Shown piece after piece: positions 1 through 32,000 of a stretch of DNA of 32,000 bases (its first letter is position 1; each line of letters begins with the position of its first letter). The notes under the pieces were generated by a model that saw only the letters and a program-made list of their open reading frames with translations, made no database searches and was not told the origin of the DNA. The DNA is from Caldimicrobium thiodismutans. Lineage in GTDB: Bacteria; Desulfobacterota; Thermodesulfobacteria; Thermodesulfobacteriales; Thermodesulfobacteriaceae. Position numbers and translations under genes: made by a program. Location of the stretch: the NCBI RefSeq assembly GCF_001548275.1, contig NZ_AP014945.1:330001-362000 (forward strand), given 5' to 3'.

Positions 1-446
1 ATTTTTATCTTAAAAAGAAGGGAGAACACTTTCTTTACTGGGCAGACCTGGTTATAGTTCCAGCCCCCCTTGGACTTTTTTTCGGAAGGATTGGAAATTT
101 TATAAACGGTGAAATCTTTGGTAAACCCTCCAATCTTCCCTGGGCTATGGTTTTTCCAGAGGGAGGCCCTATTCCCAGACATCCCGTTCAGCTCTACGAA
201 TCCTTAGTCACAGGTCTTTTTCTTTTCTTGCTTCTCTGGAGTATTAGGAATAAACCCTGGAAAGAGGGGGCTAAACTCTCTTTTTTCTTAATTGTCTATG
301 GTATTTTGAGATTCCTTTTTGAATTTTTACGCGAGCCTGGACAGAGCTTTAGCTTACTTTTTGGCTGGATGACCATGGGACAGGTTCTTTGTCTCGGTAT
401 GATATTTACAGGTTCATTACTATTGTTTTACATCCATAGGAAGTAG
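1..446 (+). CDS. lgt: Prolipoprotein diacylglyceryl transferase Lgt, C-terminal part (5' end outside window)
   Basis: The frame is open from the window edge (codon phase starts at nt 3). Hand translation gives ...LGLFFGRIGNFINGEIFGKPSNLPWAMVFPEGGPIPRHPVQLYES..., matching the conserved Lgt motifs (GRxGNFxNGE, HPxQLYE), followed by hydrophobic helices. Stop TAG at 444-446. Confidence 0.85.
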   Translation, partial: FYLKKKGEHFLYWADLVIVPAPLGLFFGRIGNFINGEIFGKPSNLPWAMVFPEGGPIPRHPVQLYESLVTGLFLFLLLWSIRNKPWKEGAKLSFFLIVYGILRFLFEFLREPGQSFSLLFGWMTMGQVLCLGMIFTGSLLLFYIHRK

Positions 447-1244
447 TTCTTCAATGGCTTTTGCTATCTCTTTGGCCTGATTAAAGGCCTGGGAAAAAAG
501 TTGGTAGGCAAGAGAATCTCTCCGATTTAAAATTTTTGTTAAATCCTGACAGTTTTTACAGAGGAGATTTCTGAATTTTTTTCCAAAGGGGTTTTCAAGT
601 TGAATACGGGCATAGAGTCCCTCATCTTGTTTGGCAAGCCTTTTGAGGATTTCAAGCTGGCCAAGAAAACTTGGAGTGGAAAGGGCTATAAGCTCCTCAA
701 CTTTGAAATTAGCTGAATGAATAAGATTGCCAAGGAGCATTAACCAGAAGTGATTTATAACCTGCACAAGGCCCATAACCTCATCATGTCTTTTGGGGTG
801 AATTTTCACCACCCTTAGTCCAGCTTTGCTGAAAACCTCTGAGATCCAGAGATAACCCTTTTTTCCACGCAAGGGATAAAGGGCAACTGTTTTTCCCTGA
901 AGATCCCTCTCATAAGGGCCAAAAAGAGGATGTCCTGCTATAAGCTCTCCTTTTTTAAGAACTCTTCGCATGAGCCTTGCTGGTTCAAGCTTGAGAGAGC
1001 AGATATCCATGATCCAATGATGTCTCTCCACATAGGGGGCTATTTCAACTACAACCTTAGCAAAAACCTCCATCGGGAGAGATAGAAGAATAAATTTAGA
1101 CCTCTTCATAAGTTCGGGAAGACTTAATCCCCTTTCCACATCCGATATCATTACAGAATAGCCCCTTTCCTCAAAGAATCTGTGAAAGAGTCTTCCCATT
1201 TTTCCTGCGCCACCTACTATCCCTATACTAAAGTTTTCGTCCAT
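420..1244 (-). CDS. tyrA: Prephenate/arogenate dehydrogenase (TyrA family)
   Basis: N-terminal Rossmann motif IGIVGGAGKMG, HPLFGP motif, HDEVMGLVQVINHF and STPSF...RLAKQDEGLYARIQLENP, all typical of TyrA. The 3' end overlaps lgt convergently by 27 nt. Confidence 0.8.
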   Translation of the reverse strand: MDENFSIGIVGGAGKMGRLFHRFFEERGYSVMISDVERGLSLPELMKRSKFILLSLPMEVFAKVVVEIAPYVERHHWIMDICSLKLEPARLMRRVLKKGELIAGHPLFGPYERDLQGKTVALYPLRGKKGYLWISEVFSKAGLRVVKIHPKRHDEVMGLVQVINHFWLMLLGNLIHSANFKVEELIALSTPSFLGQLEILKRLAKQDEGLYARIQLENPFGKKFRNLLCKNCQDLTKILNRRDSLAYQLFSQAFNQAKEIAKAIEELLPMDVKQ

Positions 1245-1309
1245 TTAAGCCCCCCTGATATCAATTTGTAATCAAAAGTCTAATCCAGAGCAAGGTTTCC
1301 CCTGAACTG

Positions 1310-3730
1310 TCAAGCTATCTCAGAGAGTTTTAGTCTTTCCTCCCATCTTCTAAAAAGTTCTTCCCGCAAAGCTGGATACCTTTCAAGGGTGGGGTCTTCT
1401 TTAATAAGTTCAAAGGCTGCTTCTTTGGCCAGCAGAAGAAGATCTATATCTCTTACTGGATCTGCCCTTTTAAATTCAATAAAACCGGATTGCTGAGTCC
1501 CGAAGATATCCCCTGGACCTCTAAGGTGCATATCTGCCTCTGCTATCTTAAAGCCATCATTGGTTTTACACAGAACCTGCAGGCGTTTGTAAGCTTCACT
1601 TTGGAAAGAGATCTTGTAGGCTATCAAGAAACAATAAGATTGTTTATCACTTCTACCTACTCGGCCCCTCAACTGATGTAACTGCGAAAGCCCAAATCTT
1701 TCAGCATGTTCAATAACTATGACTGTTGCATTGGGAACATCCACCCCTACTTCAACGACAGTTGTTGAGACAAGCACATCTATCTCTCTTCTTTTGAAGG
1801 CCTGCATAACCATGTCTTTTTCCTGAGAGCTCATTTTACCATGTAAGATACCCACCTTGAATTCAGGAAATATATCTTCTTGAAGCTCTTTCCCGTGAGT
1901 AAGGACTGCCTTTAAGTCCAAGGCCTCGGACTCTTCAATAAGGGGTAAAATCACATAGGCCTGATGCCCTTTCTGGAGCTCCTTTCTTACCTCTTCATAA
2001 GCCAGTCTTCGGTTATATTCCAGAAAGAGCTTGGTTATAACCGGTTTTCTTCCCTTAGGCATCTCATCAATAATAGATACATCTAAATCTCCATAGACGG
2101 TAAGAGCAAGAGTTCTGGGGATAGGAGTTGCAGTCATAACCAGGGTATCCGGGTTAAGACCTTTAGCTTTTTCCCGGAGAGAAGCCCTCTGAAGGACGCC
2201 AAAGCGATGTTGCTCATCAATAATAACCAGGCCAAGCCTTTTAAATTCCACCCCTTCTTGAAAGAGCGCATGGGTTCCTATAACAAATTTATAAAAGCCT
2301 GTGGCAAGGCCATTACAGATTTCCCTTTTTCGGGAGGGTGCAAGTCCTCCTGTAAGAAGAGCACTTTCAACCCCCATAAGCTGAGCATAACTTCTGAAAC
2401 TGCGATAGTGCTGTTCCGCAAGAATTTCTGTAGGAGCCATAAGGGCTACTTGATATCCATTCTCAATGGCAATAAGGCCAGCTACAAAGGCAACTACAGT
2501 TTTTCCACACCCCACATCCCCCTGAATAAGCCTATTCATAGGTATATCTCGGGCCATATCCCTTTTGATCTCTTCTATGACCTTCTTTTGGGCAGAGGTT
2601 AGCTCAAAGGGAAGTTTCTCTAAAAAATCTTTTGCCAGCCTTGATTCAACATTAAAGGCAATTCCCTTTTCAAGGGCAATTTTGCTTTTCTTAAGGGCAA
2701 GACCAAGCTCAAGGAAAAAAAACTCTTCAAAGGAGAGACTTCGATGATAAAGATTGTTTCCATCCAGAAGAATTTCTATTTTTTCCGAATTTTGAGGTAA
2801 ATGTAAGGCTATCAAAGCCTTTTTTAAAGGGAGAAGTTTAACCCTCTGTAAGAATTTGGTAGGAATAAGGTTATCTACATATTCAACATATTCCTTTACA
2901 ACTCTTTGGAGGATCTTTCTTAAGGTCTTTTCTGGAATCCTCTCTAAGGTTGGATAAATTGGGACAATATGCCCCAGTTCAGCTGCTATTTTTTCTGTAT
3001 CCTCTTCTGAAATAGTCTCAGGATGACTCATTTCAAGATTGCGTAAGAATCGGTTGACCTCTCCTATAGCATAGATTTTCTTTCCTACCGGAAAGAGGCC
3101 TCGCATGACCTTATCCTGAAAATGAAACCATTTGAGGGTGAGAAAACCAGTCCCATCAGTAATAAGAATCTCATAGGTTTTACGCCGTGAATAATAATTG
3201 ATCCCACTTTTAAGGATTTCACCAAAAACTACCGCCTTCACTCCTTCAACTAAATTTCCTATAGGGGTGATCTTTCTTCGGTCCTCATAAGTTCGGGGTA
3301 AAAAAAAGAGAAGATCCTCTATAGTATGAAGGTCTCTTTTAGCCAGTTTTTGAGCAAGTTTTGGGCCAATCCCTTTAAGGGTTTCTATTCCTTGAGAAAG
3401 GATCTTACGATTTTTACGATAAGTTTCAAGGGAAGGGATATCTTCAGGACCATCAAGTTTTAAAGGTTCATTAAAATTTTTTTGTAAAAGAAGGTCTTTT
3501 ATCTTTAAAAGGCGAAGTTTTTTCTCATCCATTGAGAGAGCATCTAAGCTTTGAGAAAGGAGTCTTAACTGGGTTTGTAAATCCGTGGGAATTTCTGGGG
3601 GAGCCTCTTTGAGAAGTTGCAGAAAGGTCTTTTCAAGGTCTTTGCTTTTAGGCAAAAGAGCAAAGTCCTTCTTAGTTAAAGATTCTATAATATTTGAGAA
3701 TCTCTTTAGCCAGTTTTCCTTGGTATCCAT
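1310..3730 (-). CDS. recG: ATP-dependent DNA helicase RecG
   Basis: 806 aa. Has a wedge/OB region, Walker A GDVGCGKTVVA, DEQHRFGV (DEQH box), TATPIPRTL, and the helicase C motif HGKM...VSTTVVEVGVDVPNATVIVIEHAERFGLSQLHQLRGRVGR. Carries a long N-terminal extension. Confidence 0.93.
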   Translation of the reverse strand: MDTKENWLKRFSNIIESLTKKDFALLPKSKDLEKTFLQLLKEAPPEIPTDLQTQLRLLSQSLDALSMDEKKLRLLKIKDLLLQKNFNEPLKLDGPEDIPSLETYRKNRKILSQGIETLKGIGPKLAQKLAKRDLHTIEDLLFFLPRTYEDRRKITPIGNLVEGVKAVVFGEILKSGINYYSRRKTYEILITDGTGFLTLKWFHFQDKVMRGLFPVGKKIYAIGEVNRFLRNLEMSHPETISEEDTEKIAAELGHIVPIYPTLERIPEKTLRKILQRVVKEYVEYVDNLIPTKFLQRVKLLPLKKALIALHLPQNSEKIEILLDGNNLYHRSLSFEEFFFLELGLALKKSKIALEKGIAFNVESRLAKDFLEKLPFELTSAQKKVIEEIKRDMARDIPMNRLIQGDVGCGKTVVAFVAGLIAIENGYQVALMAPTEILAEQHYRSFRSYAQLMGVESALLTGGLAPSRKREICNGLATGFYKFVIGTHALFQEGVEFKRLGLVIIDEQHRFGVLQRASLREKAKGLNPDTLVMTATPIPRTLALTVYGDLDVSIIDEMPKGRKPVITKLFLEYNRRLAYEEVRKELQKGHQAYVILPLIEESEALDLKAVLTHGKELQEDIFPEFKVGILHGKMSSQEKDMVMQAFKRREIDVLVSTTVVEVGVDVPNATVIVIEHAERFGLSQLHQLRGRVGRSDKQSYCFLIAYKISFQSEAYKRLQVLCKTNDGFKIAEADMHLRGPGDIFGTQQSGFIEFKRADPVRDIDLLLLAKEAAFELIKEDPTLERYPALREELFRRWEERLKLSEIA

Positions 3731-3752
3731 ATAATTTATTAAGGCTTGGTTG

Positions 3753-4598
3753 TTATGTCACTGAAATACTCTGAAGATTAAAATTACTCCAAATTTTTTG
3801 AAGTTCAAAGATTTTTCTTAAGTTTCCGTGTTTGAAAGCCCCTTTGAGAAAGATTTTGCTTTTATTCTTCGCCTCAGAGAGAAGAAGAAGTTTTTCTTCT
3901 GATGAAAGGTATGGACTGAATTCTTTATAAATCTTCAATAAGGCCTTTATGCGGTAAAAATCAAGACCCCTCTGTTGAGAGAGTTGATCAGATCTACCTC
4001 CATACTTTATGACCAGAGGTTCCTTTATAAGTCCCATAGGCATCTTTAAAGCCACTCTCAGGAAGAATTCGTAATCCTCACAAACTGGGAAGGATTCGTC
4101 AAAAAGTCCAATTTCATCAAAGACTTCTTTTTTAACAAGTAAGGTGGAAATAGAGACAACACAGAGTTTTACCGCGCGCTCTAAGAAAAATCCTTCTGCC
4201 TTGGCATGATACCTCTTGGGGTTTAGTCTCTTTTTCCCTTTATACCAGATCTCTTCAGTCTGAACAAGCTTAGCCCAGAGGTTTTTTTCTAAATATTTAA
4301 TCTGTTTTTCTATCTTAGAGGGTAAAAATTCATCATCACTATCCAGAAAGGCTATAAGATTTCCCCGGGCTTTAAGGATGCCTCGATTCCTTGCAAAGGC
4401 AACACCCCTGTTGTCTGGAAGACGCACATATCTTAAGGGATATTTTGAAATCACCCTCGGAGTATTATCCTTTGAGCCATCATCAATCACAATCAATTCC
4501 AGAGAAGAATAGCTCTGCCGAAGAACACTTTTTATAGCCCTTTCCAAAAGATGGGCCCTATTATAGGTAGGAATAATTACAGAAACATGGGGCTCCAT
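3753..4598 (-). CDS. Family 2 glycosyltransferase
   Basis: VSVIIPTYNRAHLLERAIKSVLRQSY...LELIVIDDGSKDNT...FLDSDDEF is the classic GT-A/GT2 N-terminal signature. Sits 22 nt upstream of recG on the same strand (probable GT2-recG-tyrA operon). Confidence 0.85.
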   Translation of the reverse strand: MEPHVSVIIPTYNRAHLLERAIKSVLRQSYSSLELIVIDDGSKDNTPRVISKYPLRYVRLPDNRGVAFARNRGILKARGNLIAFLDSDDEFLPSKIEKQIKYLEKNLWAKLVQTEEIWYKGKKRLNPKRYHAKAEGFFLERAVKLCVVSISTLLVKKEVFDEIGLFDESFPVCEDYEFFLRVALKMPMGLIKEPLVIKYGGRSDQLSQQRGLDFYRIKALLKIYKEFSPYLSSEEKLLLLSEAKNKSKIFLKGAFKHGNLRKIFELQKIWSNFNLQSISVT

Positions 4599-4668
4599 AT
4601 CTAAAAATTAGAACACCTTTTGGATTTAACAATATTTCAAAGGGCAGGAAAGCATTATTTGTGAAAAA

Positions 4669-4697
4669 TTGCTGCAAAGGCTGAAAAAAGATAAAAT
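4669..4697 (+). promoter_or_regulatory. Candidate sigma-70 promoter for the RACo-like gene (TTGCTG-N17-TAAAAT)
   Basis: TTGCTG at 4669-4674, 17-nt spacer, TAAAAT at 4692-4697, about 45 nt upstream of ATG 4743, which has a strong SD (GAAGGAGGAAGG). AT-rich context makes false positives likely. Confidence 0.3.
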
Positions 4698-4742
4698 TAT
4701 TTTAAATTTGTTAAGGGATTACCTACAGAAGGAGGAAGGCTT

Positions 4743-6599
4743 ATGCCCAGGGTTTTGTTTCAACCCTATCAAATAGAAGCTGAGATTTCACCTGATGAGA
4801 CAGTTATTGATCTGGCAATGAAGCTTGGCATTCATATAAATGCAAGCTGTGGAGGAATCGGGGTATGTAATAAGTGCAAGGTCTTCCTTGAGTCAGGAGA
4901 GGCTAAGGGAGAAAAGATTGAGGATATCTATTATAAGGCCTGTACCCTCTATCCGGTAACTGATATAGTTGTGCGCATCCCTGTGGAAAGCCATTTTGAC
5001 CGGAAGGCTCTTCTTCGCAAAACAAGAGCACAAGCCCTTGAAAGAAAAGAGACCTTATCCCTTGATCCACCTATTAAAAAGGTTTATTTAGAACTTACCC
5101 CTCCTGATATTGAAGAAAATACCCCTGATCTTGAGAGGCTTTTAAGTGCTCTATCAGAGAAGGAATTTGAAATAACCGAAGTCCCCTATTCTCTTTTAAG
5201 AAGTCTCCCCCATGTCCTCAGAGAGGCTGATTTTAAAGTAACGGTGACTCTTTTTAAGCATGCCAGGGGTTATCGTTTAATTGACCTTGAAGCAGGCTAT
5301 ACCCTTGAAAGGAATCTTGCAGTAGCTATGGATCTCGGGACAACCACCCTTCAGCTTGAGTTACTTGACTTAAATTCTGGAGAAACCTTAGCCTATACCT
5401 CTGATTATAATCCTCAGATTAGCTATGGTGAAGATGTTATAAGTAGAATAGAGTTTGCCCGCAAAAAGGATGGTCTGAAACTCTTAGCAGAAAGAGTTAA
5501 AGAAAGATCCCTTCTCCTTATGGAGGAACTCCTCAAAGAGGCGGGAAGAAAAATAAGTGAAATAAATCTCTTCTCTATAGCTGGAAATACTGTTATGACC
5601 CATCTTTTTCTTGAGCTTGAACCCCGTTTTTTAAGGGAGTATCCCTATGTGCCTGTAGCAAAAAATTATCCACTTCTTAGAGCTAAAGATTTAGGGCTTC
5701 CTTTGAAGGAGGAGAGTGTTGTGCTCTTTTCTCCATCTGTGGCAAGCTATGTGGGTGGTGATATTACAGCAGGGGTGCTTGCATCACTTATGGCCCAGGA
5801 AGAGCAGTTAACCCTTTTTATTGATCTTGGGACCAATGGGGAGATAGTGGTTGGAAACAGAGATTTTCTTATGTGTGCAGCTTGTTCAGCCGGGCCAGCT
5901 TTTGAAGGGGGTGGTATAAAATGCGGTATGAGGGCAACAAGTGGCGCCATTGAATCTGTTAATATTGATCCTCAAACCTATGAGCCCATGTTTCTTACCA
6001 TCGGAAGGAAAAAGGCTAAGGGGATTTGTGGCTCAGGAATAATCTCTCTTATGGCAAGTTTACTCAGGGTTGGCCTTATTGATAAGGCTGGAAAATATAG
6101 ACGAGATCTTAAGCATCCCAGATTAAGAGAGGGTGATGAGGGCTATGAATATATACTTGTTTTTAAAGAGGACTCAGCAACTGGTGCAGATATAGTCTTT
6201 ACAGAAAATGATATAGAAAATCTTATCCGCGCTAAAGGGGCTATGTTTGCAGGTTATCAGATTCTTCTTGAATCTGTGGGCTTAAGTATTAATGAGCTTG
6301 AGAGGGTTTTTTTAGCTGGAACTTTTGGAAGTTATATTGACCTTGAGGATGCTATAACCATTGGGCTTCTTCCTGATCTTCCAAGAGATCGTTTTTATTT
6401 TCTTGGGAATACCAGTTTACAGGGTGCCAAAAAGGTGGTATTATATACTCATAAAAGAGAGGAGCTTATGAGAATAACTCAAATGATGACCCATGTTGAG
6501 CTTTCCAATCATCCCAAGTATATGGACTATTATATGGCAGCACTATTTTTACCCCATACAGATGAATCCCTATTCCCATCCCTAAGTCAGAGAGGTTAA
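4743..6599 (+). CDS. 2Fe-2S ferredoxin domain + ASKHA (DUF4445) protein, RACo-like corrinoid reductive activator family
   Basis: N-terminal plant-type ferredoxin Cys cluster (NASCGGIGVCNKCKV), followed by a sugar-kinase/actin-like fold with MDLGTTT and IDLGTNGEIV phosphate-binding motifs. Length of about 620 aa is typical of RACo-like proteins. Confidence 0.75.
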   Translation: MPRVLFQPYQIEAEISPDETVIDLAMKLGIHINASCGGIGVCNKCKVFLESGEAKGEKIEDIYYKACTLYPVTDIVVRIPVESHFDRKALLRKTRAQALERKETLSLDPPIKKVYLELTPPDIEENTPDLERLLSALSEKEFEITEVPYSLLRSLPHVLREADFKVTVTLFKHARGYRLIDLEAGYTLERNLAVAMDLGTTTLQLELLDLNSGETLAYTSDYNPQISYGEDVISRIEFARKKDGLKLLAERVKERSLLLMEELLKEAGRKISEINLFSIAGNTVMTHLFLELEPRFLREYPYVPVAKNYPLLRAKDLGLPLKEESVVLFSPSVASYVGGDITAGVLASLMAQEEQLTLFIDLGTNGEIVVGNRDFLMCAACSAGPAFEGGGIKCGMRATSGAIESVNIDPQTYEPMFLTIGRKKAKGICGSGIISLMASLLRVGLIDKAGKYRRDLKHPRLREGDEGYEYILVFKEDSATGADIVFTENDIENLIRAKGAMFAGYQILLESVGLSINELERVFLAGTFGSYIDLEDAITIGLLPDLPRDRFYFLGNTSLQGAKKVVLYTHKREELMRITQMMTHVELSNHPKYMDYYMAALFLPHTDESLFPSLSQRG

Positions 6600-6601
6600 A
6601 G

Positions 6602-7246
6602 ATGATCCATCCAGAGGGACGGCCTTTTGTGCTTTTTCCTTTATTAGCTTCAGGCCTTTCTGCCCTGATTAAAAGGCCGAAGCTTGCCTGTTCCTTTCTT
6701 GGTCTTTCTTTGGCAAATGCCTTCTTTTTCAGAAATCCAAAGAGAGAACCCCTCCTTGAACCTGAGCTTGTTATCTCTCCTGCAGATGGGAAGATTATTT
6801 GTTGTAAGGTTGAGGAAAGACCTGACTGGTTTGATGGGCCTCTCTATCGGATTGGAATATTTATGCGTCTCTGGGATGTGCATATAAATCGTAGTCCAGT
6901 TTCAGGAAAGGTCCTTAAGGTGATCCATCTTCAGGGAGAAAAAAGGCCTGTTTTTTTGGATGAGAGCTTAGAAAAGAATGAGAAGATCTTTTACCTCATT
7001 GAAAGGGAAGACGGATTTCCCTTCTGGGTGGTTCAGATTGCTGGGATTGTAGCCCGCCGGGCTAAAAATTTTGTCCTCCCCGGAGATGATCTCGTTACCG
7101 GTGATCTTCTCGGGATAATCAAGTTTAGCTCAAGGGTTGAACTCTTTTTCCCCTTTGAAGGGGCAGAACTCTTTGTTAAGGAAGGACAGAAGGTCTTTGC
7201 CGGAGAAACAGTGCTTGCTAAGATTCCTCTTAAATCCCTGGCATGA
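6602..7246 (+). CDS. psd: Phosphatidylserine decarboxylase proenzyme, short (archaetidylserine-decarboxylase-like) form
   Basis: ISPADGKI, GIFMRLWDVHINRSPVSGKV and a C-terminal KFSSRVELFFP (processing-site region). The stop overlaps the pssA start (ATGA, 7243-7246). Confidence 0.8.
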   Translation: MIHPEGRPFVLFPLLASGLSALIKRPKLACSFLGLSLANAFFFRNPKREPLLEPELVISPADGKIICCKVEERPDWFDGPLYRIGIFMRLWDVHINRSPVSGKVLKVIHLQGEKRPVFLDESLEKNEKIFYLIEREDGFPFWVVQIAGIVARRAKNFVLPGDDLVTGDLLGIIKFSSRVELFFPFEGAELFVKEGQKVFAGETVLAKIPLKSLA

Positions 7247-7962
7247 CGCCTCTTTTACCTCATATTTTTACTACCCTTAATCTTTTTGCCGGTTTTTTTG
7301 CTATTATAGCCTCCTTTGAAGGGAGGTTCTATCAGGCTGGAGTGGCTATTCTTCTTGCCATTGTTTTTGATGTCTTTGATGGGAGAATTGCCCGCCTAAT
7401 AGGACAAATGAGTAAATTCGGAAAGGAGTTTGATTCCTTAGCAGATATGGTCTCCTTTGGTATTGCTCCAGCTGTTCTAATTTACAACTTTTCTTTAAGA
7501 GGTTTTTCTCGGATGGGGTGGTTGGCCTGTTTTTTATATGCAGCCTGCGTTGCCCTAAGATTAGCAAGATTTAATGTAAAGTCTTCCTCTACGCTCTATT
7601 TTGAAGGATTACCATCCCCTGCAGGAGGCGCTATTATCTCTGCAACAGTTTTGCTCCTCTTAAATCTTGGAGTTGAGCTGTTTTATAGAAATTGGCTCCT
7701 CCTGATCATGGTCTATCTTCTTGCCTATCTTTTTATTTCACCTATTAAATATCCTGCCTTTAAGGAGATAAAGATTAAAAGTGCTCAGACCTTTTATTTT
7801 CTTGTTCTTTTTCTTTTGATGCTTACCCTTACTGCTGCTAATCCACCGCTCCTTCTTTTTGTTTTTGTTGCCTTTTATATCCTCATTGGCCCATTTGTTC
7901 TCTTTGGAAGGTATGGATCCAGATTCTTTAAAAAAATTTTTAAAAGAGGGCAAAAAACATAG
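7243..7962 (+). CDS. pssA: CDP-diacylglycerol--serine O-phosphatidyltransferase
   Basis: CDP-alcohol phosphatidyltransferase motif DVFDGRIARL...GKEFDSLADMVSFGIAP, with multiple TM helices. Translationally coupled to psd. Confidence 0.88.
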   Translation: MTPLLPHIFTTLNLFAGFFAIIASFEGRFYQAGVAILLAIVFDVFDGRIARLIGQMSKFGKEFDSLADMVSFGIAPAVLIYNFSLRGFSRMGWLACFLYAACVALRLARFNVKSSSTLYFEGLPSPAGGAIISATVLLLLNLGVELFYRNWLLLIMVYLLAYLFISPIKYPAFKEIKIKSAQTFYFLVLFLLMLTLTAANPPLLLFVFVAFYILIGPFVLFGRYGSRFFKKIFKRGQKT

Positions 7963-7966
7963 AAAA

Positions 7967-7995
7967 TTGACAAAAATTTAAAGATGTGTTAATTT
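7967..7995 (+). promoter_or_regulatory. Sigma-70 promoter with perfect -35 and extended -10 upstream of remA
   Basis: TTGACA at 7967-7972, 17-nt spacer, TGtTAATTT (TG at 7987-7988, hexamer at 7990-7995). About 30 nt upstream of ATG 8027, which is preceded by the SD AAGGGGGAAGG. Confidence 0.5.
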
Positions 7996-8026
7996 ATTTG
8001 GAGATAAATTAAGTAAGGGGGAAGGT

Positions 8027-8302
8027 ATGGCAGTTTCAGGAAAGCTTTTGAACATAGGTTTTGGTAATTATGTAGTGGCAGATAGGGTTATTGCCATTGT
8101 CAATCCCAATTCTGCTCCTATGAAAAGGCTCAAAGAAGAGGCCAAGGATACCAAAAGATTGGTTGATGCTACCCAGGGGCGAAAGACCCGTTCTATTATT
8201 ATAACTGATAGCAACCATGTTATCCTTTCTGCTATTCAGGCTGAAACCATAGCTCAGCGATTTGCAACAGATACCTTTAAACTTAAGGAAGAGGAAGAGT
8301 AG
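8027..8302 (+). CDS. remA: RemA/YlzA (DUF370) extracellular-matrix/biofilm regulator family protein
   Basis: [72 protein letters not shown] closely resembles the RemA family. The conserved remA-gmk gene order is present. Confidence 0.85.
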
Positions 8303-8305
8303 ACC

Positions 8306-8887
8306 TTGGAAAATTTGATCCTTATCGTTTCCGGGCCATCAGGGGCTGGGAAAAGCACTCTTCTAAAGGAACTTCCAGAAGAGGAATTTTATTTTTCAAT
8401 ATCTCATACCACCCGTGTTCCCAGACCAGGCGAGGTTGATGGAAGAGATTACTATTTTATCTCCCGAGAGACCTTTCTTGAGATGCTTAAGCGTGGAGAT
8501 TTTCTTGAGTGGATAGAGGTGCATTCTAACCTTTATGGAACAGCCAAAACAGAAATTGATAAGGCCTTTTCTCAGGGGAAGCATTTAGTCTTTGATGTGG
8601 AGGTTATAGGGGCAGGCAATCTTAAGAAATATTTTGGTCCCCTTGTGGTCTCCATATTCATTGCTCCTCCGAACTTAAAGATTCTTGAAGACCGCCTGAG
8701 GAAAAGAGGGGCAGAAACTGAAGAAAAGCTTCAGGAAAGATTGAAGAGATCAAGTTTTGAACTATCCTTAGCCCCATTCTTTGATTATATAGTTGTAAAT
8801 GATGATTTAGCTGAGGCTAAGAAGAGGTTTCTTTCTATCATCAGGGCAGAGCTTTGTCGCCCTTACAGGGTTAAACCCTCTTTCTGA
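8306..8887 (+). CDS. gmk: Guanylate kinase
   Basis: TTG start 3 nt after the remA stop. P-loop GPSGAGKSTL, SHTTRVPRPGEVDGRDYYF and EWIEVHSNLYGT are canonical Gmk motifs. Confidence 0.92.
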   Translation: MENLILIVSGPSGAGKSTLLKELPEEEFYFSISHTTRVPRPGEVDGRDYYFISRETFLEMLKRGDFLEWIEVHSNLYGTAKTEIDKAFSQGKHLVFDVEVIGAGNLKKYFGPLVVSIFIAPPNLKILEDRLRKRGAETEEKLQERLKRSSFELSLAPFFDYIVVNDDLAEAKKRFLSIIRAELCRPYRVKPSF

Positions 8888-8888
8888 G

Positions 8889-9644
8889 ATGTCAAGGGTT
8901 ATCTGGGGAATTAATCCCCTTCTTGAGGTTTTAAAAAACCAACCTGAGCTTATTGAAGAGATAGTTCTTGAGAAGAAGTCCCTTTCGGGTAAGAAGTTTC
9001 AGATTCTTGAAAAAGCTAAAGCCCTTGGGATTCCTGTTAAAATCTGGTCAAAGGGTGCTTTTTTTCCACCCAAGGTTCCCCATGATTCCCATACTCAGGG
9101 TGTAGTTGCCTATTTACGCACCTTTGAGTATGCAGAGCTCGAGGATATAGTTGCTCTCTGGGAGACAAGAGGAGAGGATCCCTTAGTTATAGCTCTTGAT
9201 GAGGTTACAGACCCCCAGAATGTAGGAAGTATTTTAAGGGTTGCTGATTCAGCTGGAGTTCATGGGCTTATTATTCCCAAGCACAGGGCCTGTGAAATAA
9301 CTGGCACGGTGATTAAAGTCTCAGCTGGGTCTGCCTTTCATCTTCCCATTGTAAGGGTAACCAATTTAAAAGAAGCGATCTCTTATTTTAAGGAAAGAGG
9401 CCTCTGGGTTCTTGGGCTAACCCACAAGACTGAAACAACTCTTTATGACCTTGACTTAAAAATCCCTCTTCTTTTGATAGCTGGAAATGAGGGAAAAGGG
9501 ATAAGACCCTCCATTCTGGAAAGATGTGATTTTCAAGCCCATCTTCCTATGCGCGGAAAGGTTGAAAGCCTCAATGTTTCTCAGGCAGTAAGTATTGCTC
9601 TTTATGAGATCTTAAGACAGAGATATTACTGCGCTGTAAAGTAG
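8889..9644 (+). CDS. rlmB: 23S rRNA (guanosine-2'-O)-methyltransferase, SpoU/TrmH group 3 (RlmB-like)
   Basis: N-terminal substrate-binding domain (GINPLLEVL), then SPOUT motifs LDEVTDPQNVGSILRVADSAGV, LIAGNEGKGIR and ESLNVSQAVSIALYE. Confidence 0.85.
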   Translation: MSRVIWGINPLLEVLKNQPELIEEIVLEKKSLSGKKFQILEKAKALGIPVKIWSKGAFFPPKVPHDSHTQGVVAYLRTFEYAELEDIVALWETRGEDPLVIALDEVTDPQNVGSILRVADSAGVHGLIIPKHRACEITGTVIKVSAGSAFHLPIVRVTNLKEAISYFKERGLWVLGLTHKTETTLYDLDLKIPLLLIAGNEGKGIRPSILERCDFQAHLPMRGKVESLNVSQAVSIALYEILRQRYYCAVK

Positions 9645-9666
9645 CCTACTTACATTTTCCAGCCCT

Positions 9667-10128
9667 TCAGCCTCCACTTAAGTGAAGGGCAAGTATTTTT
9701 TCCTCAAACTCTTTTTTAAAGGATTTAAAAAATGGTGGTGTATATTTTAAAAGGGAAGCATAGTTGGGAATGAGTTCCGAGTCTCCTCTCAGGGTAATCT
9801 GAGGATAAACCTCAATAAGAATAAAGGTTTGAAGATTAGTGAGGAGAGCAAAATAGGGTAGGGGGTTAAAAAAAATACGAGCTATGGCTAAAAGAGGTCT
9901 TTCAAAAGATGAAAGCCCACCTTTACTGGGATGATAATTTACAATAAGAAGGGTTTGCTCATTTTCTATCACCAGAGGGAGCTCAAGTTCAAAAGAGAGG
10001 CCCTGATATGAAAAGAAAAGTTCTTTTTTGAGTTGAAAACTCTCTTCAGGATAACCTTTCTGAAGGAAGAGGGTTTTAAGAGCAGTTAAAATTAGATCCT
10101 GAGAAGGCGGTTCTTTACCAAATTCCAT
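9667..10128 (-). CDS. Hypothetical protein, possibly a degenerate HsdR_N / PD-(D/E)xK-like domain
   Basis: 153 aa, last gene of the BFN-PHP operon; its ATG overlaps the PHP 3' end by 37 nt. The pattern L..L...GYPEESF...(E)LELPLVI....LLIVNY resembles the type I restriction HsdR N-terminal domain, but the catalytic residues are not clearly conserved. No clear SD. Confidence 0.45.
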   Translation of the reverse strand: MEFGKEPPSQDLILTALKTLFLQKGYPEESFQLKKELFFSYQGLSFELELPLVIENEQTLLIVNYHPSKGGLSSFERPLLAIARIFFNPLPYFALLTNLQTFILIEVYPQITLRGDSELIPNYASLLKYTPPFFKSFKKEFEEKILALHLSGG

Positions 10129-10733
10129 AGATTTTTGAGTTCATCCAGAGTTAGCCCTGCCCCGAGGGCTATTTTGGAGGCAAGTTCTTGGCTTAAAAGG
10201 TCAGAAGGACTATGGGCATCGGAATTTATAATCAAAGGGGCCTGATATTTTTTAGCTAATTTTACCACATGTCCATTTGTAAAGGAGTGCCCCTTTCTTC
10301 CTGAGATTTCAAGAAAGACCCCTTTTTCTGCAGCAAGTTTAACCTCTTCTTCACTGATAAGCCCCGGGTGAGCAAGAATATCAGCTCCACCAAGGATTGC
10401 AGATCTATTGGTTCCTTCTGCCACTGGCTCAACAATGGTCTCCCCATGCACTACTACTATTTCTGCCCCAAGAGCTCGTGCCTTCTGAATAAGCTCTGGT
10501 ATAAGCTCAGGGGGAACATGGGTTAACTCAATTCCTGCTATGAGACGGGGAGTTAAGCCCCTGAAGGCATCTTTGATTTTCAAGAGATTTCCAAGAATAA
10601 ATTCAAAGTTAGAAGGATCTGCATGATCAGTTATAGCTATGGCTGAATAGCCAAGAACTTTAACCCTTCGCCAGATCTCTGCAGGAATTAACTCTCCGTC
10701 ACTAAATACGGAATGACAGTGAAAATCAAACAA
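10092..10733 (-). CDS. PHP-domain metal-dependent phosphoesterase
   Basis: FDFHCHSVFSDGEL, AITDHAD, VVHGE, ILAHPG and INSDAHSP are the PHP His/Asp metal-ligand motifs. TTG start at 10733 is preceded by AGGAG, 10 nt after the BFN stop. Confidence 0.8.
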   Translation of the reverse strand: MFDFHCHSVFSDGELIPAEIWRRVKVLGYSAIAITDHADPSNFEFILGNLLKIKDAFRGLTPRLIAGIELTHVPPELIPELIQKARALGAEIVVVHGETIVEPVAEGTNRSAILGGADILAHPGLISEEEVKLAAEKGVFLEISGRKGHSFTNGHVVKLAKKYQAPLIINSDAHSPSDLLSQELASKIALGAGLTLDELKNLWNLVKNRLLRI

Positions 10734-10742
10734 AATACTCTC

Positions 10743-11258
10743 CTACATCTTATATTTAAAATGTTTAGGATCAAGCTCTTCTAAAATCTCTTTGAGTTTC
10801 TCCTTTTCCTCTTCGGTTGCTCCAACTATTTCTTCCTGGGCTTCTTTGATAGGGGATTCTGCAAAGGTCTGGCTCTTCTGAAGAACCTCTTCATTTACAA
10901 AGATTTCAGCTCCTGTTCTTAAGGCCATAGCCACTGCATCACTTGGGCGGGCATCAATATCAACCAGCTCTCCCTGAATATCAAGAGTAATCACAGCATA
11001 ATAGGTATTTTCCCTGAGATCAACAATCTCAATTTTAGGAATCCTTATACCCAGAAAATCAAGGATATTTTTCATAAGATCATGAGTAAGGGGTCTTGGA
11101 AATTGGATATTTTCCAGTTTTGAAGCAATGGAAGTAGCTTCCAAAACACCTATCCAGATGGGTAGAATTCTCTCTCCATTTAGCTCTTTAAGGAGCATAA
11201 CAGGACTATTTGAGACAGGATCAACCGCCAGTCCATGAATCACAACCTTTACCTTCAT
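10743..11258 (-). CDS. Bifunctional nuclease (BFN/DUF151) family protein
   Basis: VVIHGLAVDPVSNSPVMLLKE..GERILPIWIGVLEATSIA...RPLTHDL...ARPSDAVAMALRTGAEIFV is the BFN signature. I prefer ATG at 11258 (preceded by GAGGTGAAGG) over the track's TTG at 11276. Confidence 0.8.
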   Translation of the reverse strand: MKVKVVIHGLAVDPVSNSPVMLLKELNGERILPIWIGVLEATSIASKLENIQFPRPLTHDLMKNILDFLGIRIPKIEIVDLRENTYYAVITLDIQGELVDIDARPSDAVAMALRTGAEIFVNEEVLQKSQTFAESPIKEAQEEIVGATEEEKEKLKEILEELDPKHFKYKM

Positions 11259-11395
11259 ACCCTTCACCTCTTGCAAATAAGTTTATTAATAATGTTAAGC
11301 TTTCTCCAGAGAAAAGTCAAGGTTAATGAATGCATTTCTCATAGAATTTTCTTTAGCAAAGCAGAAGCTTTTATCGATGATTTAGGGGTGGGTGC

Positions 11396-11471
11396 ATAGG
11401 TTCATTTTCCTGCAACAGAAGTAGTAGAAAAATCCCCTTTAAATCTCAAACAATATGGACTTATGCAAAAC
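11396..11471 (+). repeat. Copy A of a 76/77-nt direct repeat (partner at 12451-12527)
   Basis: Hand alignment gives 65 identical of 77 aligned columns (one 1-nt gap). Contains a 12-bp closing stem, GCATAGGTTCAT (11394-11405) with ATGGACTTATGC (11455-11466), including two G.U-type pairs. Confidence 0.8.
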
Positions 11472-11524
11472 CTCTTGTTTTTTTTCATTTTTCTTTTAAG
11501 TTTTGAAATTAAGGTGGGACTTTT

Positions 11525-12253
11525 ATGCAAAGGGCTAAAAAAAGTATCAGATCCAAAGTAGCCTTAAAGGAAATGTTAATTCGGGATCTCCCCGAACTTT
11601 TAAAGGAAGATCCCCTTCTTAAGGATTATGTAGCAAGTCTTTTCAAAGAAAATTTTGCAGACAAAAGAACCACTGAAGAAGAGATTAAGGCCCTTTTAGA
11701 GGAGATTAAGAACCTAAGAATTGAGAGTGAAAAAAGATGGGAAGAACATTCAAAGAGGCTTGAGGAACATTCTCAGAAGCTTGAAGAACTCTCTCAAGGC
11801 AATAAAATCCTGATGGAAGAAATCCTTGCCTTAAGAAAGAGACAGGATGTGCAGATTAGTGCCCTTGGGGCAAGATGGGGAATTAAATCAGAGAAAACCT
11901 TTCGCAATGCGGTAAAAGGTCTTCTTGAGGAAACCTTTGGGGTTAAGGTAGAACATTATGAAACAACTGATTTAGAAGGTGAGGTCTTTGAAGGTTTTCC
12001 TGGTAAAAGGGTTGAAATTGACCTTATTATTAGAAATGGTGAACTTATTGTAGCTGAGATTAAATCTTCCGTTAGTCCTGGAGATGTTTTGCTTTTTGAG
12101 ATAAAGGTAAAGTTTTTTGAGAAAAAAGAAGGGAGAAGGGTCACAAGAAAGATAATTATTTCTCCTATGATTGATCGTGAGGCAAAGAGCTTTTGCAAAA
12201 GTCTTGGAATAACCTTTTACACGGATGTCCCTGATAGAGAAGAAGGATTATAA
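11525..12253 (+). CDS. Coiled-coil + PD-(D/E)xK nuclease-fold protein (DUF3782-like)
   Basis: SD AAGGTGGGA sits 6 nt upstream of the ATG. N-terminal charged heptad region (EEIKALLEEIKNLRIESEKRWEEHSKRLEEHSQKLEEL). C-terminal ALGARWGIKSE...VEIDLIIRNGELIVAEIKSS gives a D...E-x-K core. Confidence 0.75.
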   Translation: MQRAKKSIRSKVALKEMLIRDLPELLKEDPLLKDYVASLFKENFADKRTTEEEIKALLEEIKNLRIESEKRWEEHSKRLEEHSQKLEELSQGNKILMEEILALRKRQDVQISALGARWGIKSEKTFRNAVKGLLEETFGVKVEHYETTDLEGEVFEGFPGKRVEIDLIIRNGELIVAEIKSSVSPGDVLLFEIKVKFFEKKEGRRVTRKIIISPMIDREAKSFCKSLGITFYTDVPDREEGL

Positions 12254-12268
12254 GAAGAGCAAAAAATC

Positions 12269-12281
12269 GGTGCATAGGTTC
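12269..12281 (+). repeat. Exact 13-nt partial copy (GGTGCATAGGTTC) of the left end of repeat A
   Basis: Identical to 11391-11403. Lies 15 nt after the stop of the DUF3782-like CDS, so the CDS is flanked by this 13-mer in direct orientation. Confidence 0.7.
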
Positions 12282-12314
12282 TGATTCTTCCAAGAAAAAA
12301 GAAGAGTGGAAAGA

Positions 12315-12378
12315 GGTAAAAGGTGAGAGGTGAGAGGTGAAAATGTGAGAGGTGAAAGGTGAAAGGGGAGAGTAGGGA
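12315..12378 (+). repeat. Tandem heptamer array, about 9 units of GGTGARA, inside a 90-nt C-free tract (12292-12381)
   Basis: Units read GGTAAAA GGTGAGA GGTGAGA GGTGAAA aTGTGAGA GGTGAAA GGTGAAA GGGGAGA GTAGGGA. Contains 3x GAGGTGA and 2x AAGGTGA. Confidence 0.85.
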
Positions 12379-12420
12379 AGACCTGCGTATCTGCCCAATA
12401 ATATAAAGAAACATATAACA

Positions 12421-12440
12421 GGCAAACACATAGGTTTGCC
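12421..12440. other. Perfect 7-bp hairpin GGCAAAC-ACATAG-GTTTGCC
   Basis: Inverted repeat read directly. The loop carries CATAGGTT, which is also the core of the 13-mer repeat. Not followed by a T-run on the plus strand. A T-rich tail exists on the minus strand, but no minus-strand gene feeds into it. Confidence 0.5.
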
Positions 12441-12450
12441 CCTACAAAAT

Positions 12451-12527
12451 ACAGGTTCATTTTCTTTAAACTGAAGTAGTATAAAAAATCCCTTTTAAAT
12501 CTCAAAAGATATGGACTTATACATAAC
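12451..12527 (+). repeat. Copy B of the 76/77-nt direct repeat
   Basis: See copy A. Ends 38 nt upstream of the ATG at 12565. Equivalent closing stem is 12449-12460 with 12511-12522. Confidence 0.8.
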
Positions 12528-12547
12528 TTTGCCTTTTGGTGGGTTGA

Positions 12548-12556
12548 TGTTATAAT
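12548..12556 (+). promoter_or_regulatory. Extended -10 element TGtTATAAT, 8 nt upstream of the ATG (possible leaderless mRNA)
   Basis: TG at 12548-12549 and TATAAT at 12551-12556. The ATG is at 12565 and the intervening TAAAAATT contains no SD. Confidence 0.4.
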
Positions 12557-12564
12557 TAAAAATT

Positions 12565-13581
12565 ATGGCTTTTCTTGCCTTTGATTGTGAGGGACCTCTT
12601 ACACTTAATGACAATGCCTTTGAATTTTCAGCCTATTTAATTCCAAGGGGAGATTATTTTTTTACTCAAATCTCTCGTTTTGATGATTATCTGGCAGATA
12701 TCAAAAAAAGGCCGGGTTATAAAGCAGGAGACACCCTAAAACTCATTCTCCCTTTTCTTAAGCTCTTTGGGGCTACAAACAAGCTTCTGGAAGAGTTTTC
12801 TGCTAAAACCCTTTTATTTCTCCCCAAAGTTGAAGAGGTTTTACCAGCCCTAAATAAACTTTTGCCTACCTTTATTATTAGCACAAGTTATAGGCCCTAT
12901 TTAGAGGCCTTGGCCCAAAAGCTTAACTTTCCCCTGTCTCAAATCTTTTGCACAGAGGTGGATTTTGATAAAGTTGAATTATCCGCAAGTGAAGCTAAGA
13001 TTCTGCAAAGCCTTTATGAAGAAATCTTAAAATTCCCTTTGATTGAGCTTCCCAGAGAGGCCCAAAAGGTGGAAGATCTTACTCCCTCACTTAGAAATAT
13101 TTTAGATCGTCTTGAAGAAATCTTTTTTGAGATAATCTGGAATCTTGATTGTGGGGTCTTTTTAAGGGAGGTCAATCCCATTGGTGGTGAAGAAAAGTCC
13201 AAAGCCTGCCAGATAATAGCTGAAAACTTAAATAATTCCTTGGCAGAGGGATTTTACTGTGGGGATTCCATAACGGATGTCCAGGCCCTTAAACTCGTTA
13301 GAGAAGGAGGAGGAGTAAGTCTTTCCTTTAATGGAAACAGATATGCCCTTAAGGCTGCTGAGTTTTATGCCCTCTCAGGTAAGGCCAATCTTTTCTTAGA
13401 GCTTGCACGAATGTTTTTGGAAGGAGGTCCTCTTCATCTAAGAAAGTTTTCAAAAAACCTGGAGGAAGATTATGAATTTGGTCCTGTTCCAGAGGAGGAG
13501 GGAGATTTTCTACAGCTTCTGGAAAGGTCTGAAGCCTTTCGGAAAAAGGTAAGAGGTGAGCTCATCGGAGCCCTTGGATGA
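12565..13581 (+). CDS. HAD-superfamily-like protein, resembles the EhaR (energy-converting hydrogenase A subunit R) family
   Basis: N-terminal FDCEGPLTLNDNAFEF (HAD motif I variant D-x-E) and C-terminal YCGDSITDVQAL (HAD motif IV GDxxxD). About 340 aa. The EhaR call is from memory of the DCEGP signature. Confidence 0.6.
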   Translation: MAFLAFDCEGPLTLNDNAFEFSAYLIPRGDYFFTQISRFDDYLADIKKRPGYKAGDTLKLILPFLKLFGATNKLLEEFSAKTLLFLPKVEEVLPALNKLLPTFIISTSYRPYLEALAQKLNFPLSQIFCTEVDFDKVELSASEAKILQSLYEEILKFPLIELPREAQKVEDLTPSLRNILDRLEEIFFEIIWNLDCGVFLREVNPIGGEEKSKACQIIAENLNNSLAEGFYCGDSITDVQALKLVREGGGVSLSFNGNRYALKAAEFYALSGKANLFLELARMFLEGGPLHLRKFSKNLEEDYEFGPVPEEEGDFLQLLERSEAFRKKVRGELIGALG

Positions 13582-14318
13582 TACCTCTTCAGGATCTAAA
13601 CCCTCGGAGAAGACCTGCTCTTGTTACCTGGGGGCTAATCATTGTAAATGTATGCGTTTTTTTATTTGAGCTTTCTCTTTCAGGGGAGGCTCGCCAGAGT
13701 TTTTTTCGTAACTGGGGATTTACCCCTGGTCTTTTTTTTGATGATTATTTTTCTGTTTTAACTGGTCAAAATCCCTGGCAGAGTTATCTATCTCTTTTTA
13801 CGCATCTGTTTATTCATGGGGGCTGGCTTCATCTCATTGGAAATATGTGGACTCTCTGGATTTTTGGAGATAATGTGGAAGATCGCCTTGGTCCTTTTCG
13901 TTTCTTACTTTTTTACTTAACTACTGGAATCTTAGCTACTCTTACACATGCCCTGATTTATTCTGACTCGGTTGTGCCCCTTGTTGGAGCAAGTGGAGCT
14001 ATATCAGCAGTTATGGGGGCCTATTTTATGATGTATCCCTTTGCAAGAATACTTGTTCTCATTCCTGTTTTTTTTATTCCTCTTTTTGTTGAGATACCCG
14101 CTTTTCTCTATTTAGGACTCTGGTTTTTGATGCAATTCTATAGTGGCCTCTTTTCCCTTGCCCTTCCTGGAAGTGTAGGAGGTATAGCCTGGTTTGCACA
14201 TCTGGGAGGCTTTTTAACTGGAGCCTTGACCTATAAACTTTTTTGTAAAAGACCTTGCAGATTTTATAGAGATGAAGAAGGTGTTTTTGGGGCCTTTTTT
14301 GATTTAGATAAACCCTGA
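13578..14318 (+). CDS. Rhomboid-family intramembrane serine protease
   Basis: HGGWLHLIGNMW, catalytic GASGAISAVMGAY (GxSG) and AHLGGFLTG (His), with six or more TM helices. The ATGA overlap with the upstream gene indicates coupling. Confidence 0.88.
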   Translation: MIPLQDLNPRRRPALVTWGLIIVNVCVFLFELSLSGEARQSFFRNWGFTPGLFFDDYFSVLTGQNPWQSYLSLFTHLFIHGGWLHLIGNMWTLWIFGDNVEDRLGPFRFLLFYLTTGILATLTHALIYSDSVVPLVGASGAISAVMGAYFMMYPFARILVLIPVFFIPLFVEIPAFLYLGLWFLMQFYSGLFSLALPGSVGGIAWFAHLGGFLTGALTYKLFCKRPCRFYRDEEGVFGAFFDLDKP

Positions 14319-14334
14319 AGGAGGAGGCATTTTA

Positions 14335-15159
14335 ATGACGGGTTTTGAACTCTTCTGGATCTTATTTTTAGTCCTTGCCATGCAACCCTTTTTAAGACAA
14401 AAATTTCTTGAGATAGCCCGGCAAAAGATGATTGAAAGAATTGAGGCTATAAGGGGCTCTCGGGTAATCCTCTTAGTGCACCGTCAGGAAACTATGAGTT
14501 TCTTGGGTTTCCCTATTATGCGCTTTATTGATATCAATGACTCTGAAGAAGTCATTCGGGCTATCCATATGACTGATAAAGATGTTCCCATAGACATAAT
14601 ACTGCATACTCCAGGTGGATTAGTATTAGCTGCCCTTCAGATTGCCCTGGCTATAAAGAAGCATCCTGCTAAGGTTACAGCCTTTGTGCCTCATTATGCC
14701 ATGAGTGGTGGCACCCTTATTGCCCTTGCCTGTGACGAAATTGTTATGGATGAACATGCTGTGCTTGGACCTGTTGATCCTCAAATTGAAGGATATCCTG
14801 CAGCCTCTATCCTAAGACTTACCAAAAGAAAACCTCTTGATAAGATAGAGGATAAAACCCTTATCCTTGCTGATGTGGCTGAGATGGCCTTAAGACAGAT
14901 GAAGGAAAATTTAAAACTCATTCTTAATGAAAGATACCCTGCTGAAAAGATAGAGGAGCTTGCTGAGGTCCTATCTCAGGGCTATTTTACCCATGATCAT
15001 CCCATAACCTTTGAAGAGGCTAAAAGACTTGGCCTTCCTGTTTCACAAGAGTTACCCCTTGAAATCTATCAACTGATGAAACTTTTCCCTCAGCCTACAA
15101 GGAGTATCCCTTCTGTTGAATATCTTCCCCTTCCTAAGAAAAAAATTGGAAAGCCTTAA
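14335..15159 (+). CDS. SDH-family ClpP-fold serine proteinase (membrane-anchored)
   Basis: N-terminal TM helix, then ILHTPGGLVLAALQIALAIKKHPAKVTAFVPHYAMSGGTLIALACDEIVMDEHAVLGPVDPQ, matching the serine dehydrogenase proteinase/ClpP-fold pattern. Confidence 0.75.
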   Translation: MTGFELFWILFLVLAMQPFLRQKFLEIARQKMIERIEAIRGSRVILLVHRQETMSFLGFPIMRFIDINDSEEVIRAIHMTDKDVPIDIILHTPGGLVLAALQIALAIKKHPAKVTAFVPHYAMSGGTLIALACDEIVMDEHAVLGPVDPQIEGYPAASILRLTKRKPLDKIEDKTLILADVAEMALRQMKENLKLILNERYPAEKIEELAEVLSQGYFTHDHPITFEEAKRLGLPVSQELPLEIYQLMKLFPQPTRSIPSVEYLPLPKKKIGKP

Positions 15160-15652
15160 GACAGCCAGAGCACTTATAAGAATCTTTCCTTTTCAGTTTG
15201 AACTCACCTATCTTTCAGGAGGACAACTTGTCAAGGTATCTTTTGATCTTTACCTTAATTCTCACCAAAGGGAGATCTATCTGGAAAAGGAAGTTCTCCG
15301 AAAACCTGCTCATGATTTTTTGGAACAGCTTAAGCTTTATTTTCACGGTAGGCAAAACTATTTAGATCTTCACCATCTCTTACGGGTTTCAGACTTTACT
15401 CGTAGAGTCCTTAATTTCCTGAGAAAGATTCCCAGAGGACAAACTTTAACCTATAAAGAATTAGCAAGGATACTAAATTATCCCGGGGCTGAAAGGGCAG
15501 TAGCTAAGGCACTTTCCTCAAACCCTCTACCTCTTCTTTACCCCTGTCATAGAATTATATCTAAGCGAGGATTAGGGGGCTTCTCCCAGGGCCAACTTTT
15601 GAAGTGGCTGTTCCTTTTCTGGGAAAGCTCTTATAAAAATTTTGACATATAA
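15116..15652 (+). CDS. ogt: Methylated-DNA--protein-cysteine methyltransferase (Ogt/MGMT)
   Basis: Active site LYPCHRIIS (PCHR), HTH-like LTYKELARILNYPGAERAVAKAL. TTG start at 15116 is preceded by AAGGAG (15100-15105) and overlaps the upstream gene by 44 nt. Confidence 0.8.
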   Translation: MNIFPFLRKKLESLKTARALIRIFPFQFELTYLSGGQLVKVSFDLYLNSHQREIYLEKEVLRKPAHDFLEQLKLYFHGRQNYLDLHHLLRVSDFTRRVLNFLRKIPRGQTLTYKELARILNYPGAERAVAKALSSNPLPLLYPCHRIISKRGLGGFSQGQLLKWLFLFWESSYKNFDI

Positions 15653-15761
15653 AAATAATTGTCAATTTTTTGACTCTAATCTTTTCCCTATTTTTTATTT
15701 TAGCAAGATGAATTTTGTTGAAAATATAAAAATCTTCAAAGTTCTCAAAATATGATTTAGT

Positions 15762-15777
15762 TGGCACAAATTTTGCT
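15762..15777 (+). promoter_or_regulatory. Sigma-54 (RpoN) -24/-12 promoter TGGCAC-AAATT-TTGCT upstream of fliL
   Basis: Exact match to the TGGCAC-N5-TTGCW consensus (GG at 15763-64, GC at 15775-76). About 32 nt upstream of the fliL ATG 15809, with the SD GGGAGGAGG in between. Follows a 100-nt extremely AT-rich region. Confidence 0.8.
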
Positions 15778-15808
15778 AAAAATTCTTACTAAAGGGAGGA
15801 GGTGGCCC

Positions 15809-16294
15809 ATGGCAGAAGAGGTCAAAGAAGAGGTTAAAGAGAAAAAGGGAGGTAAAAAGAAACTTCTTATCTTTATTCTTCTTGGTTTTCTAATTATAGG
15901 TATTGCTGGTGCTGGAGTCTTTGTTTTTCTTGGAAAAAAAGGAGAAGAAGCTGCAGAGAGCAAAAAAGGGAAAAAGTCTGCTAAACCAAAGGTAACATTT
16001 TTTATTGAATATGATCCCATAATTGTTAATTTGATGGATCCCTCTGGTAAACGCTATCTACAGGTGAGAATGAGTTTTGAGGTTGCAGATAAAAAGGTTG
16101 AGGAAGAGCTTAAAAAGAAGGAACCCCTTATCAAGGATTTGGTTTTGAGTATTTTAAGTGGAAAGACTGTTGAAGAGGTGGTTGTACCAGATGCTAAGGA
16201 AAAGATTAAAGCTGAAATCCTGAAAAAGGTAAATGAAGCCCTTGGAGAAGAGCTGGTTTTAAATGTTTATATTACTCAGTTTATTGTGGAGTAA
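15809..16294 (+). CDS. fliL: Flagellar basal-body-associated protein FliL
   Basis: Start taken at ATG 15809 (SD GGGAGGAGG). The track's TTG 15761 would overlap the promoter. Lys-rich N-terminus, one TM helix, then IVNLMDPSGKRYLQVRMSFEV...PLIKDLVLSIL...LNVYITQFIVE, which is typical of FliL. Confidence 0.85.
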   Translation: MAEEVKEEVKEKKGGKKKLLIFILLGFLIIGIAGAGVFVFLGKKGEEAAESKKGKKSAKPKVTFFIEYDPIIVNLMDPSGKRYLQVRMSFEVADKKVEEELKKKEPLIKDLVLSILSGKTVEEVVVPDAKEKIKAEILKKVNEALGEELVLNVYITQFIVE

Positions 16295-16300
16295 AGTTAT

Positions 16301-17278
16301 ATGGAAAACATTCTAAGTCAAGAAGAGATTGATGCCCTTCTTTCAGGTCTTGAGAGTGGAAAGATTGATACCACACCGGAAAAACCTGAAGAGGGAAAGG
16401 TAAAACCCTTTGACTTTAGAAATTTTGCTATCTCTACTCGTTTAAAGATCCCCGGTATAGATGTTATTAATGATGCCTTAGCGCGTGCCTTAAGGTTAAG
16501 TTTTTCAACTATGCTTAGAGAAATGGTTGACATGATTAACATTCCTACCCAGATGGAGAGATTTAGGGATTTTCTGAATAAGATTCCAGTTCCGACCTCA
16601 ATTCATATTTTTAAATTAGAACCCTTGAAGGGAAATTCTCTTTTGATTATTGATGCCCCTTTAGTGTTTGTGTTTGTAGAGAGATTCTTAGGGGGTGGGG
16701 AGAGGAAAATTGTTAAGGTTGAGGGAAGAGAATTTACTCCTATTGAGCAAAAACTTATTAAGCGGGTTGTGGATATGATCTTTCTTGAGCTTGAAAAGGC
16801 CTGGAAAAATGTCTATCCTGTGAAGCCTAAATATATAAGGGGTGAAGTTAATCCCCAGTTTGCCAGGGTTTTACAACCGGAAGAGACGGTTCTTGTTACC
16901 GGTTTTAACCTTGAAATGGAAACCATAAGCGGAAAAATCCTTTTTTGTTATTCTCTGAGCTCCCTTCAGCCCATAAAGGACAAGCTCTATTCGCCCTATC
17001 AAATTGAAGAAGTGATAGATTCTAAATGGCGAAGGTCCTTAGAGCAGATTATTTTGAATAGTGAGGTCTCTCTGAGGGCCCTCTTAGGAAAAGGAAAAAT
17101 TACTCTTGGGGATCTTATTCATCTCAAAGAGGGTGATGTAATTCTTTTAGAAAAAAAGTCTGAAGAGCCCATTGAGATTCAGGTTGAGGATACTCCTAAA
17201 ATGCAGGGAAAAATGGGGGTCTTTAAAAGACATTTAGCTATCCAGATTGAAAAATTTGTAACCTTTCAAGAGGAATAA
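16301..17278 (+). CDS. fliM: Flagellar motor switch protein FliM
   Basis: N-terminal CheY-P-binding peptide LSQEEIDALL, a middle FliM domain and a C-terminal SpoA-like domain (LKEGDVILLEK...). Confidence 0.92.
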   Translation: MENILSQEEIDALLSGLESGKIDTTPEKPEEGKVKPFDFRNFAISTRLKIPGIDVINDALARALRLSFSTMLREMVDMINIPTQMERFRDFLNKIPVPTSIHIFKLEPLKGNSLLIIDAPLVFVFVERFLGGGERKIVKVEGREFTPIEQKLIKRVVDMIFLELEKAWKNVYPVKPKYIRGEVNPQFARVLQPEETVLVTGFNLEMETISGKILFCYSLSSLQPIKDKLYSPYQIEEVIDSKWRRSLEQIILNSEVSLRALLGKGKITLGDLIHLKEGDVILLEKKSEEPIEIQVEDTPKMQGKMGVFKRHLAIQIEKFVTFQEE

Positions 17279-17294
17279 ACAGAGGAGGTTTCTT

Positions 17295-17783
17295 ATGGCT
17301 GAAGAAAATATTGAAAGACCTGAAGAAAAAAAAGAAGAGGAGGCCCTTAATCCTGAAGACTTGATGTCCATGTGGGAATCTGCCTTAAAGGAGGCCCAAG
17401 CAGAAAAATCTTCTCAGGAGGAGACCTCAATTTCTACTCCTGAAGAGGTTAAAAAAGAAATACCAGTCTCTCAACCTGCTCAACTTCAGGAGCTAAAACC
17501 AACAAGAGAGGAAGGTCTCCATCCTGAGTTTGACTTTATTCTTGATATCCCTCTTGAGATCTCCGTTGAAATAGGAAGAACCAAAATGCTTATTAAAGAA
17601 CTTTTAAAACTAAATCAGGGCTCTATTGTTGAACTTGAAAAGTTTGCAGGAGAGCCTGTTGAGGTCTATGTAAACGGGAAACTCATGGCCAAAGGTGAGG
17701 TTGTAGTAGTAAATGATCGCTTCGGGGTAAGAATTACTGAAATTATTAGTGCTCAGGATAGAATCAAAAGGCTCGGGTCTTAA
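17295..17783 (+). CDS. fliN: Flagellar motor switch protein FliN
   Basis: Acidic N-terminus and a C-terminal SpoA domain: ILDIPLEISVEIGRTKMLIKELLKLNQGSIVELEKFAGEPVEVYVNGKLMAKGEVVVVNDRFGVRITEI. Confidence 0.9.
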   Translation: MAEENIERPEEKKEEEALNPEDLMSMWESALKEAQAEKSSQEETSISTPEEVKKEIPVSQPAQLQELKPTREEGLHPEFDFILDIPLEISVEIGRTKMLIKELLKLNQGSIVELEKFAGEPVEVYVNGKLMAKGEVVVVNDRFGVRITEIISAQDRIKRLGS

Positions 17784-17785
17784 CT

Positions 17786-18037
17786 ATGGAATGGCTGAAT
17801 TATTTACAAAGCTTGGGGATTTTGCTACTTATTTTAAGTGCCTTGCCTGTCTTAGCCCATCTTTATAAGAGGTATCAGACTAAGGTTCCCTCCTCTTCCG
17901 CTATCAAAATTCTGGAAATAAAACCCATAGCTTATAAGGCACAAATTTTGTTAATAGAAGTTGAGGGAAAAAAAATGCTTATTGGGCTCTCAGATAAGGG
18001 ATTTAGTTTTCTTGGGGAGGTAAAAAATGATGCTTAA
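17786..18037 (+). CDS. fliO: Flagellar biosynthesis protein FliO/FliZ
   Basis: 83 aa with a single TM helix and the typical ...KMLIGLSDKGFSFLGE tail. Position between fliN and fliP; overlaps fliP by 11 nt. Confidence 0.7.
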   Translation: MEWLNYLQSLGILLLILSALPVLAHLYKRYQTKVPSSSAIKILEIKPIAYKAQILLIEVEGKKMLIGLSDKGFSFLGEVKNDA

Positions 18038-18725
18038 TTTAGCTGCCTTTGCCTTACCAGCCCTTAAGGTGAGCATGGAAGCCTCTCAAAATCCCTCTCA
18101 GATGAGTGTTTTTTTACAGATTCTTCTTCTTTTGACTATTTTATCCATTGCCCCAGCCATTTTGTTAATGCTTACCTCCTTTACCCGCCTGGTAGTTGTC
18201 TTTTCTATTCTAAGGCATGCCCTTGGCCTTCAGCAAACCCCTCCCAATCAGGTTTTAATCTCCTTAGCTCTTTTTCTGACCTTTTTTATTATGACACCTG
18301 TCTTTAAAGAGGTCTATACCTCAGCGCTACAACCCTATTTGCAAAAGCAAATAAATGAAGAGGAACTCTTCAAAAGAGCTGCCCATCCCATTAAAGACTT
18401 TATGTTTAAAAATACCCGTGAAAAGGATTTAGCCCTTTTTATTAAACTTCGTGGAGAGGAAAGACCAAAAACAAAAGAGGATGTCTCTTTACTTACTTTA
18501 ATTCCAGCCTTTATGATTAGTGAGCTTAAAACTGCCTTTCAAATCGGATTTTTGCTTTATATCCCCTTCTTAGTTATAGATATCGTGGTCTCAAGTGTGC
18601 TTATTTCTATGGGAGTTCTTATGCTTCCTCCCATGATGCTTTCTTTACCTCTAAAACTTTTACTTTTTGTTCTTGTAGATGGTTGGAATCTTTTAGTCAT
18701 GTCCTTAGTAAAAAGTTTTTATTAA
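18027..18725 (+). CDS. fliP: Flagellar type III export apparatus protein FliP
   Basis: [55 protein letters not shown] and [39 protein letters not shown]-type motifs, near-canonical FliP. Confidence 0.93.
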   Translation: [232 protein letters not shown]

Positions 18726-18741
18726 AGGAGGTGTCAAGCTT

Positions 18742-19011
18742 ATGACAGATGTTACGATTTTGACCTTAGCTAAGGAGGCCATTAAGCTCAGTCTCTTTTT
18801 ATCTGCTCCACTGCTTTTGACTGCCCTGGTCATAGGTCTGGCTATAAGTATTTTTCAGGCAGTTACCCAGATTCAGGAAATGACCCTTACCTTTGTGCCC
18901 AAGATCCTGGCTATGGTCTTAGTCCTTTTTATAACCCTTCCCTGGTTTTTAAAAAAACTAACCACTTTTACGGAAAATTTGATTCTAAATATTCCCGGGA
19001 TGATTAAATGA
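18742..19011 (+). CDS. fliQ: Flagellar export apparatus protein FliQ
   Basis: 89 aa, two TM helices, GLAISIFQAVTQIQEMTLTFVPKI motif. Confidence 0.9.
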   Translation: MTDVTILTLAKEAIKLSLFLSAPLLLTALVIGLAISIFQAVTQIQEMTLTFVPKILAMVLVLFITLPWFLKKLTTFTENLILNIPGMIK

Positions 19012-19784
19012 CTTTAACCCTAATAGAGCTTTTGCAAAGGGAATTCTTTACCTTTTTGCTAATCTTTATACGGATTCTTCTTTTGTGGTTTCTATTTCCG
19101 GTTTTTTCAACAACCTTTTTTCCGACTAAACTCAGGATTGCCCTCTCCATGGTGCTTGCCTTAGCCTTTACTCCTTTACTTAGTTTTAAAATAACACCTC
19201 CCCAAAATTTTTATGAGTTTCTTCCCTATTTTCTTTCTGATTTTCTTTTAATCTTTGTGCTTTCCCTTTTTTTCAGGGTAATTTTAGGAGGGCTACAGCT
19301 TGGGGGAGAGCTTGTGGGTCTCCAGATGGGATTTGGAATATCCCAGACCTTTGACCCCCTTGGTGGAGTAAGTATGCCTATTATCTCTCAATTTATATAT
19401 CTTCTCCTCTTACTCTTTTTCTTTACCTTTGATATCCACCACCACTTAATTTATTTTCTTATTAAATCCTTTTATGAAATTCCCCCTGGTTCTTTTTATA
19501 TAAAAGGGGATTTCGTGCAATTTCTTTTAAAAAAGAGTGGTCTTATTTTTGACATAGCAGTCAGAGTTTTGGCGCCTCTTTTGGTCTTTATGCTTCTTAT
19601 CAATATTATCCTTGCTATAATAGGAAGATTAATTCCCCAGATTAATGTGCTATTTGTGAGCTTTCCCTTGACCCTTGGTCTTGGGCTTTTCTTCTTTGGC
19701 TTAATGCTTTTCTTGATCCCAAAGATTTTAAATCTTTATTTTAATGAATTTGGTAAATTTATGCAGATTATTTTAAAGATGTGA
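19008..19784 (+). CDS. fliR: Flagellar export apparatus protein FliR
   Basis: 258 aa polytopic membrane protein. Has LQLGGELVGLQMGFG and coupled ATGA overlap with fliQ. Confidence 0.88.
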   Translation: MTLTLIELLQREFFTFLLIFIRILLLWFLFPVFSTTFFPTKLRIALSMVLALAFTPLLSFKITPPQNFYEFLPYFLSDFLLIFVLSLFFRVILGGLQLGGELVGLQMGFGISQTFDPLGGVSMPIISQFIYLLLLLFFFTFDIHHHLIYFLIKSFYEIPPGSFYIKGDFVQFLLKKSGLIFDIAVRVLAPLLVFMLLINIILAIIGRLIPQINVLFVSFPLTLGLGLFFFGLMLFLIPKILNLYFNEFGKFMQIILKM

Positions 19785-19791
19785 GGAAGGC

Positions 19792-20865
19792 ATGCCTGAG
19801 GAGCAGGCCCAAGAGCGCACAGAAGAGGCTACCCCGCGGCGAAGGGAAGAAGCCAAGCGCCGGGGACAAATTGTTAAGAGTAGAGAGCTTTCATCCGTTG
19901 CTCTTCTTTCAACAGGGTTTTTGAGCTCTTTAGTCCTGAGTTTTGTTTTTTTTCAGCAATTTTTCTTTATTCTGAAGTTTAGCTTTTCAAACTTTTCTAC
20001 AGGAGATCTTGACTTTTCAAACCTTTTATACATTGTCAAAACTTGCCTCTATGCCCTTTTTAAATTTTTACTCCCCTTTTTTGTTTTGCTCCTAATTTCC
20101 GCTTTTGTTATTTATTTAGTGCAAACAGGGGGAGGTGTTTGGGCAGAAGAGGCTATCTCTCTTAAGTGGGACCGAATAAATCCTGTTGAAGGTTTTAAAA
20201 GGCTCTTTTCCTTGACCTCTTTTTTTGAGCTGGTCAAGGCTTTAGTCAAGCTTGCTATCATTACAGCCTTTAGTTATTGGATCATAAGTCAAAATTTTGA
20301 CAAACTAATTAAACTGCTTGGGGTGGAGTCCTATTATCTCCTTGCTACTCTTAAGGTTTTGCTTAAGGATCTTTTAGGTAAGTTACTTTCTGTTCTTGCT
20401 TTTTTAGCCATTCTTGACTGGCTGTATGCCCGTTGGGACCTTGAGAGAAAGTTGCGGATGACTCGGGAAGAACTTAAAGAGGAACTTAAACAAACAGAGG
20501 GTGATCCCTGGGTGAAGGCCAAAATCAGGCAAAAACAGAGAGAAATGAGCAGACAGAGGATGCTTGCTGAGGTACCCAAAGCAGATGTGGTCATTACCAA
20601 CCCAGAGCACTTTGCTGTGGCTTTAAAATATGATATCGGAAAGATGCCTGCTCCTCAAGTGATTGCAAAGGGAGTTGATTTCTTAGCTCAAAAGATTAAA
20701 GAGGTTGCCAAAAAACATGGGATTCCCATCTATGAGGATCCCCCTCTGGCACAAATTTTGTATAAAAAAGTAGAGGTAGGGGAATACATACCTGAGGATC
20801 TATATCAGGTAGTGGCTAAAATTTTAGCTTATGTTTATAAAATGAAAAAGAAAAAATGGAGCTAA
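19792..20865 (+). CDS. flhB: Flagellar export switch protein FlhB
   Basis: N-terminal QERTEEATPRRREEAKRRGQIVKSRE, four TM helices, MTREELKEELKQTEGDPWVKAKIRQ. The autocleavage site VVITNPEHFAVAL is the NPEH variant of NPTH. Also has PLAQILY. Confidence 0.93.
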   Translation: MPEEQAQERTEEATPRRREEAKRRGQIVKSRELSSVALLSTGFLSSLVLSFVFFQQFFFILKFSFSNFSTGDLDFSNLLYIVKTCLYALFKFLLPFFVLLLISAFVIYLVQTGGGVWAEEAISLKWDRINPVEGFKRLFSLTSFFELVKALVKLAIITAFSYWIISQNFDKLIKLLGVESYYLLATLKVLLKDLLGKLLSVLAFLAILDWLYARWDLERKLRMTREELKEELKQTEGDPWVKAKIRQKQREMSRQRMLAEVPKADVVITNPEHFAVALKYDIGKMPAPQVIAKGVDFLAQKIKEVAKKHGIPIYEDPPLAQILYKKVEVGEYIPEDLYQVVAKILAYVYKMKKKKWS

Positions 20866-20871
20866 TAATTA

Positions 20872-22935
20872 ATGGATAGGACATTTACTTTAAAGAATCT
20901 TTTAGATTTTTATAGTATTACCGCTGTTATAGGTGTAATCTTACTTTTTGCTTTGATTATTTTCCCCTTGCCCCGTCTTTTGATAGACCTTGCCCTCTCC
21001 CTTAACTTTTCTATAGGTCTTCTTATCCTCATCATGGCCATGCAGGTTAATAAACCCCTTGATTTTACGGCCTTTCCTTCTTTGCTTCTCCTTACTACCC
21101 TCTTTAGGCTTACTATGAATATTGCTACAACCCGGGTAATTCTTCTCCGAGGGCATGAGGGAACAGATGCTGCAGGGCATCTTATTAAAAGCTTTGGGGA
21201 GTTTGTGGTAGGAGGAAACTTTGTTGTTGGTTTCATAGTCTTTCTTATTTTGGTTTTAATAAATTTTGTGGTTATCACCAAAGGTGCAGGGAGAATTGCT
21301 GAGGTAGCGGCAAGATTTACCTTAGATGCCATGCCAGGGAAACAGATGGCCATTGATGCTGACCTTAATGCAGGGCTTATTGATGAAAGGGAAGCCCGTA
21401 GAAGAAGGGAAGAGATTGCCAAGGAAGCTGAATTTTATGGAGCCATGGATGGTGCTTCCAAATTTATCCGGGGAGAGGCCATTGCAGGGCTGATTATTAC
21501 AGTTATAAATATAATAGGGGGAATTCTTATTGGCACCCTTCAGAGGGGACTTGATCTTTCAACCTCAGCCAAGACTTACACCATTTTGACCATTGGAGAT
21601 GGTCTGGTAGCTCAACTTCCAGCCATTGTAGTCTCTACCTCAGCAGGTATTATAGTGAGTAGGGCAGCTGCTGAGGCTGGTATGGGGAGAGATATAGCTA
21701 AACAGTTTGCCCTAAGGCCTGAGGCCATGTTTTTAGCCTCAGGGGCAGTTTTAGCTTTAGGACTAATACCCGGGCTTCCCTTTTTCCCCTTTTTTGTCTT
21801 TGCCCTTTTTCTTTTCTCTCTTGGTTTTATCTCTTATAGACATCTAAGGAAAGAAGAGGTAAAGCCCATAGAAGAGGCTCCTCCTCCACCACCTGAGGTG
21901 GAAGAGGTGCGTCCGGTTGAGCTTCTTGCAGTGGAACTTGGTTATGCTTTGATTTATTTAGCGGATGAAGCTCAGGGAGGAGACCTCCTTGAAAGGATAA
22001 AAAATCTTCGAAAACAGATGGCTCAGGAGCTTGGTATCATGATACCCTCTGTGCATGTTAGAGATAATCTTTCTTTAAAGCCCGGAGAGTATCAGATTCT
22101 CATTAAGGGAGTTGAAATAGCCAAGGGAGAACTCTTACCCAATTATTACTTAGCTATACCCCCCAGTCCTGATCTTTTGCCTCCTGAAGGAGCAATCCCC
22201 ACTACTGAACCTACTTTTGGAATGAGGGCTTATTTCCTCCCAGAGGAGCTTAAAGATTCTGCTGAAATGGCAGGGTTTACTGTAGTTAATCTCTCAACAG
22301 TTATTACTACCCATCTTTCTGAAGTTATCAAGACCTATGCAGATGAACTCCTAACTAAACAGGAGGTCCAGAAAATCATTGATACCATGAATAAATATTA
22401 TCCCAAATTAGTTGAAGAGACCTTGAATGCGGTAAATCTAACCACTATTCAAAAGGTCTTACAGAATCTTGTGAAAGAGGGTATTCCTCTTAAAGACATG
22501 GTGACTATCTTTGAAGGGATTAGTGATTATGGATCCTCTGTAAAAGATCCCGATATACTTACAGAATATGTGAGACAGAGATTAAGTAGATTTATTGTTA
22601 AGCCCTATATAGTTGAGGGTAAACTTCCTACAATCCTTGTGGGAGATGACATTGAGGAGATTATGAAAAAGAGTCTTCAGAGAACAGAACAGGGTGTCTT
22701 TTTGATGATTGATCCCAAAATTGGCTCAAAGATTGTGGCATCTTTATCTCAGGCAGTTGAAAGGGTGGGCCAGAAGAATCTTTTACCAGTCATCCTCTGT
22801 GGACCAACCATACGGAGGCATCTGCGCAAACTCATTGAAAGGACTTTGAGGTATGTGCCGGTGCTCTCTCAGGCTGAGATTCCAGGTGAGGTGCAGGTAG
22901 AGATCCTTGAGGTAGTAAGACTTGTGAGGGAATAG
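20872..22935 (+). CDS. flhA: Flagellar export gate protein FlhA
   Basis: 687 aa. FHIPEP-family motifs (FPSLLLLTTLFRLTMNIATTRVIL, VVGFIVFLILVLINFVVITKGAGRIAEVAARFTLDAMPGKQMAIDADL) and a cytoplasmic C-terminal domain. Confidence 0.95.
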   Translation: MDRTFTLKNLLDFYSITAVIGVILLFALIIFPLPRLLIDLALSLNFSIGLLILIMAMQVNKPLDFTAFPSLLLLTTLFRLTMNIATTRVILLRGHEGTDAAGHLIKSFGEFVVGGNFVVGFIVFLILVLINFVVITKGAGRIAEVAARFTLDAMPGKQMAIDADLNAGLIDEREARRRREEIAKEAEFYGAMDGASKFIRGEAIAGLIITVINIIGGILIGTLQRGLDLSTSAKTYTILTIGDGLVAQLPAIVVSTSAGIIVSRAAAEAGMGRDIAKQFALRPEAMFLASGAVLALGLIPGLPFFPFFVFALFLFSLGFISYRHLRKEEVKPIEEAPPPPPEVEEVRPVELLAVELGYALIYLADEAQGGDLLERIKNLRKQMAQELGIMIPSVHVRDNLSLKPGEYQILIKGVEIAKGELLPNYYLAIPPSPDLLPPEGAIPTTEPTFGMRAYFLPEELKDSAEMAGFTVVNLSTVITTHLSEVIKTYADELLTKQEVQKIIDTMNKYYPKLVEETLNAVNLTTIQKVLQNLVKEGIPLKDMVTIFEGISDYGSSVKDPDILTEYVRQRLSRFIVKPYIVEGKLPTILVGDDIEEIMKKSLQRTEQGVFLMIDPKIGSKIVASLSQAVERVGQKNLLPVILCGPTIRRHLRKLIERTLRYVPVLSQAEIPGEVQVEILEVVRLVRE

Positions 22936-22938
22936 AGC

Positions 22939-23946
22939 ATGCGCATAAAGAAGATAAGGGCCAAAAACATGGTTGAGGCCTTAAGAAAGGTCAAGGATGA
23001 GCTGGGTGAGGAAGCAGTGATTCTTGATTCAGGAAAGATTAAAGAAAATGGACTTGAATTATACGAGGTAGTGGCAGCGGTTGAAGAGCATGAAATTGAA
23101 AATAGTATTATCTCTGAAACATCCTCCTATTCTGAAAGGGGACTTTCTATTTATGAGGATCTTAGAAAAGATATTCTGGAGATCAAAGGTGCTCTTAGAG
23201 AACTCTTACAGAGCAATTCCAAAGGGCTTGCAGTCAAACTTTTAAAAGAAGGGGTTCCAGAGGAGATTGTGGAAAAGCTCGAGAAGTCCTCTCAGGATTT
23301 ACCACAATTTGTCCTATCTGCTTTAAAAAGCAAGGGTGTAAATCCTCTTTCACGCCTTCAGGTTTTTGTGGGTGAGCCTGGGGTTGGAAAAACTACCTCT
23401 CTCTTTAAGCTTGCCTTCTGGTATAGAGTTCATAAAAATTCAAAAGTGGCAATTTTAAGTGTGGATAACTACAAAATTGGAGGAAAGGAACAGTCTCAGA
23501 AACTTTCAAATCTTCTTGAGATCCCCTTTTATCAATCTGATTGGGAGGATTTTCAAAAATTTCAAAGAGAATTTTTCTCTCAGTATGACTTTCTTTTGAT
23601 TGATACCCCGAGTCTAAGCAAAAGATTTACCATTCATGATCTCTATGATCTATTTAAACTCTATCCTTTTTTGAGATTTTATTGGGTAGTTAGGGTTACG
23701 GAAAATGCTGAAAATATGTTAAAACTCTGGGAGGATTTAAAGGATTTACCTGTGGATGGAATAATTCTTACTTTTTTAGACAGATTATATTCTGGTTATA
23801 GACTTTTCTGGCTCTTAAAAGAGGAGATCCCAGCACCTCTTTTTGGCACAACAGGGGAGAGAATCCCTGAAGATTTGGAAATATTAGAAGGAAAGACTCT
23901 TTTGGGGTTATTTTTAAGAGGAATAAAAGATAAAGTTTTAGAATAA
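22939..23946 (+). CDS. flhF: Flagellar SRP-type GTPase FlhF (divergent G3/G4 motifs)
   Basis: G1 GEPGVGKTT, SVDNYKIGGKEQ, and TTGERIPEDL at the C-terminus are FlhF-like. However, G3 reads DTPSL (canonical DTAGR) and G4 reads TFLD (canonical TKxD). Confidence 0.85.
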   Translation: MRIKKIRAKNMVEALRKVKDELGEEAVILDSGKIKENGLELYEVVAAVEEHEIENSIISETSSYSERGLSIYEDLRKDILEIKGALRELLQSNSKGLAVKLLKEGVPEEIVEKLEKSSQDLPQFVLSALKSKGVNPLSRLQVFVGEPGVGKTTSLFKLAFWYRVHKNSKVAILSVDNYKIGGKEQSQKLSNLLEIPFYQSDWEDFQKFQREFFSQYDFLLIDTPSLSKRFTIHDLYDLFKLYPFLRFYWVVRVTENAENMLKLWEDLKDLPVDGIILTFLDRLYSGYRLFWLLKEEIPAPLFGTTGERIPEDLEILEGKTLLGLFLRGIKDKVLE

Positions 23947-23963
23947 AGGGAGGAGGAGAGAAC

Positions 23964-24758
23964 ATGCAAAGTTTTTCTATAGCCAGTGGTAAAGGTGGGG
24001 TGGGGAAGACCAGTTTTGTTATTAATTTGGCTTTGGGACTGAGCCAGCTCAAGCAAAAGGTCTTGATCTTTGATGCAGACCTTGGGCTTGCCAATGTGGA
24101 CATAATGCTTGGAATCTCACCCAAGTTTGATATTCGTTTTGTTTTAAATGGTTCTCTTAGTCTCAAAGATATAATTTATGAAACAGAGTATGGATTTTCT
24201 GTTATACCTGCGGGTTCTGGAGTTTTGGAACTTACTCAGCTTAATTCTAATCAAAAATTGCTCCTTCGAGCCCAGATGGAAGAGGCCTTTTCCCCCTTTG
24301 ATTATCTCTTTTTTGATATCTCAGCCGGAATCTCAGATAATGTTTTATTTTTCTCCCAGCTTGCCGAGGAAAGGATTGTTATTCTCACTCCTGAACCAAC
24401 CTCTATGGCTGATGCCTATGCCTACTTGAAGGTTTTATATAAAAAGAGTAAAATTAAAAACTATAAGTTGATAGTTAATATGGCTAAGGATAATGAGGAG
24501 GGCAAAAGAGTGTTTCATCAGTTGCTCTATGTTATTGAAAAGTTTCTTCCAGAGATTAAGATAAGTCTTTTGGGAATATTGCCTTATGATGAGTGTGTTA
24601 AAAGGGCTATACGAAGTCAAACCCCTTATTTAATTTATTGCCCTGAGGCTAAGATTAGTTTCAAAATAAAAGAGATTGCCTATAAAATTTTAAATGAGAA
24701 ATCAAGAAAGAAAGATAAAGTATTAGAGGAATTTTTAGAGAGATTTTCAGCCTTATAA
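23964..24758 (+). CDS. flhG: MinD/ParA-type ATPase FlhG (YlxH/FleN)
   Basis: Deviant Walker A SGKGGVGKTS begins at residue 8, followed by IFDADLGLANVD. Sits in the conserved position after flhF. Only 17 nt (an SD) separate it from the flhF stop, so no N-terminal extension is possible. Confidence 0.88.
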   Translation: MQSFSIASGKGGVGKTSFVINLALGLSQLKQKVLIFDADLGLANVDIMLGISPKFDIRFVLNGSLSLKDIIYETEYGFSVIPAGSGVLELTQLNSNQKLLLRAQMEEAFSPFDYLFFDISAGISDNVLFFSQLAEERIVILTPEPTSMADAYAYLKVLYKKSKIKNYKLIVNMAKDNEEGKRVFHQLLYVIEKFLPEIKISLLGILPYDECVKRAIRSQTPYLIYCPEAKISFKIKEIAYKILNEKSRKKDKVLEEFLERFSAL

Positions 24759-24769
24759 CAGGGGAGATA

Positions 24770-25501
24770 ATGGTGAAAAGTCAACATTTTAAACCCCCGA
24801 TAGAAAAGGTCATTGATGATTTTTTGCCAAGGATCAATCATTTAGCCAATAAATATGCCTATCTTGGCCAACCTGTTTTATCCAAGGAAGACCTTGTTTC
24901 TGCAGGAGTAATTGGTCTTATTGAGGCTTATCATCGCTTTGACCCTTCTAAAAAGGTCAATTTTAGAACTTATGCAGAATATAGAATTAAGGGAGCTATA
25001 CTTGATGAAATCAGAAAAATTGATATAATACCAAGAAGTGTCAGGGAAAAGACCTCTGAGCTTGAAGAAAAAGTAAGAGAGTTATATCTTAAGCTCGGGC
25101 GGATGCCTGAGGAAGAAGAAGTGGCTGAGTCCCTTGGTATCTCCTTAGAGGAGTATCAGAAGCTTCTTGAAAACATTAAAGGTATATCCTTTATTGACAT
25201 TGATGCTTTTAAACAGAAGATACCAGAACTTGAAGAGGAGGATATTTTTGAATTCCTGGCTGGGGCATCTTCTCAAAACGATCCTATAGAAAACTATACC
25301 TTAAAGGAACTCACAGAGAAATTAGCAGAAGCCATGGAAGTATTATCGGAAAAGGAGAGATTGATTTTGGCTTTGTATTATTATGAGGACCTTAATATGA
25401 AGGAAATTGCAAGGGTTCTTGGCTATACTGAAGGAAGAATTTCGCAACTTCACCAGCAGGCTTTGATCAAATTAAGAACTTATTTAAATATTAAATTTTA
25501 A
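24770..25501 (+). CDS. fliA: Flagellar sigma factor FliA (sigma-28/WhiG family)
   Basis: Region 2 (DLVSAGVIGLIEAYHRFDPSKKVNFRTYAEYRIKGAILDEIR), region 3, and the region 4 HTH (LNMKEIARVLGYTEGRISQLHQQALIKLR). About 240 aa, following flhG. Confidence 0.9.
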   Translation: MVKSQHFKPPIEKVIDDFLPRINHLANKYAYLGQPVLSKEDLVSAGVIGLIEAYHRFDPSKKVNFRTYAEYRIKGAILDEIRKIDIIPRSVREKTSELEEKVRELYLKLGRMPEEEEVAESLGISLEEYQKLLENIKGISFIDIDAFKQKIPELEEEDIFEFLAGASSQNDPIENYTLKELTEKLAEAMEVLSEKERLILALYYYEDLNMKEIARVLGYTEGRISQLHQQALIKLRTYLNIKF

Positions 25502-25774
25502 GGGAGGAGTCAACTATCAGAAATAGGGTAAGGGAAAAATGTTAGCCATAGCAAATCACCTTGGAATTATTAATTATCTTACTTTTTCCTTTATTAGGAC
25601 TCTTAATCACATGATCAAGCCCTGTTTATTTGATGATTTTTTTAGAAGAAGGGGGAGGAGTTCTTTAATCTGGCTTTCAAGGAAAAAAGAGTTTTTGGAT
25701 GTGGCTAGAGGAGAATTTTGCAAAGGTTCATGTTTATATCATAAACAAAAAAAATTACAGAAGGAGGGGATTAG

Positions 25775-26158
25775 ATGGCACTTGATACAAATATAAAAGT
25801 CCTTATTGTAGATGACTTTTCTACTATGAGAAAGATTATTCGCAATATTTTGACTCAGCTTGGATTTAAGAATATCTTAGAGGCAGATGATGGAACCACA
25901 GCCTTAGAGATTTTATCAAAGGAAAAGGTTGATCTAATTATCTCTGATTGGAATATGCCCAAGATGAGTGGCCTTGATCTTTTAAAGGCAGTTAGGGCCA
26001 ATGAAGCCACTAAGGATCTTCCTTTTGTTATGGTTACTGCTGAAGCTCAAAAGGAAAACATTCTTGAAGCCATCAAGTATAAGGTAAGTCAATATATTGT
26101 AAAACCCTTTACACCTGAGACACTTAAAGAAAAGCTTGAAAAGGTCTTTGGAGGATAG
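25775..26158 (+). CDS. cheY: Chemotaxis response regulator CheY
   Basis: VLIVDDFSTMRKI, ISDWNMPKMSGLDLL, VMVTAEA and YIVKPF give all receiver and CheY-signature residues. SD GAAGGAGGGG lies upstream. Confidence 0.92.
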   Translation: MALDTNIKVLIVDDFSTMRKIIRNILTQLGFKNILEADDGTTALEILSKEKVDLIISDWNMPKMSGLDLLKAVRANEATKDLPFVMVTAEAQKENILEAIKYKVSQYIVKPFTPETLKEKLEKVFGG

Positions 26159-26849
26159 TTTGGAGGAAGAAAAAAAGAAAGAATCTGAAAATTTAGAAGA
26201 AAAAAGGGAAGAAACACCTGAGCCTTCAAAGGAAATTTTAACTGATGAAAAAGAAAAAACAGAGGCCTTACTTCAGGATCTTTTAGAGGAAGAGACTGAG
26301 GAAGAAAAAAGGAAAACTCCAGAAAAGAAAAAAAACATTCCTTTTCTTTTAATCCTCAGTGGCTTATTAATTCTTTTACTTTTGGTTTCAGCCTTTTTCG
26401 TGCTTTATAAACTTTTTCAAAAAAAGGAAATTTCAAAACCTTTGCCTCAGGTACCATCAAAAGTTGCTGAACAGCTTAAACCCGAAGAAAAATCAAAGAT
26501 TACTCCTGAAGAAGTAAATGCAACAAAATCTGAACAGGTATCACAAAAATCTTACGCTTATCGGCTTGATCTGAAAAATTTTCTCATCCCTTTGAATGAA
26601 CAAACCTTTTTAAAAATGGATGTATATTTATATTTTGAAAGGCCAGAGGATTATAAAAAGGCTCAAAAGATTAATCTTTCCCTTAGACAGTTTGTTTTTG
26701 AAGAGGTCAAAAAGGAGAACCCTCTTGTGTGGAGGGAAGAAAAAGCTTTAAAAAGAGTTGAGGAAGATCTCAAGGTTAAGATACAAAAGGAACCTTTAAT
26801 GTTAAATCCAGCAAAGATTGAGCTTGAAGGGACTATTTTAAGGGTCTAA
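26136..26849 (+). CDS. Membrane protein with acidic N-terminus, one TM helix and a FliL-like C-terminal domain
   Basis: No ATG near the 5' end. TTG at 26136, or in-frame TTG at 26160 just after the cheY stop with GGAGGA (26150-26155) upstream. The C-terminus YRLDLKNFLIPLNEQTFLKMDVYLYFE...LRQFVFEEV follows the FliL-domain pattern seen in the bona fide FliL at 15809. Confidence 0.5.
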   Translation: MKRSLEDSLEEEKKKESENLEEKREETPEPSKEILTDEKEKTEALLQDLLEEETEEEKRKTPEKKKNIPFLLILSGLLILLLLVSAFFVLYKLFQKKEISKPLPQVPSKVAEQLKPEEKSKITPEEVNATKSEQVSQKSYAYRLDLKNFLIPLNEQTFLKMDVYLYFERPEDYKKAQKINLSLRQFVFEEVKKENPLVWREEKALKRVEEDLKVKIQKEPLMLNPAKIELEGTILRV

Positions 26850-26855
26850 ACCCAG

Positions 26856-27176
26856 ATGAACAAGGAACTCCTCTTATATGCCTTGCTCATTTTTGATGTC
26901 TTCATTTTGGTTCTCTTAGCCCTCTTTTATTTGAGATTCCGAAAATTTTTAAACCTACCTTGGGAAGAGATTGAAGAGAGCTTAGATAGGGCCCAGAGAT
27001 TGGTTGACCGTCTAAAAGAGCTTAAAGAAAAGGGTGCTAAAGGTGAAAGGAATTTATCAGATCCGAGGGAAGAGGTTATCCTTCTCTCACAAAAGGGACT
27101 TAAAATAAAAGAGATTTCTAAAAAAACCGGGCTTAGTGAAGGTGAAATTGAAATAATTTTGAAGACGCAAAAATAA
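26856..27176 (+). CDS. Small TM-anchored protein with C-terminal HTH-like segment (DUF2802/DUF6115/SwrB-like architecture)
   Basis: N-terminal TM (LLLYALLIFDVFILVLLALFYL), a charged helix, then ILLSQKGLKIKEISKKTGLSEGEIEIILK, resembling a sigma-region-4/LuxR-type HTH. Confidence 0.5.
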   Translation: MNKELLLYALLIFDVFILVLLALFYLRFRKFLNLPWEEIEESLDRAQRLVDRLKELKEKGAKGERNLSDPREEVILLSQKGLKIKEISKKTGLSEGEIEIILKTQK

Positions 27177-27191
27177 AAGCTCTAATATTAG

Positions 27192-27995
27192 ATGCAAATT
27201 ACAGCTCCTACTCCGATATATTATCTTCCTGAAAATCTATGGAGTCTCTTTACTCGTCCTGGAAGAGAATTGGTTATGCGAGTGCTTGAGATAGAGGGTA
27301 AGCTTTTATATCTTGAGATGGGTGGTTATAAATTTCAGGCTCGTTTAGCCGGGACTCTTAATCCTGAAGACTTTAGACCCGGAGAATTGATCAAGGTAAA
27401 GGTCCTAAAATCAGAGGGTCCAATTGTCCTTGAGATCCTTGGAAGTTCTAAGGAGACAACGGAAGCAAATCTTCTTTATTTAATGGTAAAAGAAGGTCCA
27501 AGTAAACCCCAGACACAGGCTCAACTTTCCAAGGAACTAAGTTTACTATCTGAGGTGTTTAAGAGGGTCTTTGAAAGACTTGAAACCAAAGACAAAGCCA
27601 AAAATCAAAAAGGTCTTGAAGAGCTTTTAGGAAAAGAGATTAGAATCAGTGATTTTGTTCTTGAGGAGGATAGACTTTTTTTACCTTTTCTATTTAAGGA
27701 AGAAAACTCCTGGGGATACCTTGAAATAATAGTTCCTAAAGAAAAGGGGGATAAGGTAAGGCTTTTTTGGTTAAAAGTTTTTTTTAAATACCTTGGAATG
27801 GTTGAGGCTATATTTTCTTATACAAAGGATTCTATTGAAGTGGATATCTTTTTTGCGGAGAAAAAGGCTTGGGAATTTGCAAGAGATTATTTTTTAGAAT
27901 TAAAGAGAGACCTTTCTTTTTCTGGAAAATTAGTTAAAATCAATTTTGAAAAAAAAGAAGTTTTTCCGGGGTTTTTTTTAAACAAGGTAGGATAA
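27192..27995 (+). CDS. Hypothetical protein with possible FliK C-terminal (Flg_hook)-like domain
   Basis: 267 aa. C-terminal LKVFFKYLGMVEAIFSYTKDSIEVDIFFAEKKAWEFARDYFLELKRDLSFSG follows the L..LG.V.v......l.v.f.a......l......L...L pattern of FliK C-terminal domains. No obvious SD. The stop overlaps the next ATG (TAATG). Confidence 0.4.
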   Translation: MQITAPTPIYYLPENLWSLFTRPGRELVMRVLEIEGKLLYLEMGGYKFQARLAGTLNPEDFRPGELIKVKVLKSEGPIVLEILGSSKETTEANLLYLMVKEGPSKPQTQAQLSKELSLLSEVFKRVFERLETKDKAKNQKGLEELLGKEIRISDFVLEEDRLFLPFLFKEENSWGYLEIIVPKEKGDKVRLFWLKVFFKYLGMVEAIFSYTKDSIEVDIFFAEKKAWEFARDYFLELKRDLSFSGKLVKINFEKKEVFPGFFLNKVG

Positions 27996-28549
27996 TGTCA
28001 TATTTTGCTAAGCCAGGGCCTGAAAATACAAAGGCTTGTCTTGAGACTGTTTTAAAGGTCATTGAGGAACGAGGTATTCGGGATATTGTAGTTGCCTCAA
28101 CTTATGGGGATACGGGGCTTATTTTTGCAGAAGCTCTTAAAGATAAAGATGTAAATTTAGTAATTGTTACCCATAATGTTGGTTTTAGGGAACCAGGAAC
28201 GCATGAGATGACAGAGGAGGTAAGGGAAAGACTGAAAAAGCTTGGAGCTAAGGTCTATACTGGGACCATGGCCTTAAGGGGTATTGGTTCAGCGATAAAG
28301 AGCCAATTCCATTATTCTGAGGAGACTCTCATTGCACAAACTTTAAGGATTTTCGGACAGGGTCTTAAGGTCTGTGTAGAGATTGTAGTTATGGCCTGTG
28401 ATGCTGGTCTTATCCCCCCAGAAGATGTTATTGCGGTAGCGGGAACAGCAAGAGGTGCAGATACAGTAGCCCTAATTAAGGCCATGCCTTCAAATAAATT
28501 TTTTAATCTAAAGGTAAGAGAAATCTTAGCCAAACCAGGGGATTGGTGA
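27995..28549 (+). CDS. Stand-alone pyruvate kinase C-terminal (alpha/beta) domain-like protein
   Basis: YFAKPGPENTKACLETVLKVIEERGIRDIVVASTYGDTG...VTHNVGFREPG...LRIFGQGLKVCVEIVVMACDAGLIP...VIAVAGTARGADTVALIK matches my memory of the about 185-aa 'pyruvate kinase alpha/beta domain-containing protein' family. 1-nt start/stop overlaps at both ends (TAATG, TGATG). Confidence 0.65.
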   Translation: MSYFAKPGPENTKACLETVLKVIEERGIRDIVVASTYGDTGLIFAEALKDKDVNLVIVTHNVGFREPGTHEMTEEVRERLKKLGAKVYTGTMALRGIGSAIKSQFHYSEETLIAQTLRIFGQGLKVCVEIVVMACDAGLIPPEDVIAVAGTARGADTVALIKAMPSNKFFNLKVREILAKPGDW

Positions 28550-28920
28550 TGAAAAAGGCCCTTGTAGTTGATGATTCCAAGGCTATAAGACAGATTGAGA
28601 GGAAGTATTTAGAGGAGCTTGGCTTTTTTGTTTTAGAGGCTGAAAACGGTGAAGAGGCCTTAAAAGTTCTTAAAGAAAATTCAGATATAACTCTTATTCT
28701 TCTTGACTGGCACATGCCTGTTATGAATGGCTATGAGTTTTTAAAGAAAGTGCGGGAAAATCCTGAATGGTCTGAGATAAAGATTATGATGGTCACTACT
28801 GAAAATCAACAAAAATCTGTTATTGATGCTATTATGGCAGGAGCTAATGAGTATCTCATGAAGCCCTTTGATAAAGAGATGCTTGAAACAAAGATTCAAT
28901 ATCTTTTTGAAGGATTCTAA
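28549..28920 (+). CDS. Single-domain CheY-like response regulator (second CheY)
   Basis: ATG 28549 preferred (TGATG coupling) over the track's TTG 28543. ALVVDDSKAIR, LLDWHMPVMNGYEFL, MMVTTE and YLMKPF supply the receiver residues. Confidence 0.88.
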   Translation: MKKALVVDDSKAIRQIERKYLEELGFFVLEAENGEEALKVLKENSDITLILLDWHMPVMNGYEFLKKVRENPEWSEIKIMMVTTENQQKSVIDAIMAGANEYLMKPFDKEMLETKIQYLFEGF

Positions 28921-28921
28921 G

Positions 28922-29959
28922 GTGGCTGAAAAGGTTCGCACACTCATCGTAGATGACTCCGCTATAATGCGAAAACTCATTGTGGATATCCTGAAAAAGG
29001 ATCCCGAGATTGAAATTATTGGTCAGGCTGTAAATGGAAAAGAGGCAATTGAAAAGGCAAAGGTTTTAAAACCTGATGTAATTACCCTTGACATAGAGAT
29101 GCCTGAGATGGATGGTATTTCTGCTTTAAAGATTTTGAAAAAAGAGTTACCTCAAACCAAGATTATCATGTTTTCTTCGCTGACCCAGGAAGGGGCAAAA
29201 GCAACTATTGAGGCCCTATCGCTCGGGGCTTATGATTTCGTACCTAAGCCATCTACAAAGTCTTTTCTTGAAAGTGTGAAAAAGATTGAAAATGATCTTC
29301 TTCCCAAGATTAAGGGGATAACTTCATCTAAGGAAATTAAATCTTTTAAAATTACTCCTTCTCAAAAGCTCTTAAAGCCAGGGCTTTTTAGAATTTTAGG
29401 AATTGGGGTTTCTACAGGTGGTCCTCAGACCTTAATAGAAATCTTTAAAGGCATACCTAAAAATTTCCCAAGTCCCATTTTGATAGTTCAGCATATGCCC
29501 CCTTTATTTACTAAACAGCTTGCGGATAGATTGGATAAGATTTCTCCCCTTCAGGTTAAAGAAGCTGAGGACGGAGAGGCAATCAAGGAAGGGGTGGTTT
29601 ACATTGCCCCAGGTGATTATCACATGGAGGTTGTAAAAGAAAATACTCAAAAATATATTAAGCTCCATCAAGGCCCACCTGTTAATAATTGTAGACCCGC
29701 AGTGGATGTCCTTTTTAATAGCTTAGCTGAGATTTACAATGGAAGTTCCCTGGTCTTGATTTTAACAGGAATGGGTAGAGATGGTGCTGAAGGAGCTAAA
29801 AAAGTAAAACTTAAGGGTGGAGGTGTAATAGCTCAGGATGCCCAGACCTCTGTTGTCTTTGGAATGCCAAGAGCAGTTATAGAGGCAGGCCTTGCAGATG
29901 AGGTTTTGAGCCTTTCTGAAATACCAAAAAGACTACGAGAACTTTTTAGGTGTTATTAA
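28922..29959 (+). CDS. cheB: Chemotaxis protein-glutamate methylesterase CheB
   Basis: GTG 28922, directly after the upstream stop, is preferred over the track's 28868, which would overlap by 53 nt. Receiver domain (TLIVDDSAIMRKL, ITLDIEMPEMDG) plus esterase triad motifs GVSTGGP, VQHMPP and GMGRDGA. Confidence 0.92.
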   Translation: MAEKVRTLIVDDSAIMRKLIVDILKKDPEIEIIGQAVNGKEAIEKAKVLKPDVITLDIEMPEMDGISALKILKKELPQTKIIMFSSLTQEGAKATIEALSLGAYDFVPKPSTKSFLESVKKIENDLLPKIKGITSSKEIKSFKITPSQKLLKPGLFRILGIGVSTGGPQTLIEIFKGIPKNFPSPILIVQHMPPLFTKQLADRLDKISPLQVKEAEDGEAIKEGVVYIAPGDYHMEVVKENTQKYIKLHQGPPVNNCRPAVDVLFNSLAEIYNGSSLVLILTGMGRDGAEGAKKVKLKGGGVIAQDAQTSVVFGMPRAVIEAGLADEVLSLSEIPKRLRELFRCY

Positions 29960-29960
29960 T

Positions 29961-30785
29961 ATGGAGAAAGAGATCTTTGATTTTTTTACAGCCTTAGTTG
30001 AAAAGGTAAGTGGAATTTCTTATCAACAGGGAAAAGAATATCTCCTGGAAAGCAGACTTACTGAACTTGCCCTTACCCTTGGTTATAAAGACCTTTCTTC
30101 CTTTTACCAAAAGGTCAGAACAGGACTAACTTCTTCTCTTATAAACCAAATTGTGGATACCTTAACAACAAATGAAACCTATTTTTTTAGAGATCAACAT
30201 CCCTTTGAGACCTTAAAAAAAGACATTTTTCCGGATCTTTTTCAAAAGCGAGTATCAGAAAAAAAGATAAATATTTGGTCAGCGGCTTGTTCAACAGGGC
30301 AGGAGCCTTATAGTATTGCCATCTTGCTCTCAGAGTATTTTCAGAATTTTCTAAATACCTATAGAGTCTCTATTTATGCTACAGATATTTCAGAAAGTTC
30401 TCTTAAAAAAGCAAAAGAGGGAATTTATAATCAAATCGAGGTAAACAGGGGATTACCGGTTACCTTTCTTGTGAAATACTTCAAACAGGCTGGTGGAAAC
30501 TGGCAAATTGATGAAAAGGTAAAAAAACTTGTGAAGTTTGAATTTTTAAATCTTCTTGAGATAGATAAAAAGGTTAGAGACACCTTTGATCTAATTTTTT
30601 GCCGATATGTTTTAATCTATTTTTCCAAAGAGGTTAAAGCTAAGGTGTTTCAATCCCTTTGGAAGACCCTGAATAAAGGTGGATACTTACTCCTTGGCGC
30701 AACAGAAATTCCTCCGGTGAATCCCCCAGATATGGAAAAAAAGCTCTTAGGAAAGACGGTTGCCTTTTACAAAAAGGAAGCTTAA
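29961..30785 (+). CDS. cheR: Chemotaxis protein methyltransferase CheR
   Basis: ETYFFRD, IWSAACSTGQEPYSIAILL, IYATDIS, IFCRYVLIYF and LKKGGYLLLG are CheR SAM-methyltransferase motifs. Confidence 0.92.
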   Translation: MEKEIFDFFTALVEKVSGISYQQGKEYLLESRLTELALTLGYKDLSSFYQKVRTGLTSSLINQIVDTLTTNETYFFRDQHPFETLKKDIFPDLFQKRVSEKKINIWSAACSTGQEPYSIAILLSEYFQNFLNTYRVSIYATDISESSLKKAKEGIYNQIEVNRGLPVTFLVKYFKQAGGNWQIDEKVKKLVKFEFLNLLEIDKKVRDTFDLIFCRYVLIYFSKEVKAKVFQSLWKTLNKGGYLLLGATEIPPVNPPDMEKKLLGKTVAFYKKEA

Positions 30786-30789
30786 ATAT

Positions 30790-31218
30790 TTAGTTCCTGA
30801 TAATAAACACCGGACAGGGCGATTGATCAATCAAAAGCTCTATCAATCTGTCCTTAAGAGACAATAACCTTTCAAAAAGCGTTGGTTTTTTGGGTTCAAT
30901 CACGATAAGATCACAATTTTCCTCTATAGCTATATCCAATATATCCTCTTCTTTTTCAATCTCTTCTACCCTAATCTTAGCAAGCACCCTTTCTTCTTCA
31001 GTTAACTCTTTTATTTGTTTATACTCTTTAAGTTTATATCCTTCTAAAATCTCTTCCAGATTTTTAATACCGGTTAAATGAAGCTCTCCTTCATATGTAG
31101 GCAAGGGTTTTAAAACTACTACCCATGTGCCCTCTTTTTTGGCTAATTTAAAGCTTTCTCGCAAAAATTCAGGTGAATTTCTGTAAATAATTAAAATTTT
31201 TCTATACCCTTTAGCCAT
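30790..31218 (-). CDS. Universal stress protein-like (adenine nucleotide alpha-hydrolase fold), divergent
   Basis: KILIIYRNS...DLIVIEPKK...SPCPVFIIRN resembles the USP beta-strand pattern, but the ATP-binding G-2x-G-9x-G(S/T) motif is not evident. Convergent with cheR across a 4-nt gap. Confidence 0.55.
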   Translation of the reverse strand: MAKGYRKILIIYRNSPEFLRESFKLAKKEGTWVVVLKPLPTYEGELHLTGIKNLEEILEGYKLKEYKQIKELTEEERVLAKIRVEEIEKEEDILDIAIEENCDLIVIEPKKPTLFERLLSLKDRLIELLIDQSPCPVFIIRN

Positions 31219-31221
31219 GAT

Positions 31222-32000
31222 TTATTCCTCCTTGGCAATTAAAACTGGAATATTTATCAAATGTAATATCTTTTCCGTAGTGCTTCCTATTAACTTTCTA
31301 TCAAGGCCTTTTTTCCATCCATAAGGTCCAATAATAAGAAGGTCAATCTTTTTTCTCTCAGCAATTTCAACTATTTTTTCAGCTGGTGATCCCTCATCCA
31401 TAATTAACTCAATGGGAATCTTTGCCTCTTTGGCCATATTTTCAGCTGAAGAAAGGATTTTTTTACCCTCAACAATTATTTTTTCTTTAATCGAGGGGGT
31501 TATATAAAATTCTATCAATTCCTGATATCTCGGAAGAATATAACAAACATGAATAGAGGAGCCATATTCATTATAAAACCTAAAGGCCTTTTTAAGAGCC
31601 AGTCGGCTTGCCACTGAATCGTCAAAGGGCACAAGTATTGAATTATAATCTCCCTTACATTCCTCACAGGGCTTTTTTACCACCAAAACATCAATTGGAG
31701 AATTTAAGGCAAGCTCTGTGCTTACACTCCCAAGAACCAATCTTTTTAAAAGACCCTTTTTTCCATAAGTGCCTGTCACAATAAGCTTGGCCTTCAAGGT
31801 CTCTGCTTCGTGTAGAATAGCCTCAGAGGGATCCCCTTCTTTAAGAATACATTGGGCTTGTATCCCAAAGTGTTTTGTGATCTCTGCCTTGGCCTCATCG
31901 CAGAGCTTTTTACCTTGCTCAAAGCGTTTCTCCCGTATATCGGGGTAAAGCAGGAATTCTTCCTCGTTGAAATAGATGACATGCATTAAAAATAATGTGC
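31222..32000 (-). CDS. Tandem-domain universal stress protein (UspA family), N-terminus probably outside window
   Basis: Two USP domains (..LIVTGTYGKKGLLKRLVLGSVSTELALNSPIDVLVVK and SILVPFDDS...LLIIGPYGWKKGLDRKLIGSTTEKILHLINIPVLIA). The frame stays open upstream of ATG 31986 to the window edge (codons TTA TTT TTA ACA). The first domain lacks its N-terminal strand if started at 31986. Confidence 0.8.
   Translation of the reverse strand, partial: TLFLMHVIYFNEEEFLLYPDIREKRFEQGKKLCDEAKAEITKHFGIQAQCILKEGDPSEAILHEAETLKAKLIVTGTYGKKGLLKRLVLGSVSTELALNSPIDVLVVKKPCEECKGDYNSILVPFDDSVASRLALKKAFRFYNEYGSSIHVCYILPRYQELIEFYITPSIKEKIIVEGKKILSSAENMAKEAKIPIELIMDEGSPAEKIVEIAERKKIDLLIIGPYGWKKGLDRKLIGSTTEKILHLINIPVLIAKEE

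Follow-up and report, generated by a model that had tools for sequence, protein, structure and literature searches.

The question raised by this locus of Caldimicrobium thiodismutans is how an insert of about 1.1 kb, which contains one nuclease gene bracketed by direct repeats, came to lie between the divergent promoters of a BFN operon and a HAD gene. An earlier note had read the insert as a cassette placed between duplicated copies of a single ancestral repeat, and had proposed either a homing nuclease or a defence module. In what follows, the window is the whole 32-kb stretch of DNA that was analysed, W is the copy of the gene found in it, and L numbers denote other loci.

The insert and the empty site

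That the DNA is an insertion, as had been claimed, is borne out by a sister Caldimicrobium species (L011/L012), in which synteny is complete and just 218 nt separate the BFN gene from the HAD gene. The site is occupied in both C. thiodismutans genomes compared, and the empty version belongs to a different species. Homology to that species stops at 11324 (positions 11259-11324 of the window align with L011 5774-5839), and the HAD-gene promoter is conserved in the species that lack the insert. The native elements at the two ends, and the DNA next to the left boundary, are as follows.

11292 to 11324, minus strand: native promoter region of the BFN operon, TTGACT-17-TAACAT (promoter scan)
11325 to 11390, no strand: locus-specific spacer (blastn and pairwise alignment), with no match by these methods in the empty site or the paralogous loci
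12525 to 12564, plus strand: native HAD-gene promoter, TTGCCT at 12529, 16 nt, TGnTATAAT ending at 12556 (promoter scan)

An insertion sequence or transposon was considered and rejected, because no transposase, terminal inverted repeats or target-site duplication were found. The insert boundaries against the empty site (11324/11325 and 12524/12525) display no duplicated target, the sole inverted pair that a repeat search detects near the ends is a low-complexity T-run and A-run with 71% complementarity, and no recognised transposase is encoded by the insert's only ORF (Pfam, NCBIfam) or by neighbouring ORFs. The position of the gene beside what had been called another nuclease-rich operon looks incidental: the BFN-PHP operon also adjoins the empty site, where it is conserved.

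Most of the repeat structure described by the earlier note is reproduced by direct computation. The window contains exactly two copies of the 13-mer GGTGCATAGGTTC, at 11391-11403 and 12269-12281, and 100 shuffles produced no match. The long direct repeat consists of two aligned blocks offset by a 1-nt indel, 11398-11443/12453-12498 (83%) and 11428-11471/12484-12527 (89%), and its 35-nt degenerate core matches solely its two sites, where none is expected. Its first copy lies inside the divergent BFN/DUF3782 intergenic region, and 38 nt separate the end of its second from the next ATG (12565); the C-free heptamer tract (a period-7 array at 12312-12372 with 8.6 copies of AGAGGTG) and the hairpin GGCAAAC-ACATAG-GTTTGCC at 12421-12440 are likewise present. 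What needs amending is the count of repeats: the 13-mer and the 77-mer or so both exist, but they are parts of one composite, not two separate repeats. The upstream copy at 11391-11466 equals the downstream composite at 12269-12522 minus about 170 nt, comprising the heptamers and the hairpin, and the missing segment is bounded by ATAGGTTC at 12274 and ACAGGTTC at 12452.

11391 to 11466, plus strand: upstream repeat copy in short form, made up of the start of module A (the 13-mer, 11391-11403), a type-1 B-left and the B core (11438-11466)
12269 to 12380, plus strand: module A, with the conserved start GGTGCATAGGTTCTGATTCTTCCAAGAAAAA followed by a purine-rich heptamer microsatellite (12312-12372)
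12390 to 12446, plus strand: conserved pre-hairpin segment TCTGCCCAATAATATAAAG and hairpin GGCAAACACATAGGTTTGCC (12421-12440)
12447 to 12524, plus strand: downstream repeat copy, type-1 B-left and B core (12494-12522), the right end of window-specific DNA

The proposal that a single ancestral repeat was duplicated around the insert is not supported. Alignment with L011/L012 reveals no recognisable repeat copy at the empty site; identity of the downstream copy to those at other loci is 81-83%, compared with 73% to its upstream partner (B-left); and, as solo B or hairpin-B modules away from any nuclease gene, the repeat also stands upstream of a DAHP-synthase gene, metK, uvrD and a DUF6657 gene. 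As part of the explanation developed below, whose chances as a whole we consider even, the flanking direct repeats would represent a composite module (A, hairpin, B) present twice, and not a duplicated target.

The nuclease gene and its copies

11475 to 11518, plus strand: putative promoter of the gene, TTGTTT (11475-80), 16 nt, TAAGTT (11497-502), and Shine-Dalgarno sequence AAGGTGGG (11511-18)
11525 to 12253, plus strand: coding sequence THC_0343, 242 aa
11741 to 11796, plus strand: 21-nt tandem repeat encoding EHSKRLE/EHSQKLE heptads

The assignment of the protein to the DUF3782 family agrees with Pfam, which gives DUF3782 67.9 bits (cut-off 24.4; residues 82-156) and PDDEXK_10 64.7 bits (cut-off 21.2; residues 162-229). 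The predicted order is N-terminal helices, a long coiled-coil helix (residues 47-117) and a C-terminal PD-(D/E)xK-type domain with candidate catalytic residues E164, D166, E178 and K180; across 59 aligned sequences, whose mean column identity is 29%, E164 and K180 never vary, and conservation at D166 and E178 is 90% or more. The AF2 model (pLDDT 83, and above 89 across the domain) supports the predicted PD-(D/E)xK fold, with helices at 123-138 and 185-202 and strands at 141-149, 161-170, 173-179 and 208-212. The best PDB folds for the modelled domain in a Foldseek search are EndoMS/NucS, AF1548 and the Can2 nuclease domain, with NucS/EndoMS and the AF1548-type archaeal nucleases apparently the closest (5gkj, 2vld, 1y88; probability 1.0, E-values of about 1e-3 to 1e-4, identity 16-20%). 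THC_0343, however, has neither the NucS N-terminal domain nor the PCNA motif, and NucS has no N-terminal coiled coil. A search of PDB sequences with the protein returned coiled-coil noise and nothing more.

THC_0343 has the same architecture throughout as PDDEXK_10 (PF07788, formerly DUF1626; COG5493) with a DUF3782 coiled-coil stalk, and a long N-terminal coiled coil before an abbbab nuclease domain has been described for this family (PMC1913061, PMC4786415). DUF3782/PDDEXK_10 is matched by 855 clusters at 50% identity, and the number of heptads differs among paralogs and strains, giving proteins of 242-385 aa. Membership does not tell the role of the protein, because the family has no experimentally assigned function; a full-text literature search by family identifiers (DUF3782, PDDEXK_10, COG5493) found no biochemical test of the family. 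Again as part of the favoured explanation taken whole, the protein may, with the balance level, be a functional cellular nuclease retained by selection.

The gene is present at five or more other, unrelated sites. The expectation that it would be multi-copy is confirmed by at least six copies in strain TF1 and eight in a near-identical metagenome-assembled genome (MAG), and it is in this 99%-identical MAG, standing in for TF1, that the paralogous loci were studied. Copies are dispersed or tandem, and the TF1 paralogs are THC_0343, THC_0403, THC_0711, THC_0947, THC_1521 and THC_1627. The region of the putative promoter (read by eye and below the threshold of the promoter scan) and the Shine-Dalgarno sequence has at most one mismatch in 31 nt across six single-gene copies (W, L006-L010), and TTGTT-type -35 and TAnnnT -10 boxes stand upstream of the gene in 3/5 other genomes (L001-L003). 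The scan found five other genomes (L001-L005), each with one locus, and these homologues have no bracketing direct repeats; flanking repeats were therefore rejected as a trait of the family. The ancestral locus of the gene is ADSL-gene-Ldh, between the adenylosuccinate-lyase and Ldh/Mdh genes, which is common to other species and keeps its synteny in two further Caldimicrobium MAGs. Purifying selection acts on the extra copies (dN/dS among paralogs 0.08-0.15, or about 0.1), and they exchange sequence by gene conversion: in the orthologous W/L006 pair the gene has a dS of 0.10 compared with 0.01-0.03 in the flanking genes, and the L006 allele recurs in another paralog at nearly all of the 23 variant sites (about 21). 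No relatives on mobile elements are found in phage, plasmid or IMG/VR collections.

Solitary, multi-copy PD-(D/E)xK genes that lack transposon ends and lie among housekeeping genes are known from Escherichia coli, where the Rpn/YhgA-like recombination-promoting nucleases (Pfam Transposase_31) form old, divergent sets of paralogs whose members neither reach 90-97% identity nor lie within dispersed repeats. The present gene resembles them in being solitary, multi-copy and without transposon ends, but its copies are 90-97% identical and lie within dispersed repeats, and Transposase_31 gives no match.

The suggestion that this is a single-gene defence or addiction module, for instance an effector associated with type III CRISPR or a type I toxin paired with antisense RNA, is very improbable. 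The sole real PADLOC match is to the model C3a181 (E = 3e-13), whose cluster, a candidate set of type III CRISPR accessory proteins, was defined from three occurrences beside type III cas cassettes (PMC6546367). The gene also evolves fast between species, with about 58% identity compared with about 83% for its neighbours, and the downstream B module (B') and the hairpin offer a minus-strand promoter-like site and a hairpin that is terminator-like when read on that strand. Yet none of the 12 loci examined adjoins cas or defence genes, the neighbours being housekeeping genes with no defence island among them, and eight near-identical copies would be unusual for a defence gene. The test for a toxin-antitoxin pair, which covered ORFs, promoter conservation and Rfam, found no conserved partner gene or antisense RNA; there is no conserved second ORF, and the tract in module A is a variable microsatellite. 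A small minus-strand RNA (TTGAGA-16-TATACT in B', with the hairpin as terminator) was dropped as a candidate because, as far as the sequence can be read, neither L007/L008 nor the solo copies conserve its -10 box. Folding of RNA from the non-coding region 3' of the gene gives no compelling signal (z = -1.6 for the plus and -2.5 for the minus strand), and Rfam has no match in the whole window at gathering thresholds and, at E <= 1 over the insert, nothing other than a sub-threshold rivX match within the coding sequence.

A mosaic repeat family beside promoters

The modules A, hairpin, B and C recur in variable combinations, both with and without the nuclease gene. Besides its two positions in the window, the start of module A is found at L007 7648/8839, L008 410/7674/8860 and L010 2050, and the pre-hairpin segment with its hairpin at L007 8998, at L008 9036, 9939 and 15609, and at L025 near 11090. 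C modules occupy six sites. In 10/12 copies a TTGNNN -35 box follows the end of the B core at a distance of 6-8 nt, and at L010 a B core stands ahead of the host -35. The near-identical MAG has a 235-nt C module in place of 12324-12440, and module turnover is seen between strains 0.8% apart. Module density and association are drawn from about 129 kb, a sample picked for containing gene copies; in 183 kb of other-species sequence there are no modules, and on this sequence comparison the repeat family is species-specific.

Two other readings of the modules were rejected. Modules C and A as coding sequence fail because the 132-aa ORF in L010 has no Pfam match and four short Caldimicrobium matches, and is interrupted by stops in other copies; an integron-like arrangement, with B cores as cassette boundaries, lacks both an integrase and an attC-like inverted structure. 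Mosaic, MITE-like intergenic repeats are familiar from the pneumococcal BOX/RUP, Neisseria Correia and E. coli BIME elements. Like these, the present modules are short units in variable combinations, species-specific, intergenic, near promoters and different between close strains; unlike them, they keep one orientation and a constant spacing of 6-8 nt to the -35 box, show no terminal inverted repeats or target duplications, and are tied to a co-amplified protein-coding gene.

A check on the flanks of the paralogs reveals that the gene is also bracketed by the repeat at L007 and L008, which are unrelated loci, and these two have one 1.4-kb block in common with both modules included. The series A, hairpin, B lies 3' of the gene at W, L007, L008 and L025, and the downstream gene is co-oriented at 6/6 loci. 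The module-gene-module architecture is not uniform, because L009 and L010 have no clean upstream B and the tandem spacers at L025 contain no B.

It is conceivable, if rather unlikely, that the bracketing is coincidental, the B modules being independent promoter-seeking insertions or a shared cis-regulatory, UP-like element, and the gene having arrived by an unrelated duplication. One B lies upstream of the nuclease-gene promoter and another upstream of the HAD promoter. Coincidence would fit the fixed spacing of the B core at the promoters of unrelated genes, that of the nuclease gene included, as well as the existence of solo copies and the fact that B and B' of the window are not each other's nearest relatives, B' being closer to the B copies of L008-metK and L025. 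It is harder to reconcile with the junction between gene and module: module A starts 15-17 nt past the stop codon in W/L006 and L025, and at L007/L008 an additional conserved stretch of about 75 nt parts the same junction from the stop. The near-constant distance argues that the gene and its downstream module travelled together, the 1.4-kb block common to L007 and L008 also counts against coincidence, and no other route for movement of the gene is evident.

How the gene may have spread

The explanation we favour, although it could as readily prove wrong as right, is that the gene spread via recombination between promoter-side repeats. The nuclease gene with its own promoter would have been amplified in the C. 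thiodismutans lineage from its ADSL-Ldh home. Modules would first have settled beside promoters, including that of the nuclease gene; recombination between module copies could then have carried the unit of gene plus module into resident modules elsewhere, possibly by excision of a circle and Campbell-type reintegration, or by gene conversion. Either route yields a module-gene-module arrangement co-oriented with the downstream gene. Later the upstream module of the window may have lost its A/hairpin part by deletion at the 8-nt microhomology ATAGGTTC/ACAGGTTC, which would account for the fusion of the 13-mer to the 77-mer. The nuclease may stimulate such events through breaks, but the model works without it. 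Prior insertion of a module must be assumed, because the empty site has no resident module, and among the loci compared there was neither a circle nor an excision scar, nor any gene copy polymorphic for presence or absence. The model does not account for the arrival of the modules themselves at their promoter-proximal position.

An autonomous selfish cassette, in which the nuclease cuts a promoter-side site within the B module or next to it and repair of the break copies the gene unit into the cut, as in intragenomic homing to a dispersed target, is a doubtful alternative. It would suit an insert whose sole protein is a predicted nuclease with intact catalytic residues, the many near-identical copies with mosaic gene conversion, the constant right junction with the B core next to the -35 box, and the existence of an empty site; the family is also patchy across prokaryotes, a distribution read as horizontal transfer (PMC3424549). 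The small nuclease-only insert and the empty site in a relative are likewise features of free-standing homing endonuclease genes, which include some of the PD-(D/E)xK type such as I-Ssp6803I. Those genes, however, occupy one allelic site and not many unrelated loci, and a homing target should be split, whereas here complete repeat copies stand on both sides. An ancestral, vertically inherited single-copy locus exists in this case; it is the only locus in each of the five other genomes, is syntenic in two Caldimicrobium MAGs and has no bracketing repeats, so that the ancestral role of the gene is independent of the modules. The absence of relatives from phage, plasmid and IMG/VR collections also weighs against homing.

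It is quite unlikely, in our estimation, that promoter-seeking mosaic repeats of a new class owe their mobility to the nuclease, or serve as its target, with the gene carried along and amplified. Repeats inserted in one orientation and ending 6-8 nt upstream of the -35 box would then make the system a PD-(D/E)xK counterpart of RAYT/REPIN, a reading to which we attach similarly slight credence. As with RAYT genes and REP/REPIN sequences, a nuclease-type gene is flanked by dispersed intergenic repeats that are also found alone, but RAYT proteins are of the HUH/Y1 type, usually single-copy and associated with inverted REPs, whereas the present gene is of the PD-(D/E)xK type, multi-copy and flanked by direct-repeat modules; Pfam gives no Y1_Tnp match, and the flanking modules are direct, not inverted. 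No evidence connects the nuclease with the repeats.

DUF3782/PDDEXK_10 proteins are common in thermophilic bacteria and archaea and have no assigned function, and the locus provides a concrete handle on them. It presents a recent burst of copies which are still under purifying selection and still recombine with one another, and which are physically linked to a repeat family with an unusually precise promoter-side position. If recombination between repeats moved the gene, the locus would be a clear example of how a cellular gene can travel with dispersed repeats when no transposase is involved; should the nuclease act on the repeats, a new mobilisation system would be revealed and the family would gain a function. 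In both cases the promoter-side modules may alter the expression of housekeeping genes, among them a tRNA cluster, serS, metK, a DAHP-synthase gene and uvrD.

The cassette and its empty site

The cassette is an insertion, and its gene is physically linked to members of a repeat family, species-specific and mosaic, whose modules are called A, HP, B-left, B core and C. The elements that the earlier note had listed are all found in the window at the positions it gave:

Elements of the cassette in the window
11391 and 12269: 13-mer GGTGCATAGGTTC, the sole two copies in 32 kb (0 in 100 shuffles)
11396-11471 and 12451-12527: direct repeat of ~77 nt, 83-89% identical in two blocks with a one-base offset
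11525-12253: solitary ORF (Pfam DUF3782 and PDDEXK_10, far over the cut-offs)
12312-12372: period-7 purine tract
12421-12440: hairpin of 7-8 bp

The 13-mer and the ~77-mer, which had been taken for two separate repeats, are both real and constitute one single repeat; the upstream copy (11391-11466) equals the downstream composite (12269-12522) minus ~170 nt between ATAGGTTC and ACAGGTTC, and the 35-nt core of the longer element was found in the 11396-11471 and 12451-12527 copies only.

The proposed insertion is borne out by a syntenic site without the gene in a sister Caldimicrobium species (L011/L012), in which the flanking proteins are 74-95% identical to their window counterparts, gene order is kept on both sides, and the gap between the BFN and HAD-like genes is only 218 nt. 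The window and L011 are homologous as far as 11324, close to the upstream side of the BFN -35 box, and again from 12525, close to the upstream side of the HAD -35 box; in place of the 1200 nt between these points L011 has 121 nt of unrelated sequence. The further proposal that a single ancestral repeat was duplicated on insertion is not supported, because no recognisable repeat copy was found in these 121 nt and the flanking copies are not sister sequences: B-left of the downstream copy has 81-83% identity to the copies at L025 and before metK at L008, and 73% to its own upstream partner. The contig of a third Caldimicrobium species stops 307 nt 5' of the HAD gene (L013:1-307), in G-rich/C-rich tracts (CCTCACCTTC... 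/ GGTGAGGAGG); the assembly may have broken at a repeat there, and the site may therefore also be occupied.

The extended -10 box of the HAD-like gene (TGTTATAAT) ends just 8 nt 5' of the ATG, a spacing conserved in three species (window 12551-12567; L011:5987-6003; L013:294-310), so the mRNA may be leaderless or nearly so. On the other side, the BFN-PHP operon ends in a 153-aa ORF (window 9667-10128, minus strand) which shares 37 nt with the PHP gene, is kept in L011 at 74% identity, and had no matches in Pfam.

Oriented, promoter-adjacent repeat modules

The modules were compared across every locus of the species, with a repeat census of ~129 kb of sequence picked for containing gene copies; in 183 kb of other species none was found.

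Modules of the repeat family
A: starts GCATAGGTTC, purine-rich, bears the heptamer microsatellite
HP: hairpin GGCAAACACATAGGTTTGCC and the conserved segment directly before it
B-left: two sequence types
B core: 29 nt, TTTAARTCTCAAAAGATATGGACGCATAC
C: ~330-nt unit

A-HP-B lies 3' of the gene at the window and at L007, L008 and L025 of the same-species MAG GCA_017880035.1, and paralogs are indeed flanked by the same repeat, since at L007 and L008, too, the gene lies between B copies. The modules are oriented and promoter-adjacent: among 12 distinct B cores, ten are followed by TTGNNN at 6-8 nt, one by TTGNNN at 16 nt and one by an A module, and the gene downstream of the nuclease copy has the same orientation at 6/6 loci. 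The -35 box between the B core and the HAD gene is native: the species that lack the insert have kept it too. Modules without a neighbouring nuclease gene precede a DAHP-synthase gene at L010 and, at L008, metK, uvrD and a DUF6657 gene; that the modules seek promoters independently, gene duplication being unrelated, is considered unlikely.

In the MAG, 99% identical here, the heptamers and hairpin of the window (12324-12440) are swapped for a 235-nt C module, a replacement which indicates that module turnover is recent. Module C has six sites (L008:15275-15594; L010:1707-2046 and 14539-14868, minus strand; L009:10161-10465, minus strand; L007:5952-6220; L006:8800-9034) and bears short reading-frame remnants (..KVKELxRKIRRYQKMLERAYL..), intact in L010 only (132 aa), where the frame has no Pfam matches and just four homologues, short and from Caldimicrobium. 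Two neighbouring REP-like palindromes (GGGGTTTAAAATTTTAAACCC, GGGGTTCAAGATTTTGAACCCC) lie within the post-gene module region at L025:10940-11010. Another intergenic repeat of ~175 nt, containing the 13-mer-like GCAAAGGTTC, is shared by window 25590-25766 (upstream of a CheY-like gene) and L007:3391-3567 (downstream of cheX in the MAG).

The nuclease, its copies and their history

The cassette protein is a typical representative of DUF3782/PDDEXK_10, a known but uncharacterised family that comprises 855 clusters at 50% identity. Published work predicts DUF1626/PDDEXK_10 to be PD-(D/E)xK nucleases, kin of Hjc/Hje, and describes PDDEXK_10 as endonucleases on a coiled-coil stalk, giving no function (PMC1913061, PMC4786415, PMC3424549). 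The AlphaFold2 model, with 59 diverse homologues as input, reaches a pLDDT of 83, and its top Foldseek matches in the PDB are EndoMS/NucS (5gkj, 2vld), AF1548 (1y88) and the Can2 nuclease domain. Residues E164 and K180 are invariant and D166 and E178 at least 90% conserved; the Pfam matches, the EndoMS/NucS-like predicted fold and these four residues favour the nuclease identity originally suggested.

The ORF matches THC_0343 of Caldimicrobium thiodismutans at 100% identity; the genome of this species also holds THC_0403, 0711, 0947, 1521 and 1627. At the DNA level the MAG and the window diverge by 0.8%. The MAG holds eight copies: the orthologous L006, one each at the single loci L007-L010, and three in tandem at L025. 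With at least six genes in one genome and eight in the other, the gene is multi-copy in this species, in keeping with the earlier note. Paralog proteins are 94-97% identical once the heptad region is left out, and differ mainly in EHSKRLE/EHSQILK heptad count, so that they range from 242 to 385 aa. The coiled coil is hypervariable in length, the 7-aa units arising from 21-nt DNA repeats (window 11741-11796 and paralogs); assuming orthology, unit number also varies between strains (298 aa in TF1, 312 aa in the MAG). At L025:7718-10834 three genes (284, 305 and 277 aa) stand in direct tandem with both ~255-nt spacers identical and without B; A-hairpin-B follows the last gene only, and directly after it comes a DsbC-like gene's promoter.

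Multi-copy amplification started from an ancestral locus. The L009-type order, in which the gene follows adenylosuccinate lyase (minus strand) and is itself followed after 10 nt by Ldh/Mdh, recurs in synteny in two further Caldimicrobium MAGs. Five other genomes found by scan gave one locus each, with no direct repeats bracketing the gene; in other taxa its neighbours are unrelated housekeeping genes, and TTGTT-type -35 and TAnnnT -10 boxes precede it in three of the five (L001-L003).

The gene copies are under purifying selection (dN/dS 0.08-0.15 among C. thiodismutans paralogs), and exchange between them continues. The window/L006 pair has 23 differences per 729 nt and a dS of 0.10, compared with 0.01-0.03 for flanking genes, and at nearly all (about 21) of the 23 variant sites the L006 allele also occurs in another paralog; the shared alleles and raised dS together are a signature of ectopic gene conversion.

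Spread of the gene and likeness to known systems

There is perhaps an even chance that recombination between copies of the modules carried the gene to its new sites, which would explain why a module stands on either side of the gene, why the downstream genes are co-oriented, why the right junction falls at the B core and why the two flanking copies are not sisters. By one route an excised circle of gene and module would reintegrate at a resident module; by the other, conversion would occur between module copies. That the nuclease itself drives homing into the modules is improbable, and a defence or toxin module, whose sole support is a PADLOC match to a type III CRISPR accessory cluster of three members, is very improbable indeed.

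Defining features of insertion sequences, integron cassettes and RAYT/REP units were looked for and not found, so the cassette is none of these, and it is probably not a classical homing endonuclease gene. The Rpn family consists of multi-copy solitary PD-(D/E)xK genes, and BOX and Correia elements are mosaic repeats; the closest likeness of the cassette is to a gene of the former type combined with repeats of the latter. Beyond this likeness, the cassette shows a tight repeat-to-promoter geometry and the recent co-amplification of the gene.
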